61,677 nucleotides of DNA from Thermoplasmata archaeon (lineage in GTDB: Archaea; Thermoplasmatota; Thermoplasmata; Lutacidiplasmatales; UBA184), in assembly GCA_021801925.1 (NCBI GenBank), contig JAKABH010000004.1, forward strand, positions 1 through 61,677, written 5' to 3'. Below are positions 1 to 61,677 of this stretch, piece by piece (positions within the stretch are counted from its first letter, which is position 1; every line of letters begins with the position of its first letter). Made by a program: the position numbers and the translations under genes. Below the pieces are notes generated by a model. That model ran no database searches, was not told where the DNA came from, and saw only the letters and a program-made list of their open reading frames with translations.

Positions 1-1049
1 GTTCGCGCGGGGGGTGGCGGGGTCGGAGGCGGGGCGATTGCCTTGAAGCGCGCGATCGCCTCGACCGGCTCCGGATCGACCCCGCCCCGCTCCGCGAGGA
101 ACAGGCTCACGTGATCTCCAAGGGCGATTCCCCCGACGATCGCCTCGAGCCGATCCGACCCCGTGAGCGCCACCCGCACGACGCGGACCCCCCGTTCGGC
201 GAGGAGGCTCCGTACGGCGTCGGCGAGGCGGGGGGCGGGCGGGCGGGCCTCGTCCCAGAGCAGCTGGACCACCGCGAGCCGCCCGGCCTCGCGCCGGGAG
301 AGGGCCGCCCAGGCGACGACCGCGTTGTGCAGGATCTCGGGGCTCTCGTCAAAGACCGCCAGCCGCTTCGCGTTCTCCTCGAACTGGGTCGCCCAGCGGC
401 GCGCAACCCCCGCGAAGTCGCTGTCGGCGTAGAGGAACGGCAGCCGGGGCCCGATCGCCTCGGCGATCCGGGCCGCCGGGCCGCGGGGCCGCGCGCAGGC
501 CGCCACGTAGCTACGGAGGCCCTCGGCGACCCGACGGACTCGTTCGTCGTTCGACTCGGGGAACCACGGGTCCAGGAGGCCAAGGAGGCCCCCCAGGATC
601 GATCCGACCGCGGCGCGGGGCGGCCGGCCCGGCGGCAGCGGGAGCATCGGGACGCCGTCGCGGGCCGCGCGCTCGGCGAGGGCGCCGCCGCTGGTCACGA
701 CGACGCGCGGGGCGCCGACACGGGCCGCGGCGTCGTAGGCCTGGAGCGCCTCCGTCGTGTTCCCGGAGTAGCTCACGACGACGACCCGCGCCCGGGCGTT
801 GACGGGGGCGGGCAGCCCGGGCGACCGGACCACGATGAGCGGCCCCGACGCCTCGGCGTCGACGAGGCCCCGCACGAGCTCCCCCGCGATCCCGGATCCG
901 CCCATGCCGACGACATACAGCGGCGCCGGGGTCGATTCCGAGGGGATCGACAGTTCGCGCCCGAGGCGGAAACCCTCGAGGAAGGCGCTCGGCATCGCGG
1001 CGGCCAGGGCGCGGAGGCGGTGCAGACCGTCCGGGGCGGCGTGCGGCAT
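1..1049 (-). CDS. Bifunctional phosphoglucose/phosphomannose isomerase (SIS domain), 3' end runs off the window
   Basis: Not in the ORF track (no stop inside the window). Manual translation from ATG at 1049 gives GMGGSGIAGE, SYSGNTTE, TSGG, RRWATQFEENAK and PEILHN, the motifs of archaeal PGI/PMI. Confidence 0.88.
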   Translation of the reverse strand, partial: MPHAAPDGLHRLRALAAAMPSAFLEGFRLGRELSIPSESTPAPLYVVGMGGSGIAGELVRGLVDAEASGPLIVVRSPGLPAPVNARARVVVVSYSGNTTEALQAYDAAARVGAPRVVVTSGGALAERAARDGVPMLPLPPGRPPRAAVGSILGGLLGLLDPWFPESNDERVRRVAEGLRSYVAACARPRGPAARIAEAIGPRLPFLYADSDFAGVARRWATQFEENAKRLAVFDESPEILHNAVVAWAALSRREAGRLAVVQLLWDEARPPAPRLADAVRSLLAERGVRVVRVALTGSDRLEAIVGGIALGDHVSLFLAERGGVDPEPVEAIARFKAIAPPPTPPPPAR

Positions 1050-1168
1050 CGGGGGGTCCTCGGCCCGGTGGCCTTAGCGCTTGCGCGCCCCCTCGACCGA
1101 AGGTTCAAGAGGCGGCGACCCGTGGTACGGACGTCCGACGGTCTTTGGACCGGGCGGCGAGGTCGCTC

Positions 1169-3658
1169 GTGAGGTCGCATGCCGAGGCCGGTCCTCCTTC
1201 GGGGTCGCCGCGGATGTCGACCGGCAACGCCGACCTCGATCGCATGCTCGAGGGGGGCCTCCTGCCCCGCCGGCCCTACCTCGTCGTCGGCGCGTCCGGG
1301 ACCGGCAAGTCGACGCTCGCCCTCCAGTTCCTCTGCGACGGGGTCCGGCGCGGGGAGCGGGTGCTGTTCGTGACCCTGGAGGAGCCCCCGAACGAGATCG
1401 TCTGGAACCACCGGGCGCTCCTCCCCGAGCTGGCGGAGATCGACGTCTTCGATGCGATCCCCGACGTGATGCGGTACGAGCGCACCCCGTTCAAGGACAT
1501 CGCCTCGGTCCGCGCGGCGGTCCCGTTCGGGAGCATCGACCCGACGATCCGCCGTACCCCCGAGCTGACGAGCGTCGAGGTGACGATCTCCGCGCTGGAA
1601 CAGATGCTCCGCACCGAGGTCCTCCGGAAGGGGTACCGCCGGGTCGTCGTCGACTCGCTCACCGCCCTCCAGTACTTCTGCATGAAGGGGTACGACCCGG
1701 CCCTCGGCGCCCAGTCGTTCCTCCGCTTCCTTTCGGATCTCCGCGTGACGACCCTGCTGACCGTCGAGTCGCCCCTCGAGGACTTCGAGACTCCCGAGCA
1801 GATGCTCGCCCGGGGGGAGATCCGCCTGTTCCGGTGGGAGGCGGACGGGGTGACCGTGCGGGCGATCGGGGTCGAGAAGTTCCGCGGGAGCTCCCACGAC
1901 GTGCGGCTCCACCCCTACCGGATCGGCCCGCACGGGATCGACATCAATCTCGGGGCCACGATCTCCCGCGACACGCAGGCCGTCGTCGCCGAGCTCGCGG
2001 TCGGCCCGACCGACACCGGCGAGCCGCCGCTGCACGAGCCGAGCCCGGTCGAGCTGCTGGAGATCGAACTGCGCGACCTCCAGACGATCGGCCGCGGCCT
2101 TGGGCCGATCCGAGCGGCCGTCGAGGCCGCGCTCGCCGCCGCCCGCGCCGGGGAGCTCGGCGAGGCGGCGCACCACCTGGCCCGGGCGCTGGCCGAGGCC
2201 TCCGTCCCTCCGGACGAGAGCGCGATGCTCCACCACACGCTCCCCCCTCCGGGGGAGGCGGCCCTGGCGCGGATCCTGGCCCGCGCGGAGGCGACGCGGG
2301 TGGGGATCGCCCCGGCCCGGCTGCCCGAGCCGCCGATCCTCGCGGCCCAGCTGATGCGGCTGCTCGCGGAGGCCCTCCCGGCCGCTCCCGGCCCCGAGAC
2401 GCTGCCCCCGGAGGGGCCCACCTCGCTCCCGACCTCCCCGTCCGAGGCGACCCCCTCCCCGGCCCCGGAGACGTTCGGCGAGCCGGCCGCCGCCGTGTTG
2501 GCCTCCGCGGCGCCCGTCGAGGATGGGCGAGATCCGCACGGCGCTCGGCGTGTCGACGGAAACCTCCCGCCCGGCTCTCTCCCTCCCGAAACCCCCGCCG
2601 AGCCGCCGACCGTTGCGACGGAGGAGCTCCCGGGCGCCATCGCCTCCCCGCTCCGCCCGCTCCCCTCCGCGGCCGCGCCGTCCGGACCGGCGGCGGCGGT
2701 CCCCGGGATCGGGGATGCCGCCGGCCCCGGCCCGTCGGGCGGGCCGACCCCGACGAACGGCGGTCCGAGCACGGGGGGGGCGTTCTCTCCCGTCTCCCAC
2801 CCGACGCCGCCCTTCGGCACCCCCGCGCCGCCGTCGACTCCCGCCCCCGCCGACGTCGCGTCTCCCCGGATCCCGACGACGGGGCCGACCGCCTCCGGGC
2901 CGGAGGAGCCCCCTTCGCCAACAAGTTCCGGAGCGGAGCGTCCGGCCCCGCCTCCGATGCCGACAGGTACATCCCCCGCCTACGAACCGCCGACCCCCGC
3001 TCCCCCCGCTCCCGAGGAGTCGGCGTCGAGCGACGAGGCGCGCCCCGGCCTCCGCCCGGCGGCACCGGTCGAGGGGACCGCCGCGGCGGTGGCGGGGCTT
3101 CCGCTCCCGGCCGCCTCCTTAGGTCCCCCGGGCCGGCCCGTGGAGTCGGCGCCGTCGGCGGGCCCCGCCCGGTTCCCGCCGCACCCAGCCCCGTCGGCCG
3201 CCGCTCCGGATCTCCTGCATCTCCCCCTCCCCGCCCGCCCATCCTTGCCGGTCGTGCCGCGATGGGACGAGGCCGGCGGCGTCGCCGCCGCTCCGGGGTC
3301 CGACGGCCCTCGAACCTCCTCCCGCTCGGTGGCCCCCGAAGCCGAGCCGTCGGCGCCGCGGAAGCGAAAGCGGGCCGCCGGCCCGCCCCGCCGGCGCGGC
3401 CCGGCCGTCGCCGGTACCGGGGAGGCGACGTCGGTCGAACCGGACCCATCGTCGGGCCCGGCGCCGGCGAAGGCGAGGCGGAAGTACGTACGCAAGAAGA
3501 AGGCGCCGCCCGTGCTGGCGGCGACCCCCGGCCCCGCTCCCGAGGGGGGGACCGCCGCCCCGCCGCCGGACGGGCCCGAACCGGCGCCGGCCGGACCGAT
3601 CCCCGCGCCCGCTGATCCGGCGGATGTTCCGTCGCGGGATCCCCCGGAGGCGACGTGA
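1169..3658 (+). CDS. KaiC/RAD55-like RecA-superfamily ATPase with helical linker and long Pro/Ala-rich C-terminal tail
   Basis: STGNADLDRMLEGGL, Walker A GASGTGKS, Walker B VVVDSLT, EKFRGSSHD. The last ~430 aa are low complexity. Start uncertain (1145, 1169 or 1214). Confidence 0.85.
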   Translation: MRSHAEAGPPSGSPRMSTGNADLDRMLEGGLLPRRPYLVVGASGTGKSTLALQFLCDGVRRGERVLFVTLEEPPNEIVWNHRALLPELAEIDVFDAIPDVMRYERTPFKDIASVRAAVPFGSIDPTIRRTPELTSVEVTISALEQMLRTEVLRKGYRRVVVDSLTALQYFCMKGYDPALGAQSFLRFLSDLRVTTLLTVESPLEDFETPEQMLARGEIRLFRWEADGVTVRAIGVEKFRGSSHDVRLHPYRIGPHGIDINLGATISRDTQAVVAELAVGPTDTGEPPLHEPSPVELLEIELRDLQTIGRGLGPIRAAVEAALAAARAGELGEAAHHLARALAEASVPPDESAMLHHTLPPPGEAALARILARAEATRVGIAPARLPEPPILAAQLMRLLAEALPAAPGPETLPPEGPTSLPTSPSEATPSPAPETFGEPAAAVLASAAPVEDGRDPHGARRVDGNLPPGSLPPETPAEPPTVATEELPGAIASPLRPLPSAAAPSGPAAAVPGIGDAAGPGPSGGPTPTNGGPSTGGAFSPVSHPTPPFGTPAPPSTPAPADVASPRIPTTGPTASGPEEPPSPTSSGAERPAPPPMPTGTSPAYEPPTPAPPAPEESASSDEARPGLRPAAPVEGTAAAVAGLPLPAASLGPPGRPVESAPSAGPARFPPHPAPSAAAPDLLHLPLPARPSLPVVPRWDEAGGVAAAPGSDGPRTSSRSVAPEAEPSAPRKRKRAAGPPRRRGPAVAGTGEATSVEPDPSSGPAPAKARRKYVRKKKAPPVLAATPGPAPEGGTAAPPPDGPEPAPAGPIPAPADPADVPSRDPPEAT

Positions 3659-4437
3659 GCGCGCCGATCCCCACCCCGACCGTGGAGCGGGTCGCCACGG
3701 GGATCCCCGGCCTCGACCGGATGCTCGGCGGCGGGCTCGTCGGGGGGCGGCCCTACCTCCTGACCGGGGGGACCGGGAGCGGGAAATCGCTGGTCGCGCT
3801 CACCTTTCTCCTGGAAGGGATCCGCCGCGGGGAGGAGGTCCTCCTGGTGGCGGTCGACGAGCCGCCGGGGGAGATCATGGAGAACGTGCGAACGTTCGGC
3901 TGGGATCTCTCGGCGGTCCACACGCTCGACGCGAACCCGGGAGTGAAGGCGTTCCGCCGCACCGCGGCGGTCCAGGAGATCCGCGCCCTCAACGACCTCA
4001 AGACGATGCGCGACATCGCGCAGGAGGGCAAGCGAACCTCCGACCCGGAGGATATCGCGATCCAGGGGATCCAGCTCAAGCTGCGCCAGCAGATGGACGG
4101 GGGTCGCTACACCCGGGTCGTCGTCGACTCGATGACCTCGATCCGGCGGTTTGCGGTGAAGTCGTCCGCCGACCCCCAGGCGGAACGGACCGAGATCCAG
4201 TCGCTGCTGCGGTTCCTTTCCGAGTCCGGCGTCACGACGCTGATCACCGCGACCCCGAGCAACCCGGCGCTCCTCACGCCCGAGGAGATCCTCACCCGCG
4301 GGGAGATCCTCCTGACCCGCAAGTGGATCGGCGACCGGTCCGTCCGTCAGGTGAAGATCGTGCGGATGCGCGGCTGCGCCCACGACCCCGAGCGGCGGCC
4401 GTTCGTCATCGGCCCCCGCGGCGTCGTGGTCGGGTAG
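3655..4437 (+). CDS. Single-domain KaiC/RAD55-like ATPase
   Basis: RVATGIPGLDRMLGGGL, GGTGSGKS, VVVDSMT, VRMRGCAHD. 4-nt GTGA overlap with the upstream gene. Confidence 0.9.
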   Translation: MSAPIPTPTVERVATGIPGLDRMLGGGLVGGRPYLLTGGTGSGKSLVALTFLLEGIRRGEEVLLVAVDEPPGEIMENVRTFGWDLSAVHTLDANPGVKAFRRTAAVQEIRALNDLKTMRDIAQEGKRTSDPEDIAIQGIQLKLRQQMDGGRYTRVVVDSMTSIRRFAVKSSADPQAERTEIQSLLRFLSESGVTTLITATPSNPALLTPEEILTRGEILLTRKWIGDRSVRQVKIVRMRGCAHDPERRPFVIGPRGVVVG

Positions 4438-4530
4438 CCGGCCCCCGAGACGGGGATCGTCCGGCTCGGGGCCGGGCGGGGCGCGGGGCCGCGCGGGCCG
4501 GGCGGCGGAGGGGGGAGCCCGGCGGCGACG

Positions 4531-5790
4531 CTACGGGAGGACCGACGGGTCCCGGGCCAGGAGCCGACCGGCCGCCTCCGCGTAGCGGGGGTCGGCGAAG
4601 ACCGTGATCGCCGAATCGGCCGGGGCGCGCGTCGCGAGGAGGAGCCAGAGGCTGGGCTCGCGGAACGGGAACGTGGTGCGGCCGTCGGCGTACAGGGCGA
4701 TCTCTCCCCACTCCCGGGCGGGATCGCCGCGCGGCGCCAGGCTCGCTAGGTCGAGCAGGACCGTTCCCGGCGGGGCCCCGAGGCGCGCGGCGAGATCGTC
4801 CTCCAGCGCCCGGCGCCGGGGCGGGTCGTCGAGCAGCCGCTGCCAGCGACGGAGCTCGCCCCGCGCCGGCTTCGGCCAGCCGAAGACGCGTTTGTAGAGG
4901 CGACGGGCGAGGATGCCTTCGACGAGCGCCGTCGTCCGCCCCCCCGCCGCCGGCAGCCGGACGAGCCATTCCGCATCGGTCCATCCGAACGTCGCGCGGG
5001 CCGTCTCGGGGAACCCCGGGGAGCGCTCGAGGGCGGCCTGGGCCATCGCCTCGGCCGACCGCACGGTCTTGTGGTAGTAGACGGTCTGGTACATGAGGGC
5101 CCGACCGACCAGGAACCCCTCGACCGCGCCCCGGCCCTTCTCCGCGAAGACGACCCGCGGCCCCGCCCGCCGCAGGGTCTGGAGCAGCCGGACCGCATCG
5201 ATCGCTCCGTGGGCGACCCCGGTGTAATGGGCGTCCCGCTGGAGGTAGTCGATGCGGTCCGCATCGACGGCGCCGTGGAGGAGACCGCCCCACCACCGCG
5301 GTCGCGCCTTCGCCCCCGCGGGATCGACCAGGTCCGCCACCTCGCGGGGCCGGAGACCGTGCCGCTCGAGGAGCCGCGGGATCTCGCCGGACGGGGCCGG
5401 CCCGATCCCGAGGATGCGGGCCCGCGACAGCCGCTCGTGGCCGTGCCCGAGCGCCTCCTCCATCGACGCGTCGAACGTGTGGGAGAACGGACCGTGTCCG
5501 AGATCGTGCAGCAGCGCGGCGGTCCGCAGGAGGGCGGCGGCGTTCGCGTCGAGCCCGAGCGTCTCGGCCATCTGACCGGCGACCCAGTACGTGCCGAGCG
5601 AATGCTCGAGCCGGGTGTGGTTCGCCCCCGGAAAGACGAGGTGGGCGAAGCCGGTCTGGCGGATCCCCCACAGCCGCTGGAACTCGGGGGTGTTCACGAG
5701 CGCGAGGGCCGCCTCGTCGAGCACGACCGTCCCGTGCACGGGATCGAAGATCGTCTTGCGGGGAGCGGCGACGCGGGCGGCGCGGGACAC
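4531..5790 (-). CDS. HD-domain phosphohydrolase (SAMHD1/dNTP triphosphohydrolase-like)
   Basis: IFDPVHG, FQRLWGIRQ, HTRLEHSLG, LLHDLGHGPFSH, DADRIDYLQRDA, MYQTVYYHKT. Confidence 0.9.
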   Translation of the reverse strand: MSRAARVAAPRKTIFDPVHGTVVLDEAALALVNTPEFQRLWGIRQTGFAHLVFPGANHTRLEHSLGTYWVAGQMAETLGLDANAAALLRTAALLHDLGHGPFSHTFDASMEEALGHGHERLSRARILGIGPAPSGEIPRLLERHGLRPREVADLVDPAGAKARPRWWGGLLHGAVDADRIDYLQRDAHYTGVAHGAIDAVRLLQTLRRAGPRVVFAEKGRGAVEGFLVGRALMYQTVYYHKTVRSAEAMAQAALERSPGFPETARATFGWTDAEWLVRLPAAGGRTTALVEGILARRLYKRVFGWPKPARGELRRWQRLLDDPPRRRALEDDLAARLGAPPGTVLLDLASLAPRGDPAREWGEIALYADGRTTFPFREPSLWLLLATRAPADSAITVFADPRYAEAAGRLLARDPSVLP

Positions 5791-5900
5791 GCCGTCCGGA
5801 GCCGTTGCGGCGGATAAGCGGCCCCGGGGGGCCGGGGACGGGCCCGTTCCTAGCCGGGTCGAGCCAATGATTTATCCCGCCCAGCGGCTGATAGACGGCC

Positions 5901-8900
5901 ATGTCCTCGCCGGCGAGCGACGGCGCCGCACCTTCGCCTCCGGCGGCCCGGTCCCTCGACGACCTGCGCCGGGGCTACCGGGAGGCCGCGAGCGCCGAAG
6001 CCTCCCCCGACCGCGAGCAGTACGTCTCCCTGCTGAAGCGGTTCCTGGCCGACGCGGAGGCCCGGGCCGACGCGCTCCCGCCGGTCGGCGAGGAGTTCGG
6101 GCCGATGCTCGACGAGACGGCGATGGCGTTCTATCGCGCCGGGCTACCGGCGCTCGCCCGACGGGCCGTCGATCTCGGCCTCGCGGCCGACCCCGGCTCC
6201 GTCCCGCTCCTCCACCACAAGGCGCTCGTGCTCCTCGCCCAGAACGACGATCTCCCCGAGGTCGTCTCCCTCGTCGACCGCGCCCTCGTCGCGAGCCCCC
6301 ACGACCGGGCGCTGTGGGGGACGAAGGGCGATGCGCTCCGCCTGCTCGAGCGACCCCGCGAGGCGGTCGAGGCCTACCTCGCCGCGCAGCAGCTCGACCC
6401 CGATTCGACGCAGTACGTCGACCGGGCCCTCAAGGTCGCTCCGAACGATCCGACGGCGCTCCGCGTCAAGCTCGACCTTGCCCGCTCCTCCGGGGGCGAT
6501 GCCGGTGCGCTGCAGGCGGCCGAGGAGCTGCTCAAGGGATCGCCGAACGACCCCGAACTGCTCGGCGCGCGGGCGCGCCTGCTCGAGGGACTCGGCCGCC
6601 CGGCCGACGCCCTCGAGGCGCTGGACGCCGCGCGGGCCAACGGCTTCGCGGAGTCGACCGATCCCGCGCTCCGGATCCGGCTGCTGTTCGAGCTCGGCCG
6701 CGACGCGGACGGGACCGTCGCCGCCCGGCAGCTCACCGAGGCCGCGGCGCCGCCCAGCCCCGCGGCGCTCGCGGAGATCGCCCGGCGGACGGCCGAGAAG
6801 GCCCCCGAGGTGGCGCTGCGCGCGCGGGAACGGCTCGCCGAGGCGGAGCCGAGGAATCTTCAGAACCTTAAGGAGCTGCGGGCGCTCGCCGTCCGCCTCG
6901 ACCAGCCGGAGGTCGCCCTGGCGGCGTGCCGCACGCTCCTCGAGGTCCAGCCGGACCACCTGGAGGCGCTGGCGGGCGTCGCCGAGCTCGAGGCGGCCGG
7001 GGGCCGGATCGACGAGGCGATTGCCGCCTACCGCACGATCGGCCGCCTGCAGCCTCAGGCCGTCGCGGAACTCCGGAGGGGGCTCGAGCTCGCCCGGCGG
7101 GAGCACCGCGACGCCGCGGTCCTCGAGTTCGCGACGGCGATCCTCGCCGCCGAGCCGACCGACGTCGCCGCCCAGGTCGAGCTCGCGCGGGCGCGGGCCG
7201 ACTCGGGTGACGCCGCGGGGGCCCTTGCGCTGTACGACGCGCTACTCGCCGCGCATCCGGGGCAGCTGCCGTACCTCCTCGAGAAGCGGCAGGTCCTCGC
7301 CCAGAGCCGCGACCCGGCCCAGCTGGCCCCGGTGCTCGACGAGCTGTTCCACCTCGACCCGACCCGCACCGACGTCGCCGTGGAGCGGGGGAACCTCTAC
7401 CTCGGCCTCGCCTACGATCGCCCGACCGGCTCGGACGAGCGGGAGCGGGCGGCGCGGACGGCGCTCGTCGCCTACGAGCGGGCCTCGGGCGACGCCGAGG
7501 CGGCCCCGGTCGCCGAGCTCGGGATCGCCCGCGCCTCCCGGCTCGTCGGCGACCACGACCGGGCGGTCCGGTCGTACACGGCCTTCCTCGATCGTCCCGA
7601 GAACCACTCCCGCCCCGACGTCCTGAAGGAGCTCGGGAGCACCCTGCTGGAGGTCGGCCGCTACGGGGCAGCCCTCGACGTCTACCTGCGCGCGATCCGC
7701 GCCGGCGGCGACGATCCCGAGCTCCGATGGGGCGCCGTCGACGCCCTCGACCACCTGAACGAGGGGGCCCGGGCGCTGCCGATCCTCGAGTCGTTGCTGA
7801 AGGAGGAGCCGGAGAACCCGCTCTACCTGCGTCGGCTCGGCCAGGTGCTGTTGCACCTCGGCCGGCGGGAGGAGGCGATGCGGGCGCTGCAGCGCGCCGT
7901 CGCCGGTGCCGGCTCGGACGCCCACGCCTACTTCGAGGTCGCCGAGGCGCTGCGGGCCCAGGGGGCCTACGCCGACGCCGTCGACTACTTCAAGCGGGGT
8001 CTCGCCGTCGAGCCGAAGAGCCCCCACGGCCGCGTCGCGCTCGCCGAGACGCTGACCCAGACGGGCCAGTACACCGAGGCGATCCAGATCACGGACCCGC
8101 TGCTGAAGGAGGACCCGAACAACGTCGCCGGCTGGAAGGTCCGCGCCGACGCGTGGCGCGCCCTCGGTCGACCCGCCGAGGTCCTCTACTCGCTCCAGGC
8201 GATCCTGCTCTTAGAGCCGGACCACGCCCCGTCGCTCCTCGAGAAGTACCGGCTCCACCACGACGCCGGCGAGACGCGGGAGGCCTACGAGGTGCTCACC
8301 CGGCTGCTCGCCACCGCCGCCCCCGAGGCCCAGGACGCGAACCTCCACCTCGAGCGCGGCGATCTCGCAGCGCGGCTCGGCCTCACCGAGGAGGCGAACC
8401 GGTCGTACGAACGGGCCGCCGAGATCGATCCCACGCTCCGGGCCGAGATCGCGATGCGCCGCGCCCGGCTCCGGCTCACCGCCGGCCGCCCCGACCTCGC
8501 CCTCGAGGTCCTCGAACCCGGCGCGGGCGACGGGCCGGCCGCGCCGCCCACGACCGGCCTGTTGCTGCTCCGCGCCGAGATCCTGACGGCCCTCGAGCGG
8601 CCGTCGGAGGCCCGCGCGGTCTTCGAGGAGGTGCTCGGACGGGACCCGAAGTCCCCCGTCGCGCTCGCGGGGGTCGGCCGCACGATGCTCGACGAGGGCC
8701 GCCACGCGGAGGCGGCCGACTACCTGCGCCGCGCGCTAGGGAAGGGTCCGGCGCACGAGCCGACGTACCTCCTGCTCGCCGAGGCCGAGAGCGGCGCCGG
8801 CCATCTCGACCGGGCGGAGGAGGCGCTCCGCCAGGGAACGGCCGCCCTTCCGAAGAGCACCGCCCTCTGGGCGAGGCTCGGCGAGGTCGGCATCGCCCGG

Positions 8901-10550
8901 CAGAACTGGGCGGGCGCCGCCACCGCCTACCAGCATGCGCTCGCCCTCGCCCCGGGGTCGGCGCCGACGCTGCTCCGGGCGGGGTTCGTCGCCGAGCGGC
9001 TCGAGCATCCGCACGAGGCGCTCGCCTTCTACGAGCGGGCGACGGAATGCGAGCCGCAGAACCCGCAGGCGTGGACGAGCCGCGGGCTCGCCGAGCTGGC
9101 GACCGGCCGGCCGGCCGACGCCGGAACGTCGTTCGATCGCGCCCTCGCCCTCGATTCCGACTTCGCCGCGGCGAAGGAGGGACGCAAGCTCGCCGTCGAG
9201 AAGACCCGGGACCAGCAGGTGCAGCGGTACGGGCGGGAGGCGCTCCTGCTCGAGGCCCGTCTCAACCGGCCGGTGACGAAGAACGACCTGTTCGTGACGC
9301 TCCACGTCCCGTTCGAGTTCCTGGAGCCGGTCCTGTCGGCGATCGGCCGGAGCCCGCCGATCGCCCTCGACCGCCTCTCCGCCGAGGAGGTCCGCGAGCT
9401 CGAGAACGGATCGTACCAGCTCATCGCCGCCGCGCTCGAGCGGCGCCCGCCGGGGATCGAGCACCGAGGCCTCACGCTCGCCGACGTCGCCGTCCTTTCG
9501 CCGCCGACCGCCACCCTCGAGCAGCTCCAGCGCCTCTTCGGCTATCTGCGCGCCGTGCTCGAGGCCGACCTGCGGCCGGAGAACCTGGAGCTCGCCCCCG
9601 ATGTCGAGGAGCTCGCCCGGCGGGCGCTGGTCCTCCCGGCCGCGCAGCGGACGCTCTTCCAGCTGGTGCGGACGCTGCGTGTCGGGATCTACAAGGCGCG
9701 GCTCATCAAGGTCGTCGAGGAAGCCGGCGCCACGATCCGCGCCCCCCTCCCGACGCTCGACCTCGCCGCCTACGGCCCCGAGTTCCGCGGGGGGCCCGGG
9801 GCCGCGCCTCCCGCGGGCGGCGCGAGTGCCCCCGACGACGGGGAGCGGTTCTTTGCGCCCGAGAACGTGCCGGCGACGGCCGCGGCCCGGCCGGTCCCGG
9901 GCCCGGCCCCGACCGGCCCCGGCCCGTCGGCCGCCCCCGCCGGCGTGGCGCGGTGTGTCGGCTGCGGAGGGATCGCCTCCGTCCGCCACGTCTGCGGTGC
10001 CCCCCTCTGCCAGCATTGCGCCGGCGAGTTCCCCCGCTGCCCAAAGTGCGGGGATCCGGTCGGACCGGCCTCGGTCGTACCCCTCGCCGGGGGGGCGGCC
10101 CGGCCCCCCGCCGGCGGTGCCCCGGCGCCGCCGGCGCGGGCCGTCGGGGGGGTGAAATCGTTCCTCGGCCGGGGGAAGGAGAAGGGCGGAGGGAAGGCGC
10201 CCCCGGCCCACGCCCCCGTCGCCCACGCTCCCCCCGCCCCGGCCCACGCTCCCATGGCCCACTCGCCCGCCGCCCCGGCCCCCTCACCGCCGCCCCGGAC
10301 CGGCGCTCTCCCCTCCTCCAGCGGCGGGGCAGCGTCCGCGAACCGGGCCGGCGTGCCGTCGGCGAAGCCCCCGATCCCGCCGTCGTCCGCCGGTCCGCGA
10401 CGGAACCCGCCGCCGGCCGCGGTGCCCCCGGGCGGGACCGACGCCAAGGCGCCCCGTCCCGGGGCGACGGCGGTTCCCGAGCCACCCGCTCCGCCTCCGT
10501 CGGCGCCCCGGCCCCGGCGGGAGAAGATCGACGACGAACCGCGCCTGTGA
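5901..10550 (+). CDS. Giant tetratricopeptide-repeat protein with C-terminal helical domain, Cys/His finger and Pro-rich tail
   Basis: Many TPR-like units (e.g. AWTSRGLAELATGRPADAGTSFDRALALDSD); Cys cluster CVGC..H.C..CQHC..CPKC; TTTAT about 30 nt upstream. Confidence 0.88.
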   Translation: MSSPASDGAAPSPPAARSLDDLRRGYREAASAEASPDREQYVSLLKRFLADAEARADALPPVGEEFGPMLDETAMAFYRAGLPALARRAVDLGLAADPGSVPLLHHKALVLLAQNDDLPEVVSLVDRALVASPHDRALWGTKGDALRLLERPREAVEAYLAAQQLDPDSTQYVDRALKVAPNDPTALRVKLDLARSSGGDAGALQAAEELLKGSPNDPELLGARARLLEGLGRPADALEALDAARANGFAESTDPALRIRLLFELGRDADGTVAARQLTEAAAPPSPAALAEIARRTAEKAPEVALRARERLAEAEPRNLQNLKELRALAVRLDQPEVALAACRTLLEVQPDHLEALAGVAELEAAGGRIDEAIAAYRTIGRLQPQAVAELRRGLELARREHRDAAVLEFATAILAAEPTDVAAQVELARARADSGDAAGALALYDALLAAHPGQLPYLLEKRQVLAQSRDPAQLAPVLDELFHLDPTRTDVAVERGNLYLGLAYDRPTGSDERERAARTALVAYERASGDAEAAPVAELGIARASRLVGDHDRAVRSYTAFLDRPENHSRPDVLKELGSTLLEVGRYGAALDVYLRAIRAGGDDPELRWGAVDALDHLNEGARALPILESLLKEEPENPLYLRRLGQVLLHLGRREEAMRALQRAVAGAGSDAHAYFEVAEALRAQGAYADAVDYFKRGLAVEPKSPHGRVALAETLTQTGQYTEAIQITDPLLKEDPNNVAGWKVRADAWRALGRPAEVLYSLQAILLLEPDHAPSLLEKYRLHHDAGETREAYEVLTRLLATAAPEAQDANLHLERGDLAARLGLTEEANRSYERAAEIDPTLRAEIAMRRARLRLTAGRPDLALEVLEPGAGDGPAAPPTTGLLLLRAEILTALERPSEARAVFEEVLGRDPKSPVALAGVGRTMLDEGRHAEAADYLRRALGKGPAHEPTYLLLAEAESGAGHLDRAEEALRQGTAALPKSTALWARLGEVGIARQNWAGAATAYQHALALAPGSAPTLLRAGFVAERLEHPHEALAFYERATECEPQNPQAWTSRGLAELATGRPADAGTSFDRALALDSDFAAAKEGRKLAVEKTRDQQVQRYGREALLLEARLNRPVTKNDLFVTLHVPFEFLEPVLSAIGRSPPIALDRLSAEEVRELENGSYQLIAAALERRPPGIEHRGLTLADVAVLSPPTATLEQLQRLFGYLRAVLEADLRPENLELAPDVEELARRALVLPAAQRTLFQLVRTLRVGIYKARLIKVVEEAGATIRAPLPTLDLAAYGPEFRGGPGAAPPAGGASAPDDGERFFAPENVPATAAARPVPGPAPTGPGPSAAPAGVARCVGCGGIASVRHVCGAPLCQHCAGEFPRCPKCGDPVGPASVVPLAGGAARPPAGGAPAPPARAVGGVKSFLGRGKEKGGGKAPPAHAPVAHAPPAPAHAPMAHSPAAPAPSPPPRTGALPSSSGGAASANRAGVPSAKPPIPPSSAGPRRNPPPAAVPPGGTDAKAPRPGATAVPEPPAPPPSAPRPRREKIDDEPRL

Positions 10551-10577
10551 AGCGCCCCTCCGCCCGCCCGCTCACCC

Positions 10578-10585
10578 TAATATAA
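10578..10585 (+). promoter_or_regulatory. TATA box of the 10614-14057 operon
   Basis: TAATATAA in GC-rich context, about 29 nt before ATG 10614. Confidence 0.6.
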
Positions 10586-10613
10586 GGGGGGTTTCCTTTT
10601 CGAGCGAGGGTAG

Positions 10614-11171
10614 ATGTCGACCGCGAATTCCGGGGGCGCCGGGGCCCGTCAGGGTGCGAGCGCCTACGTCATCACGGCGCTCTTGCTGGTCGCGGCCGCG
10701 CTCCTGTTCGTCGGCATCTATCTGGCGCTGCCGGCCGGACAGCACTTCGATGCGCTGCTCTGGATCGGCGCGCTTGCCCTCGTCTTCGCGCTGGCGAGCT
10801 ACCTGCTCGGCTCCGTCTCCCGCGACCCGGCCGCCCAACGGTCGGTCGCCTACGGGTTCATGGGGATGGGGTTCGCCACGCTCTTCCTCACGGTGGGGCT
10901 CGGACCGACCTACGGCGTCGAGAGCCAGCTCGGCGAGATCGAGGGACTCATTGTCCTCCTCCTCCTGGTCGTCGTCGCGGTCGCCGGCATCGCCTGGCGG
11001 GCCCGCAGCCGCGTCCAGGACCAGGCGCGCGAGGCCGAGCAGGTCGCCTGGCGCGACCAGGCGTCCGCGCCGTCCGCCTTCTCCTACGCGGCCGCGAACG
11101 GCCCGAACGTTCCGGCCCAGGTCCAGCCTCCTTCGCCGCCGGGCGGCGCCCCGCCCCCGCGGAGTCCCTAG
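10614..11171 (+). CDS. Hypothetical membrane protein (~4 TM helices)
   Basis: Four hydrophobic segments; first gene after a TATA box. Confidence 0.75.
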   Translation: MSTANSGGAGARQGASAYVITALLLVAAALLFVGIYLALPAGQHFDALLWIGALALVFALASYLLGSVSRDPAAQRSVAYGFMGMGFATLFLTVGLGPTYGVESQLGEIEGLIVLLLLVVVAVAGIAWRARSRVQDQAREAEQVAWRDQASAPSAFSYAAANGPNVPAQVQPPSPPGGAPPPRSP

Positions 11172-11172
11172 C

Positions 11173-11853
11173 ATGGCGACCGCCCCGATGACCCCCGGCG
11201 CCCCGCCCCCCGTGAACTGCCCGAAGTGCGGCCAACCGGTCCCCCCCGGCGCTCGCTTCTGCGCCGCCTGCGGCGCGTCGCTCGCCCCGGCCACGGCGCC
11301 GGCCGCCCCCGGCGCCGCCCCGGTCGACCTCCGACAATCGGTCGACCAGAGCCGCGGCACGCTGAAGCGGCTCCAGCTGCTCGTCCCGGGGTTCCGGGCC
11401 TATCGACAGGGCGAGGACCTCCGGGCGGCCGACAGCCTGCTCCGCCGCCAGGTCGCCGACACGCTTCGTTCCGCGCGGGCGACCCTCGAGAACGCGCGCA
11501 GCGCGCTCGTCGGGGCGGGCCAGTTCGCGGCGCTCACCGACCTCGCCCCCCTGCTCGCCGACCTGCAGCGGCTCGAGGGGGAGATCCGCCACGCCGAGCA
11601 GGGCTACTCGGGGATCTCCCCGACGCTCCGCATCAATCCCCAGCAGCTCGACCGGCTCTACGAGTACGACTTCGGTTTTGCCCAGGCGGGCGATCGGCTC
11701 GCCCAGACCGTGGCGCCGCTCCCGACCGCGGCGGTGACGCCCGGGGCGCCGGGGGTGGCGACGATCGTCGCGACCGCCCGGACCGAGGTCGCCCAGCTCG
11801 AGACGGCGTTCAAGGCCCGACTCCAGGCGATCGAGGGGGTCCGGGTCGGCTGA
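11173..11853 (+). CDS. Zinc-ribbon plus helical-bundle protein
   Basis: ATG 1 nt after the upstream stop; CPKC..CAAC, then LQLLVPGFRAYRQGEDLRAAD..HAEQGYSG..LDRLYEYD. Confidence 0.8.
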   Translation: MATAPMTPGAPPPVNCPKCGQPVPPGARFCAACGASLAPATAPAAPGAAPVDLRQSVDQSRGTLKRLQLLVPGFRAYRQGEDLRAADSLLRRQVADTLRSARATLENARSALVGAGQFAALTDLAPLLADLQRLEGEIRHAEQGYSGISPTLRINPQQLDRLYEYDFGFAQAGDRLAQTVAPLPTAAVTPGAPGVATIVATARTEVAQLETAFKARLQAIEGVRVG

Positions 11854-11870
11854 TCCCGGGGTGACGTTCC

Positions 11871-13046
11871 ATGGTGACCAACAACCCGATCCCGCCGAAG
11901 GGCGGCAGTCTGCTCGGGGCGACGACGATCAACTGGGAGGACGTCTACAAGGGACCGAACGTGATGTGGCGCGTCCCCCGGAACATCCGGTGGGGCGACA
12001 ACATCGTCGTCCGGGAGGACGAGACGGCGGTCTTCTACCGGGACGGGAAGGTGCTCGCCTACCTCGACCGTCCCGACCGGTACGCCCTCACCTCGCTCAA
12101 CGCCCGCCTGGTCGGCGGCCTGGTCCAGGCGCTCTCGGGAGTCCGGCAGGAAGCGGAGGTCTACTATCTCCAGCGCCGCATCCTGGACGGCAAGTTCGGC
12201 TCGAGCGAGCCGTACGTCTTCCGGGACCCCGACTTCGGCCTCGTGAACCTCCGGGTCTTCGGCGCCTACCGCTGGCGGGTCGGCGCGCCGGACAACTTCA
12301 TCAACCAGTTCGTCGGGACGTTCGGCGCGGCGACGACCGCCGATGTCGAGGCCCGGCTCCGGGACCAGATGGTCCTGCTCGTCTACAACGTCCTCGGCAA
12401 GATGAAGGAGCAGGGGATGCGGGTCACCGACCTGGCCTCCAACCTCTCCACGATCGAGCAGGCCGTCCTCGGCTCCGCGCCCCAGCATTTCGGTCAGTTC
12501 GGCGTCGAGCTGAACCAGCTCCAGGGGCTGTCGATCAACCTCCCCGACGAGGTCCAGAAGGCGATCAACACCCGTTCGGAGATGGGCGTCCTCGGCGTCA
12601 ACTACATGCAGTACCAGGCCGGACAGGCGCTCACCACGGCGGCGGCGAACCCGTCCGGCGGGGCCGGGGCGACCGTCGGGGCGGGGGTCGGGCTCGGCGC
12701 CGGCCTCGGGATGGGCTACGGCATGGTCGGTCAGATGCAGGGGATGTACGCCCAGGGCGGCCCCTCGACCCCGTGCAGCCGCTGCGGGGCGCTGATCCCG
12801 GCCGGCGTCCGGTTCTGCCCGTCGTGCGGTGCCCCCGTCGGAGGGGCGCCGGCGGCGGGCCCGGCCGGCGGCGGGGGCACCCCGTGCCCGAAGTGCGGCC
12901 AGGTCGCCCCGCCGGGCACCAAATTCTGTCCGAACTGCGGCGCCTCGATGGCACCGCCGCCGCCCCGGCGCTGCCCGAAGTGCAACGCCGAGGTGGCGGG
13001 CGGGGCGAAGTTCTGCCCGAACTGCGGCGCGGCGGTCCCCCCGTAG
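11871..13046 (+). CDS. SPFH/Band-7 (YdjI-like) protein with three C-terminal zinc ribbons
   Basis: IVVREDETAVFYRDGK, FRDPDFGLVNLRVFGAY, INLPDEVQKAI, Gly-rich GAGVGLGAGLGMG, six CxxC motifs. Confidence 0.88.
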   Translation: MVTNNPIPPKGGSLLGATTINWEDVYKGPNVMWRVPRNIRWGDNIVVREDETAVFYRDGKVLAYLDRPDRYALTSLNARLVGGLVQALSGVRQEAEVYYLQRRILDGKFGSSEPYVFRDPDFGLVNLRVFGAYRWRVGAPDNFINQFVGTFGAATTADVEARLRDQMVLLVYNVLGKMKEQGMRVTDLASNLSTIEQAVLGSAPQHFGQFGVELNQLQGLSINLPDEVQKAINTRSEMGVLGVNYMQYQAGQALTTAAANPSGGAGATVGAGVGLGAGLGMGYGMVGQMQGMYAQGGPSTPCSRCGALIPAGVRFCPSCGAPVGGAPAAGPAGGGGTPCPKCGQVAPPGTKFCPNCGASMAPPPPRRCPKCNAEVAGGAKFCPNCGAAVPP

Positions 13047-13064
13047 GGGAGCCGGGAGCCCTCC

Positions 13065-14057
13065 ATGTTCTGCCCGAAGTGCGGCACGGCGCTCCCCGAC
13101 GGCGCGGCGTTCTGCCTCCGCTGCGGCGCCCCGATCCCCGGCGCCGCGCCCGGCGGCGGCTCCCCGGGGGGCGCGTCACCGCCCGCGGCCGCCGCGGCCG
13201 GTTCGTCGCCCGCCCCGACCGGCCCCCAATCGCTGAAGTGCCCCTCGTGCGGCGGCCCGCTCCACCCCGAATTCGGGGAGATGGTCATCACCTGCGACTA
13301 CTGCGGCAGCTCGGTAACCCTCGGCGGGAACGGCTGGAAGGAGATCAACAAGCACACGATGCTGCCGCTCAAGATCGCGGACGCGGCGGCGGCGCTCGCG
13401 GTGGTGCGCGCGCACGTCGACGCCGGGTTCTTCCACCGGAAGGACTTCGAGGAGTCGAAGGTGGGCGACCCCACGCTGCGGTTCGTCCCGTTCTGGATCG
13501 TGCCGACCTCCGCGTCGACGACGTACCAGTACCAGGCGGTCGCGACGACCGTCGGCGCCACCGTCGGCACGATCGCGGCGGCGGAGCTGCTCGGCTCGGC
13601 GCTCGGCGGCGAACGGGGCGGCGGCGGGTTCGTCGCGATGCCGATCCTCGCCGGTCCGGTGGTGAACCCCACGCGGTCGGAGACGATCTCGGGCCAGTTC
13701 GAGTATCCCGTGATCGCCGTGAAGTCGATGAACGCCTACCAGCCGAAGGATTACGCCTTCGGGCTCGGCGACCGGACGTTCTTCGACAAGAAGGCGATCC
13801 CCGGCGGCACGCCGGTGCTCAACGGGGACGTCGGCGAGGACGCCGCCCAGCACGCGGCGAAGGCGTTCGTCGAACAGCTCCAGTCGGAGACGGCGCACAA
13901 GAAGCACCACATGGTCTCGAAGCTCCAGACGAGCGTCGAGCTCTCGGAGGGCGAACTCCTCCACGCGCCGGTCTGGACGTTCGTCCTCGAGCGGAAGGGC
14001 CAGCGGACGACCGTGCTGGTCGACGCCCACCAGGGACGGGTCATCCAGACGTTCTAG
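13065..14057 (+). CDS. Zinc-ribbon domain protein (YdjG-like architecture)
   Basis: MFCPKC..CLRC, CPSC..CDYC, LRFVPFW, LLHAPVW, VLVDAHQG. Confidence 0.8.
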   Translation: MFCPKCGTALPDGAAFCLRCGAPIPGAAPGGGSPGGASPPAAAAAGSSPAPTGPQSLKCPSCGGPLHPEFGEMVITCDYCGSSVTLGGNGWKEINKHTMLPLKIADAAAALAVVRAHVDAGFFHRKDFEESKVGDPTLRFVPFWIVPTSASTTYQYQAVATTVGATVGTIAAAELLGSALGGERGGGGFVAMPILAGPVVNPTRSETISGQFEYPVIAVKSMNAYQPKDYAFGLGDRTFFDKKAIPGGTPVLNGDVGEDAAQHAAKAFVEQLQSETAHKKHHMVSKLQTSVELSEGELLHAPVWTFVLERKGQRTTVLVDAHQGRVIQTF

Positions 14058-14112
14058 GACCCCTCCGCCGGCCCGTACGGGTTTAAGAGCGGTGCGGCCA
14101 CTACGCGGAGGC

Positions 14113-17100
14113 ATGGGGTCCCCGACGGGGGCGGCGGCGATCGCGGTCGGGCTGCTCCTCGTGGTCGGGGCCGTGCTCGGGAGCGCCGCCGGCGTTGGGT
14201 CCGCCGCGCCGCCCACGCGCGCCGCCGCCCCGCGGGCGGCCGACCTGGGGCCGTCGAGCCTTGCCCGGGCGGAGCCCGGATCTTCCGCCCAGCCCCACCC
14301 ATACCTCGACGCGGGGCACGTGGCGCGCACGGTGTTCGTGAACTACAACGCCTCGATCCCGGGCGGCTTCGCGTCGACGGTCGCCGACTGGTACCTCGGG
14401 CCGGGCGCCTACGTCCCGTCGACCGGACGGCTCTGGCTTCCGAGCCTGGACGAACCTGTGGAGCAACCGATGCCGCCCTCGGCGCCCGCGGTGTTGTTCG
14501 ATCCGACGACCAACTCCTTCACCGGGGTCGTCCCGGCCCTCTCGAACGTCTCCGATCTCGTCTACGATCCGCAGAACGGCTTCCTCTACGCTGCCCAGCC
14601 GTTCACCGACTCCGTCGGCGTCTTCAACCCGTCGACCGGCACCTGGGCCGCGCCCCCGATCCCCGTGGGACACTACCCGTATCGGATGGTTTTGGATGCG
14701 CAGGCCGATTTGCTGTTCGTGGCGAATCTGCAGTCGGACAACATCACGGCGGTGAACACCAGTACGCAGAGCGTGTATGGGTCGGGTATCTCGCTGTTTG
14801 CCGCTCCCATTGACCTCGCCTACGACAATGCGAACAACTCGCTGTTCGTCGCCTATCTCAACAGCTCGTCGTTGTCTATCTTCAACGCCAGCACCTATGC
14901 GCTGCTGGCCGCGCCGGTCTTGCCTGGTGATGCTGGCGGAATCGCCATCGCATCTCAGGCAGATACTGTTGCGGTCTCAAGCCCCCTAAAAGGATCCCTC
15001 ACACTCCTGAACGCGAGCAGCTACCTTACGATTTTCGGATTCCTTTCTGTAGGAAAGGGTGTTGGTGCGGTAACCTCAGTCGATAGCGGCACCGAGTTCC
15101 TGCTCGCGAACAGCAGTGGATCCGACCTTCGAATCGTAAACGCTACGTCCGGCGCGGTTTCCTCCGCTTCGATAACCGTGGGACAGGGGCCGACCTCGTT
15201 CGACCGGATCGGGGGAACGACCTATGCTTGGGCGACCGGGAGCCATGTCCTAACCGCGGTCTGGTCCCTCAACGCTAGTCAGTCGACGCTTTCCCCCAGT
15301 TTGACCGCAGAGCCCACCGCGGTCGCATGGGACCCGTCGATCAACAGCACCGTTGTCGGCGATACGGATGGATCCTCCCTCTCGTTCGTCGCGGCCCAGA
15401 ACTTGACGCCGACCGCGGCCGCAATGGCGCTCCCCTCTGCCCCCGTGTCGTTGGCCCCGGTTCAGGGCAGTTCCGAACTGTTGGCGGGCCTCGTAAGGGG
15501 GTTGGCGGAAGTCAACCTCTCCACGAGATCGATCCTCAACATCTCGACCACGGGCGGCGCAGACCAGGCGGTGCTGTACGACCCGGCAACCGGGCTCGTT
15601 TGGACGCTCAACGCGGGGCAGGGCCTCTTGGCCTATCGCGTGTCGAACCTGAGCCTCGCCTTCTCGGTGGGGATCGGAGGTCTGTCGGGGATCGAGTCGA
15701 TGGCGCTCGACCCGACCACCGATCAGCTGTTCGTTCCGGTCAACGACTCCGGCGTGCCCTCGATCGCGATCGTGGACGCCGCGAACGGAACGGTCTCGAA
15801 CGGAGACGCGGCCTCCGTCCCCGGGGTGACATCGGTCGCCTTCGATCCGGCGGACAACACCGTCTACGCTCTCGGGGCGAACCTCTCCCTCCTCAACGCC
15901 ACGACCGGCCTCCCCTTGCCGCGGTCGATCCTCCTCGCGCCGCATGGGATCTCGGGGACGATCGTCTACGACTCGGCCCGGGAGGCGCTCTACGCCACCA
16001 CCTTCTCCTCCCCCGGGGAGGTGGGCACGGTGACCGCCATCGACGGGCGGTCCGTTCCGGCATCGTACAGCGGAGCGTCGACGATCCCGGTCGGGCAGAG
16101 CCCTAGCTCCTTGACGGTCGTCCCCGGTCCCGGGAACGCCACGGGCTCGGAGATATGGGTGGCGAACCTGCAGTCCGGCACGCTCTCGGTCATCGCCAAC
16201 TCGCCGCCCCGGATTCTTGGGTTCTCGGCCGCCTCCCCGGTGATCGACCTCGGCGAGCGGGCTTCCTTCACCGTGTCGGCCACGGGCGGCGCCGGCCCGT
16301 TGCGCTTTGCCTATTCCGGTCTCCCTCCGGGATGCAGCTCGGCCGATGCGCCCGTGCTCTCGTGCACTCCCTTGACGACCGGGGCGTTCAACGTGACTGT
16401 CGTGGTGACGGATTCCCTCGGTGGGAATGCCACCGCGGAGACCGCGTTCACCGTCGGGACCGCGCTGTCGGTGGTGGGAACGTTCGGGGTCCAGACGTTC
16501 CCCGTCGTCGATGTCGGCTACCCGTTCTCGATGCTGGCGGCGGGCCAGGGCGGTGTGGCCCCGTACACGTACGTTTGGTCGTTCGGGGACGGAACCAACG
16601 GGACGGGCGCGGGCTCCTCCCACCTCTACACCGCGGTCGGAGATTACGTGCTGACGGTCACGGTGACCGATTCCGTCCGGGCGACCGTCTCCGCCTCCTG
16701 GGCAGTGACGGTCGTCCCCGACCCGTCGATCGCGATCGCAAGCTCCGCCTCCACGACCGACGTCGGCGTCCCGATCTCCCTCGCGGCGGCGATCGCTGGC
16801 GGCAGCGGGTCGAACGACACCGGGTTCTGGGATTTCGGGGACGGCACCACCTCCACGGGGTTCGAGGTGACCCACGCGTGGGGGGCGCCGGGCGTGTACA
16901 ATGTCTCCGCCACCTACGTCGACGGGATGGGGGTGACCGCCCATGCCACCACGCAGGTGCGGGTCAACGCCGCACCGACCGGGGAGTTCTCCGTCAGCGG
17001 GGGCACCGTCCAGCAACCCGCGGTGCCGGGGACGGTCTTCTACTACAACGCGACGATCGTGAACGGCACGGCGCCGTTCGTCATCACCTGGAACTTCGGG

Positions 17101-17430
17101 GACGGTACGTTCGCCACCGGCCCGAGGATCCTCCACTCCTACTCCGCCGCCGGGACCTACTCGGTGAACGTCAGCATCCGAGACGCCGCAGGGGCGCTAG
17201 TGAACGGGACCCTCAGCGTGACGGTCGATTCGCCGGCGCCTCCCAGCTCCACGGGAAACGTCCCGGGTGTCGCGTTCGACCTGGGCCTCTTCCTGGGGGT
17301 CGTGCTCGGCGTGGCGACGGGCGCCGTCCTCGTCTTTGCCGCGGATCACCGCCGTCGACGGCCGCCCGCGGCTCCCCCGACGGCGACGGCGCCGCCCCCG
17401 GCGCGCCCCGCGTGGACCGAGGAGCCGTAG
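14113..17430 (+). CDS. Secreted, membrane-anchored surface protein: YVTN/YncE-like beta-propeller(s) plus PKD domains
   Basis: Signal peptide; repeats such as IPVGHYPYRMVLD and IPVGQSPSSL; PKD motifs WSFGDG, WDFGDG, WNFGDG; C-terminal TM followed by RRRR; many NxS/T sequons. Confidence 0.88.
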   Translation: MGSPTGAAAIAVGLLLVVGAVLGSAAGVGSAAPPTRAAAPRAADLGPSSLARAEPGSSAQPHPYLDAGHVARTVFVNYNASIPGGFASTVADWYLGPGAYVPSTGRLWLPSLDEPVEQPMPPSAPAVLFDPTTNSFTGVVPALSNVSDLVYDPQNGFLYAAQPFTDSVGVFNPSTGTWAAPPIPVGHYPYRMVLDAQADLLFVANLQSDNITAVNTSTQSVYGSGISLFAAPIDLAYDNANNSLFVAYLNSSSLSIFNASTYALLAAPVLPGDAGGIAIASQADTVAVSSPLKGSLTLLNASSYLTIFGFLSVGKGVGAVTSVDSGTEFLLANSSGSDLRIVNATSGAVSSASITVGQGPTSFDRIGGTTYAWATGSHVLTAVWSLNASQSTLSPSLTAEPTAVAWDPSINSTVVGDTDGSSLSFVAAQNLTPTAAAMALPSAPVSLAPVQGSSELLAGLVRGLAEVNLSTRSILNISTTGGADQAVLYDPATGLVWTLNAGQGLLAYRVSNLSLAFSVGIGGLSGIESMALDPTTDQLFVPVNDSGVPSIAIVDAANGTVSNGDAASVPGVTSVAFDPADNTVYALGANLSLLNATTGLPLPRSILLAPHGISGTIVYDSAREALYATTFSSPGEVGTVTAIDGRSVPASYSGASTIPVGQSPSSLTVVPGPGNATGSEIWVANLQSGTLSVIANSPPRILGFSAASPVIDLGERASFTVSATGGAGPLRFAYSGLPPGCSSADAPVLSCTPLTTGAFNVTVVVTDSLGGNATAETAFTVGTALSVVGTFGVQTFPVVDVGYPFSMLAAGQGGVAPYTYVWSFGDGTNGTGAGSSHLYTAVGDYVLTVTVTDSVRATVSASWAVTVVPDPSIAIASSASTTDVGVPISLAAAIAGGSGSNDTGFWDFGDGTTSTGFEVTHAWGAPGVYNVSATYVDGMGVTAHATTQVRVNAAPTGEFSVSGGTVQQPAVPGTVFYYNATIVNGTAPFVITWNFGDGTFATGPRILHSYSAAGTYSVNVSIRDAAGALVNGTLSVTVDSPAPPSSTGNVPGVAFDLGLFLGVVLGVATGAVLVFAADHRRRRPPAAPPTATAPPPARPAWTEEP

Positions 17431-17434
17431 GCTC

Positions 17435-17908
17435 CTACACGGGACCGCGGCCTCTCGGGCCCCGTCCGCCCCGGGAGAACGCATACCGGACCGGCACGCG
17501 ACGGGCCCGGTGCGTCCAGTAGTCGCACCGGGTGCAGCGCTGGCCGAGGACCACCAGCCCTCCGGTGAGGGTGCGGTTGCGGACCGGCTGCAGCGCTCCG
17601 CCGCACACCGGACACTCCTCGACGGGGCGGTCGTCGTCCCGCTCGGTGTAGCGGACGGAGAGGCGGACGCCGGGGGCATCGATCAGGAGGCGGCGGAGGC
17701 GGGCGCCCCCGAGCACGGCGAGCGGATCGTCCCGGCGGAGTTCCCGTTCGACCGCGGTGCGGAACGACGCCTGCGACGGATAGCTCGGGCGACCCGAGCG
17801 GAGCACCCGGCGGGCCGCGCGCCGCACCGCCGTCTCGTCCGGCACGCGGTACCGGACGGTCGGCGCGTCGTCAGCGGGCGGCGGCCCCTCGCCGGCCTTC
17901 TCGGGCAC
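17435..17908 (-). CDS. Hypothetical basic protein with C-terminal zinc ribbon
   Basis: GTG preceded by AGGAGGT; CPVC..CTRCDYWT; overlaps the 3' end of the upstream ATPase gene. Confidence 0.75.
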   Translation of the reverse strand: MPEKAGEGPPPADDAPTVRYRVPDETAVRRAARRVLRSGRPSYPSQASFRTAVERELRRDDPLAVLGGARLRRLLIDAPGVRLSVRYTERDDDRPVEECPVCGGALQPVRNRTLTGGLVVLGQRCTRCDYWTHRARRVPVRYAFSRGGRGPRGRGPV

Positions 17909-19325
17909 GGACCTCCTCTTCGTAGAAGCGTTCGGCGAAGCGGGTCTCCATCGGCCCGATCGGCAGCACGGGCTCCTCCGGTCCGCGGAAGTAGCCGAGG
18001 AGGGCCGCCGCCGCGGCGAGCCGGACGGCGCGCGATTTGAGGCGGGGGGAGAACTTCGGGAACGGGGTCCCCTTGAGCGATCGCTCCGAGACGGCGCGGA
18101 GCGCGTCGTAGAGCGGCCGCTCCAGCCGGATCGGCCGGCGCCGAAAGCGCGCGGCGACGAGGGGATGGCCGGTCTGGATCGCATGGACCAGGACGAGGTG
18201 GTCCTGGATCCGGCCCGCGAGGTCGAATTCGATCTCGCCGAGCTCCAGCCGCTCCGCGCTCGCCTCGACCGCCCGGAAGCGCTCGCGGGTCATCGGGTGG
18301 AAGCGGAGGAGCATCCGGTCCTCGAGGGCCGCGAAGTTCGGGTCCCCGATCGTCGTCCAGTAATCGTCGGCGCCCGCCGTCCGGACGTTGTAGTTGACCG
18401 AGAAGAAGGAGCGGAAGGTGTACGGGCCGACCGTGCCGAGGGTCGTCTCCCACTTCACCTCGCGCTGTTCCATGACCAGCTTGAGCGGTTCGACCATCCC
18501 GCGGTACTTGAACCAGTCGTTGAACTCGGGAACGATGAAGTTGAAGACCCGCCCGGCGTACGAGGCGCCGACCCGGAGGAACTGCACGGGGGTGATCCCT
18601 CCGCAGTAGCGATTCCGCCCCGGGAGGCCGTGGGCCGGCACGCCGCTGCGCGGATTCCCCCGGACGAGGTCGTCGATCGAGAACGTCTTGCCGGTGCCGG
18701 GCGGCCCGAACAGGGCGAGATGGAAGCCGGTCGCCCCCGTGGCGCGGCCCGTCGGGGCGATCAGGGGCACGTCGGCGAGGGCGTACTGCTGCAGGAGAGA
18801 GATCAGCGAATCGAAGTAGAGCGCCTCGCCGAACAGGCCCCGGAGGTACTCCGCCAGCGCGTCGACCGAGAAGCTCCGCCCGAAGGCGATGGTCGCCTCG
18901 AGCCGGTGGTGAAGGACGTCCCGCAACCGGTCCAAAAACTCGCCGTCCATCGCCCGGATCTCGGCGCCCTCGTCCGGGACGGGCCCGACCGGCCCGGTGT
19001 CGACCGAGTCGACCCGGGCGACCTCCTCGAGGAGAAGCTGCCGGAGCTCGTCCGGGAACGGGATCTCGAAGAGCTTCTCGCCGCCGCCGGCGGGAAGTTC
19101 GGCCAGCAGGCCGCGGCGTTTGAGCCGGCCCAAAAGGCGTCCCGGGTCGCCGAAGACCCGCTCCCGCAGGAGGCGTGCCCGCAGGTCGGAAAGCCGCAGG
19201 CGGGCGGTCTGCGTCGCGTATCCCCGGAGCGTACGACGGCGGTCCGCATCCCCGACGACCGCCGCCAGGACGCGGGCGACCGGCACGTCCGACGCGACAA
19301 TGTCGAGGCCGGACGACGCTGCCAC
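17871..19325 (-). CDS. Divergent AAA+ ATPase-like protein with MCM-type motifs
   Basis: Walker A LALFGPPGTGKT; FIVPEFND..LKLVMEQREV; SVNYN; AALEDRMLL; FSPRLKSRAVRLAAA. Confidence 0.7.
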   Translation of the reverse strand: MAASSGLDIVASDVPVARVLAAVVGDADRRRTLRGYATQTARLRLSDLRARLLRERVFGDPGRLLGRLKRRGLLAELPAGGGEKLFEIPFPDELRQLLLEEVARVDSVDTGPVGPVPDEGAEIRAMDGEFLDRLRDVLHHRLEATIAFGRSFSVDALAEYLRGLFGEALYFDSLISLLQQYALADVPLIAPTGRATGATGFHLALFGPPGTGKTFSIDDLVRGNPRSGVPAHGLPGRNRYCGGITPVQFLRVGASYAGRVFNFIVPEFNDWFKYRGMVEPLKLVMEQREVKWETTLGTVGPYTFRSFFSVNYNVRTAGADDYWTTIGDPNFAALEDRMLLRFHPMTRERFRAVEASAERLELGEIEFDLAGRIQDHLVLVHAIQTGHPLVAARFRRRPIRLERPLYDALRAVSERSLKGTPFPKFSPRLKSRAVRLAAAAALLGYFRGPEEPVLPIGPMETRFAERFYEEEVRAREGRRGAAAR

Positions 19326-19351
19326 CTTTCGGTCGCCACTCCGAGGAACCG

Positions 19352-19358
19352 TTTATAT
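19352..19358. promoter_or_regulatory. Probable bidirectional TATA element
   Basis: TTTATAT (reverse ATATAAA) lies about 25-27 nt from both divergent GTG starts (19325 and 19383). Confidence 0.55.
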
Positions 19359-19382
19359 CAATCCCTACGCCCCTCCGCGGTC

Positions 19383-19937
19383 GTGGTCGGGCACAGCTTC
19401 TCCTCCTACGAGCGGGAGCTGCGCGACCTGCTGCAGGGTGACCGGGGCGCCGTGCTCCGCTACGGGAAGTCGATCGACCCCGCCTCCCGGCCGGCCCTCG
19501 AGCGGGTGCTCCGGGCCCCGTTCCTGGTCGTGCGGGGGGCCGGCTCCCTCGGCTTCGACCTCGTGGCCCTCCGCCGGGAGCTTGCCCTCCCGGTCGAGGT
19601 GAAGGCCTCCGCAGAGCCGACGATCCACTTCACCGCCGCGAGCGGGCGCGCCGCCGAGCAACTCGCCGCGCACCGCGCCGCCGTAGAGCGGGTCGGTCTG
19701 GTCGCGGTGTACGCCTACCGGCGCATCGGCCACCGCGACGGGGACCCGTGGCGGTTCTTCTCCGCCTCGCAACCCCCCGCCCGCGGGACCCTCGGTCTCT
19801 TCGCGAAGCGTCTGCCGCCGGTCGAACGCACCCGGGAGGGGAATGCGGTCCTCCGCTGGGAGAACGGGATGTCCCTCGTCCGGTTTCTGGGGACGGTGCA
19901 TACCCTTTTCGAGCCGACGGAACTGCCGGCGATGTGA
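19383..19937 (+). CDS. hjc: Holliday junction resolvase Hjc-like PD-(D/E)xK nuclease
   Basis: YERELRDLL, FLVVRGAGSLGFDLVALR, PVEVKAS, YAYRR. Confidence 0.78.
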   Translation: MVGHSFSSYERELRDLLQGDRGAVLRYGKSIDPASRPALERVLRAPFLVVRGAGSLGFDLVALRRELALPVEVKASAEPTIHFTAASGRAAEQLAAHRAAVERVGLVAVYAYRRIGHRDGDPWRFFSASQPPARGTLGLFAKRLPPVERTREGNAVLRWENGMSLVRFLGTVHTLFEPTELPAM

Positions 19938-21067
19938 CCGCCCAGGTGGTCGCCACCGGTTTCGCCCGGTTCGGGCGGCGCCCGGAGCCGCTGGTCGCGC
20001 TTGCGGCCGAGGCGGTCGGCGCGGCGCTCGAGTCGATCGGGCGCCGGCCCATCGACCTGGTCGTGGTCGGGAACATGCTCGGCGGCGCCGTGAACCACGA
20101 GGAGAACCTGGTCTCGCGGATCGCCAACCAGACCGGGCTCGAGACGGCGGCCGGGTTCCGGGTGGAGGCGGCGAGCGCGAGCGGCGCCGCCGCGTTCCAC
20201 GCCGCGACCCTGGCGGTGGAATCGGGGCGGTACGAGCGCGCGCTCGTCGTCGCCGCCGAGAAGATGACCGACCGCCCGACGGCGGAGGTCGCCGCGGCCC
20301 TCGCCGCCTCGCTCCACCCGACGGAACGCGCTGTCGGCGCAACGATGCCGGCGCTCGCGGCGCTGGTGAGCCAGCTCTACGGGGACCGGTACGGGGTCGA
20401 CCCGTCGGCCGCCGATCGGGTCTCGGTCGCCGCCCGCCGCGCGGCGGTCGCCAACCCGTTCGCGCAGTTCCGCACGGCGGTGACGGAGGAGGAGGTCGGG
20501 GCGAGCCGGCCGATTGCGCCGCCCCTCCGGCTCCTGCACTGCTCCGCGATCTCCGACGGCGCCGTCGCGGTCGTCCTCGAACGGGGGAAGGGCCCCGCGA
20601 GCGTCGTGGGCCTGGGGCAGGGGTTCGACGCGATGGCCGTCATCGACCGGGCGGATCTCACCTCCTTCGTCGCGACCCGGACCGCGGCCGAGCGGGCGTT
20701 CCTGGCCGCCGGGCGGAGCCCCCGCGAGGTGCAGGTCGCCGAGCTCCACGATGCGTTCGCCCCGTTCCTCTGGATCGACCTCGAGGACCTGGGGTTCGCG
20801 GAGCCGGGGAGCGCGTGGCGATGGTTCGCCGGGGAGCGCGCGCGCCCGGCCTCCGCGCCCGTCGTGAACCCGTCGGGGGGTCTGATCGGTCGGGGGCACC
20901 CGGTCGGCGCCTCGGGGCTCGCCGCGGTCGCCGAGGTCGCCCGCCAGCTTCGGGGCGAGGCCGGCCCGATCGGGGTTGACCCCCGTCCGACGTTGGGGGT
21001 CGCCCAGTCGATCGGGGGCCTCGCCTCGCACAACTTCGTGACGATCCTGGGGGAGGTGGACCGATGA
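19934..21067 (+). CDS. Thiolase-family protein (SCP-x/archaeal type), nucleophile Cys replaced by Ser
   Basis: VEAASASG, AEKMT, CSAISDGA, AELHDAF, VNPSGGLIGRGHPVGASG; GTGA overlap with hjc. Confidence 0.88.
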   Translation: MTAQVVATGFARFGRRPEPLVALAAEAVGAALESIGRRPIDLVVVGNMLGGAVNHEENLVSRIANQTGLETAAGFRVEAASASGAAAFHAATLAVESGRYERALVVAAEKMTDRPTAEVAAALAASLHPTERAVGATMPALAALVSQLYGDRYGVDPSAADRVSVAARRAAVANPFAQFRTAVTEEEVGASRPIAPPLRLLHCSAISDGAVAVVLERGKGPASVVGLGQGFDAMAVIDRADLTSFVATRTAAERAFLAAGRSPREVQVAELHDAFAPFLWIDLEDLGFAEPGSAWRWFAGERARPASAPVVNPSGGLIGRGHPVGASGLAAVAEVARQLRGEAGPIGVDPRPTLGVAQSIGGLASHNFVTILGEVDR

Positions 21068-21456
21068 CGGCGCCGGAGATCGTGGTGAGCCGCTGTCCGT
21101 CCTGCGCGGCGCGCTACCTCCCGCGGGACGGTCCGTGTCCGAAGTGCGGGGCGACGGCCGCCGAACCGTGCCCGTTGCCGGCCCGAGGGACCGTGCTCGC
21201 CGCCACGGAGCTCGCGAGCCCGGTCGCCGGATGGACGGCACCGCACCCGCTGGTGCTTGTCGAGATGGCCCAGTCGGTGCGGGTCCTGTGCGTAGGCTCC
21301 CGCCCCGCGCCGGCCCCGGGGACGGAGGTCGAGGTCGCCCGGGACGGCGACGGCTACCGCTGCTCGGCCGTCGGCGCCGCGGGGCCGGGGGTACGCGGGG
21401 AGGGGGAGTTTCCGGCGGTCGGCGCGGCCGGCCGTCCTTTTGAACCCCCGAGGTGA
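21064..21456 (+). CDS. DUF35 zinc-ribbon/OB-fold thiolase partner
   Basis: CPSC..CPKC, GTVLAAT, PLVLVEM; ATGA overlap with the thiolase. Confidence 0.85.
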   Translation: MTAPEIVVSRCPSCAARYLPRDGPCPKCGATAAEPCPLPARGTVLAATELASPVAGWTAPHPLVLVEMAQSVRVLCVGSRPAPAPGTEVEVARDGDGYRCSAVGAAGPGVRGEGEFPAVGAAGRPFEPPR

Positions 21457-21508
21457 AATCACCACTGGATTAGCAATCCAGCGCCTTGCCGGGCTGGGCC
21501 ATCCCCGC
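21394..21508 (-). tRNA. tRNA-Ser(GCU) with 31-nt non-canonical intron in the T-loop (intron 21438-21408)
   Basis: Spliced sequence GCGGGGATGGCCCAGCCCGGCAAGGCGCTGGATTGCTAATCCAGTGGTGATTTCACCTCGGGGGTTCAAA^TCCCCCTCCCCGCG. It has a perfect acceptor stem, anticodon stem CTGGA/TCCAG with GCT, long variable arm GGTG/CACC, T-stem GGGGG/CCCCC and discriminator G. No CCA is encoded. Confidence 0.9.
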
Positions 21509-21654
21509 GCGGGGCGGCCGAGGAGGGCTCGCTCCTTAAGCCTTCGGGCGGCCGGAAGGGGCGGGCGGTAGGGGGCCCCGCTCGGAGGGGGGCCGCCGCC
21601 GGCGGAACCGTCCGTACGCACCCGCCTTAAGCCGCGGTCGGTCCTTCCGGTCCG

Positions 21655-22929
21655 ATGGCCAGTCGGTATCGGCTCGACCCCATCGAGATCGTCACGCTGC
21701 GTCACGTGCGCAGCCTGATCGCATCCTCCTCCGCTCGCGGAGGGGTCCTCTTCTTCGCCCTGCTCTACGCCCTCGGCTCGGCGTTCAGCAGCGGGATGAT
21801 CCTCATCGCGCGCTTGGGCGGCAGCTACACCGTGACCTGGCTCTGGGGGAGCGGAAACGGCACCGAGTTCTGGAACTACCCGGGGCTGCTCGTCGTGGCC
21901 CCGTGGGGATTCATCGAGGCGCCGTTCTTCCCGACCCTCGCGATGATCGTCGTGGCGATCGGCGTCGGCTACGGCATGACCGTCGCCTTCCTCCTGACCG
22001 CTCGGCTGCTCAAGAACCGCTCCCGGGAGGCCGGCGGGGCGACGGCGACCAGCGCGGTCGCGGGCCTCACCCCCGCGATGATCACGCTCGTCACGTTGGG
22101 GGCCTGCTGCTCGACGACCGCGGCGGCCTCGGCCGGGGTCGGCCTGGTCGCCGTCGCGGCCGGCACGACCACCAACAACCTCCTGCTGAACAACTGGTTC
22201 CTGGGCGTCTTCCAGATCGCGATCGTCTGGGTCGCGTTGCTCGCCCAGGAGCTCCTCCTGATCGTCTACGCCGGGTTGTTCGACCCGAGCGCGCGCCCCG
22301 GATCGGGGGCGGCCGCCGCGACCCCCCGGCTCACCGGCCGTTCCGTCGCGATCGGGACGGCGCGGGCCCTCGTCCTGGTCGGCGCGGTCCTCTGGTCGCT
22401 GTCGATGGTCGCGGAATGGACGACCGTCTCGCCCGCCACGGCGTCGGCCGGCCTCTGGTTCCAGTGGATCGTCGAGCACCAGGTTGTCGCCGGGGTCGCG
22501 ATCGCCGTGGCCCTGTTCCCGACGGGCACCCTTGCGCTGCTCGACCGCCTCTCGCGCCCCGCGAACCTCGCGGTGCGGGGGCTCGTGCTGGTCGGCGCGG
22601 GGGCGATGCTCTGGTCCCCCCCGCCGTTCGCAGCGTGGGGCCTCGACGGGTTCGTGAACCAGGTGCTGTTCGTGGTCGGGGCCCCGGCGGCCTGGGGTCC
22701 GCTCTCCCCGGGCGGGCTCGCGGGCGCCGCCCTCCTCTTCCGCTGGGGCATCGAGTATCTCCTCCTCGCCGGGGTCGGGATCGGGTTCGCCGTCCGGCCC
22801 GACCGATGGATCGGCCGCCTCGCCGTCGGGCGCGGCTGGTCGGTCCCCGAGGGGCGGACGTGCCCGGCGCCTTCGGAGTCGGGGCCGGCGCCGCCCGCGG
22901 GCGCCTCGTCCGTCCCGCCCAGCCCCTGA
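21655..22929 (+). CDS. Multi-pass membrane protein with vicinal Cys motif (GACCSTT)
   Basis: About 8-9 hydrophobic segments; CTTAAG about 25 nt upstream. Confidence 0.75.
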
Positions 22930-22950
22930 CGACGGGGGAGAGGTCCCCAC

Positions 22951-25065
22951 GTGATCGGCGGATCGGCCCTGCTCGTCCTCGCCCTGCTCGCCGCCGGTAT
23001 GGCGGCCTCGACCGCCGGGCTCATCAAGTGGGCGGCGACCGCGCGCACGACCCTCCGCGCCGGCACGGTCGTCTTCCTGCTGCTCATGATGGTGGCGATG
23101 ATCGGCGGCGCCCTCGTCTACTTCCTCCGTCCGTCCGCCGGCGGCCTCGTCGGGGGCTTCTGGTTCGCCAGCGCGCTGATGTCGGTCAGCGTCGTCGTGA
23201 TCTTCTACGCCTTCCTGGTCGAGGTCCGGAGCCAGGAGGAGGGTCGCCCCGCGGTGCAGCGGGGTCCGCGGGCCGGATACCTCGCCGCCGTCCTCGGCCT
23301 GGTCCTGCTGAACGAGGTCCTGATGGGGTGGACGTTCGGCCTCGCCGCCGGCACGCTCGGCCCGGGGGCGGCGGACGGGGCCCTCGGGCTGTTCCAGGGG
23401 ATCGTCGCCTCCCCCTGGTTCCTGTTCACGATGGGCGGCGAGATGCTGCTCACCACCTACCTCCTCCGGGACGCGCTGCCCGGCCCCGTGGCGATCGTGC
23501 TCGCCGCGCAGTCGGCGATCATGCTGCTCTCGCCGCCCGCCCTCCTGAGCGGCGCGTGGCGGGCGTTCGCCATCTATGCCGGCAGCGCCGCGATGATCGG
23601 TCTGTTCGTCTACCTCATGGAGTTCATCTACCGTCACCGCCAGCTGACCGCCGCCTTCGCCCGCTACCTCGTCCGCCTCCTCGCCGTCTACGGGGCGATG
23701 ATGCTCGGCCTCTACCTCTGGCTGGCCGACGGGAACGTCCTCCTCTTTGCGGTGGCGGTCGTCGCCGAGATGGTCCTCTTCTTCGACACGGTGCTCCGGT
23801 CGGAGCCGTACCGGGAGCCGCCCCGGGTCGTCTGGCAGCTGCGGCCGAACTGGGCGTTCGCGCTGCTCGCGGGGGTCTTCGTCGCGGAGGTGTTCATGGG
23901 GGCCCTCCTCGACCTCCAGATCGCCCCCGCGGCGTTCGCGGGGGCGTTCCGGCCGCTGCCGCTTGCGGGGCCCCTCGGCACCGTCGCCTACGACGCCGTC
24001 TACAACGGGTTCTGGTTCCTGGCGGCGACGACCGCGTCGACCTGGTTCCTCGCGATGATGGGGGTCGAGATGGGGACCCTCGTCTACTTCAAGTTCCGGG
24101 AGAGCCGGGAGCTCGAGACCCGCATCCGCCTGGTCCTCGTGATGGGGATGTACGGCGGCTTTGCCGTCTTCTTCCCGAGCGCCTACTACGCGGCGGTCTT
24201 CCCGGGCGCCCCGTCCGGGGCCGCGGTGCCGCTCCTCGGCTGGTCGATGGGGATCGGCACGGAGGCGCTCGGCCTCGGGGTCCTCGGGGTCGTCGCGCTG
24301 ACGTACGTCATCGCGGGGGCGGCGTCGGCCCTCTTCGGCCGGCGGGCGATCTGCGGGACGTTCTGCACGGCCGCGCTGATGTACCAGGGGACGACGCTCG
24401 ACGCGATGAAGTCGTTCAACCGAAGCGCCCGGGTCGGCCACAAGTACCTCGGCAGCCGACTGAGCACGGCCTACTCGGTCACCACCGGCGCCGCCGTGGG
24501 CGGGCTCCTGCTGGCGACGACCGCCTCGGTCCTCGACACGGCCGGGATCTGGCACGTCCACGTGCTCGGCGCGGACCCGACCGTCTTCTTCTATGCCCTC
24601 TCGTTCTCGGTCCTCTGGTACGTGACGTTCGTCGCGACGCCGTACCTGGGGACGTACAACTGCGTCACGCTCGGCTACTGCTACACGGGGGCGATCGCCC
24701 AGGCGTTCCAGAAGATCGGGTTCTACAAGCTCAAGGTCGACTCTCCCGAGGTCTGCCGTCGCTGCACGACGCTCGACTGCGCGAAGGCGTGCCCGATCGG
24801 CCTGGTCGACATGCCCGGGCATTTCCGGACGAAGGGGGAGTTCCGCAGCTCGAAGTGCTGCGGGGTCGGCGACTGCGTCGGCGCCTGTCCCTACGGGAAC
24901 CTCTACGTCTACGACGTGCGCCACTGGCTGCGGGAGCGGCTCGGCCGTCCGCCCCGGGTCGAGCGGGTGCACCGCCTTCCGATGGTACCGGCCCGGCCGG
25001 CCGCCGGGCCTTCGGCGGCGGTCGCCTCCGCGGCGTCCGCGAACGGGCCGATGCCGGGCCGCTGA
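22951..25065 (+). CDS. Polytopic membrane polyferredoxin (NosR/FixG/FoxG-like C-terminal 4Fe-4S region)
   Basis: More than 14 TM-like segments, then [46 protein letters not shown]. Confidence 0.8.
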
Positions 25066-25127
25066 CGCCGACGGTCCCCGGTCGGCCGGGTTATGTATCG
25101 GTCGACCGCTCGCCGGGCGAGGAGCCG

Positions 25128-26090
25128 ATGCGCGTCATCCGAGCCGGGGTGGTCGGGGCCGGGACCATGGGCGCGGCGATCGCCGAACTGCTCGCCTACA
25201 ACGGCGTGGAGGTGGTCCTGACGGACGTGGACGGCCCGGCCGTCGACCGGGGCCTCGCGCGCGTCCGCTCGATCGTCGACGACCTGGTCCGGTTCCACGA
25301 CGGACGGGCCGACACCGAGATCGGGCGCCTCACCGACCTGGTCGGTGCCCTCTCCGACGAGCAGACGGCGCGGCTGCGCCAGAAGCTCGCTTCCCGCTTC
25401 CCCCGGGCCCGCGGCGACGAGGTCGCCGCGCGGGTCCGCGGAACGACCGACTGGGCCGACTTCGCCGACGTCGATCTCGCGATCGAGGCGGTCTTCGAGC
25501 GCGAGGCGGTCAAGCGCCCGGTCCTCGAGGCGCTCGACCGGGCGCTCCCCGAGCACGCGGTGATCGGATCGAACACCTCCTCCCTCTCGATCACCCGGCT
25601 CGCCCGCGGGCTCCGCCACGTCCGCGCGTCGCTCGGCGTGCATTTCTTCAATCCCCCGTACACCCTGCCCCTCGTCGAGGTCGCCGCGGGGGTCGAGACC
25701 CGCGAGGAGGTCGTCACCGAGACGATCGAGTTCCTGCAGGGGCTGCGCAACCACCGGTACCCGCTCCTTCCGATCCGGGTGCGCGAGTCGCCCGCGTTCG
25801 TCGTGAACCGGCTGCTGATCCCCGTCCTCAACGAGGCGTGTTTCGCCCTCTCGGAGCAGCTCGCCTCGTCCCGGGACATCGATGCGGCGATGAAGGCGGG
25901 CGCCGGCATGCCGATGGGGCCGTTCGAGCTCGCCGACCTGGTCGGCCTCGACGTCACCCTCGAGGTCGCCGAGACGCTCCACCGCGAGCTGGGGGACCCG
26001 AAGTACCGTCCCGCCCCGCTCCTGCGCCGGCTGGTCGACGCCGGCCACTTGGGCCGGAAGAGCGGCCGCGGCTTCTACGAGTACGTCTGA
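25128..26090 (+). CDS. 3-hydroxyacyl-CoA dehydrogenase
   Basis: [51 protein letters not shown]. Confidence 0.93.
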
Positions 26091-26176
26091 GCCGGTGGAG
26101 GCGGCGGAGCCGGCCGGGGCGAGCCGCCCCGCGGGTCCCGACCGCCCTTAAAAGCCGGTACGACTTCCGCGGGAGC

Positions 26177-26575
26177 GTGCCGTTTCCGTCGGCGGCGTGG
26201 GCCGAGGCGTTCCGGATCGCGGTGAACCAGAACGAGGCGTACCGCGACGCCGCCCGGGCCTGGGAGGGCGACATCGTCTTCCTGGTGCGGCCCCCGGACG
26301 CCCAGGCGCCGGCGCCCGGCATCCACCTCGAGCTCGCCCACGGCACCTGCTCCGCCGCGACGTTCCACCCGGACGCTCGGGCGGTGGCGAGCGAGTTCGT
26401 CTACGAGGGGTCGCCCGAGAACTGGGCGCGCCTCCTGCGCGGGGAGGTCGACCCCGTGAAGTCGATCCTGGACGGGACGTTCAAGATCCGCGGGAACCTC
26501 GCCAAGGCGATGCGCTTTACCCGCGCCGCGAAGGAACTGGTCGAGACGGCGGCCCGCATCCCGGCCGACGGCTGA
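26177..26575 (+). CDS. SCP2 sterol/lipid-binding domain protein
   Basis: FPSAAWAEAF..N..Y..AARAWEG, LLRGEVDPVKSILDGTFKIRGNL; TTAAAA about 25 nt upstream. Confidence 0.85.
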   Translation: MPFPSAAWAEAFRIAVNQNEAYRDAARAWEGDIVFLVRPPDAQAPAPGIHLELAHGTCSAATFHPDARAVASEFVYEGSPENWARLLRGEVDPVKSILDGTFKIRGNLAKAMRFTRAAKELVETAARIPADG

Positions 26576-26591
26576 GCGGCCCGGGCCGCTC

Positions 26592-27590
26592 TCAGTGGGC
26601 CGCGACGGGGGCGACGCCCGCGGCCGAGGCGGTCGTCGGGGTCAGGGTCGGCGCCGCCGCGCGGGCGGGAGGTTTCGGCGGCGGCGGGAAGAGCGCCCTC
26701 TTCAGGAACTCCCCGAGGCGGGCCCATCCGGCCTCGGCGGCGCGCAGGTCGTAGGCGCGGAGGTCGCGCGAGAGGAAGTTGTGCCCAACGCCGGGGACGG
26801 TGACGATCTCGGAGGCGGGGGGCGGCAGGGCGCGGCGGAGCTGCTCGACCGCCTTCGCGGCGGCGCGGTCCCGCTCCCCGACCAGACAGAAGAGCGGGGC
26901 GGAGACGAGCGTCGCGAGGTCGGCGGGGCGCACCGGCATCGGGTAGGCGAGCGCGACCGCCGACAGGCGGGTCTCCCGGGCGGCCAGGGCGAGCGCGAGG
27001 CTCCCGCCGTAGGAGATCCCGAGCAGCGCGCTGCGGGTGGGGTCGACCATGTCGCGGCCCCGGAGGAAGGCGAGCGCATCGGAGTAGAGGTCGACGAGCG
27101 TCGCCACCCGTCGGGCCGACGTCGGCACACCGCCCCCGACGGAGACCCCGGAGCGCATCGCCAGGTGGTGGGCCGGCCCGACCCCGTCGGTCTTCCCGAC
27201 GTCGGGGAGGAAGACCTCGATCCCCTCCCGGGCGAGGCGGATCGCCCCGTCCAGCACCGTCGTCGTGATCCCGTAGACGTCCGGACAGGCGAGCACCGCC
27301 GGATGCCGCACCCGCCGGGTCGGCGTGAGGAGGATCCCCTGCGCCGTCCCCGAACGGGCGATCGAGGAGGGGTACCAGACGCGCTCGCTGCGGTAGGGGG
27401 GAAGCGGCGCCCCGGGTTTCTGGTCGGTCGTGACCCACTTCTTGTTGAGGAAGTCAAGGACGCAGAGCTTGTACCGCTCCTTGGCGAGGACGATCACCGC
27501 CTGGCGGGTCCCGCAGATGTCGCACACCCCGATGATGCCGCTGCCGTACTCGGGCGGCAGGTTCAGCATCTGGTCGTCGTCCCGGGGCAT
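26592..27590 (-). CDS. Dienelactone hydrolase-family alpha/beta hydrolase with Cys-containing N-terminal extension
   Basis: PDVYGI..RLAREG..LPD, GISYGG, GERD, GVGHNF, AAEAGWARL. Confidence 0.8.
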   Translation of the reverse strand: MPRDDDQMLNLPPEYGSGIIGVCDICGTRQAVIVLAKERYKLCVLDFLNKKWVTTDQKPGAPLPPYRSERVWYPSSIARSGTAQGILLTPTRRVRHPAVLACPDVYGITTTVLDGAIRLAREGIEVFLPDVGKTDGVGPAHHLAMRSGVSVGGGVPTSARRVATLVDLYSDALAFLRGRDMVDPTRSALLGISYGGSLALALAARETRLSAVALAYPMPVRPADLATLVSAPLFCLVGERDRAAAKAVEQLRRALPPPASEIVTVPGVGHNFLSRDLRAYDLRAAEAGWARLGEFLKRALFPPPPKPPARAAAPTLTPTTASAAGVAPVAAH

Positions 27591-27617
27591 GGTCGCGCCC
27601 GTCGAGCCGAGGTCGAT

Positions 27618-28066
27618 TCATAACGGTTGCCGCGGGGTGCGGCGTCTCGTCCGGACGCCGGGGCTTCCGGACCGGGCCGACGGCGGGAGGCCCACGCGAA
27701 GCTCGAGACGGCTACGATCCCGGGGGGCCAGGACGGTCACGCCGGCCGCGACGAGCCGGGCCTGCAGCCGGGCATCGGCCGTTACGACCGCGGCGCCGAG
27801 CCGGCGGGCGGCCGCGAGGACGCCCGCGTCCCCCCGCCCGGAGGCCGGCGCCGGCGGAAACCGCGCGGCGAGCGCCCGGGCGACCGTCGCCCCCGCCTCG
27901 GCCCGGTCGACGAGCCGGTCGAGCTCGCCCCGCACGACCGTCGGGACCAGGATCGCGGCGCCGGGCAGGAGGCGTCCGATCTCCGCCTCGAGCGGGAAGC
28001 TGCGGGTCGCCGCGAGGAACAGGGCGTTCGTGTCGAGGAGGACGCGCGGGCGGCGGCCCGGCTCAC
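27618..28066 (-). CDS. PIN-domain nuclease (Fcf1/Utp24-like); start codon unresolved, possible frameshift
   Basis: VLLDTNAL, VPTVVRGEL, GDAGVL, VVTADARL. No in-frame start close to the domain. Confidence 0.7.
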
Positions 28067-29658
28067 GGTCGGCGGGTGCCGATCCCGAGCGCCTCGCGGT
28101 CGTGCTGCACGCCTCCCGTCCGTCCGCGGAGCAGGTACCGCTGGGACTTCTGGTTCGCGGTCTTCGGGATCTCGTCCACGAACTCGAGGTAGCGGGGCAC
28201 CATGAAGAACGGCAGGTGCTCGACGGCAAAGCGGAACAGTTCCTCCGGCGAGACGGCCGCGCCGGGCTTGAGCTGCACGAACGCCTTCACGTCCTCCTCG
28301 CCGAGGGGGCTCGGGACGCCGACCACCACCGACTCGAACACCGCCGGGTGCCGGTTGAGCGCCGACTCGACGTCGTACGGGGCCAGGTTCTCGCCGCGCC
28401 GGCGGATGACGTCCTTCTTCCGATCGACGAAGTAGTAGTAGCCGTCGTCGTCCCGGGTGACGTAGTCGCCGGTGTGGAACCAGCCGTTCCGCCACGCCTC
28501 GCGCGTCTGCGCCTCCTTGCCGAGGTAGCCCAAAAACATCGTCGAGGGGGCCCGGGGCCGCACGATCAGCTCCCCGCGGCTTCCGTTCGGGACCGGCCGA
28601 TCGTCGTCGTCGACGACCTGCGCCTCGACGAACGCGAGCGGCAGGCCGATCGAGCCCAGCCGGATCGCGCCCGGGGGGTTCATGAGCGTCGTGCAGCCGC
28701 ACTCGGTCATCCCGTACAGTTCCACGACGGTGAGGCCGAACCGCGCCTCGAACTCCTTCCAGATCCCCCGGGTCGTGCCGGCGGTGAGCGCGGTGCGGAC
28801 GCGGTGGGTCCGGTCGGTCGGCCGCTCGGGCTGCTTGTAGAGGACGTTGATCATCGAGATCAGGAGCGAGACGTGCGTCGCCCCGAACCGCGCCGCGGTC
28901 TCCCAGTACGTCGACGCGTGGAACCGCTCCTCGAAGGCGGCGGTGCCGTCGTTCAGCAGCGCGGTGAGGGCGGTCATCTCCTGGGCGTTGCAGTGGAAGA
29001 GCGGCAGCGCGGTGAAGAGCACCGAGTCGTCCTCGAGCCGGCTGCGCCGCCCGATCTCGAGTGCCGTGCGGAGCATCTGCTCGTGGGGGATGATCGCCCC
29101 CTTGGGCGGTCCCGTCGTTCCGCTCGTGTAAAGGATCGCCGCGGGGTCCGCCGGGGCGGGCGGCGGGAGGGCGGGCGACAGGGCCCCCGACTCCAGGGCG
29201 CCCCATCCGCGTACGGAGCCGGGGAGCGGCGCCCCCGGTTCGGCTCCGCGGGGCACGACCCACTCGGTCCCGATCCCGACCTCGGCGCGCACGGCCGCAT
29301 ACGTCTCCCAGAGGCGCCGGTCGAGGACCAGTCCCTTCGGGGCGCAGTCGGCGAGCTCGTAGCGGAGGATCTCGCCCTTGAGGCCCGTGTTCAGGGGAAC
29401 GAGGACGGCGGCGCGCTTCGCCAGACCGAACCAGAGGAGCGGGAACTCGGGCGTGTTGTAGAGGAGCGCCGCCACGCGGTCGCCCGGCCCGACCCCCGCC
29501 GCCTCTAGGCCGTTCGCGATCCGATCCGACTCGCGGTCAAGCTCGGCATAGGAGAACGACCGGTCCTCGAACCGAAGCGCGGGCCGGCCCCCGTTCTTGC
29601 GCGCCTTCTCCCGCACCAGCGTCACGAGGTCGTGGTACTCTTCGCCGGCGGTGAGCAT
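28063..29658 (-). CDS. Acyl-CoA synthetase (CaiC-like AMP-binding enzyme)
   Basis: LYTSGTTGPPKG, LPLFHCNA, YGMTE, WFHTGD, VDRKKDVIRRRGEN, PKTANQK. Confidence 0.92.
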   Translation of the reverse strand: MLTAGEEYHDLVTLVREKARKNGGRPALRFEDRSFSYAELDRESDRIANGLEAAGVGPGDRVAALLYNTPEFPLLWFGLAKRAAVLVPLNTGLKGEILRYELADCAPKGLVLDRRLWETYAAVRAEVGIGTEWVVPRGAEPGAPLPGSVRGWGALESGALSPALPPPAPADPAAILYTSGTTGPPKGAIIPHEQMLRTALEIGRRSRLEDDSVLFTALPLFHCNAQEMTALTALLNDGTAAFEERFHASTYWETAARFGATHVSLLISMINVLYKQPERPTDRTHRVRTALTAGTTRGIWKEFEARFGLTVVELYGMTECGCTTLMNPPGAIRLGSIGLPLAFVEAQVVDDDDRPVPNGSRGELIVRPRAPSTMFLGYLGKEAQTREAWRNGWFHTGDYVTRDDDGYYYFVDRKKDVIRRRGENLAPYDVESALNRHPAVFESVVVGVPSPLGEEDVKAFVQLKPGAAVSPEELFRFAVEHLPFFMVPRYLEFVDEIPKTANQKSQRYLLRGRTGGVQHDREALGIGTRRP

Positions 29659-29749
29659 CGGGCGTCCGAACCCCGGGGGCGCATAAGCGTTCGGCGGGCG
29701 CCGTCGCCGCATCGGAAGGCCTTGATAGTCGGGGGGACGTGCGGGCGGC

Positions 29750-30238
29750 ATGCCCGCCCCGGAACGCCCCTACCGGCCCGACCAGCCGATCGTCGCGGAG
29801 ATCGCCGGCGGGGCGGTCGTGATCCACCCGGACGGCAGCCGCCTCTGCCTCCTGCACTACGCGGCGGAGGACCGGTGGGCCCTCCCGAAGGGCCACGTCG
29901 ACCCCGGGGAATCCCTCGAGGCGGCGGCCCGCCGGGAGGTGCACGAGGAGACCGGACTCGCCGAGGTCGTCCTGGGAGCGGAGATCGCCGAGGTCCACTA
30001 CCGCTTCTACGACGCGCGCCGCGCCCGCAACGTCTACAAGATCGCGGTCTACTTCCTCGCTCGAGCGTCCGAGACGCAGCTCCGTCCGGAGGCGATCTTC
30101 GACCGGGCGGAGTGGGTCGGCCTCGCGGACGCCCGGGCCCGGGTACCGTTCGAGACCGATCGTACGGTCCTGGATGCGGCGGCCCGTGCCCTGGCGACGG
30201 TCCCACCCGTCCCCGGATCCTTCGGCCGGGAAAAGTAA
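29750..30238 (+). CDS. NUDIX hydrolase (Ap4A hydrolase-like)
   Basis: Nudix box PKGHVDPGESLEAAARREVHEETGL. Confidence 0.9.
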   Translation: MPAPERPYRPDQPIVAEIAGGAVVIHPDGSRLCLLHYAAEDRWALPKGHVDPGESLEAAARREVHEETGLAEVVLGAEIAEVHYRFYDARRARNVYKIAVYFLARASETQLRPEAIFDRAEWVGLADARARVPFETDRTVLDAAARALATVPPVPGSFGREK

Positions 30239-30290
30239 GGAAGGGGTTGCGGCGGGCCCGATGGGCCCGCCGGGCCGGGCGTGGGCCGGC

Positions 30291-31667
30291 CTACACGGAC
30301 GGAGGCCGCGGCGGCTCGAGGGCCGATGCGGCCGGCTCCGGGGCGGCGGGCGGGGCCGCGGCGCGCCGGGATCGGGCCCGCCAGGCGAGCGCGGTCCCGG
30401 TCCCCGCGATCGCGACGACCGCGAGCGCGATCACACCGACCGCGAGGAGGCCTCCGCCCAGCAGGGTCGCTCCCCCGGTGGCGGGGCACGCGCCCTGCAG
30501 GCAGTCGGCCTGCGCCTGCGCCGCGGCGACGCTCATCGGCTGCGCGTAGACGGTGCCCCCCGGGGCGGTCGAGGACGATGCGGCGGGCGCTGCGCCGAGC
30601 GGCGCGGGGCCGAGCCCCGAGAAGGTGCCGTCCGTCGCGGCAAACGAAGTCGCCGCGGCCCGGACGATCGGACCCCGGGCGGACGAGGTCACGAACAGCG
30701 TCTCCGAAGCCCCGTAGCCGACCGACGCCGAGCCGAAGCCGTCCCGGTCGAACCCGTGCACGGCGCCACCGAACAGGTCGAACCCGTGCGGGACGAGGAC
30801 GAAGCCGTCGTAGGCGTCCACGGGTCCCTGGATCGCCAGCACGACCGCCGCCCGCGGCACCAGGTTCCGGTACGGGTAGTGGCTGCCGACCACCGATCCC
30901 GACAGGTAGACCGGGCCCGTGGTGGTCCAGTTCCCCGCGCTGCTCCCGCTCCCGGAGCCGACCGTCCCGTTCCATCCGTGGTCGGACCAGGCGTAGGCGA
31001 AGCTCCAGTTCGCCGAAGGGGTCGCGTTCGCCGTGGCCGTCCAGTGGGGCGTGGCGCTCAGGTTCAGGGGCAGGAGCCCGAGGGCGGGCGCGAAGGCGAT
31101 CTCGGCATCGGCGGACCCGGTGACGTTGAAGTAGGCGCTGTGCCCGCGGCCGGCGTTCGCCACGAGCATCGCCTCACGGACCGTCGACCGGGCGGAGAGG
31201 GATTCGTTGGCGATCCCGAGCGCCGGGACGGCGACCCCGGCGGAGTCGACCGTCGCGTTGTCCGTCAGGTTGACGAACGCCGTGTCCGACGCGCTGCCGA
31301 AGTAGGTGTAGCTCGCCGAGACGTTCGGCGCGGCGAACGAGGCGGAAAGGTTCACGCCCACCGTCCGCTGCTCCTCGAGCAGTACGGTCGAGTTCGAAGT
31401 GTTCGTCTCGGTGAAGACGACCGTCCAGCCGAAGGCGGCGTGCCAGGTGAGCGTCGATCCGCCGATCGTGGTGGTGCCGTTCGAGTACCCTTGGCCCCCG
31501 TAGGCCCACTGGGTGGTCGCGTTCGTCGTCGCCGACGCCTGGATCGCCGGAGCCGCGCTCGCCGAGCCCGTCAGGGCCGGTGCGAGGGCCAGCCCGACGA
31601 GGGCGGCCAGGCCGACGGCCAAGGCCATTCGTGTCGCGGTCCGGTGTCGCTCTCCGTTTCGGTTCAT
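30291..31667 (-). CDS. Secreted, C-terminally anchored glycoprotein of unknown function
   Basis: Signal peptide, Ser/Thr/Asn-rich body with many NxS/T sequons, C-terminal TM plus basic residues. Confidence 0.75.
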   Translation of the reverse strand: MNRNGERHRTATRMALAVGLAALVGLALAPALTGSASAAPAIQASATTNATTQWAYGGQGYSNGTTTIGGSTLTWHAAFGWTVVFTETNTSNSTVLLEEQRTVGVNLSASFAAPNVSASYTYFGSASDTAFVNLTDNATVDSAGVAVPALGIANESLSARSTVREAMLVANAGRGHSAYFNVTGSADAEIAFAPALGLLPLNLSATPHWTATANATPSANWSFAYAWSDHGWNGTVGSGSGSSAGNWTTTGPVYLSGSVVGSHYPYRNLVPRAAVVLAIQGPVDAYDGFVLVPHGFDLFGGAVHGFDRDGFGSASVGYGASETLFVTSSARGPIVRAAATSFAATDGTFSGLGPAPLGAAPAASSSTAPGGTVYAQPMSVAAAQAQADCLQGACPATGGATLLGGGLLAVGVIALAVVAIAGTGTALAWRARSRRAAAPPAAPEPAASALEPPRPPSV

Positions 31668-31814
31668 GGTCCTCCGGACGGACCTCGTCCGTCCACTCCC
31701 TCGACCCGGCCCGGGTCGGATAAGCGTCGGGCCCGCGGGAGGGAACGGAGATTGGACCCCGTGCTACGGTCTCTACGGCGGCAGCGAAGCCGGTCGGCGA
31801 TGCGGATCCGGGGG

Positions 31815-33506
31815 CTACGGATCTTCGGGGCCGGCCGGTGGCAGCGACGGGATCCGGAACCGGGCCCTCCGCGCGATCGCCACCGACTCCGGATAGCCGG
31901 CGTCGGCGTGCCGGGCCACCCCGATCCCGGGGTCGTTGTGCAGCGCGAGCCCGATGCGCCGGCCGGCCTCGGGCGTGCCGTCCGCGACGACCACGAGGCC
32001 GGCGTGGATCGAGTTGCCGATCCCGACCCCCCCGCCGTGGTGGACCGAGACCCACGTGGCCCCGCTCGCGACGTTGAGGAGCGCGTTCAGGATCGGCCAA
32101 TCGGCGATGGCGTCCGACCCGTCGCGCATCGCCTCCGTCTCCCGGAAGGGGCTCGCGACCGCGCCCGTGTCGTGGTGGTCGCGGCCGATGGCGATCGGGG
32201 CGCGGAGCGATCCGTCGTGCACGAGATCGTTGACGAGGCGGCCGAACCGCTCCCGGTCCCCGTATCCCATGTAGCAGATCCGCGCGGGGAGTCCCTGGAA
32301 GCGGACCTTCTCGCCCGCGAGCCGGATCCAGCGGCAGAGGTTCGCCTGCTCCGAGAACTCCCGCAGGATCATCGCGTCCACGCGGTGGATGTCGTCGGGC
32401 TCGCCGCTCAGGGCGACCCAGCGGAACGGGCCGCTCCCCACCGCAAAGAGCGGACGGATGTACCGCGGCACGTAGCCGTGGATGTCGAAGGCATTCGCGA
32501 CCCCGGCGTCCCGCGCCTGCGTGCGGAAGTTGTTCCCGTAGTCGAACGCCACGGCGCCGGCGGCCTGCAGGGCGAGGATCGCCCGCGCCTCGGTCGCGAG
32601 CGAGGTCCGGACCCGGGCGAGGTACCCCGGGAGATCCTGGGCCCGCAGCGTCGCCGCCGTCTCGACCGTGAGTCCCAAGGGAATGTAGCCGACCCGCAGG
32701 TCGTGGGCGGCGGTCTGGTCGCTGACGACATCGGGCACGATCCCCCGACGGACGATCTCCGGGTAGACGTCGGCGGCGTTCGCCTCCAGGCCGATCGAGA
32801 GCGGCCGGCCGGCCCGGCTCGCCTCCGTGACCAGCGCGAGCGCCTCGGGGAGGTCCTCGGCGCGGCGGTCGAGGTAGGCGAGCCCGCGCCGCCGCTCGAT
32901 CGCCCGCGGGTCGACGTCGACGGTCAGCGAGACCCCCCCGAGCATCGAGACGGCGAGCGGTTGGGCGCCGCCCATTTCGCCGAGCCCGCTCGACAGCATC
33001 CACCGGCCCCGGAGGTCGTCCGCGCCGAACTCCCGCCGGGCGAGGGCGGCGAGCGTCTCGTACGTTCCCTGCAGGATCCCCTGCGTCCCGATGTAGATCC
33101 AGCTGCCGGCCGTCATCTGGCCGTACATCGTGAGGCCGCGCGCCTCCAGGTCCCAGAAGATCTCGTCGGTCGCCCATCGGGGGACGACGTTGGCGTTGGC
33201 GATGAGGATCCTCGGCGCCTCCGCCTGCGTCGGAAAGACGCCGACCGGCTTACCCGATTGGATCAGGAGGGTTTCCGTGGGCCCCAGCTCGCGCAGGGCG
33301 CCGACGATCTGATCGAAGGCGGTCCAGCTCCGAGCGGCCTTGCCGCGCCCTCCGTAGACGATCAGGTGATCCGGGTCCCGCGCGACCTCCGGATCGAGAT
33401 TGTTCATCAGCAGCCGCAGCGCGGCCTCCTGCGGCCATCCGCGGCAGGAGAGGGTCGGGCCGCGCGGGGCCGTCACGCGCCGGGGACCGGAGGGGAGATC
33501 GGACAT
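31815..33506 (-). CDS. hutU: Urocanate hydratase
   Basis: [68 protein letters not shown]. Confidence 0.97.
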
Positions 33507-33603
33507 CGGTCCGCGACGTCCGCCCGAGGCTAAGTAGGCTTGGTCGGCCGGCCCCGACCCGGTCCGTCCCGCGCGGTCGGGGATCCCGCGTTGGGCGACG
33601 TCC

Positions 33604-34905
33604 TCAGGGATGGCAGCCGCTCACCGCGTAGTCGTCCCCGTTGAACTCGGCGTAGCCGAAGTCTTCGTAGAGATCCGTCTCGGTGACGGTGACGTGGTTG
33701 ACCGGGTCGTAGAAGACGACGACGCCGGTGTTCGCATCGTAGGAAAGGATCACCGACGGGCCGAGGGCGCTGTGCAGCGACTGCAACGTCGACGAGGGGA
33801 TCGACGGGTTGTCGGTCGTGCAACTGGTTACGGGAGTGCCGCCGCCTCCCCCGCCGCCCCCCGTCCCGCCGTTGCCTCCGCTGGAGCCCACCCCCCCGCT
33901 GAGGAGGGGGTGGGCGGCCGGCGGGGGGGCCGCGGCGACGACCGCGAGGAAGACGACCGCGACGAGCGCGAGGCTCGCCGCGCGGTAGCCGACCGGCCAC
34001 CGGATCGGCGCCGCGGCGGACGGGGCCTTCCGCTTGCGGGCCTTCTTCGGGGAAGCGGGGGTCGGGGGCCGGTGGGCGAGAGCCTTCGCGGTCCGGTGGG
34101 CGACCACCGTGAGGTTGACGAGCAGCAGCGCGAGGATCACCCCGATCGAGGGGGCGGCGAGCGGAAGGGCCACGGCGAAGAGGCCGACCCCGATCCCGAA
34201 CAGCGTCTGCCCGATCGCGTCGCCCGGGGCGGTCCGGGGCTCGGTGACCATGAACAGGCCGAAGAAGAGGGTGACCGGGTCGACGAGCTCGAGGAGCAGG
34301 ACCTGCGGGGAGAACGCGGCCCCGATCAGCAGGTGCTCGGCGAGCACGAACAGCCCATACGACACCAGGAACGAGACCGGCAGGCGCCAGCTCCGCCAGT
34401 TTCGGACGAGCAGCAGCGCGCCGAGCCCGAGCATCAGGGGGAAGCCATCGGTGCCGACCGCGACCCACCACGCCGGCTGGAGCCCCAGGAGGACCGTGCC
34501 GACGGCGACCCCGAGCGCCGCAGGGTTCATCCACGGATGGCCCTCGATGCGCAGGGCGTGCCGCAGGACGATCGCGGCGAACGTCACGAGCCCCGTCAGC
34601 ACGAGGCTCGCCACCGGGGGAAACAGGAGCGCGAGGAAGAGGCCCGTCGCGAGCGCCGCATCCGGGAAGCGGACCTTCGGGAAACGGACCCGCTGAAACC
34701 CGAGGTCGACGGTCACGGCGATCGCCGGCAGGGCGAGCAGCGAGTACGCCCCGAGGCCCCGGAGATCGTAGGAGCCGTAGATCCCCAGAACGAGGAGCGC
34801 GAGCCAGAGGAGGCGGACCGGCGGCAGGGCCCTCGGCCACCGGAGGCGTCGGGGCGTGCGGGACCGCGGAACGGTCGATTGCGGGGACGATGCCGGAAGG
34901 GCCAC
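33604..34905 (-). CDS. Stand-alone RnfD/NqrB-like membrane protein with extra C-terminal domain
   Basis: [35 protein letters not shown]; Gly linker then a domain bracketed by two Cys. Confidence 0.75.
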
Positions 34906-35037
34906 GGGCGTCCCTCGACTCCGCGGACGGGGGATATCGTTTTTGGCGCAATCCCGCCGGCCCCCGACGGGTCGGTCCGGTCGACCGGTCCGGGTTCAAG
35001 TCTATATGCGGCGGCCGCCCCCTATCGGCCGGGAGAC

Positions 35038-35110
35038 GCCGCCATAGCTCAGTCGGTAGAGCGGCTGATTTGTAATCAGCAGGTCGGGAGTTCGATCCTC
35101 TCTGGCGGCT
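35038..35110 (+). tRNA. tRNA-Thr(UGU), intron-less
   Basis: GCCGCCA..TGGCGGC acceptor stem, GCTGA-TTTGTAA-TCAGC anticodon arm, GGGAG-TTCGATC-CTCTC T-arm; CTATAT upstream. Confidence 0.96.
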
Positions 35111-35294
35111 TGGCCCCGACCCGCCGGCGGCCGGCCGGGGCCCGCGGGACCGGACCGACAGCGTATGAATCCGCCTCCGCTCGGGCGGGCGACGGCTCCG
35201 TCGATCCGGCGGCGTCGCCCGGAGGATGCCGATAGCGCCTTCACGAACGCGGCCCCGTTCCCGTCCGATCGCGCGGCGGACGTCCGGGGGGCCC

Positions 35295-37148
35295 GTGCAT
35301 CCGATCGAGTCGTACGGCCTCATCGGCAACAATCGGACGGCGGTCCTCGTCAGCCGCTCCGGGTCGATCGATTGGGCGGCGTTCCCGCGATTCGATTCGC
35401 CGCCGACGTTCGCGGCGCTCCTCGACCCCGCGCGGGGCGGCTGCTGCTCGCTCGCCCCCCGGTCGATCGGATCGACGGGCCGGAGCGCCTACCTGCGGGA
35501 CACCAACGTCCTCGTCACCCGGTTCGAGGACGCCCGCGGCGTCGCCGTCGTCGAGGACTTCTGCCCGGAGGTCGAATCGGACCGGGTCCTGATGTCCGAG
35601 GTCCACCGCCGGATCCGCGCGCTGCGGGGGCGGGTCGACGCCGAGCTCGTCTTCGCGCCCCGGTTCGACTTCGGCGCCACCGTGCCGGAGCTCGTCGAGC
35701 GAACGGACGGGGTGCTTGCCCAATCCCCCGCGGGGTCGATCGCGCTCTCCTGTGACCCGGGCGGGGAGGCCGAGCTCCACCGGGGGGAGTACCGCCTGCG
35801 GTTCTCGCTCGGCGCCGGGGAGCACCGGTGGTTCGTCCTCGCCCCCGGGGCGGAGTTCGTAACGCCCCTCTCCGCCTTCCGGAGCGACCTCCGCCGGCGG
35901 CAGACGATCGACCACTGGCGCGCCTGGAGCCGTCGGGCGACCTACCGGGGCCGGTGGCGGGCGGCGGTCGGACGCTCCGCGCTCGCGCTCAAACTGCTCT
36001 TCTACCGCCCTACCGGGGCGATGGTCGCCGCGCCGACCACGTCGCTCCCCGAGGAGATCGGCGGCGGGCGGAACTGGGACTACCGGTTCACGTGGGTCCG
36101 GGACACGGCGTTCGCCGTCCGATCGCTGCTCCGCATCGGATACGTCAACGAGGCGACCGCCTTCGTCTACTGGCTCCTCGACGTGCTCGAGCGGGAGCAG
36201 GAGCAGATGAAGGTCCTCTACGCGGTCGACGGGCGTCCGCCCCCGCCCGAACGGACCATCCCGTCGCTCTCGGGATACCGGGGGTCGGCGCCGGTCCGCG
36301 TCGGGAACGCGGCCCACGGCCAGGCCCAGCACGACATGTACGGGGACGTCCTTACCGTCGCCGACCTCCTCGACCGGAACGCCGGGGTCATCTCCGTCGA
36401 CGAGTGGCGCCTGCTGCGCCATCTCGTCGATCGGGCGGCGACGATCTATCCCGAGCCGGACCACGGGATCTGGGAGGTCCGCGGACCGCCGCGGCACTAC
36501 GTCTACTCGAAGGCGATGGCGTGGGTCGCCGTCGACCGCGGGATCCGCGTCGGGGAGCGGCTCGGGTTCGTCGGCCCGTACGACCGCTGGCGCGCGGTCC
36601 GAGAATCGATACGGGACGACGTCCTCCGCCGCGGGACGACCGCCGAGGGCGGGGGCCTCGCCTGGTACTACGGCGCGGACGCCCCCGACGCGTCCCTCCT
36701 GCTCCTCCCGACGACGGGCTTCCTTCGGGCGGACGACCCGATCATGGTCCGGACCGCGGAGACGATCGAACGGACGCTCGTCGCCGAGCCGTTCGTGGCC
36801 CGGTACCGGCTCTCCGACCGCCTCGCGGGGAAGGAGGGGTACTTCCTCCCGTGCGCGTTCTGGCGGGTCGAATACTATACGATGCGGGGAGAGCTCGGCC
36901 GGGCGCGACGGATCTTCGAATCGTTGCTGGGCCGGGCCGGACCCCTCGGGCTCTACGCCGAGGAGATCGACCGGGACGGCCACCACCTCGGCAACTACCC
37001 GCAGGCGTTCACCCATCTCGCCCTGGTGCTCGCCGCGACGCGGCTCGATCTCGCGTTGCGCGGGCGGACCCCCCGCCGGGACGGTGGGGGCTCCCGACGC
37101 GCCGCCCCGACGACCGATCGGCCGACCCGGGCACCCCGGCGGCACTAA
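35295..37148 (+). CDS. Glycoside hydrolase family 15 (trehalase/glucoamylase-like)
   Basis: IESYGLIGN, GSIDW, VAAPTTSLPE..RNWDYRFTWVRD, GIWEVRG, LGLYAEE, GNYPQAFTH. Confidence 0.93.
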   Translation: MHPIESYGLIGNNRTAVLVSRSGSIDWAAFPRFDSPPTFAALLDPARGGCCSLAPRSIGSTGRSAYLRDTNVLVTRFEDARGVAVVEDFCPEVESDRVLMSEVHRRIRALRGRVDAELVFAPRFDFGATVPELVERTDGVLAQSPAGSIALSCDPGGEAELHRGEYRLRFSLGAGEHRWFVLAPGAEFVTPLSAFRSDLRRRQTIDHWRAWSRRATYRGRWRAAVGRSALALKLLFYRPTGAMVAAPTTSLPEEIGGGRNWDYRFTWVRDTAFAVRSLLRIGYVNEATAFVYWLLDVLEREQEQMKVLYAVDGRPPPPERTIPSLSGYRGSAPVRVGNAAHGQAQHDMYGDVLTVADLLDRNAGVISVDEWRLLRHLVDRAATIYPEPDHGIWEVRGPPRHYVYSKAMAWVAVDRGIRVGERLGFVGPYDRWRAVRESIRDDVLRRGTTAEGGGLAWYYGADAPDASLLLLPTTGFLRADDPIMVRTAETIERTLVAEPFVARYRLSDRLAGKEGYFLPCAFWRVEYYTMRGELGRARRIFESLLGRAGPLGLYAEEIDRDGHHLGNYPQAFTHLALVLAATRLDLALRGRTPRRDGGGSRRAAPTTDRPTRAPRRH

Positions 37149-37930
37149 GCGCCGAACTTCGCAGGGACCTCGTCCCACCGGCGGATGCGGACGAGGGGCG
37201 CACCCGCCCGCCGCGGGATCGCCGGCCGGGGCGACTCGAACCGGTAAAGCCCGGTGTAGAGCCACGGGGTCAGGCCCGCCCGCCGCGCGCCGTCGACGTC
37301 CCACCGCAGATCCCCGATGTGGGCGGAGCGGTCCGGTGCCGCCCCGAGCTCTCGAAGGATCATCCGGAACGGCTGGGGACGCGGCTTCGCCCACGGATGC
37401 TCGGCCGACAGGTAGAGGCCGTCGAAGGGCGACCGCAGATCGAGGCGATCGAGGAGGGCGCGGGCGCCGTCGGCGGTCTCGAAGAGGACGTTCGAGACGA
37501 TCCCGAGGAGGATCCCGTCCCGGCGGAGCCGGCCGAGGGCCCGCTTCGCCCCCGGGGCGACGCGCACCGTCCGGCGGAGGAGATTGCGGTCGAGCGCCTC
37601 GCCGATCTCCCCGCCGCGGAGCGGACGGCGCAACCCGAGCCGTCGCGAGAGCGCGGCCGCCTGCGCGTCGATCGGCGGAGTCGAACCGCGGGCCTCGGCG
37701 GCGCGGCCGGCGGCGATGAGCCGCCCGACCTCCTTGAGCGCCCTCGGCCGGTCGATCCCTGCCCGTACCATGGCATCCGCCCAGATGCGGACCCGGCCCG
37801 CCTCGAGCCGCCGCCGCTCGGGGGCCGTTACGTAGGCGAGGGTGTACCAGAAGTCCGACGTCAGGGCCCGGGGGCCGGCGTCTCGGCTGGGCTCCGGCCG
37901 AGGCGACCGCCCCACCCGCCGGCCAATCAC
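37145..37930 (-). CDS. HAD-superfamily hydrolase (subfamily IA)
   Basis: DFWYTL, GIVSN, KPRP..F, HIGDLRWDVDGA; GTGA overlap with the glycosyltransferase. Confidence 0.85.
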   Translation of the reverse strand: MIGRRVGRSPRPEPSRDAGPRALTSDFWYTLAYVTAPERRRLEAGRVRIWADAMVRAGIDRPRALKEVGRLIAAGRAAEARGSTPPIDAQAAALSRRLGLRRPLRGGEIGEALDRNLLRRTVRVAPGAKRALGRLRRDGILLGIVSNVLFETADGARALLDRLDLRSPFDGLYLSAEHPWAKPRPQPFRMILRELGAAPDRSAHIGDLRWDVDGARRAGLTPWLYTGLYRFESPRPAIPRRAGAPLVRIRRWDEVPAKFGA

Positions 37931-39306
37931 CGGCCTCCCCCCGGGCCGGGGTCCGACCGGAGCCCGCTCCACTCGTAGAGCCGGATGGCGCGGTCGAAGA
38001 TCTCGCGGAGGCGCGGCGCGGCGCGTTGCACGGTGCAGCGTCGGGCGACCAGCTCGCCGATCGTACCCATCGTCTCGGCGTCCCGGGGATTCTGCAGCAG
38101 CCGTTCGATCGCGCGGGCCATCCGGTCGACCGAACCGGGCGGATACGTGTAGCCGTTCACCGAATCCTCGACGAGCTCGGCGACCCCGGCGCCGCGGCTC
38201 ACGACCACCGGCCGCCGGTGGAGCCACGCCTCGACGACGACGAGGCCAAATCCCTCCCACGGGGCCGGATGGACGAACGCCGTCGCGCAGTGGTAGGCCG
38301 CCTGAAGCTCGACGTCGCTGAGATTGCCGGTGAGGATCACGGAGCGGCCGAGCCGGTGGGCGGCGATCCGCCGGGCCAGCGTCTGGGCCCAATGGGCCGC
38401 CGGGTCGGAACTGCCGCGGGCCAGCTCCCGCGTCGAGAAGCTGCCGCCGCCGGCCAGGAGGAGCTTGGTGCGGGGGAAGCGCCGGTGGACCCGGGCGAAC
38501 GCCTCGATCAGCAGGTCCTGCCGCTTGACGGGATCCATCCGGCCGACGGAGAGGAGCACCGGGGCGGACTCCTCGAGCCCGAACCGCGCCCGGAACGCGA
38601 CGAGCTGCTCCGGGGTGGGACGGGCGAGTCGGGCCGGGTCGACGTACGGATAGACCTGGAACGCCCGTCCCTGGAAGCCGCGCCGGATGAGCTCCTCGAG
38701 GCCGGAGCGGGTGCTGACGACGATCCCGTCGAACCCCTCCATCGCCTTCAGGAAGAAGCGCCGGACCGGTTCCGGATACCCCTTGAAGTCGACCGGGATA
38801 TGCCATCGCAGGAGCGCCGGCGCCGCCGAACCGACCAGGCCCCCGACCAGGATCTGCTGGAAGTCGTTGACGTAGAACAGGTCGTATTCGCCGACGTGCC
38901 GGAGGAGGGCGTCCGCCATCCGGTAGTTGTAGCTCACGAACGCCCGGTAATCCTCGGCCGGGAAGCGGAGGCCGCTCGGGCCGTGGAACGAGTTCCAGAT
39001 GGCGTCCTTGAACCGACGGTACGCCGGGCGGGCCGCCTCGGGGAACGGCACGGTCTCGAGGGTGTACCCCTCGTCGGTGCGGACGACCGCGGGCAGGCGC
39101 GTCGCCCCGAGGGCGACCCATCTCGGATTGGGCGCGACCCACCGTCCGGCCGCCTGACGGATCAGACCGCGCATCATCGGGACGACCCCCCCGACGTTCG
39201 GCGTGTAGTCGGCGCCGAGCCGCCAGGAGCGGTTCGTCCCCCCCCGGCCGGGGTGGGCCGTCGGCACGAGCGGGGGGGTCTGACTGCTGATGCAAAGACG
39301 GATCAC
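37927..39306 (-). CDS. GT4 glycosyltransferase (TreT/trehalose synthase-like)
   Basis: GGVVPMM, VNDFQ, RWHIP, VGRMDPVKRQ, EGFGLVVVEA. Confidence 0.85.
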   Translation of the reverse strand: MIRLCISSQTPPLVPTAHPGRGGTNRSWRLGADYTPNVGGVVPMMRGLIRQAAGRWVAPNPRWVALGATRLPAVVRTDEGYTLETVPFPEAARPAYRRFKDAIWNSFHGPSGLRFPAEDYRAFVSYNYRMADALLRHVGEYDLFYVNDFQQILVGGLVGSAAPALLRWHIPVDFKGYPEPVRRFFLKAMEGFDGIVVSTRSGLEELIRRGFQGRAFQVYPYVDPARLARPTPEQLVAFRARFGLEESAPVLLSVGRMDPVKRQDLLIEAFARVHRRFPRTKLLLAGGGSFSTRELARGSSDPAAHWAQTLARRIAAHRLGRSVILTGNLSDVELQAAYHCATAFVHPAPWEGFGLVVVEAWLHRRPVVVSRGAGVAELVEDSVNGYTYPPGSVDRMARAIERLLQNPRDAETMGTIGELVARRCTVQRAAPRLREIFDRAIRLYEWSGLRSDPGPGGGR

Positions 39307-39436
39307 GCTGCGCCTCCGGCGCCCGCCCCCCGGGCGCCCGGGTCGGCCGAGCGACTCGACCCGGACCCCGAAGACCGGGGCGGCTCGACGGACGGACCCC
39401 GATGGCGCCGACGGTTAAAACGGGCCGGAGGCCGTC

Positions 39437-40657
39437 CTACCCCGGACGGCTCGGACCCCCGGGGGTGGGGCCGGCCGACGGCCGGCGCAGCCAGGTCCCC
39501 GCGATGACCCACGGGGGCTCGGGCCCGATCGGCTCCATGACGTCGGAGCGGAACCGTTCGACCGCGGCTTCGTCGACCTCGATCCCCAGCCCGGGTTTCT
39601 TCGGGATGGCGAACTCGCCGCGCTCGATCTCGTAGCCGCGGACGAGCGAGCGCTTCCACGCGGGCCAGCTCGCCTCGAAGCTCTCCTGGAGGAAGAACGT
39701 CGGCAGCACGGCGTCCATCTGGAGCGTCGCGGCCGTCTGGACCGGGCCGAACGCATTGTGGTAGGCGACCGGCGCCCCGTGGGCCGCGGCCACGCCCGCG
39801 ATCTCCCGTCCGTAGCTGAAGCCGCCCGAGTTCGTGATGTCGGGCTGGAGGATGTCGACCAGGCCCCGGGCGAGGAAGCTCTCGAAATCGGCGGCCGTCA
39901 ACAGCCGTTCGCCGAGCGCGACCGGCGTGGCGACCCGCTCCCGGAAGGTGCGGAGCGCGTCGCACAGTTCGGGGAGGACCGGCTCCTCCATGAACCGGGG
40001 ATGGAACCGGTCGAGCGCCCGGCCCGCGCGGATCGCCGCCTCGGGAAGGAAGCGGCCGTGGTACTCGATCAGGAGGTCGACCGTCTCGCCGACCGCCTCG
40101 CGGACGGCGCCGACGCGGGCCGCGGCCCGGTCCAGACCCTCGGGGGAGAGCGTCCGGTACTCGTCGCCGAACGGGTCGAACTTCAGGGCGCGGAACCCCG
40201 AGGCGACCATCGCCTTCGCCTTGGCGGCGAACTCCGCCGGTTCGATGCAGTCGGAGTACCAGCCGTTCGAGTAGGCACGGACCCGGTCCCGGATCGCGCC
40301 CCCGAGCAGGGTGGAGACCGGCACACCGGCCGCCCGGCCGACCAGGTCGTGGCAGGCGATGTCGACGGCGGAAAGCGCGCTCGTCGCCTCCATCGACCGG
40401 GATCGGTAGAACGAGTAGATCTCGAAGCGGCGGAGCGCCTCGGCGTGGCGGTCGAGCTCGACCCCCTCGTAGAACCGGGCGACCTCGCGGACGCTTTCCC
40501 GTACGGGCGCCGTCATCAGGGTCGTCGGCGCCTCGCCCCAGCCGACCGCGCCGTTTCCGGTCGTCACCTTCACGAGGATGACCGTGGAGCTCCACGGGGA
40601 CGATGCCTCCCCGGCCGGCGCGGCGACCTCGATCGGCTCTACGCTCTGGATCTTCAT
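39437..40657 (-). CDS. gad: Gluconate/galactonate dehydratase (enolase superfamily, archaeal Entner-Doudoroff type)
   Basis: GWGEA, RSMEATSALSAVDIA, YSNGWY, LKFDPFG, IEYHGRF, FMEEP, LGER, HNAFG, EPPWVIAGTW; closely parallels the Sulfolobus Gad sequence as I recall it. Confidence 0.85.
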   Translation of the reverse strand: MKIQSVEPIEVAAPAGEASSPWSSTVILVKVTTGNGAVGWGEAPTTLMTAPVRESVREVARFYEGVELDRHAEALRRFEIYSFYRSRSMEATSALSAVDIACHDLVGRAAGVPVSTLLGGAIRDRVRAYSNGWYSDCIEPAEFAAKAKAMVASGFRALKFDPFGDEYRTLSPEGLDRAAARVGAVREAVGETVDLLIEYHGRFLPEAAIRAGRALDRFHPRFMEEPVLPELCDALRTFRERVATPVALGERLLTAADFESFLARGLVDILQPDITNSGGFSYGREIAGVAAAHGAPVAYHNAFGPVQTAATLQMDAVLPTFFLQESFEASWPAWKRSLVRGYEIERGEFAIPKKPGLGIEVDEAAVERFRSDVMEPIGPEPPWVIAGTWLRRPSAGPTPGGPSRPG

Positions 40658-40697
40658 GGTGCCTCGGGGCCCGGGAAGACGGCGGAGCGTTTAGGGG

Positions 40698-41147
40698 TTA
40701 CTTGGCCGGCGGCGCGCGCAGGCGCTCGAGCGAACGGGCCACGTGGACGCCGGGGGTGATCGCGTTCACGACGTCCCGGACGATCCCGTCCGGATCGATG
40801 ACGAACGTGACCCGCCGCGCGATCCCGAGGAACCCCAGGACGCCGTAGGCGCGGGCGATCGACTTGTCGGCGTCCGAGAGGAGCGGGAAGGCCGTACCGC
40901 ACTTGGTGGCGAACCGGGCCTGGTCGCTCACGGAGTCGACGCTGACCCCGAGGACCGTCGCGTCGGCTCCCTGGAAATCGGCGAACCGCTCGGCGAAGGC
41001 CCGCGTTTCCACCGTGCAGCCGAGCGAGTTCGCCTTCGGGTAGAAGAAGAGCACCACGATCCGCCCGCGGAACGACGAGAGGCGCGTCGGCTGGCCGTGC
41101 TCGTCGGGGGCGGTGAAGTCCGGCGCCCGGTCGCCGACACCGATCAT
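40698..41147 (-). CDS. bcp: Peroxiredoxin, BCP/PrxQ type
   Basis: GDRAPDF, FFYPKANSLGCTVE, GVSVD, RVTFVID. Confidence 0.9.
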   Translation of the reverse strand: MIGVGDRAPDFTAPDEHGQPTRLSSFRGRIVVLFFYPKANSLGCTVETRAFAERFADFQGADATVLGVSVDSVSDQARFATKCGTAFPLLSDADKSIARAYGVLGFLGIARRVTFVIDPDGIVRDVVNAITPGVHVARSLERLRAPPAK

Positions 41148-41167
41148 GCCGGTGCGAGCGAGGGAGC

Positions 41168-42043
41168 CTATTTGACGGGGCCGCTCGGCCCGCGCTCCGG
41201 GGGCCGGTCCGCGGCGATTCGGGCGAGCTCGGCCGGCGTCAGCGGCTGCGCCGAGAGCGAGCGGACGACCGCCTCGAGCCGCTCGATCGGCGGGAGCGGG
41301 GCCAGCACCGCCTCGACCCATCGGTGGGCGAGGAGGTATTGGATGGCCGCCTCCACCAGGGTCCGGTGCCGCCCTTCGGTGAGGAAGCCCAGTCGGAGGA
41401 CCGGGGCGAACTCCTCGGCCAGGTCCCGGACCGAGGCGGGCCGCTCCGGTCGTTCCCCCGTCGGGGCCGTCGGGCCGAAGCGGGAGCCGTCCAGCCGGCC
41501 CCGGGCGAACGGATCTCGCGCCCACAGCCGGGCGCTGCCGGTCCGGTCGGCCGCTCCGAACCGCGAGGCCAAGCGCCGATCGAGCAGGGAGAACGGGCCG
41601 ACGTACCGGCCCGAGCGGGAGGGGGGGAGTTCCGCCTCGGGTCCCTCGAGCCGGCGTACCCCGTCCTCGGCGGTCGCTCGATCGGCCGCCTCCTCCGACG
41701 ATCCCCCCTCTTCGCGGAAGAGGTGGAACGGCGCCGGTCGACCGCCTCCCTCCTCCCGCAGTGCCGACGCGAGACCGACGGCCCGGGCCGGCACCAACAG
41801 GACCGATCCGGCCTCCGAGTCGGCAAGCGCCGAGGCGACCAGCCGCGCCGACCGGATCGGATCGGGGACCGAGGCCACATCGAAGAGGTCGATCCCGGCA
41901 TGCCGGGCGCGACGCACCCGTTCGATCACCGACCGTTCGGCGGCCCGACCGCCGAGGGCCGGGGCGTCGACCACAAACCCGAGCCGGGAGACCGGCCCGG
42001 GGATCGGGGACATCGCTTCGGGAAGGCCGGATGCGGGCGGCAT
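41168..42043 (-). CDS. Degenerate aldo/keto reductase-like protein
   Basis: VSRLGF, AGIDLFDVA, FSLLDRR, PFARGRL, EAAIQYLLAH; the central catalytic region is short. Confidence 0.6.
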   Translation of the reverse strand: MPPASGLPEAMSPIPGPVSRLGFVVDAPALGGRAAERSVIERVRRARHAGIDLFDVASVPDPIRSARLVASALADSEAGSVLLVPARAVGLASALREEGGGRPAPFHLFREEGGSSEEAADRATAEDGVRRLEGPEAELPPSRSGRYVGPFSLLDRRLASRFGAADRTGSARLWARDPFARGRLDGSRFGPTAPTGERPERPASVRDLAEEFAPVLRLGFLTEGRHRTLVEAAIQYLLAHRWVEAVLAPLPPIERLEAVVRSLSAQPLTPAELARIAADRPPERGPSGPVK

Positions 42044-42143
42044 GGGGTACGGTCGCCCACCGCGCGGCGCCCTATGAGCCCGGCCGGGTCCGGGAGCCGG
42101 CGCGGATGCCCTTCATAACGGGGCGCGGCTCCCGTCCGGCCGC

Positions 42144-43880
42144 ATGGCCACCGCGTGGGTCCGACGCGCCCCGATCTCCGAGCGGTATCGCCCCCACCGC
42201 CTCGACGACGTCCTCGGACCGGCGCGGAGCCGCCAGATCCTGCGGGACTGGGCGGCGACATGGAACGCGGGTCGGATCCCCCCGCGGCGGGCGGTCGTCC
42301 TGTCGGGGCCCCCGGGGGTCGGGAAGACGTCGACCGCCGTGGCGCTCGCGGAGGAGATGGGGTGGTCGCTGGTCGAGATGAACGCCTCCGACGCCCGGAA
42401 CGAATCCGCGATCGAGCAGGTCGCCGGCCGGGCGTCGATCACCCATCCGCTCGAGGAGGGGCCGGCGACGGGGTCGCGCCGGCACACCCTCATCCTCCTC
42501 GATGAGGCCGACAGCCTTACCGGCCGGCGGAGCGAGGGGGCCCGGCCCGCGCCGGTGCCGCCGACGCTGGCGGAGTTCCTGCGGGGACGGTACGGACGGA
42601 TCGAGGCGCTGAATGCCGCGTGGGGGCTCGGCCAGCCCGGCCACCCCGCGGCGTTCGGCGGGTGGGACGATCTCCCGCGGAGTCCCGGTCGGGCCGCGTG
42701 GGCCCGTCTCCCCCCCGCGCAGCGGGACCTCGCCGACTGGAAGGCGCCGTCCGGCCCGTCCGACCTCTCCGACCGCGGCGGGCTCGGGGCGATCGCGAAG
42801 CTCGTCCGGACGACCCGTCAGCCGCTCCTGCTGACCGTGAACGACGAGAGCGTGCTGACCCGATACTCGCCGGTGTTCCGGCAGTCGGTCGTACGGCTGC
42901 CCGTCGATCCCCTCCGGGACGGCGATCTCGCCGCCTGGGTCGGCCGGATCGCCGCGCGGGAAGGGATCCGGACCGGTCCGGGGGTCGTGGAGGCGATCGC
43001 GAAGAAGGCTCGGGGGGATCTGCGGGCGGCCCTCAACGACCTGGAGGCGATCGCCCCGCTACCGGCCGGCCCGACCCAGCTCAGCGTCCTGGGCGTGCGC
43101 GATCTCCGCGGCGATCTGGAGGCGTTGATCGACGAGACGCTGACCGCCCACCGCTTCTACCGCTCGGTCGAGGTCCGCAACCGGGTCGATGCCCCGCCGG
43201 ACGACCTGTTGCCGTGGGTCGAGGAGAACCTTCCCGGGTTCGCCCCCGATGCGGCGCATCTCGAGGCCGCCTTCGACGTCCTTGGCCACGCGGATCTCCT
43301 GCTCCAGCGGGCCCGACGGGCCCGCGTCTGGAGCCTCTGGAGCTACGCCTCCGAGCTCCTGACGGGCGGCGTAGGCATCGCCATCCGCGACGTCGGCGGC
43401 GCCCCCCGGGGGCGGGTCTACTTTCCGGAATTCCTCGGCGGCATGGGCCGTTCCCGGGGCGCCCGGGGCGTGCGCGACGCGCTCGCGACGAAGGCCGGCC
43501 ACCGTCTCCACCTCTCCCGGAAGAAGACGCGGCTCGGGGTGCTGCCGTTCCTGGAGGAGATCGCGGTCCGCGGCGGCCGGCCGTCCGCCTCCGCCGAACT
43601 CCGAGAGACCGCGCGCCGGCTGGTCCGCGAGCTCGACCTCACGCCCGAAGAGGTCGCCTACCTGATCGGGGGACCGCCCGACTCCCCCGATGCGGACCGC
43701 CTCCTCGCACCGGACCCCGGGGAGGGGCCCGAACCGGCCCCGCCGTCGATGCCGCCGGCCGAACCGACCCCCGTGCCGTCACCGGCCCGGGCCGACCCGA
43801 TCCCTCCTCCCGCGGAGGCCCCGCCGACGCCGGCACCTCCGAAGAAGGTGCAACGTTCGCTCGAGGAGTTCGACCGATGA
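42144..43880 (+). CDS. rfcL: Replication factor C large subunit with an insert after Walker B
   Basis: ERYRP, GPPGVGKTS, EMNASDAR, LLDEAD, DRGG, GDLRAALNDL, WVEEN, LWSYA, C-terminal PIP box QRSLEEF. Confidence 0.92.
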   Translation: MATAWVRRAPISERYRPHRLDDVLGPARSRQILRDWAATWNAGRIPPRRAVVLSGPPGVGKTSTAVALAEEMGWSLVEMNASDARNESAIEQVAGRASITHPLEEGPATGSRRHTLILLDEADSLTGRRSEGARPAPVPPTLAEFLRGRYGRIEALNAAWGLGQPGHPAAFGGWDDLPRSPGRAAWARLPPAQRDLADWKAPSGPSDLSDRGGLGAIAKLVRTTRQPLLLTVNDESVLTRYSPVFRQSVVRLPVDPLRDGDLAAWVGRIAAREGIRTGPGVVEAIAKKARGDLRAALNDLEAIAPLPAGPTQLSVLGVRDLRGDLEALIDETLTAHRFYRSVEVRNRVDAPPDDLLPWVEENLPGFAPDAAHLEAAFDVLGHADLLLQRARRARVWSLWSYASELLTGGVGIAIRDVGGAPRGRVYFPEFLGGMGRSRGARGVRDALATKAGHRLHLSRKKTRLGVLPFLEEIAVRGGRPSASAELRETARRLVRELDLTPEEVAYLIGGPPDSPDADRLLAPDPGEGPEPAPPSMPPAEPTPVPSPARADPIPPPAEAPPTPAPPKKVQRSLEEFDR

Positions 43881-44584
43881 GCCGCCCGCGCGCCGTCGTC
43901 TCCTGGAGCACCGGCAAGGACTGTGCCTGGGCGCTCCACGAGGTGCGGACGGTCGGGACCGTCGAGGTCGTGGGGCTGCTGTCGACCGTCTCCGAGACGT
44001 TCGGACGGGTCTCCATCCACGGCGTGCGGGTCGAGGTCGCCGAGGCACAGGCCGAGGCCCTCGGCGTCCCCCTCTACCGCGTGCCGATCCCCTACCCGTG
44101 CCCGAACGAGGTCTACGAGCGGGCGATGGGCGCCGCCACCGCGCGGCTCCGCGACGACGGCGTCGAGCGGATCGTATTCGGCGATCTCTTCCTCGAAGAT
44201 ATCCGACGCTACCGGGAACTCCGGCTCGACGGCTCGGGTCTGGCGCCCGTCTTCCCGCTGTGGGGCCGCCCGACCGCCGCTCTCGCGGAAACGATGATCC
44301 GGGCCGGCGTGGTCGCCCGCATCGTGTCGCTCGATCCCGCCCGCGTCCCCCGGGAGCTGGCGGGCCGCGTGCTCGACCGTCGCACCCTCGCGGCCCTGCC
44401 GCCGGGCGTGGACCCGTGCGGGGAGAACGGCGAGTTCCACACGTGCGTCACGGACGGTCCGATGTTCGCCCATCCGATCCCCGCGGTCGCCGGGCCGGTC
44501 GTCGAGCGGGACGGATTCGTCTACGCCGACCTGGCGCTCGCCCCCGGCGGGGACGACCCTACGCCAGCCGCGCCGTCACCGTGA
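43877..44584 (+). CDS. PP-loop ATPase, diphthamide synthase (Dph6/DUF71)-related
   Basis: SWSTGKD, HGVR, FGDLFL, FPLW, DPCGENGEFHT. Confidence 0.88.
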   Translation: MSRPRAVVSWSTGKDCAWALHEVRTVGTVEVVGLLSTVSETFGRVSIHGVRVEVAEAQAEALGVPLYRVPIPYPCPNEVYERAMGAATARLRDDGVERIVFGDLFLEDIRRYRELRLDGSGLAPVFPLWGRPTAALAETMIRAGVVARIVSLDPARVPRELAGRVLDRRTLAALPPGVDPCGENGEFHTCVTDGPMFAHPIPAVAGPVVERDGFVYADLALAPGGDDPTPAAPSP

Positions 44585-44996
44585 TCGGGACGTTCCCCTT
44601 GAGCGCCCCCGAGATCGGGCAGCCGGCGCCGGCCGCTTCCGCGGCCGCCCGGAACTCCTCGGCGGAGATCCCCGGGACGTGGCCGACGACCGTCAGCTCC
44701 ATCTTCGTGACCTTCCAGCCGTCCCCGACCTTGTCGAAGGTCGCGGCGGCGGAGACCTCGAGCTTCTGCGGGGGGTGCTGGGTGCGGCCGAGGCCGGCGG
44801 AGAGCGCCATCGAGTAGCAGGCGGCGTGCGCCGCGGCGAGCAGCTCCTCCGGGCTGGTCTTGCCCCCCGGTCCCTCCGTGCGCGCCGACCAGCTCACGTG
44901 CACCGACGGGAGTCCGCCGCTCGTGCCCTGAACCGAGCCGTGTCCCCGCAGTAGATCGTTCTCCCAAACCGCGTTCGCGGTGCGCGTGGCTGCCAT
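44559..44996 (-). CDS. osmC: OsmC-family peroxiredoxin
   Basis: TSPEELLAAAHAACYSMAL, GCPISGAL. Confidence 0.92.
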   Translation of the reverse strand: MAATRTANAVWENDLLRGHGSVQGTSGGLPSVHVSWSARTEGPGGKTSPEELLAAAHAACYSMALSAGLGRTQHPPQKLEVSAAATFDKVGDGWKVTKMELTVVGHVPGISAEEFRAAAEAAGAGCPISGALKGNVPITVTARLA

Positions 44997-45115
44997 GCCG
45001 CCCGAGCGCCGCGCGCCGATTTAACGTTCCCGGCACCGAGAGCCCCGTGCGTGGACCGCGGGACGAGCCGACGGTGCGGCGCGAAGGTTTTCTCGCTTCG
45101 GGTCCTGGGGGGGAC

Positions 45116-45598
45116 ATGGCGACCTCGCTGTCGGATCTCCCCCGCTTCCTCGTGCTCGACCCGATGTCGACCGTCCGGCTCGAGATCCATCTGGCCGCCC
45201 CGTCGTGCGAGATCAACGTCGAGCTCGACAACCCCGCCGCCGGCCGCTCCTTCGTTCTGCTCATCGGGCATCCGGGCGGCCCGTACGTCCAGCGGGTCCG
45301 CCTCTCCGGCCGGGCCCGGATCCACTTCGACCCGGAGGCGCCGGGAGACTACGTCCTCCTCCTCGCCAACCCGAACCGCCAGCCGGTGGTCCTTCGCATC
45401 CGGGCACGCGACCTCCCGAAGGGCGCCCCCGTCCGGGCCGCCTTGCCCCGGCGGCCGGCCTCCCCCCGCGACCGCCCCCGGACCCGACCCCGTCCGCGCT
45501 CCGGGCGGAAGCCCCGGTCGACGGAACGCCGCCGGGCGGTCACCGGGAGGATGCCGACCGGCCTCGAATCCGACTCGGTCCGCCCGCGCAAATCCTAA
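45116..45598 (+). CDS. Hypothetical protein (small all-beta domain plus basic tail)
   Basis: Coding-like composition; beta-strand pattern ending PGDYVLLLAN. Confidence 0.6.
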   Translation: MATSLSDLPRFLVLDPMSTVRLEIHLAAPSCEINVELDNPAAGRSFVLLIGHPGGPYVQRVRLSGRARIHFDPEAPGDYVLLLANPNRQPVVLRIRARDLPKGAPVRAALPRRPASPRDRPRTRPRPRSGRKPRSTERRRAVTGRMPTGLESDSVRPRKS

Positions 45599-45622
45599 AA
45601 CCGCCCGCGGGTGCGGGATTCC

Positions 45623-46405
45623 ATGCCGAGACCCCGAACGATCCCGCCCGCAAGGGCTGAATATTGGCGGACCCTGTGGGAACGCCAGCAGAACCTCCTG
45701 ATCCCGGACCGGGAACTCCGGTTCGACGCCATGCTCGACTGGCTCGAGGCGGCCGCCGGCCGCGCCCCCCGCTGCCTCGACCTGGGATGCGGCACCGGGG
45801 CGCTCACCGAGCGGATCCTCCGCCGCCTCCCCCGGGCCCACGTGGTCGCGGTCGACTGGGATCCGGTCACCCGCCGGCTGGGCCAGGCCGCGCTCGGGAA
45901 GTACCGGGGCCGGGTGCGCTGGGTCGACGTCGACCTGCGCGCCCCGAAGTGGTCCGAGGCCCTCCCTTCCCAACGGTACGATGCCGCCCTCTCCTCGACG
46001 GCCCTGCACTGGTTGCGCGATGCGGAGCTCGCCCGGCTGTATCGGGATCTCCACCGGCTCCTCCGTCCGGGCGGTCTCGTCCTGAACGCCGACCGTCTCT
46101 CGTTCGACCGGTCGGCCCGGCGGCTCCGCGCGATCGAGCGGGCGCTGCCGCGACCGTCCGTCCGTCGGGGACCGGGTCGGCCCCCGAAGGTCTACTCCTG
46201 GGAGCAATGGTGGACGGCGATCGGCCGCGAGCGCTCCCTCCGACGGGAGCTCGAACTCCACCGGGAGCGGTTCCCCACGGAGCACACCGACGCTTCCTCC
46301 CCGGGCCTCCTGGGCCACACCGAGCGGCTGCGAAAGGCCGGTTTCGCCGAGGTCGAGGTCGTCTACGCCCGGGGGGCGAGTCGCCTTCTCGCGGCGCTCC
46401 GCTGA
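45623..46405 (+). CDS. Class I SAM-dependent methyltransferase
   Basis: LDLGCGTG, VVAVD, YDAALSSTALHW, LRPGG. Confidence 0.9.
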   Translation: MPRPRTIPPARAEYWRTLWERQQNLLIPDRELRFDAMLDWLEAAAGRAPRCLDLGCGTGALTERILRRLPRAHVVAVDWDPVTRRLGQAALGKYRGRVRWVDVDLRAPKWSEALPSQRYDAALSSTALHWLRDAELARLYRDLHRLLRPGGLVLNADRLSFDRSARRLRAIERALPRPSVRRGPGRPPKVYSWEQWWTAIGRERSLRRELELHRERFPTEHTDASSPGLLGHTERLRKAGFAEVEVVYARGASRLLAALR

Positions 46406-46468
46406 ACCGGCGGCGCCGGGCGAAGGGTTGAAGGGGAGGGGCGTTCCCCCGGGGGCCGGAGGCCGGCG

Positions 46469-47104
46469 ATGGTCAGCGCGCTCGAGTTCGTCGTCATCGT
46501 CGTCACCGTCTTCGCCATCGTCGATCCGATCGGCACGCTCCCGTTCTTCGTGGGGCTGACGCAGGGATTCGACCCGGTGGACCGCCAGATCATCCTGCAC
46601 CGCTCCGTCCTCACGCTCGGGGTCGTCCTGACGATCTTCGCCCTGGTCGGCCGCTTCCTCTTCCAGGCGTTCGGCTTCTCCCTCGCCGCCTTCGAGGTCG
46701 CCGGCGGGATCCTCCTCTTCGTCGTCGCCTACGAGATGATCTTCGGGGAGCTCGGCCGGGCGAAGCTCGCCCCGAAGGACCGCGAGGAGGCGATCGCCCA
46801 GCGGGACGAGATCGCGATCGTGCCGCTCGGCGTCCCGCTGCTGGCGGGTCCGGGAGCGATCTCGACCGTGATGATCTACGAGGCGAACGCCGGGAACGAC
46901 CCCGGGGTCATCCTCGCGACGTTCGTCGCGATCGCCGTCACGACCGCGATCGCCTACGCGACGTTCGCCTACGGGCAGGGACTGATGCGCCGGCTCGGCC
47001 GCGTCGGCGTGATGGCGATGACGCGGGTGCTCGGGCTGCTGCTCGCGGCGGTCGGCGTGCAGTTCGTTGCGACGGGGCTCCTCGGGCTGTTCCCGCACCT
47101 GTAG
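46469..47104 (+). CDS. MarC-family integral membrane protein
   Basis: AIVDPIG, VAGGILL, IVPLGVPLLAGPGAI, TRVLGLLLAAVGVQ. Confidence 0.93.
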   Translation: MVSALEFVVIVVTVFAIVDPIGTLPFFVGLTQGFDPVDRQIILHRSVLTLGVVLTIFALVGRFLFQAFGFSLAAFEVAGGILLFVVAYEMIFGELGRAKLAPKDREEAIAQRDEIAIVPLGVPLLAGPGAISTVMIYEANAGNDPGVILATFVAIAVTTAIAYATFAYGQGLMRRLGRVGVMAMTRVLGLLLAAVGVQFVATGLLGLFPHL

Positions 47105-47915
47105 CCCGACGTGGGGGGCCCCGCCGGCGGGCGAGCTTCGATCGCGGGGCGGTCGATCCGCTCCGGCCGGCCGCGCTGCGGGCCCGCCCGGGGGCGGCGG
47201 CGCGGGCCCGCCCGGCTCGTTGGGTCGCCGACCGCTTCGGGGAGGCCGCGCCGGACCGCCGCCGGGCGGACGATGCCGCGGGGCGCCGTCGGGGGGAGGC
47301 GGGCGGAGCCGGCGCGGCGCGCCCGAGTGCCTTCGCCGTCCGGGCCTTGACGAGGCTCGACGGGGTCGCCGGGTTCTCGTCGGCCTGCCACGCCCGCTCC
47401 CCGGCGCGGATCGGTACGGGGAGATCGTTCTCGGCCGGCGGGAAGCCGCACTCGAAGTCGTCCGTATAGGCGCAGTACGGGTTGAACGCGCGGTTGAAAT
47501 CCACGTCGTAGGCGTCCTGCTCGTTGAGCTCGAGGGTCAGGTACCGGCCGGGCCCGTAGCTCTCCCGCCCGCTGGTCGTGTCGCGGAACGGCACGAAGAC
47601 CTGGGCGCCGACGCCTTCCCCCGCGTGGTAGACGCGCAGCGTGAGCTCCCGTCCCTTGAGCTCGAAGACGAGTTCGCCGATGTGGCGCATCACGGACGAC
47701 CCGTCCCGGTTGGTCCGGAGGTAGGCCTCCTGCGGCGTCACCATCCGGACGATGCGGCCGGGCACCCGGTACGCCGGGTCGGGGGGGAAGTAGCGGAGCG
47801 GGTGGAACGGCACCCGGGCCGAGACGAACGGGGATTCGGGGTGGCGGGCCATGAACTCGTCCTTCTGGCGGCGTTCCTCGAGCAGTTCCTCGAGCCAAGG
47901 GTCCGACGGGGCCAT
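46938..47915 (-). CDS. DUF1684-family protein with long basic tail
   Basis: LRYFPPD, VPFRDTTSGRESYGPGRYL, DFNRAFNPYCAY..CGFPPAEN..IRAGE; the tail overlaps marC antisense. Confidence 0.85.
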   Translation of the reverse strand: MAPSDPWLEELLEERRQKDEFMARHPESPFVSARVPFHPLRYFPPDPAYRVPGRIVRMVTPQEAYLRTNRDGSSVMRHIGELVFELKGRELTLRVYHAGEGVGAQVFVPFRDTTSGRESYGPGRYLTLELNEQDAYDVDFNRAFNPYCAYTDDFECGFPPAENDLPVPIRAGERAWQADENPATPSSLVKARTAKALGRAAPAPPASPRRRPAASSARRRSGAASPKRSATQRAGRARAAAPGRARSAAGRSGSTAPRSKLARRRGPPRRATGAGTARGAPSQRTARRPPRAAARAPASSPSRRRGRAGASVPARRRTSRRRSRS

Positions 47916-48048
47916 CGGCGTTCGGAGCCCGGGAGACCCTTAACCCTTCGCCGTCGGGGCGGCGTCACGGGAGCCCGCTCCGGGGCTGGGATCCCCCCTC
48001 CTCGTACGGGCGCCGCGGAACCTGCCGGGCGCGGGATCGGCCGCGGCG

Positions 48049-48426
48049 TCAGGCGTAGCCGAACTGGTGCTTCGCGAAGCTGCTCATCCGATCCGGGGTC
48101 CACGGGGGGTCCCAGATCATCTCGACCTTCGCCCCGTGCACGCCCGCGACCCGCTCGATGGCGCCCTTGATCTCCTCCGCGAGGATCCCCGCGACCGGGC
48201 AGCCCGGGGCGGTGAGCGTCATCTTGAGGGTGACATCGTCGGCCGCCCACTCGAATCCGTAGATCAGGCCGAGATCGACGATATTCATCGGGATCTCGGG
48301 GTCGTAGATCTGCTTGAGGGCCTCCATGATCCGCTGCTCGCGTTCCGCATACGGGCCGGCGGTCGCCGCCACTTCGGCGCCGTTCGCCGGCGCGGCGGGC
48401 GCGGGGGTCGGGGGGGCGTCGGTCAT
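48049..48426 (-). CDS. DUF59 (SufT/MIP18-like) Fe-S assembly factor
   Basis: LKQIYDPEIPMNIVDLGLIY, MTLTAPGCP, WDPPWTPDRMS. Confidence 0.93.
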   Translation of the reverse strand: MTDAPPTPAPAAPANGAEVAATAGPYAEREQRIMEALKQIYDPEIPMNIVDLGLIYGFEWAADDVTLKMTLTAPGCPVAGILAEEIKGAIERVAGVHGAKVEMIWDPPWTPDRMSSFAKHQFGYA

Positions 48427-48529
48427 TGCGTGGGGCAGGGTCCTCCGCGCTATAATGTCGCGCCGCGCGGGTTACCCCGACGCCGCCCGGGCGCAAGTCG
48501 TTTAAGGGGTCCGTCTCGTCTCGCCCGGG

Positions 48530-49438
48530 ATGCGGGATATCCACGCGACGACGCCGCCGGCCGGGACCGTTCCGTTGCGGTCCGTCGGCCTGTCGGGGAT
48601 CCGCAAGCCGCTTTCCGTCCGCCGACCGGACGGGGTCCACGTCCTCGCCGTCACGTTCGCGGTCGCGGTCGACGTCCCGTCGGCGCGCAAGGGCTCGGAT
48701 CTGTCGCGGAACGCGGAGATCCTCGCCGAGATCGTCGACCGCACCGCCGCCGAACCGGCCCCGAGCCTCGAGGCGGCCTGCTCCGAGATCGCCCGGGAGC
48801 TGCTCGTCCGGCACCCGTCGGCGACGGAGGCGACCGCCGTGGCCGAGGCGGAGTATTTTCGGCGGCGCGGCGTATCGACCGCGCGTTCGAGCTTCGAGGA
48901 TTACACCCTCTTCGCCGACGCCCGGGCGGTTCGGCGGCCGGACGGGACGGTCGCCCTGCGCCGGGGGATCGGCGCCGAGGCGGTCGGCATGACGGCCTGC
49001 CCGTGCGCGATGGAGACGTGCCGGGCGGCGCTCGTCGCGGAGCACCCCGAGCTCGGCGCCCCGGCCCTCGCGGACGTGCCGGTGGTCACCCACAACCAGC
49101 GGAACCGCACCCGGCTCGGATTCGAGTTCGACGCCGACGGCTCGGTCGAGGTCGACGACCTCATCGACGCGATCGAGGGGGCGCAGTCGAGTCCCACGTA
49201 CGCGATCCTGAAGCGCGGCGACGAGGGGGGGGTCGTCCTCCGGGCCCACCGCAACCCGAAGTTCGTGGAGGACGTGGTCCGGGATCTGCTCTCGGCGCTG
49301 CCCGCCCGCTTCCCGACGCTCCCCGACTCGACCGAGGTCCGGGCCTCGACGGTGAGCGAGGAGTCGATCCACAAGTACGATGTCGAGGCGTCCCACCGGC
49401 TGACGCTCGGTGAGTTGCGCCGGCCGGGCGGGCCGTAG
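48530..49438 (+). CDS. mptA: GTP cyclohydrolase MptA/FolE2 family
   Basis: RKGSDLSR, GMTACPCA, THNQR, LKRGDE, NPKFVEDVVR, EESIHKYD. Confidence 0.88.
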   Translation: MRDIHATTPPAGTVPLRSVGLSGIRKPLSVRRPDGVHVLAVTFAVAVDVPSARKGSDLSRNAEILAEIVDRTAAEPAPSLEAACSEIARELLVRHPSATEATAVAEAEYFRRRGVSTARSSFEDYTLFADARAVRRPDGTVALRRGIGAEAVGMTACPCAMETCRAALVAEHPELGAPALADVPVVTHNQRNRTRLGFEFDADGSVEVDDLIDAIEGAQSSPTYAILKRGDEGGVVLRAHRNPKFVEDVVRDLLSALPARFPTLPDSTEVRASTVSEESIHKYDVEASHRLTLGELRRPGGP

Positions 49439-49459
49439 CGGGTAGGGACGGTCGGTCGA

Positions 49460-50752
49460 ATGTACGCGCTGGACGCCCTCCGCCGCCGCCCCGGCCGCTC
49501 CGCGACGACCGCGCTCGGCGTCGGCCTCGCCGTCGGCCTGGTCGTGCTCCTCCTCGCGCTGAGCGCGGGGATCCAGACGAGCTCCTCCGAGCTCGCCACC
49601 GCGAGCGGGGTCGACCTGATCGCGGCGAGCGCGAACACGACCCTCACCTCGGGGACACTGCCGCCCGTGACCGACGCCCACTCCCTGGTGAGCCGGATGC
49701 CGGCCGCCGACCCGAACGTCGTCACGGCGAGCCCGTGGCTCGTCAGCGATCTCGTCTTCGGGAACGCGTCGCTCTGGGCCGCCGCGAACCGCTCCGCCGT
49801 CCCGTCCTCCTGGGCGCCGACGGAGTCCGGGTCGGTCGGCTGGATCCCCGACGCCAACGGGGGCCTCGAGACCCCGACCCTCTACAACGGCACCGGGTTT
49901 ACGCTCCCCGGGGACCCGTACTACGACAACGGGACCTACCGCGGGGTGAAGACCGGGGAGATCGAGCTCGACCAGGGGCTCGCCGCCGTCCTCGGCGTCT
50001 CCGTCCACGGCACCGTCTGGGCGGCGGCGACCTCCCCGAGCGGGCCGAGCGGTCTCGCGGCGTGGTACCAGAACGCGACGGCGTTCACCGTCGTCGGGAT
50101 CACCGGACCGTTCTGGCTCGTCCCGTCGGCGCTCCTCTCGTTCCTCTACCTCTCCGAGCTCCAGGCGATCGTCGGCGGCGGTACCCCCGCCACCGACTAC
50201 GCCTCGCTCGTCCTGATCCACCTGCGCGACCCGACGACCGCCTCGACCGACCAGCAGATCCTGACGGCCGCCTTCCCAACGCTCACGATCTTCACCCTCG
50301 GGGACATCCTCGGGGAGATCCAGCACGTCGTGAACCTCTACCGCACCTTCGGCGAGCTCATCGGGATCATCGGGGTCGTCGTCGCCGCCCTCTTCACCAC
50401 CACTGTGCTGCAGATGTCGGTCGACGACCGGAGCCGGGAGCTCGCGCTCCTCCGGGCGATCGGCCATACGCGGCTCTCGATCGGGAGCTTCGTGGTGCAG
50501 GAGGGGTTGCTGCTCGGAGCGTTCGGGCTCGCCGTCGGCGTACCGATCGCCTACGCGGGGGCGGTCGGGATCAACGATTTCCTTCTCCGGCTCCTGCCGG
50601 GGCTGCCCGCCGGCTTCAGCTTCGTCTCGTTCGATGCGGGGGTCCTCGGCACCGGGCTCACCCTCGTGGTCGCGATCGGGCTCGCGGCCGCCATCGCCCC
50701 CGCGGTCCGGGCGATGCAGCTGCCCGTGGCCGAGGAGCTGCGGGCGCCGTGA
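49460..50752 (+). CDS. ABC transporter permease (FtsX/MacB type)
   Basis: N-terminal TM, large extracellular loop, SVDDRSRELALLRAIG, three C-terminal TMs. Confidence 0.88.
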   Translation: MYALDALRRRPGRSATTALGVGLAVGLVVLLLALSAGIQTSSSELATASGVDLIAASANTTLTSGTLPPVTDAHSLVSRMPAADPNVVTASPWLVSDLVFGNASLWAAANRSAVPSSWAPTESGSVGWIPDANGGLETPTLYNGTGFTLPGDPYYDNGTYRGVKTGEIELDQGLAAVLGVSVHGTVWAAATSPSGPSGLAAWYQNATAFTVVGITGPFWLVPSALLSFLYLSELQAIVGGGTPATDYASLVLIHLRDPTTASTDQQILTAAFPTLTIFTLGDILGEIQHVVNLYRTFGELIGIIGVVVAALFTTTVLQMSVDDRSRELALLRAIGHTRLSIGSFVVQEGLLLGAFGLAVGVPIAYAGAVGINDFLLRLLPGLPAGFSFVSFDAGVLGTGLTLVVAIGLAAAIAPAVRAMQLPVAEELRAP

Positions 50753-51996
50753 GGCTCTTCGGGAGCGGCGGCCACCTCCGCCACCAGCGCCTGCAGACCG
50801 TGTTGACGATCGCCGCGATCGCGACCGCCGTCGCGCTCCCCGTCGTCCTCCTGGGGGTCGGCGGGGGCGTCTCGAGCCACGAGCTCTCGAACCTGCAGAA
50901 CGCGGGCTACCAGATCGTGATCAGCGCCGCCGGACTCCACGGCATCGCGAACGCCCATCGACTCACCGGGCAGCTGCTCGCCCTGCCGGAGGTCGCGGCG
51001 GCCTCCCCCGTCCTCAGCATCGCCGTCGACGCCTTCCCACCGGGCAAGGGCGCCGTCCCGTCGCTGGCGGAAGGGGTGATCCCGGATCAGTTCGCGCCGA
51101 CACTGGGACCGACGGAGGACGGCCTGTTCCCCCAGCCGCTCCCCCTCGGCGACCCGACCGATCTCGTCCACTACGACAACGGCACGTATGCGGGGCCCGC
51201 GACGTACGACGTCCTCGTCTCCTCCCCGTTCGCCCAGGCCTACCACCTGGCGGTCGGCTCGACGCTCGGGCTCGCCCCGGTGCCGAACGCGACCGAGGCG
51301 GTCCCCTACTCGGTCACCGGCGTCTTCGGGGTCCCCCTCGGGACCCTCGGGCAGACCGGGGCGTTCGCCCTCCTCCTCCCGCTCTCCGACCTGCAGGTGA
51401 TGACCGGCTACGCCCGCGGCGCCGGCACGCCGGTCGTCGACGCCGCCGACTCGGTCGAGGTGGCGGCCGCCGGCGCGGTGTCGACGGAACCCGGCGCGCT
51501 CGCCGCGCTCCAGCGGCAGATCCAGGCGATGGTGCCGTACTACACGGTCTCGACCCTCTCGCAGCAGGCGGCGCAGCTGCAGACCGCGGCCTCGGTCCTC
51601 ACCGGCTTCTACCTCGCGCTCTCGTCGGTCGGCCTCACCGTCGGCCTCGTCTTCCTCGCGCTCGTGCTCCTCCGCCGGGTCGAGTCGGACCGCCGGTCGA
51701 TCGGGATCCGCCGCGCCCTTGGGCTGCCGCCCCGCGCCGTGGTCGGCCCGGTCGTCGCGGAGGGGCTCGCGATCGCGGCGATCGGCGCCGTCGCGGGCAT
51801 CGTCGGTGGCATCGCGCTCGTCGACGGATTGGCGGCGTGGGGGAGCGGGGCGGTCCAAGAGGCGGCCGATCTGGCGATCTTCGTCCCCGCGACGATGGCG
51901 GAGCTCGCCGGCGCGGTCGTGGTGCTGGCGCTCGTCGCCGGCGGCCTCGCGGCCCGCTCGGCGCTCCGCCTGGATCTGCTGGAGGCGCTGCGATGA
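50749..51996 (+). CDS. ABC transporter permease (FtsX/MacB type)
   Basis: GTGA overlap; RRVESDRRSIGIRRALG; same topology as the upstream permease. Confidence 0.85.
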   Translation: MRLFGSGGHLRHQRLQTVLTIAAIATAVALPVVLLGVGGGVSSHELSNLQNAGYQIVISAAGLHGIANAHRLTGQLLALPEVAAASPVLSIAVDAFPPGKGAVPSLAEGVIPDQFAPTLGPTEDGLFPQPLPLGDPTDLVHYDNGTYAGPATYDVLVSSPFAQAYHLAVGSTLGLAPVPNATEAVPYSVTGVFGVPLGTLGQTGAFALLLPLSDLQVMTGYARGAGTPVVDAADSVEVAAAGAVSTEPGALAALQRQIQAMVPYYTVSTLSQQAAQLQTAASVLTGFYLALSSVGLTVGLVFLALVLLRRVESDRRSIGIRRALGLPPRAVVGPVVAEGLAIAAIGAVAGIVGGIALVDGLAAWGSGAVQEAADLAIFVPATMAELAGAVVVLALVAGGLAARSALRLDLLEALR

Positions 51997-52700
51997 GCGG
52001 CGACGGCCGGCCCCCGCGGATCGAGCTGCGCGGGGTCGAACGGATCTACGATCGGGGGGCGGCCGACGAGGTCCGCGCCCTCCGCGGCATCGATCTCACG
52101 GTGGGACCCGGCGAGACCGTCTCGATCGAGGGTCCGAGCGGCTGCGGCAAGACGTCGCTGCTCAACCTCATCGGACTGCTCGACACCCCGACCCGCGGCG
52201 AGGTCCGGTGGGACGACCGCCCCGTCGGGGAGCGGACCGACCGCGAGCGCGCCCGCCTGCGCCTCGAGCGGGTCGGGTTCATCTTCCAGCGGTTCTACCT
52301 GCTCCCCACGCTGACCGCCCGGGAGAACGTCGAACTGCCGATGCGGGCCCTCGGGCTCGGCCGGGGCGAGCGGAGGGACCGCGCGACGGCGCTCCTAACG
52401 GAGGTCGGCCTCCGCGGCCGCGAGCGGGCGTTCCCGCACCAGCTCTCCGGGGGCGAGGAGCAGCGGGTGGCGGTCGCCCGGGCGCTCGGGAACCGGCCCG
52501 GGCTTTTGCTCGCCGACGAACCGACCGGTGAACTCGACCTCGCGAACACGGAGGCGATCCTGACGCTGCTCGAGAAGGTCCGGGCCGACCGGGGCGCGAG
52601 CCTGCTCGTCGTCACCCACAACCCGTCCGTCGCCCGCCGCGCGCGCCGCCATCTCGCGATCCAGGACGGGCGGATCGTGGGGGACGTGCGGGAGGCCTGA
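51993..52700 (+). CDS. ABC transporter ATP-binding protein (LolD/SalX type)
   Basis: GPSGCGKT, GFIFQ, LSGGEEQRVAVARAL, LADEPTGELD, VTH. Confidence 0.95.
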   Translation: MSGDGRPPRIELRGVERIYDRGAADEVRALRGIDLTVGPGETVSIEGPSGCGKTSLLNLIGLLDTPTRGEVRWDDRPVGERTDRERARLRLERVGFIFQRFYLLPTLTARENVELPMRALGLGRGERRDRATALLTEVGLRGRERAFPHQLSGGEEQRVAVARALGNRPGLLLADEPTGELDLANTEAILTLLEKVRADRGASLLVVTHNPSVARRARRHLAIQDGRIVGDVREA

Positions 52701-52703
52701 CGG

Positions 52704-54485
52704 ATGGCGCGGATCGCCATCCTCCTCCAGGACCGCTGCCACCCGAAGGAGTGCCAGTGGGAATGCCAGGCCTACTGCCCGCCGGTCCGGATGGGCCAGG
52801 AGTGCATCGTCGAGGGCCCGACCGGCCGCCCAGTGATCTCGGAGACGCTCTGCATCGGCTGCGGCATCTGCGTGCACAAGTGCCCGTTCGATGCGATCAA
52901 GATCCTGAACACCCCCCAGGCCCCGGAGTCGGAGATCGTCCACCGCTACGGGTACAACGGGTTCCGGCTCTATCGGCTGCCGATGCCGCCGCCGACCGGG
53001 GTCTCGGGGCTCCTCGGCGCCAACGGGATCGGCAAATCGACGGCGCTCCGCCTGATCGCCGGCCGCGAGGTGCCGAACCTGGGGCAGTACGATCGCCCCG
53101 CGTCGTGGGAGACGGTGCTGGCCCGGTACCGGGGGACGGCGTTCCACGCCCATTTCGAGAAGATCGCGAAGGGGACGTTCCGCACCGCGCTAAAGCCGCA
53201 GTACGTGGACGCGATCTCCGACCTGCCCGGCTCGGCCTACGACTACGTCGCCGCCGGCGGGGGGGATGCCCGGCGGGGCCTGCGCGACGTCGGGCTCGCG
53301 GAGAGCCGGGCGGACCGGCCCCTCTCCGAGCTCTCCGGCGGGGAGCTCCAGCTCACGGCGATCGCCCGGCTCCTCTCGACCGACGCCGACCTCTACCTCA
53401 TCGACGAGCCGTCGAGCTACCTAGACATCGTCCACCGCCTGGACGTCGCCCGGCTGATCCGCCGTCTCGGCGAGACGAAGAGCGTCCTGGTCGTCGAGCA
53501 CGACCTGGCGCTCTTGGACTACATCGCCGACCAGTCGCACCTGCTCTACGGCGCCTCCGCCGCGTTCGGCGTCGTGAGCCATCCGATCCCAATGCGCTCG
53601 GCGATCAACACCTACCTGGGCGGCTACCTCAAGGACGAGAACGTCCGGTTCCGGACGGAGGCGATCCGCTTCGTCGCCCACCCGCCGAAGCCGCGGACGC
53701 GCCAGAACCTCCTCGTGGAGTTCCCCCCGCTCACGAAGGTCTTCCCGCGGTTCACCGTCTCCGTGGGCGCCGGGCAGATCCCGAAGGGCGAGACGGTCGG
53801 CGTCGTCGGCCCGAACGCGACGGGGAAGACGACGTTCGTCCGGATGCTCGCCGGGGTGGAGCCGCCGACCGAGGGGACGCCGCCCGCCGGCGTGACGGTG
53901 AGCTACAAGCCGCAGTACCTCAAGGCGACCCAGCGGGCGAGCCTGCGGGAACGGGCCGAGGCGCTCGCCGCCGATCCGGCGTTCGACGCCCGCCTCCTGG
54001 AGCGGGAGCTCGTGCCCGGGCTCCACCTCGAGGAGACGATGGACGTGCCGCTGCCGGACCTCTCGGGCGGCGAGCTCCAGCGGACGGCGGTCGCGCTCGC
54101 GCTCGCGCGGGTGGCGACCGTCTACCTGCTGGACGAGCCGTCCGCCTACCTCGACGCCGACGAGCGGATCGCCATGGCGCGCCTGCTGCGCCGGCAGATC
54201 GAGCGGCAGGCGGTCGGCGCGCTGGTCGTCGACCACGACGTCTACTTCCTCGACCTCGCCTGCGACGCGCTCATGGTCTTCCGCCCCGAGGGGACCGACG
54301 GCGCGGCGGGCCGCGGGGACGGGCCGTACCCGATGCGCGAGGGGATGAACCGGCTCCTGCGCACCGTCAACGTCACGTTCCGGCGGGACGCCGAGACGCT
54401 CCGCCCCCGCATCAACCGGGAAGGATCGGTGCTCGATCGCGAGCAGCGGGCCCAGGGCGAGTACTACTACGAGCCGGCCGCCTGA
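52704..54485 (+). CDS. Ribosome recycling ATPase ABCE1 (RLI)
   Basis: N-terminal 2x[4Fe-4S] motifs (CHPKEC..CP, CIGCGICVHKCP), two ABC domains, FRRD..RPRIN. Confidence 0.96.
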   Translation: MARIAILLQDRCHPKECQWECQAYCPPVRMGQECIVEGPTGRPVISETLCIGCGICVHKCPFDAIKILNTPQAPESEIVHRYGYNGFRLYRLPMPPPTGVSGLLGANGIGKSTALRLIAGREVPNLGQYDRPASWETVLARYRGTAFHAHFEKIAKGTFRTALKPQYVDAISDLPGSAYDYVAAGGGDARRGLRDVGLAESRADRPLSELSGGELQLTAIARLLSTDADLYLIDEPSSYLDIVHRLDVARLIRRLGETKSVLVVEHDLALLDYIADQSHLLYGASAAFGVVSHPIPMRSAINTYLGGYLKDENVRFRTEAIRFVAHPPKPRTRQNLLVEFPPLTKVFPRFTVSVGAGQIPKGETVGVVGPNATGKTTFVRMLAGVEPPTEGTPPAGVTVSYKPQYLKATQRASLRERAEALAADPAFDARLLERELVPGLHLEETMDVPLPDLSGGELQRTAVALALARVATVYLLDEPSAYLDADERIAMARLLRRQIERQAVGALVVDHDVYFLDLACDALMVFRPEGTDGAAGRGDGPYPMREGMNRLLRTVNVTFRRDAETLRPRINREGSVLDREQRAQGEYYYEPAA

Positions 54486-54707
54486 TGCCGACGGGGGACG
54501 GAGCGGGCCGGGGGCGGGCCCAGCTTCGGTTCGCGGCCCGGTCTCCCATCGGGCGGAATCGGCCGACCGGCGCGCCCCGGCGGCGCCGGGTGCCCGAAGA
54601 AGGGTATGTAGGAGTGGCGCGCTTCCCGGCGACGGGTGGGGGCCGACGGCGGGAACGGGTCCACGGCGCCCGGGACGCGTTGGCGACCGCGCGGGGAGGC
54701 GCGCCGC

Positions 54708-55295
54708 GTGACTCCACCGGGAGCCGACGCCGTCTCCCCGGCCGCGACGATCCCCCCGCGGCTCGACCGCCTCGGCCGCTACCGGGCCCGCGCCGACTTC
54801 TCCTACGGCGTGATCGCGTTCTACCTGCTCCTGCTCCTGCTGATCGGCGTCTTCCTGCAACCCCCGAAGACCGCGCTCTGGGCGGCGCTGCTCCTCGCGA
54901 TCGCCGTGATCGGGTTCCTCGCCCGCTACCTGTCGACGCACTACGTGATCGACGCCGACTACCTCCGGGCGAGCCGGATCCTGGGCGGCCAGAAGGTCCG
55001 GCTCCGGGAGGTGCGTCGCATCGAGTTCGTGAGCCTGCGCGAGCTCAGCGCAACCGGGTTCTGGGGATCGTGGGGATGGCGGGGACGGATGTGGAGCCCG
55101 CGCATCGGGCAGTTCGACTGCATCCACACGACCACGAACGGGATCCTCGTGACGGCCGGGACCCATCCGCTGTTCGTCACGCCCGTCGACCGCGCGGCGT
55201 TCGCCGAGGAGCTCTCCCGACGGGTCCGTTCGCACGGCGCGAAGCTCCTCGCCGACGAAAGCGCGGCCCCGCCGGCCGCCCCCCGACCGTACTGA
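54708..55295 (+). CDS. Membrane protein with bacterial-type PH domain
   Basis: Two N-terminal TMs, STHYVID..L, GWRGRMW, LFVTPVDRAAF. Confidence 0.7.
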   Translation: MTPPGADAVSPAATIPPRLDRLGRYRARADFSYGVIAFYLLLLLLIGVFLQPPKTALWAALLLAIAVIGFLARYLSTHYVIDADYLRASRILGGQKVRLREVRRIEFVSLRELSATGFWGSWGWRGRMWSPRIGQFDCIHTTTNGILVTAGTHPLFVTPVDRAAFAEELSRRVRSHGAKLLADESAAPPAAPRPY

Positions 55296-55352
55296 GTCCG
55301 AGGGCGGAGCCGGGCGGGGCCGATCCGGTCGGTGGGGAACCCGCCCCGCGGA

Positions 55353-56804
55353 TCAGTAGCTCGGCCAGCTCGGATCGACCTCGCGGGCCCAGCCGCGGAG
55401 CCCGTCGCGCAGCGAGCGGACGTTCGTGACGCCGAGCTCCCGCAGCCATCGGGCGGCCTGGGCGGAACGGGCCCCGCTGCTGCAGTAGAGCACGAGGCGC
55501 GGCGCCGACGTGAGCTCGCCGAGCCGCTCCACGAGCGCGGCCCGCGGGATCCGGGTCGCTCCCGGGAGGAGACCGATCTCCCACTCGGGGGGGTCCCGCA
55601 CGTCGACGAGCCGCGGCGGGTCCGGGCCCCCGAGCGCCGCGGCCAGCTCCGTCGCCGAGATCTCGGGGACGTCGTCCGGGAGGGAGTCGCCCGCGGCATC
55701 TTCCCCCCCGCAGAACGCCGCGTAGTCGATGAGTCCCGTTTGCGTCGCCGTGGGGGAGCAGAGGTCGCAGGTGGGGTTGCGCCTAAGGCGGAGCTCCCGG
55801 AACGCCATCGCCTGCGCATCGAACAGCAGGAGCCGGCCGACGAGCGGCTCGCCGATCCCGAGGAGGAGCTTCATCGCCTCTGTCGCCTGGATCACGCCGA
55901 TCAGTCCCGGCAGGACCCCCAATACGCCCGCCTCGGCGCACGACGGCACGAGGTCGGGGGGCGGGGGGGCCGGGTAGAGGCAGCGGTAGCAGGGGCCGCG
56001 GCGGGCATCGAAGACCGTCGCCTGACCCTCGAACCGGTAGACCGAACCGAAGACGTCCGGCTTGCCGAGCAGCACGCAGGCGTCGTTGACGAGGTAGCGG
56101 GTCGGGAAGTTGTCGCTCCCGTCGATCACCACGTCGTACGGACGAAGCGTCTCGAGCGCGTTCTCGGCGGTGAGACGGTCCGGGTGGATCGAGACGTGGA
56201 TCCCGGGGTTCATCGCGCGGAGGCGATCGCGGGCAGCCTCGGGCTTGATCCGGCCGACGTCCGCCTCCGTGTAGAGGACCTGCCGCTGGAGGTTCGACGC
56301 ATCGACGCGGTCGAAATCGACGAGCCCGATCTCCCCGACCCCCGCCGCCGCGAGGTAGAGCGCCGCCGGCGAGCCGAGGCCGCCGGCGCCGACGAGCACG
56401 ACCTTGCCGGCCCGCAGCCGCCGCTGGCCGACCGCGCCGACCTCGGGGAGCAGCAGATGGCGGCTGTACCGCACCAGCTCCTCCCGGCGGAACGACCGTT
56501 CGTCGGTTTCGCCGTCCGGCCGCTCGCTGCCGCCGGCGAGGGCGGGGATCACCTCGAGGACATCCCCGTCCTCTAGGCGGGTCGCACCGCCGTCGGCCTC
56601 GCGCACGTCACGATCGTTGAGGTAGAGGGCGACCGACGACCGCAGCTGCCCGTCGGGGGCGAGGAGCCGGGGGCGAAGTGCGGGATGGCGCTCGGCGAGG
56701 CGCGCCGCCGCGGCCGCCACCGTGTCGGCCTCGATCGGCACCTCGGCGGCGCCCCCGGCGAGCGCGCGGAGCGGCGACGGCAGCCGGAACGTCACGCGGC
56801 TCAC
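55353..56804 (-). CDS. Ubiquitin-like (MoaD/SAMP) - E1 (MoeB/ThiF) - rhodanese fusion protein
   Basis: Beta-grasp domain ending IPALAGG, then RYSRH, GAGGLG, SNLQRQ, DGSDNFPTRY, CYRC, SCAEAG, CDLC, and rhodanese DVR..LYCSSGARS. Confidence 0.93.
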   Translation of the reverse strand: MSRVTFRLPSPLRALAGGAAEVPIEADTVAAAAARLAERHPALRPRLLAPDGQLRSSVALYLNDRDVREADGGATRLEDGDVLEVIPALAGGSERPDGETDERSFRREELVRYSRHLLLPEVGAVGQRRLRAGKVVLVGAGGLGSPAALYLAAAGVGEIGLVDFDRVDASNLQRQVLYTEADVGRIKPEAARDRLRAMNPGIHVSIHPDRLTAENALETLRPYDVVIDGSDNFPTRYLVNDACVLLGKPDVFGSVYRFEGQATVFDARRGPCYRCLYPAPPPPDLVPSCAEAGVLGVLPGLIGVIQATEAMKLLLGIGEPLVGRLLLFDAQAMAFRELRLRRNPTCDLCSPTATQTGLIDYAAFCGGEDAAGDSLPDDVPEISATELAAALGGPDPPRLVDVRDPPEWEIGLLPGATRIPRAALVERLGELTSAPRLVLYCSSGARSAQAARWLRELGVTNVRSLRDGLRGWAREVDPSWPSY

Positions 56805-57337
56805 GGCGACGCCCCAAGGCTCGCCGGACGGATACGGCTTGTCGGTACGTCTTCGGGCAGGCCGGCCGCCCCGACCGCCCGGAGCGGCGCTCCCGGGCCG
56901 GGCCCGCGCTCGTAGACGGCGATCGCTTTCTCGCCGTCCGCCTCGACCGCGACGATCGCCGCCAAAAGGCCGGGGAGCGCCTCGACCTGGTCGATCGCGG
57001 ACGGATCCGCGGTGCCGTCGGGATGGGAGTGGAAGACCCCGACCCAACGGTCGCCTCGCCCGCGCAGGATCGTCCGGAGCTCGTCCGGGTCGATCGCGAA
57101 CCGTCGGCCCCGGTCGATCGGCGCGGCGTTCCGGCACGGAACGACGACGACTCCGCCCGCTCCCGTGCCCCGGTCTGTCCCCCGGGCCGGCGGGGCGAAC
57201 CACACCCCGCACGCCTCCTCGGGGTAGGCGGCGAGCGCGAGGGCGCCGATCCGTCGTCTACCCTCCGCTCCGAGCGGCGAGCCGCTCCGGTGCATGTTCG
57301 CGCCGGTCCCGGTTCGGCCGGGGTGGGGGTCCGTCAC
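56801..57337 (-). CDS. JAMM/MPN+ (Mov34) metalloprotease
   Basis: YPEEACG, FHSHP-x6-S-x2-D; GTGA overlaps on both sides (alternative ATG at 57295). Confidence 0.85.
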   Translation of the reverse strand: MTDPHPGRTGTGANMHRSGSPLGAEGRRRIGALALAAYPEEACGVWFAPPARGTDRGTGAGGVVVVPCRNAAPIDRGRRFAIDPDELRTILRGRGDRWVGVFHSHPDGTADPSAIDQVEALPGLLAAIVAVEADGEKAIAVYERGPGPGAPLRAVGAAGLPEDVPTSRIRPASLGASP

Positions 57338-57981
57338 TGCAGCTGGATCAGATGGGAGCACCGGAGCCCGCCGCGGCCGATTGAATCCTCGAGGGCGACC
57401 CCGGCTTCCCCGAGGAGCGCTTCGGTGAGGTTCTTGTCGAAGACCTCGCAGAGCAGGTACGGGTGGCTGAGCGCGCTGTGGCGGAAGACGCAGTTCGTCC
57501 GGACGATGCGGGCGCCGCCGTCGGGGCCGACCTCGACCGTGCAGCGGAAGCCGAGCCGGTTCAACGCCTTCACGAGATGGTCGAGCCGCTCGGGCTCGGG
57601 CGCGTCCTTCGGGATCGACTTCGCGATCTCCGCGGCCATGCGCCGCGCCGACTGGACGAACAGCGCGCTCACGAACCCTTCCCCCTCCCGGGCGAGCAGC
57701 TCGTTGATCAGCGTGTCGAGGATGAGATCGTACTTCTTGGGGAACAGCCCCTGTCCCTGCTCGGTGAGGACGTACCGCTTCCGGGGTCGGCCGACCCCTT
57801 CCCGATGGAACGCCGGCGCGACGAGCCCCCGTCCTTCCATCCGGTCCAGGTGGCCCCGCGCCGCGCTCTCCTGGATGCCGAGCTTCGTCGCGAGGTCGCG
57901 GGCCGTGCGCGGGGCGACCGCCAGCTCCTCGAGGATCCGGCCCCGGGTCCCCTCGAGCCCCTCGACGTCGCTCGCGCCCAT
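57334..57981 (-). CDS. SufR-like wHTH transcriptional regulator with Cys-ligand C-terminal domain
   Basis: TRGRILEEL..ARDLATKLGI..HL, GVGRPRKRYVLT, NCVF..LC..RC. Confidence 0.85.
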   Translation of the reverse strand: MGASDVEGLEGTRGRILEELAVAPRTARDLATKLGIQESAARGHLDRMEGRGLVAPAFHREGVGRPRKRYVLTEQGQGLFPKKYDLILDTLINELLAREGEGFVSALFVQSARRMAAEIAKSIPKDAPEPERLDHLVKALNRLGFRCTVEVGPDGGARIVRTNCVFRHSALSHPYLLCEVFDKNLTEALLGEAGVALEDSIGRGGLRCSHLIQLQ

Positions 57982-58037
57982 GGTTCGGTAGCGGCTCCCT
58001 TGCGACCGGTCGGTCGGATTTACGCACCGCGCCATGC

Positions 58038-58044
58038 TTAAATA
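58038..58044 (+). promoter_or_regulatory. TATA box of sufC
   Basis: TTAAATA about 28 nt before ATG 58072. Confidence 0.6.
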
Positions 58045-58071
58045 ACGGTATCGGCTCGTTGGGTCGGTATC

Positions 58072-58845
58072 ATGGCGACGAACCCGACGCAGCACGTGCT
58101 TGAGGTGAAGGAGCTCCGGGCCGAGGTCGCCGGCAAGGAGATCCTGAAGGGCGTCACCCTCACCCTCCGCAGCGGCGAGATCGCCGCGCTCATGGGCCCG
58201 AACGGCTCGGGGAAGAGCACCCTCGCCTACGCCCTCATGGGCCATCCGAAGTACAAGGTCACGCACGGGTCGGTGACGATGGACGGCCACGACCTCCTTT
58301 CGATGAGCGTCGACCAGCGGGCGCGCGCCGGTCTGTTCCTCGGCTTCCAGTACCCGCAGGAGGTCTCCGGCCTCTCCCTCTCCAAGTTCCTGTGGACCGC
58401 CCACATGCAGCGGCACACCCCCGAGAACGCCGATGCCCCGGCGTTCGACCGCGATCTCAAGTCCCACCTCGGCATCCTCGGGATGGACGACTCGCTCCTC
58501 AAGCGGAGCCTGAACGAGGGGTTCTCGGGCGGGGAGAAGAAGCGGGTCGAGGTATTGCAGATGGCGACGCTCCGGCCGACGTTCTCCATCCTGGACGAGC
58601 CGGACTCCGGCCTCGACATCGACGCGGTACGCGCCGTCGGGGAGACCGTGGCGAAGATCCACCGGCCGGACGCGGGGATCCTCGTGATCACGCACTACCA
58701 GCGCATCCTGAAGTACGTGAAGCCCGATCGGGTCTTCGTCATGGTCGACGGCGCGATCGCCCTGCAGGGTGGCCGGGAGCTCGCGGAGGAGCTCGAGGCG
58801 AAGGGGTACGACTGGGTCCGCATCGGGATCGCCGAGGCGGCGTAG
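58072..58845 (+). CDS. sufC: Fe-S assembly ATPase SufC
   Basis: MGPNGSGKSTL, FQYPQEV, NEGFSGGEKKR, LDEPDSGLDID, ITHYQRIL. Confidence 0.96.
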   Translation: MATNPTQHVLEVKELRAEVAGKEILKGVTLTLRSGEIAALMGPNGSGKSTLAYALMGHPKYKVTHGSVTMDGHDLLSMSVDQRARAGLFLGFQYPQEVSGLSLSKFLWTAHMQRHTPENADAPAFDRDLKSHLGILGMDDSLLKRSLNEGFSGGEKKRVEVLQMATLRPTFSILDEPDSGLDIDAVRAVGETVAKIHRPDAGILVITHYQRILKYVKPDRVFVMVDGAIALQGGRELAEELEAKGYDWVRIGIAEAA

Positions 58846-58864
58846 GTCGCGACCGGACCGGTTG

Positions 58865-60121
58865 ATGGACGTCGCGCGCCTCCGCGCGGATTTCCCGATC
58901 CTGGAGCGGAAGTTCCACGGACTTCCGCTCGCCTACCTCGACAACGCGGCGACCTCCCAGAAGCCGCGGCCCGTCCTGGACGCCGTCCGGGAGTACTACT
59001 TCCGGGAGAATGCCAACCCCCACCGGGGCGTCTACGGGCTGAGCGTCGAAGCGACGTACGCCTACGAGAACGCGCGGGTGCGGATGGCGCGGTTCCTCAA
59101 CGCCCCGGATCCCGCGGGGGTGATCTTCGTCCGCGGCGCGACCGAGGGGCTCAACGTCGTGGCGACGAGCCTCGGGGTCGGGCTCGAGCGGGGCGACCGG
59201 GTGCTCACCACCGTCATGGAACACCACTCGAACCTCGTCCCGTGGGCGTTCCTCCGCGACCGGAAGGGGATCGTCCTCGACTACCTCGACATCGACGACG
59301 ACGGCCGGCTCCGCCTCGACCAGCTCGACGAGCAGCTCCGGCGGAAGCCGAAGGTCGTCGCGCTGACGCACGTCTCGAACGTCCTCGGCACCGTGAACCC
59401 GGTGCGCGCGATCGCCGATCGCGCCCACGAGGTCGGGGCGACGGTCGTGGTCGACGCGGCCCAGTCCGCCCCCCATCGGAAGGTCGACGTCCAGGCGCTC
59501 GGCGCGGATTTCCTGGCGTTCTCGGGTCACAAGATGCTCGGGCCGATGGGGATCGGGGTCCTGTGGGGGCGCCCGGAGCGACTCGCCGTCCTGCCGCCGG
59601 CCCAGGGCGGCGGGGAGATGATCCGCGAGGTCCACCAGGACCGTGTCGAGTTTCGCGAGCCCCCCGGGCGTTTTGAGGCCGGCACCCCGAACGTCGGGGG
59701 AGCGATCGCCCTCTCGGCGGCCGCCGACTACCTGGAGCGGATCGGCTGGGAGGAGCTCGCCGCGCACGAACGCCAGCTCGCGGATCGGTTCCTCCGCCGG
59801 CTCCGCGACCAGATCGGGGAGGAGATCCGGCTCTTCGGGCCCCCGACCCTCGACGACCGGGAGGCGGTCTTTTCCTTCGCGATGCGGGGGGCGCATCCGC
59901 ACGACGTCGCCTCGCTGCTCGACGCCGACGCCGTCGCGGTGCGGGCCGGCCACCACTGTGCCCAGCCGCTGATGGAGCGGCTCGGCGTCCCGGCGCTGAC
60001 CCGGGCGAGCCCGTACCTCTACAACACCCCGGACGAGATCGACCGGCTCGTCACCGCCCTCGAGAAGGTCCGCCACCTTTTCGCGACCCCGTCGCCCTCC
60101 AGCGGCCGCGGGGCCGCGTAA
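58865..60121 (+). CDS. sufS: Cysteine desulfurase SufS
   Basis: YLDNAATSQKP, MEHHSN, SGHKM, RFEAGTP, RAGHHCAQP. Confidence 0.96.
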   Translation: MDVARLRADFPILERKFHGLPLAYLDNAATSQKPRPVLDAVREYYFRENANPHRGVYGLSVEATYAYENARVRMARFLNAPDPAGVIFVRGATEGLNVVATSLGVGLERGDRVLTTVMEHHSNLVPWAFLRDRKGIVLDYLDIDDDGRLRLDQLDEQLRRKPKVVALTHVSNVLGTVNPVRAIADRAHEVGATVVVDAAQSAPHRKVDVQALGADFLAFSGHKMLGPMGIGVLWGRPERLAVLPPAQGGGEMIREVHQDRVEFREPPGRFEAGTPNVGGAIALSAAADYLERIGWEELAAHERQLADRFLRRLRDQIGEEIRLFGPPTLDDREAVFSFAMRGAHPHDVASLLDADAVAVRAGHHCAQPLMERLGVPALTRASPYLYNTPDEIDRLVTALEKVRHLFATPSPSSGRGAA

Positions 60122-60226
60122 AGGACGCCCTCCTACCCGTCCGTGTCGCGAAGGGCCCTACAGCCGCGGCTCCGGCAACACCGGCCTCGGTAGCGGGGTC
60201 GTGTCGCCTCGGCGGCTACCTGCTAA

Positions 60227-60233
60227 TTAAATA
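60227..60233 (+). promoter_or_regulatory. TATA box of sufB
   Basis: TTAAATA about 28 nt before ATG 60261. Confidence 0.6.
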
Positions 60234-60260
60234 CTCTGACGTGCTGGAATTGCCGAGATC

Positions 60261-61673
60261 ATGGCGCAGAGCACCTCGGACGTTACTCCTCTCGACTACA
60301 CCCGGTACGACTTCAAGAATCCCGAGACGTACCGCCTGCGCATCGCGAAGGGCCTGACCCGCGAGGTCGTCGAGCAGATCTCCGACTTCAAGCACGAGCC
60401 CGACTGGATGCGGCAGTACCGCCTGCGCGCCTACGAGCATTTCGTGGAGCGGCCGATGCCCGACTGGGGGCCGAGCCTCGCGGAGCTCGACTTCGACTCG
60501 TACACGTACTACGCGAACCCGCTCCTCGAGGGAGAGACGAAGCGGAGCTGGGAGGATCTCCCCGCGGACATCAAGAACACGTTCGACAAGCTCGGGATCC
60601 CGAAGGCGGAGCGGGAGTTCTTCGGCGGCGTCGGGGCCCAGTACGACAGCGGGACCGTCTACCACAAGATCCGCGAGGACCTCCAGGCGAAGGGGGTCCT
60701 GTTTACCGATACCGACACGGCGGTCAAGGAGCATCCCGAGATCGTCCGGAAGTACTTCGGGAAGATCGTCCCGTACAACGACAACAAGTTCTCCGCGCTC
60801 AACAGCGCCGTCTGGTCGGGCGGGAGCTTCGTCTACGTCCCGCCGGGGGTCGACGTCGGGATCCCGCTCCAGGCCTACTTCCGCATCAACGCGCGGAACG
60901 TCGGGCAGTTCGAGCGGACGCTCATCATCGCCGACAAGGGGGCGAAGGTCCACTACGTCGAGGGGTGCACCGCCCCGATCTACTCCACCGACTCCCTGCA
61001 CGCGGCGGTCGTGGAGGTCGTCGCCGAACCGTACGCCAAGGTCCGCTACACGACCGTCCAGAACTGGTCGAAGAACGTCTACAACCTGGTGACGAAGCGG
61101 GCCGTCGCCTACGAGCAGTCGCTCGTCGAATGGGTCGACGGCAACATGGGGTCCAAGGTGACGATGAAGTACCCGTCGGTCTACCTGCGCGGCCGCGGGG
61201 CCCGGGCCGACATCCTGTCGGTCGCCTTCGCGAGCCAGGGGCAGATCATCGATTCGGGGGCCAAGGCGGTCCACTCCGCCCCGGACACGTCGAGCAAGAT
61301 CATCTCGAAGTCGATCGCGATCCGCGGCGGCCAGACGAGCTACCGGGGCCTCCTCCACGTCGCCCCGGGGGCGACCGGGGTGAAGGCGGCGGTCCGCTGC
61401 GACGCGCTGCTCCCGGACGAGCTCGGCCGCTCCGACACCTACCCGTACAACGAGATCCACGAGGAGGACGCGACCGTGACCCACGAGGCGGTCGTCGGGA
61501 AGATCGGCGAGGAGCAGATCTTCTACCTCATGAGCCGCGGGCTCAACGAGTCGGACGCGATCCACCTGATCCTGATGGGGTTCCTCGCGGAGTTCGCGAA
61601 GGAGCTGCCGGTCGACTACGCCCTCGAGCTGAACCGGCTGATCCAGCTCGAGATGACCGGTTCGGTCGGATAG
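60261..61673 (+). CDS. sufB: Fe-S assembly scaffold SufB
   Basis: EPDWM, SAVWSGGSF, GQFERTLI, EGCTAP, VRCDALL, HEA, YLMSRG, MTGSVG. Confidence 0.97.
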   Translation: MAQSTSDVTPLDYTRYDFKNPETYRLRIAKGLTREVVEQISDFKHEPDWMRQYRLRAYEHFVERPMPDWGPSLAELDFDSYTYYANPLLEGETKRSWEDLPADIKNTFDKLGIPKAEREFFGGVGAQYDSGTVYHKIREDLQAKGVLFTDTDTAVKEHPEIVRKYFGKIVPYNDNKFSALNSAVWSGGSFVYVPPGVDVGIPLQAYFRINARNVGQFERTLIIADKGAKVHYVEGCTAPIYSTDSLHAAVVEVVAEPYAKVRYTTVQNWSKNVYNLVTKRAVAYEQSLVEWVDGNMGSKVTMKYPSVYLRGRGARADILSVAFASQGQIIDSGAKAVHSAPDTSSKIISKSIAIRGGQTSYRGLLHVAPGATGVKAAVRCDALLPDELGRSDTYPYNEIHEEDATVTHEAVVGKIGEEQIFYLMSRGLNESDAIHLILMGFLAEFAKELPVDYALELNRLIQLEMTGSVG

Positions 61674-61677
61674 GCGG

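Follow-up and report, generated by a model that had tools for sequence, protein, structure and literature searches.

A tRNA-Ser(GCU) gene with a BHB-type intron in its T-loop, and widespread non-canonical tRNA introns, in a Thermoplasmata archaeon with a two-unit EndA

In Euryarchaeota whose splicing endonuclease EndA is of the alpha4 or alpha'2 type, fewer than 10% of tRNA genes are described as interrupted, all of them at position 37/38 (PMC4090602). Thermoproteales and Asgard archaea often have introns in the T-arm (PMC8450103, bioRxiv 10.64898/2026.10.13.758758). Introns at position 59/60 are already known from ARMAN-2 (Ca. Micrarchaeum acidiphilum), where the pre-tRNA-Cys(GCA) carries one with an hBH motif and the pre-tRNA-Pro(GGG) carries introns at 53/54 and 59/60 with strict hBHBh' motifs (PMC3239211). 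Lysine-bearing loops, CSL and ASL, are held responsible for broad EndA specificity (PMC5829648). Alpha'2-type enzymes are credited with narrow specificity (PMC6379350, PMC5829648), a point that counts against the EndA-based explanation developed below. The motif type that we find in the mini-introns of a sister family (below) was left uncut in vitro by the A. fulgidus and M. kandleri enzymes even after 1 h, and Methanopyrus kandleri possesses a pre-tRNA-Glu(UUC) with a D-loop HBh' intron together with a loop-less EndA of “constrained” specificity (PMC5829648). For Thermoplasmata, our literature searches returned no paper describing T-loop introns, and the text of the Lutacidiplasmatales paper (PMC9287336), supplements apart, does not contain the word “intron”.

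We analyzed a window of 61,677 nucleotides, the whole stretch of DNA under study, from the genome of an uncultured soil archaeon of the Thermoplasmata (1.57 Mb, 73% GC; assembly 94.7% complete). The features relevant to the interrupted tRNA gene are located in this window as follows:

21394..21508, minus strand: whole tRNA-Ser(GCU) gene, class II, 115 nt with its intron
21508-21439, minus strand: 5' exon, 70 nt, tRNA positions 1-59
21438-21408, minus strand: 31-nt intron at 59/60
21407-21394, minus strand: 3' exon, 14 nt, tRNA positions 60-73
21534..21546, minus strand: archaeal promoter, with a BRE-like CGAAGG (21541-21546) followed by a TATA-like CTTAAGG (21534-21540)
21064..21456, plus strand: neighboring ORF of 130 aa, ChsH2/DUF35-like zinc ribbon and OB fold, not part of the tRNA

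A sequence-only reading of this DNA had proposed a tRNA-Ser(GCU) gene split by a 31-nt intron at position 59/60, and we confirmed that 21508-21394 on the minus strand is a real class II tRNA-Ser(GCU) gene with a BHB-type intron in its T-loop. The 5' exon comprises the 5' strand of the acceptor stem (7 nt), a D-arm with a GG motif, the anticodon arm, a variable arm of 4 bp, the 5' strand of the T-stem (five Gs), and the T-loop sequence TTCAAA. T60, the 3' strand of the T-stem (five Cs), the 3' strand of the acceptor stem, which is the exact complement of its 5' strand, and the discriminator G73 make up the 3' exon; CCA is not encoded. The anticodon GCU in a 7-nt loop, the long variable arm, and G73 are those of a class II tRNA-Ser(GCU). 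Deleting the 31 nt in silico restores a perfect acceptor stem of 7 bp, a T-stem of five G-C pairs, and the 7-nt T-loop TTCAAAT, which places the insert between positions 59 and 60. A cloverleaf with the invariant T-loop is complete solely after this removal, as is characteristic of a BHB tRNA intron. ARAGORN names the spliced sequence tRNA-Ser(gct) and makes no call at the genomic, unspliced locus. Rfam gives no match there at the gathering score, its E-value mode yielding a 23.7-bit partial match that skips the T-arm (cut-off 29 bits). The suspicion that routine annotation could miss the gene was thus well founded. The plus-strand ORF nearby overlaps the tRNA gene by 63 nt through an unmatched C-terminal tail, its Pfam matches stopping at residue 91.

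The intron is laid out as one bulge nucleotide, a GC-rich hairpin constituting the inner helix (h'), a GGAA stretch facing T54-A57, and two further bulge nucleotides (AC). Close to the intron 3' end, A, A, and G of this GGAA form pairs with T54, T55, and C56, and A57 stands opposite the first G of the stretch. The bulges are A58-A59-^-A (AA^A) and A-C-^-T60 (AC^T), of 3 nt each; the 5-bp T-stem is the outer helix, and the inner helix begins right after the 5' bulge. The locus therefore displays the hBHBh' layout, with 3-nt bulges on opposite strands, a 4-position helix between them, and outer and inner helices flanking, in exactly the register first suggested from the letters, including the A57/G mismatch. 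The strict (canonical) form is not present, as the central helix consists of three standard pairs plus A57 opposite G. The motif is accordingly a nearly strict hBHBh' in which a single opposition of the central helix is non-standard. This opposition recurs in 21/22 Ser(GCU) sequences of the genus and is replaced by a T at the corresponding intron position in AT-rich relatives; conjecturally, the G may reflect GC pressure where a purine-purine opposition is tolerated.

Folding of the 115-nt precursor by RNAfold yielded -59.1 kcal/mol (z = -3.14), a value that 1/200 shuffles equaled. The minimum-energy structure combines the full cloverleaf with a GG / CGG / CGGC intron hairpin, identical to the GG/CC, CGG/CCG, CGGC/GCCG hairpin that the sequence-only reading had described. 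Absent from this prediction is the 3-bp central helix, instead of which there is a 7 x 7 internal loop, closed by the T-stem. Such a loop, along with a central helix of three standard pairs and A57 opposite G, would suit an insert that is removed by other means than EndA acting at a BHB, that is by another nuclease or in another fold, with a junction that may be off by 1-2 bases. Only the 59/60 junction, however, restores TTCAAAT and at the same time yields two 3-nt bulges 4 positions apart, and we know of no other system for tRNA intron removal in archaea. We return to this reading with the remaining tRNA genes, in which the same register can be compared.

To characterize conservation, 40 relatives were searched at the DNA level. 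In 22/24 genomes of the same genus a match covers the entire interrupted gene (query 1-115, 82-92% identity), a count that takes in the unpublished genome G019 (21/23 without it); the two genomes lacking a match are 83% and 75% complete. A splice-site-anchored comparison was made with 22 sequences, G019 being left out. Among these, the exons are near-invariant and the introns widely divergent, with T54, T55, and C56 paired in all 22. Over the first eight positions of the inner helix, 158/176 cells (90%) are paired in register, compared with 54-97/176 (31-55%) when the register is shifted by 1-3, and several pair types occur at most positions. We further built a MAFFT alignment (A1) of 34 T-arm plus intron segments, namely 21 Ser(GCU) sequences of the genus, a further one from a different family, and 12 of this genome's other tRNAs; it mixes orthologues with other tRNAs, and the structure tested on it was hand-written from the same sequences. 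This structure pairs 83.7% of 607 cells, where shuffles give 70.0 +/- 1.0 (0/500 reach the observed value), with changes on both sides in 14/18 pairs and 41-66% pairing in slid controls. Since the sequences share ancestry and also supplied the structure, these covariation figures support the fold and are not probabilities. Pairing is kept while the intron sequence drifts among relatives, a hallmark of BHB tRNA introns.

The promoter box lies at -38 to -26 from tRNA position 1, and a cGAAnnTTTAAGG-type box is found at the identical distance in 22/22 genus sequences, their flanks differing. A second Ser(GCU) gene was not found in the 94.7%-complete assembly or in relatives by ARAGORN, RF00005, BLAST, or a BHB scan, and AGY accounts for 27/94 serine codons in four genes. 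One ARAGORN call of “Ser gct” at C31:27034-27137, made with introns permitted, was rejected as coding-like sequence. In tRNA genes, the 3' halves serve as frequent integration targets, and standard finders leave the present locus uncalled; both points would fit a pseudo-tRNA or an integration (att) scar, in other words a broken and disused Ser(GCU) gene. Such a remnant would hardly be expected to keep near-invariant exons, co-varying intron pairing in 22 sequences, and its promoter in every one of them, nor to be the only detectable Ser(GCU) gene of a genome that uses AGY codons. We saw no integrase or repeat flank adjoining the gene, and the same design is found in twelve other tRNA genes (see below). 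The remark of the sequence-only reading on a tRNA half that integrases commonly target is speculative. Conservation, covariation, promoter, sole copy, and AGY usage thus make a pseudogene or att scar very unlikely.

We also searched sequencing runs, the matching runs sharing only 0.06-0.09 of sampled words. Of four RNA-labelled runs, two gave no match and two gave one contig each, one holding the unspliced gene of a relative and the other exon 1 with the intron of a relative behind it. Both contigs extend into the promoter region and may therefore be DNA. No exon-exon joint is contained in these two assembled contigs, which cannot show mature tRNA. The missing direct sign of splicing would be expected if the insert were never removed and the tRNA worked with an enlarged T-loop region of 38 nt. 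The T-loop is, however, a universally conserved 7-nt element that is needed for the tRNA elbow. Moreover, it is the splice-site geometry that is kept here and not the sequence of the insert itself, and inserts at the same point range from 11 to 37 nt among relatives. We consider a retained insert so improbable that it can carry practically no weight, and proceed with the spliced gene.

The Ser(GCU) intron is one of many in this genome. Using the flanks of partial RF00005 and ARAGORN hits, a genome-wide BHB scan, and a targeted T-arm scan, we identified 13 tRNA genes with a 59/60 intron 26-35 nt long (Ser-GCU, Ser-GGA, Asn, Glu-CUC, Ala-GGC, Gly-UCC, Arg-UCG, Arg-UCU, Gln-CUG, Leu-UAG, Lys-UUU, Asp, and His). 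Four genes harbor D-loop introns (Arg-GCG, initiator tRNA, Pro-UGG, and Lys-UUU), and three contain canonical introns (Tyr, Leu-UAA, and Trp). The census comprises 40 recognized tRNA genes, 21 uninterrupted and 19 interrupted, with 20 introns in total, 17 of them non-canonical. The central helix of the T-loop introns has four standard pairs in 7/13 cases. The intron base facing position 57 is C wherever that position is G (6/6), and faces A57 as G in 5/7, A in 1/7, and T in 1/7. In the D-loop introns of Arg-GCG, initiator tRNA, and Lys-UUU, a central helix of 4 bp and a good inner helix are combined with 0-1/4 outer-helix pairs, and by their predicted pairing these introns look like relaxed HBh' motifs; clean boundaries were not obtained for the Pro-UGG D-loop intron.

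The BHB scan returned 1,077,759 BHB-like site pairs, with 399 calls by ARAGORN across a junction, mostly noise, and calls were retained after a filter on acceptor, T-stem, and T-loop invariants followed by inspection by eye. This filter missed Asn, Lys-UUU, Asp, and His, which were recovered by reading around incomplete RF00005 or ARAGORN hits; on inspection of the filtered calls we rejected one of “Leu caa”, at C72:15554-15661. ARAGORN itself set wrong 3' ends for five other genes with T-loop introns and made four doubtful calls in coding-like DNA. Run with introns permitted, it produced dozens of calls whose introns measured hundreds to thousands of bases, and these calls we treated as false. 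BLAST with all known tRNAs did not find Glu-UUC, Gln-UUG, Gly-GCC, Leu-CAA, Val-UAC, or a third CAU tRNA. These six may be unassembled, given a completeness of 94.7%, or more heavily interrupted.

We built a covariance model (R1) of a T-arm with a 59/60 intron from the 13 sites of this genome, where it returns, by construction, its 13 seeds and no extra match at E <= 1. It was applied to 150 genomes of at least 80% completeness plus this one, with family and genus labels coded. R1 matches occur in 57/151 genomes of the class, this one included. Every genome of the window's own family has them (17/17, a count that takes in one unpublished genome, G114), with 3-13 matches each and 9-13 in the genus. 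Between one and four matches per genome are found in families f6 (17/18), f16 (4/4), f24 (4/4), f27 (5/5), f23 (2/2), and f11 (3/6). No R1 match was obtained in f8 (0/16), f20 (0/14), f10 (0/8), f5 (0/5), and others, zero counts that are weak evidence since R1 was trained on GC-rich introns. All seven R1 matches sampled outside the family are T-arms that combine a perfect T-stem with an insert at 59/60.

R1 missed the AT-rich sister family f3, in two genomes of which a simple pattern gave 11 and 8 matches compared with 0-1 for the reversed control. Of these matches, 18/19 are T-arms with introns of 11-14 nt at 59/60, some of them in tRNAs that are interrupted at this site here too (Ser-GCU, Glu-CUC, Leu-UAG, Gly-UCC, Asp, and Arg-UCG). 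Such mini-introns are too short for an inner helix, so that their 5' splice site lies in a loop (hBH or BHL type). The Ser(GCU) gene of family f2 has an intact T-loop; two genomes carry an insert of ~44 nt on the 5' side of the anticodon loop and a third (L031) has no intron. Removal of the Ser(GCU) insert by a nuclease other than EndA has to be weighed against this recurrence, as the same register is observed in 13 genes here and in nearly all pattern matches of the sister family, and as more than half of the T-loop introns of this genome form a perfect 4-bp central helix. An EndA devoid of the known broad-specificity loops, described next, speaks in favor of another nuclease; taking both sides together, we give it a slim chance. 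Cleavage by EndA at the BHB is the reading that we pursue.

The host encodes both proteins that BHB splicing calls for, RtcB (571.7 bits) and EndA. A single EndA locus was found in the genome, a 354-aa ORF that matches PF01974 and PF02778 twice each, in the order N-C-N-C. Among solved structures it comes nearest to the fused M. kandleri beta-alpha enzyme 5x89 (E = 4e-32), followed by the A. fulgidus alpha'2 enzyme, and its closest relatives in public genomes belong to MAGs labelled Thermoplasmata archaeon, including UBA184 and names in the style of the Lutacidiplasmatales study. The protein shows the features of the alpha'2 type, namely a single chain of two tandem units and a C-terminal unit whose catalytic Tyr, His, and Lys (roles as in PMC5829648) are conserved relative to 5x89 and 1a79; a dimeric state is what this type would lead one to expect. 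Residues 187-354 align with residues 4-171 of the M. jannaschii alpha4 enzyme with a single one-residue gap, and hence the protein has no CSL- or ASL-like insert. Separate alpha and beta genes, a three-unit protein, and a lysine-bearing loop, the marks of broad-specificity EndAs, are all absent from this genome's enzyme.

An EndA match is present in 145/151 genomes of the class (again counting one unpublished genome, G019 or G114), and a collinear form of ~350 aa occurs in families with and without R1 matches. Compared at the level of insertions and deletions, alignments with 16 EndAs of the class, including two f3 genomes, reveal no insertion specific to intron-rich families. The idea of a relaxed-specificity EndA in this lineage, which the sequence-only reading had derived from the intron position, consequently stands only in part. 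Typing of the enzyme as a two-unit, alpha'2-like protein without CSL or ASL, collinear with that of families in which no T-loop introns were found, gives no sign of the broad-specificity type, and relaxed-type introns, both here and in relatives, remain in its favor. For Ser(GCU), the simplest account is cleavage, by a two-unit EndA of the ordinary kind, of a near-canonical BHB that happens to rest on the T-arm. A relaxed EndA is unnecessary for this gene and is not visible in the protein as aligned, while the HBh'-like D-loop introns and the f3 mini-introns still lean towards one.

We regard it as highly probable that the locus is a single functional tRNA-Ser(GCU) gene whose transcript is spliced by EndA at the BHB and ligated by RtcB. 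In the proposed sequence of events, the gene's own BRE/TATA promoter would drive a 115-nt precursor in which the T-loop is unable to form, T54-T55-C56 being engaged with A-A-G near the intron 3' end. The T-stem as outer helix and the intron GC hairpin as inner helix would then present each splice site in a 3-nt bulge, the two lying 4 positions apart. The sole EndA, two-unit, alpha'2-like, and presumably a homodimer, would cut after A59 and after the last C of the intron, and RtcB would join the exons, giving a normal 7-nt T-loop. As the central helix is built on the near-universal TTCR of the T-loop, the same design should be workable in any tRNA, which agrees with the 13 tRNA genes that carry it here and with its occurrence across the order.

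At the level of the order, we tentatively suggest, as a possibility that may well not hold, that a Thermoproteales-like spread of non-canonical tRNA introns has occurred while a fused, loop-less, alpha'2-like EndA was kept. This reading covers the 59/60 introns, in about one-third of tRNA genes, the relaxed HBh' D-loop introns, and the 11-14-nt introns of f3. If it is true, this EndA cuts motifs that the loop-less enzymes examined to date (A. fulgidus and the M. kandleri fusion) fail to cut in vitro. Either broad specificity would then have re-arisen via an unknown determinant, or EndA architecture does not limit intron diversity. The proposed co-evolution of the two is directly testable with one recombinant protein, and the order offers a natural substrate series, made up of 59/60 introns that span 11 to 37 nt, have or lack the inner helix, and show either A-G or standard pairs beside the 5' bulge, which may be used to define what the enzyme needs. 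There is also a practical side. Default ARAGORN and Rfam miss the Ser(GCU) gene, so tRNA counts, genome-quality scores, and decoding inferences may be wrong unless an intron-aware tool is used, a risk that concerns abundant soil and peat archaea.

Compared with the general picture for Euryarchaeota with alpha4 or alpha'2 enzymes (PMC4090602), a genome with 19/40 tRNA genes interrupted and 17/20 introns at non-canonical positions stands well apart. Its closest counterpart in intron position is ARMAN-2, once placed in or near Euryarchaeota, which shares the insertion at 59/60 with the T-stem as outer helix and a high share of interrupted tRNA genes (56%, compared with 19/40 here) (PMC3239211). 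The two differ in that the EndA of ARMAN-2 is a three-unit epsilon2 protein with an ASL, whereas the enzyme described here has two units and no such insert, and in that the 59/60 site is dominant in the present genome (13/20 introns). Thermoproteales and the multi-intron genes of TACK and Asgard archaea likewise combine non-canonical BHB introns, including T-arm introns, with a high interrupted fraction and with genes missed by annotation tools (PMC8450103, PMC4090602, bioRxiv 10.64898/2026.10.13.758758). Unlike these lineages with their (alpha-beta)2 EndA bearing an L1/CSL loop, our archaeon belongs to the Thermoplasmata and has a fused two-unit enzyme.

In that enzyme, and in the geometry of the splice sites, the likeness is to the A. 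fulgidus and Thermoplasma acidophilum systems, whose 37/38 introns have two 3-nt bulges, a 4-position helix, and flanking helices, and whose alpha'2 EndA is of the same family and two-unit layout (PMC6379350). Canonical introns are shared as well, three of them here (Tyr, Leu-UAA, and Trp). The differences lie in the 59/60 position, in the A-G opposition within the central helix, and in the structural unit of EndA, which is full length in our protein, the A. fulgidus chain leaving gaps against it in the alignment; a deletion in the EndA of the orders of A. fulgidus and T. acidophilum is mentioned in a published methods section. Finally, M. kandleri offers a parallel for the combination seen here, in that a loop-less enzyme must process a non-canonical D-loop intron in vivo (PMC5829648). 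There it is a matter of one such intron among 35 tRNA genes and of two separate subunits, whereas in the present genome 17 non-canonical introns would be served by one fused protein.

Introns of 26-35 nt at position 59/60 of the T-loop, the site interrupted in the tRNA-Ser(GCU) gene of the window, occur in 12 more tRNA genes of the source genome, whose contigs are coded C.

Further tRNA genes with a 59/60 intron
C85:21869-21988, tRNA-Ser-GGA
C56:2396-2501, tRNA-Asn
C47:15-120, tRNA-Glu-CUC
C54:62033-62138, tRNA-Ala-GGC
C7:7513-7617, tRNA-Gly-UCC
C83:9640-9741, tRNA-Arg-UCG
C54:55287-55396, tRNA-Arg-UCU
C17:31899-32006, tRNA-Gln-CUG
C17:31749-31873, tRNA-Leu-UAG
C75:3037-3174, tRNA-Lys-UUU, with an additional D-loop intron
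C25:9945-10052, tRNA-Asp
C79:58297-58405, tRNA-His

ARAGORN, run with default settings, called five of these 12 genes (Gln, Arg-UCU, Arg-UCG, Asp and His), each with a wrong 3' end that falls within the intron. Four other calls of the same run are listed below. As all four lie within coding-like, GC-rich DNA and none matches the tRNA family RF00005, they are probably false positives.

Doubtful ARAGORN calls
C12:23195-23294, 'tRNA-Pyl'
C23:17260-17356, 'Pro tgg', 97 nt
C49:18949-19038, 'Pro cgg', 90 nt
C53:3545-3624, 'Leu cag'

D-loop introns were found in four tRNAs of the genome, namely tRNA-Lys(UUU) and the three below. Three of the four introns combine a central helix of 4 bp with a strong inner helix and a nearly absent outer helix, and resemble the relaxed HBh' type of bulge-helix-bulge motif.

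Further tRNA genes with a D-loop intron
C84:2141-2249, tRNA-Arg(GCG)
C72:4082-4185, initiator tRNA-Met
C10:1-113, tRNA-Pro(UGG), intron without clean boundaries

Within the central helix of the Ser(GCU) precursor, the base opposite A57 is G in 21 of 22 sequences of the genus (window 21394-21508 and loci L005-L027), and T in the remaining one as well as in AT-rich relatives. A57 against G is a conserved purine-purine opposition adjoining the 5' bulge.

Two genomes of an AT-rich sister family in the same order (G026 and G028) carry 59/60 mini-introns of only 11-14 nt, lacking an inner helix, in 18 tRNA genes (L146-L163) that partly overlap in identity with those interrupted at 59/60 in the source genome; their splicing endonuclease EndA is of the collinear two-unit type, as in the source genome. 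The position of the intron in the Ser(GCU) gene itself varies inside the order, since in family f2 two genomes (L129 in G025, L130 in G027) have an intact T-loop and an insert of ~44 nt, bordered by a 6-nt direct repeat, on the 5' side of the anticodon loop, and the gene of a third (L031) contains no intron.

Other features of the window
19748-21067, thiolase-like gene
21064-21456, plus strand, ChsH2/DUF35-like ORF, 130 aa
35038-35110, plus strand, uninterrupted tRNA-Thr(UGU), 71.3 bits (Rfam)

The thiolase-like gene precedes the ChsH2/DUF35-like ORF, whose tail overlaps the tRNA-Ser(GCU) gene on the opposite strand by 63 nt, with its TGA stop inside the variable arm. No Pfam family matched this tail, which is probably a run-on through stop-poor, GC-rich DNA. 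Thr(UGU) is the only tRNA gene of the window besides Ser(GCU). Two identical copies of tRNA-Thr(CGU) lie elsewhere in the genome (C8:9937-10009 and C19:1-72), one at the extreme end of its contig, and are probably a single gene duplicated in the assembly. The tRNA-Trp(CCA) gene (C51:247-407) is interrupted at the canonical site by an intron of 88 nt; the tRNA-Trp intron of other archaea contains a box C/D RNA.

Follow-up and report, generated by a model that had tools for sequence, protein, structure and literature searches.

The window, that is, the whole 61,677-nucleotide stretch of DNA analysed here, comes from an uncultured acid-mine Thermoplasmata archaeon. Three genes on its minus strand, encoding a SufR-like regulator, a JAMM protease and a ThiS-ThiF-rhodanese polyprotein, are divergent from sufC-sufS-sufB (Table 1). 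This arrangement had been described in an earlier note on this DNA, and our gene calls and NCBIfam scores agree with it, all three suf genes scoring above their NCBIfam cut-offs. The contig ends just past sufB. The earlier note had also chained the minus-strand genes by GTGA overlaps. Both overlaps are present in the sequence: the regulator stop TGA (57336-57334) overlaps a GTG (57337-57335), and the JAMM stop TGA (56803-56801) overlaps the GTG that starts the fusion (56804-56802). However, the ATG at 57295 fits the N-termini of 25 JAMM orthologs better than the GTG at 57337, so the overlap between regulator and JAMM may not be the start in use.

Table 1 Features of the regulator-JAMM-polyprotein operon and the divergent suf genes.
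Feature	Coordinates	Strand	Basis
SufR-like (COG2345-type) regulator, 215 aa	57334..57981	-	HTH domains, GVGRPRKRY AT-hook-like motif, Cys164/Cys178/Cys208
Mec+-type JAMM/MPN+ metalloprotease, 164 aa from ATG	56801..57295	-	Prok-JAB PF14464, ExnHxHx7Sx2D
CysO/SAMP1-like Ubl domain, polyprotein residues 1-92, end PALAGG	56529..56804	-	ThiS PF02597
Gly91-Gly92 codons; proposed JAMM cut after Gly92	56529..56534	-	direct reading and docking model
Variable acidic linker, residues 93-112	56469..56528	-	homolog alignment, pLDDT
MoeZ/MoeB-type E1 adenylation domain, residues 113-366, Cys289 and two CxxC pairs	55707..56468	-	ThiF
Rhodanese domain, residues 378-483, active-site Cys441, and stop codon	55353..55673	-	Rhodanese profile
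Conserved intergenic core	58016..58059	.	orthologous intergenic regions
sufC	58072..58845	+	TIGR01978 315.6 bits (cut-off 212.8)
sufS cysteine desulfurase	58865..60121	+	TIGR01979 539.9 bits (cut-off 475.1)
sufB	60261..61673	+	TIGR01980 677.6 bits (cut-off 346.4)

The polyprotein (483 aa, 56804-55353) matches three Pfam families along its length: ThiS at residues 8-92 (E 1.2e-11), ThiF at residues 113-347 (E 3e-83) and Rhodanese at residues 383-474 (E 6e-17). The Gly91-Gly92 pair of its ubiquitin-like (Ubl) domain is internal (56534-56529), followed by SERPDGETDERSF, with 391 residues downstream of the GG. The composition that the earlier note had read from this gene, an internal GG, a linker, an intact E1 and a rhodanese with its Cys, is borne out at exact coordinates and by conservation: P87, A88, A90, G91 and G92 of the Ubl, the GxGxxG motif, two CxxC pairs and Cys289 of the E1, and Cys441 of the rhodanese are invariant in 37/37 aligned homologs. 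The linker varies in length and sequence among these homologs. Modelled structure has a pLDDT of 75-93 for residues 1-80 and below 50 for residues 88-103, and flexibility is predicted for the linker together with the GG tail. The MoeB model (NF006444) is exceeded at 473.7 bits (cut-off 449), and the score on the MoeZ model (NF005902) is 441.4, below its cut-off of 647.

All three domains are shared by 118 of the 120 best database homologs, and a match at E 1e-30 or better, mostly full-length, is found in 106 of 114 other family genomes, a count that includes the unpublished G015, G029 and G043. Contigs from four public runs (four studies), one of which may be the source sample, span the junction, and none of the runs lists an insertion or a deletion. 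X1, X5 and X12 list no substitution at 56496-56540; a minor X9 contig has eight differences within 56508-56537, and none of the four that were checked creates a stop. The stop after the GG that the earlier note had envisaged in reads was not seen in these junction contigs, with four of the eight X9 differences examined, and the fusion is not an assembly artefact.

The JAMM protein matches Prok-JAB with an E value of 4e-14, and its motif is intact (Glu27, His89, His91, Ser99, Asp102), the catalytic residues being invariant in 26/26 aligned sequences. It is the most divergent member of its group, with 27-38% identity to the others, and is without the conserved Trp after the motif. An adjoining JAMM gene is found in 41/41 fused family loci and in 0/10 unfused ones. 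One unfused locus, L169, has a separate Ubl ending ALAGG-stop, then E1-rhodanese, and JAMM is absent; in four unfused genomes the only JAMM is of another type, with 63-67% identity to the contig C34 copy, and a fifth gave no JAMM match. Among 80 loci of other species, JAMM lies upstream in 51/53 fused cases, in 11/11 cases with a separate Ubl that extends 1-14 residues past the GG, and in 1/5 cases with a Ubl ending at the GG. CysM is also present in 58 of the 64 JAMM-bearing loci of this set, and part of the JAMM signal, because of this co-variation, reflects the known role of the protease in releasing cysteine from CysO.

Docking of JAMM with fusion residues 1-112 gave an ipSAE of 0.72 against 0.01 for the best control; that mark is reached by 116/157 solved complexes and 2/215 mismatched pairs. 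The runs had at least 74% of contacts in common, with a partner pLDDT of at least 79. Ubl residues 86-95 were placed against JAMM residues 27, 89, 91 and 99-102, which sets the GG tail at the metal-binding active site, and His89 and Asp102 touch Gly91 in the model, although this pass may stem from likeness to solved JAMM-Ubl complexes. The comparison, in which JAMM tracks a blocked GG, and the docking model make it most likely that JAMM frees the Ubl from its own E1, as the earlier note had supposed. An in-frame GTG at Val110 could also yield a Ubl-less E1 independently of JAMM.

The regulator has MarR_2 and HTH_5 matches at residues 8-56 and aligns with profile positions 13-208 of 208 in TIGR02702 (SufR_cyano; E 2.5e-10), at 40.4 bits against a cut-off of 178.8. 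GVGRPRKRY is conserved across 44 regulator orthologs, and Cys164-x13-Cys178-x29-Cys208 is invariant in 44/44 (Cys147 in 27/44). SufR/COG2345 proteins are marked by an N-terminal winged helix, a central GRP AT-hook and three cluster-binding Cys, and the ligands of Mtb SufR are C179, C192 and C220 with a fourth, non-Cys ligand (bioRxiv 10.64898/2025.12.26.696629). The x13/x29 spacing of the window protein is close to the x12/x27 of Mtb SufR, and either Glu179 or the invariant Asp182 could supply its fourth ligand. The regulator is divergent from sufC in 44/51 family loci. Between them lies a core with a G+C-rich centre flanked by two A/T-rich tracts, and an imperfect inverted repeat, ATTTAAGCA-N8-TGCGTAAAT, at 58018-58043 (minus-strand reading). 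A strict 29-nt core recurs in 31/44 orthologous intergenic regions, where most core columns are at least 70-90% conserved and the flanks are not; it probably combines a shared operator with divergent archaeal TATA boxes. The winged helix-turn-helix, GRP AT-hook, three invariant Cys and conserved element between the divergent arms point, at the level of sequence, to the SufR-like regulator named in the earlier note. With SufR/COG2345 [4Fe-4S] repressors it shares a winged helix-turn-helix, a GRP AT-hook and a location beside suf, together with a putative target flanked by A/T-rich sequence and three candidate cluster-binding Cys at similar spacing (bioRxiv 10.64898/2025.12.26.696629; PMC6034842), and archaeal homologs upstream of suf have already been proposed in that preprint. 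The window regulator differs in reaching only 40 bits on the cyanobacterial SufR model, in being divergent from suf and in heading a Ubl operon.

Synteny was surveyed in 51 family loci, comprising the window and 50 related Thermoplasmata loci. The order regulator-CysM-JAMM-fusion occurs in 28 of 51 (28/50 relatives) and regulator-JAMM-fusion in 9 of 51; a further 4 of 51 have CysM-JAMM-fusion or JAMM-fusion, with regulator and suf absent. Linkage to suf, seen in 44/51 loci, is not unique to the source genome, the outcome on which the earlier note had made its reading depend. A CysM-type cysteine synthase is in the operon in 60/80 other-species loci, and the CysM-less layout is also found in 8 other family genomes and 4 bacterial loci. 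Six relatives have the regulator, E1-rhodanese and sufCSB with neither Ubl nor JAMM in the locus, and four of the six are without a window-type JAMM genome-wide. In the tree, L167, which has no CysM, JAMM or Ubl, groups with the CysM-less L163, and L149, which has the full operon, is their sister (SH-aLRT values of 95 and 94); independent losses were counted on a quick tree, not the careful tree. The earlier note had assigned the operon no output. Given the presence of CysM in most of both sets of loci, we read the ancestral output as cysteine, made by a pathway of the M. tuberculosis type, with the gene lost in the source genome.

In the source genome, which is 94.67% complete, the fused E1 is the only match over the cut-off in a ThiF search. 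The genome encodes three ThiS-family Ubls, two of them ending GG or GGG, one MoaE and one NcsA-like protein. As the only E1 found, the fused enzyme must also serve MoaD/MoaE and NcsA. No CysM ortholog was found in the assembled genome, where the best PALP hit, at 39% identity, corresponds to cystathionine beta-synthase; with about 5% of the genome missing, the absence of CysM or of a second E1 applies to the assembled part. Within the window, as the earlier note had stated, the operon has no cysteine synthase, MoaE or tRNA thiolase adjoining it. A second class-V aminotransferase, on contig C54 (353 bits), could act as sulfur donor in place of SufS.

We consider it probable that the locus is a CysM-less derivative of the CysO/CysM/Mec+/MoeZ operon, in which JAMM matures the precursor and the sole E1 charges other Ubls as well. 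The SufR-like regulator would control the operon, transcribed divergently from sufCSB, and the 483-aa polyprotein would be a precursor that the adjacent JAMM cuts after Gly92, releasing the E1-rhodanese enzyme from a Ubl of 92 residues that bears a GG carboxylate. The E1 would adenylate the Ubl, whose conversion to a thiocarboxylate would draw on the rhodanese persulfide; SufS or another cysteine desulfurase probably loads that persulfide. The freed E1-rhodanese would also charge the MoaD encoded beside MoaE, for molybdopterin, and a free SAMP2/TtuB-like GG-ended Ubl for NcsA-type tRNA thiolation. Where CysM is present, as in most relatives, it would draw on the Ubl thiocarboxylate to synthesise cysteine, on which SufS acts, and this would explain the link to suf and SufR. 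The source genome appears to have lost CysM, with cystathionine beta-synthase and gamma-lyase in its place, and would retain JAMM chiefly to unblock the fused Ubl-E1 pair.

A different use of the freed Ubl is protein conjugation, in which it would be mainly a SAMP-like modifier, the E1 would act like UbaA, and JAMM would be both desampylase and precursor maturase. The Ubl, JAMM and E1 match the models for SAMP1 (NF041918, 53.3 bits), desampylase (31.9 bits) and the SAMP-activating E1, UbaA (312.6 bits), E1 Cys289 is invariant, and no CysM is left to use the thiocarboxylate. However, none of the three scores reaches its curated cut-off (60, 130 and 450, respectively), and in 28/50 relatives CysM accompanies the orthologous Ubl and JAMM; we regard this reading as unlikely. 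It is compatible with the best explanation. Loss of CysM might also have left the Ubl domain and JAMM as decaying, functionless passengers heading for deletion, as the stepwise series from L149 through L163 to L167 and the unusual divergence of the window JAMM would suggest. Yet both frames are open, the JAMM catalytic residues and the GG are all kept, and the CysM-less layout recurs beyond this genome. Moreover, an uncut Ubl on the only E1 is probably harmful, so selection for cutting is expected, and decay is distinctly unlikely.

Very improbable, in our view, is that the Ubl is never released and forms a structural or regulatory part of the E1, as has been argued for another Ubl-ThiF fusion family that co-occurs with a separate ThiS (PMC1779556). 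Here the GG is invariant, JAMM co-occurs with the fused form, and the fused Ubl is orthologous to carriers encoded separately at this operon position, which end in GG or in GG plus a tail and are sometimes split from the E1 by one in-frame stop. The earlier note had also offered the Ubl as a sulfur carrier for SUF, its thiocarboxylate passing sulfur from SufS into the SufBC scaffold. The tight, conserved linkage to sufCSB, the shared control region and the lack of a SufE or SufU gene in the window would fit such a relay, but the six relatives that keep suf without Ubl and JAMM indicate that SUF works without the pair, and we disfavour the relay as scarcely credible.

The reading we prefer, a CysM-less derivative of a cysteine-type operon, has its closest counterpart in M. 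tuberculosis, where CysO, CysM, Mec+ and MoeZR are described as a thiocarboxylate-dependent cysteine pathway (PMC3227635, citing Burns 2005) and MoeZR has a dual role, serving MoaD and CysO (PMC3227635). Both systems comprise a Ubl carrier ending in GG, an E1 that has a rhodanese at its C terminus, and a JAMM hydrolase, which in M. tuberculosis cuts after the GG and is predicted to do so here (PMC3227635), and the window E1 would, by analogy, resemble MoeZR as one E1 for MoaD and a cysteine-type carrier (PMC3227635). CysM is in the operon in relatives of the window, as in the M. tuberculosis-type pathway, but not in the source genome. Unlike in M. tuberculosis, the carrier and E1 form one chain with an internal rather than terminal GG, the host is archaeal, and a SufR-like regulator and sufCSB accompany the operon.

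Operons of the CysO/CysM/Mec+/MoeZ type were described by comparative genomics by Iyer, Burroughs and Aravind in 2006, with type 4b comprising ThiS/MoaD, E1-rhodanese and JAB, and type 4c adding a cysteine synthase (PMC1779556). By this scheme the window is type 4b and its relatives are type 4c. Both types are given there for bacteria with a separate Ubl gene, whereas the window is archaeal with a fused Ubl; that account of types 4b and 4c mentions neither a pairing with SufR/suf in archaea nor a genome with a sole E1 (PMC1779556).

Blocked di-glycines have precedents: residues after the GG are trimmed by JAMM in QbsE and CxnE (PMC5925218), and cleavage behind the GG is required in MoaX, in which MoaD is fused to MoaE (PMC4326299). 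Like QbsE/QbsD, CxnE/CxnF and MoaX, the window Ubl has a GG blocked by extra residues and would need proteolysis (PMC5925218, PMC4326299), and JAMM is encoded alongside, as in the QbsE and CxnE clusters (PMC5925218). The block in the window is a whole 391-residue activating enzyme instead of a 2-10 residue tail or MoaE (PMC5925218, PMC4326299). Haloferax SAMP/UbaA/HvJAMM1 likewise offers a single archaeal E1 for several Ubls, as we read the window, with roles in MoCo, tRNA thiolation and possibly conjugation, and a JAMM that cuts after the GG (PMC4443979). UbaA is without a rhodanese or fused Ubl (PMC4443979), and the window Ubl, E1 and JAMM score below the cut-offs of those families. The layout at this locus is a variant of a described system, not a new system.

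The operon as a whole is as the earlier note described it. Reading of the sequence placed both GTGA overlaps, as well as the internal Gly-Gly of the polyprotein (Gly91-Gly92, at 56534-56529), where they had been reported, in a region of about 72% G+C. For the JAMM protease gene, the N-termini of 25 orthologs make the ATG at 57295 a likelier start than the GTG at 57337. The ABCE1/RLI-type gene of the window is of a kind that marks archaea or eukaryotes; combined with the labels of the closest homologs ('Thermoplasmata archaeon' MAGs), it assigns the window to an uncultured archaeon of the Thermoplasmata.

Coordinates of the features discussed, in the window unless another contig of its genome (C2, C34) or a locus of another species (L027) is named
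Feature	Position	Strand	Remarks
Regulator, 215 aa	57981-57334	minus	wHTH; weak SufR match
JAMM protease	57295 or 57337 to 56801	minus	Pfam Prok-JAB
Polyprotein, 483 aa	56804-55353	minus	Pfam ThiS 8-92, ThiF 113-347, Rhodanese 383-474
sufC, sufS, sufB		plus	First start 90 bases from the minus-strand operon; each above the NCBIfam cut-off
Conserved intergenic core	58016-58059		Inside the 90-base intergenic region; two A/T tracts around a G+C centre
ABCE1/RLI-type gene	52704-54485	plus	N-terminal Fer4_RLI, 4Fe-4S domains, two ABC cassettes
ORF convergent with the fusion gene	54636-55295	plus	Hydrophobic N-terminal half; weak bPH_5 (bacterial PH) match, 21.1 bits against a cut-off of 22.5
Cystathionine beta-synthase-like PALP enzyme with C-terminal CBS domains, and next ORF	C2:5463-7992	plus	Overlap of a few bases
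Second JAMM, 178 aa	C34:4076-4612	minus	HSHPSG motif; adjoins an apparent NAD kinase gene
Apparent CysM-JAMM fusion, Acidobacteria MAG	L027:168-1460	plus	Single frame with PALP (CysM-like) and Prok-JAB domains, upstream of the Ubl-E1-rhodanese gene

An assembly error as the source of the fusion is ruled out, since the set of ThiS, ThiF and rhodanese domains is common to 118 of the 120 best database homologs and contigs from four public runs, belonging to four studies, bridge the Ubl-E1 junction; one of these runs may be the source sample. No insertion or deletion across the junction is listed in any of the four, and 56496-56540 is free of listed substitutions in runs X1, X5 and X12. The remaining run, X9, includes a minor additional contig (6.8 of a depth of 11.8), probably from a related strain, that carries eight differences around the GG junction, within 56508-56537; the four that were checked create no stop codon, and one of the eight, by reading of the sequence, alters the otherwise invariant Ala90. 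In all four runs, summed contig depth rises 10- to 70-fold at 56057-56144, where the E1 has its conserved DNFPTRYL stretch. Numerous short contigs from other organisms match at this place; the jump reflects cross-mapping and not copy number.

Conservation of the polyprotein was examined in an alignment of the query with 36 of the 120 best homologs, picked for long contigs or source names. All 37 sequences keep the PAxAGG motif, E1 Cys289, two CxxC pairs and rhodanese Cys441 unchanged, and the stretch after the GG differs among them in both length and sequence. AlphaFold2 modeled three confident domains (mean pLDDT 81.1, pTM 0.59), with pLDDT below 50 for the GG tail and linker (residues 88-103). 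Database homologs are named simply MoeB, a label that hides both the carrier and its need for processing.

Matches to the fusion were found in 113 of 121 sampled genomes of the order and in 106 of 114 of the window's family, both tallies including the unpublished G015, G029 and G043; in the two other families of the order, the E1 comes with neither Ubl nor rhodanese. Stretches of 13 kb were taken from 40 genomes that match over the full length and from 10 of the 13 in which the match begins at residue 72 or beyond, the other three (G072, G082 and G095) being excluded as truncated or interrupted. With the window, these 50 relatives gave 51 family loci, to which five outgroup stretches were added. 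The arrangement sufB-sufS-sufC / regulator-CysM-JAMM-fusion, with CysM denoting the cysteine synthase, is the most frequent (28 loci, one cut by a contig end), and nine loci have the arrangement of the window, which lacks CysM. Six pass from the regulator directly to the E1-rhodanese with no space for Ubl or JAMM, and one (L169) holds the regulator, a separate Ubl ending in ALAGG-stop and the E1-rhodanese, without JAMM. Linkage to regulator and suf is thus seen in 44 of 51 loci. Of the rest, four hold JAMM-fusion, with or without a preceding CysM, and no regulator or suf, and three hold E1-rhodanese alone. A quick tree, with SH-aLRT support only, implies at least three losses of CysM and at least two of Ubl plus JAMM, and close relatives form a series from the full through the CysM-less to the Ubl/JAMM-less operon.

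Presence of the JAMM gene goes with a blocked GG. The gene lies next to the fusion in all 41 fused family loci and is adjacent in none of the 10 others: the carrier of the relatives is fused, split directly after the GG or deleted, and JAMM accompanies the fused form only. Four unfused genomes have one Prok-JAB match each, and these proteins are orthologous to the JAMM on contig C34 of the window's own genome (63-67% identity) rather than to that of the operon, so that the C34 type, which has no NCBIfam match at 1e-10, persists in relatives without the operon JAMM. A fifth unfused genome (88% complete) showed no Prok-JAB match.

The fusion alignment, used as query against one-genome-per-species contigs, gave at least 601 matching stretches, of which the best 80 loci were analyzed; these are mostly bacterial, including Gemmatimonadota, Acidobacteriota, Chloroflexota and Bacteroidota. 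Pfam searches of 115 of 230 picked neighbor ORFs showed a recurrent order of PALP enzyme, Prok-JAB and fusion. The window's own JAMM recovered no JAMM by tblastn in the 80 loci at E 1e-5, the copy being too diverged, and a profile built from the alignment of its orthologs (A2) was used instead. Counted with custom profiles on the same strand within 3 kb upstream, JAMM and CysM accompany a fused Ubl in 47 of the 80 loci and a separate Ubl in 11; a fused Ubl has JAMM without CysM in four and neither gene in two (one at a contig edge), and 16 show other combinations. A separate Ubl gene occurs in 16 bacterial loci. In 11 of them it encodes 1-14 residues past the GG, and JAMM is present in all 11; JAMM also occurs in one of the five whose Ubl ends exactly at the GG, one of the other four lying at a contig edge. 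In L017, L040, L049, L052 and others, several from Acidobacteriota and Bacteroidota, Ubl and E1-rhodanese lie in frame, parted by one stop at the GG itself or a few residues past it. This stop is read through by tblastn, and it places fusion and fission one mutation apart.

The interaction was also modeled by docking JAMM (26-row alignment) against residues 1-112 of the fusion (37 rows). The pair scored 0.72, a mark that 116 of 157 solved complexes and just 2 of 215 mismatched pairs attained, and the best control scored 0.01; the two fractions are a rough guide here as our own alignments were used. At least 74% of contacts agreed between runs, with partner pLDDT of at least 79. In the model, the Ubl segment 86-95 rests on JAMM residues 27, 29-31, 89, 91 and 99-102, and Gly91 is in contact with His89 and Asp102. 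Because solved JAMM-Ubl complexes exist, the score indicates likeness to them rather than binding by this copy.

The match of the regulator to cyanobacterial SufR extends over its full length, though weakly; a PDB sequence search gave one match, the ArsR-family wHTH 2p4w (E 9.5e-4), to residues 5-73, which is uninformative about the sensor domain. The defining features described for SufR/COG2345 proteins are a wHTH, a GRP AT-hook in the central part, and three Cys together with a fourth ligand; their described target is a palindrome in A/T-rich flanks, and archaeal homologs upstream of suf have already been proposed (10.64898/2025.12.26.696629). Our regulator carries GVGRPRKRY and Cys164, Cys178 and Cys208, invariant in 44 of 44 orthologs, and a strict 29-nt form of the intergenic core is found in 31 of 44 loci. 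This core is a concrete candidate for an archaeal SufR-like operator; its A/T tracts may equally be two archaeal TATA boxes. A scan for sigma-70 promoters and terminators, unsuited to archaea, found nothing. The E1-rhodanese locus is tied to Fe-S assembly physically, and probably in its regulation. In bacterial loci, Rrf2-family regulators adjoin the fusion operon (L013, L032, L036), and class-V aminotransferases or sufBCS lie downstream of it (L018, L026, L033, L036, L050), so the link to Fe-S or cysteine-desulfurase genes recurs outside archaea with another type of regulator.

The window's genome (1.57 Mb in 89 contigs, 94.67% complete) has a single ThiF-family E1 above cut-off, the fusion. 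Its ThiS-family Ubls number three: that of the fusion, an unfused protein of 88 aa with terminal GG on contig C88, and, on C9, a MoaD with terminal GGG immediately before MoaE. The E1-rhodanese must consequently act in trans on the other Ubls. One PP-loop protein has NcsA as its best match, over full length (252 bits against a cut-off of 500). With a second class-V aminotransferase in the genome, SufS as the sulfur donor is what we infer by analogy with desulfurase-to-rhodanese transfer in published systems. No CysM ortholog was found in this genome at its completeness; its best PALP protein (39% identity) matches cystathionine beta-synthase at 475 bits against a cut-off of 510. In five other CysM-less relatives the PALP genes are only 38-43% identical, versus 56-72% for the operon CysMs; in one relative, L002, cysM is the best match of the PALP gene (315 bits against a cut-off of 394). 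On C2, the gene of the cystathionine beta-synthase-like protein is followed by an ORF that, judging from its sequence, looks like a Cys/Met-metabolism PLP enzyme of the cystathionine gamma-lyase or synthase type, and the pair likely provides a reverse-transsulfuration route to cysteine.

These data bear out the interpretation of the earlier note in part. They favor maturation of a self-fused carrier by JAMM, and SufR-type control common to operon and suf, as the best readings of what the earlier note proposed. Its suggestion of a Ubl that feeds SUF directly fared less well and is set aside, as six relatives keep regulator, E1-rhodanese and suf without Ubl or JAMM. The JAMM association has a second source, since most loci of the 80 that have JAMM (58 of 64) also have CysM, and it therefore partly reflects the role of Mec+ in the cysteine cycle. 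The variants that occur naturally among the relatives lend themselves directly to testing why JAMM is part of sulfur-carrier operons.

A bolder reading, which we consider unlikely, makes the fusion a zymogen-like lock on the only E1. The tethered, uncut Ubl would fill the carrier site in a form that cannot be adenylated, and neither molybdopterin synthesis nor tRNA thiolation, nor any conjugation, could proceed before cleavage by the co-transcribed JAMM. With a SufR-like Fe-S sensor in charge of the operon, the whole flow of sulfur through thiocarboxylates would be turned on and off jointly with Fe-S assembly. If true, it would explain the joint retention or joint loss of JAMM and fused Ubl in CysM-less lineages.

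In this lineage of uncultured Thermoplasmata, one E1-rhodanese emerges as a hub where several pathways of sulfur meet, cysteine in relatives, molybdopterin and tRNA thiolation in the window's genome, and the ancestral output, visible in the relatives, is cysteine. HcyS/HcyD is a methionine system. The operons of relatives and other species have the same gene set as the M. tuberculosis pathway, in which, as described, CysO is thiocarboxylated by MoeZR, O-phosphoserine is added by CysM and the CysO-cysteine adduct is hydrolyzed by Mec+; MoeZR acts there on both MoaD and CysO, and its sulfur source is described as unknown (PMC3227635). The hub seen here, placed next to Fe-S assembly, bears on the origin of the sulfur in archaeal Ubl systems. 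Such neighborhoods appear as types 4b and 4c in a catalogue of 2006 (PMC1779556), archaeal Ubl-E1 fusions were already pointed out in 2010 (PMC2948915), and the operon is a variant of this described kind.
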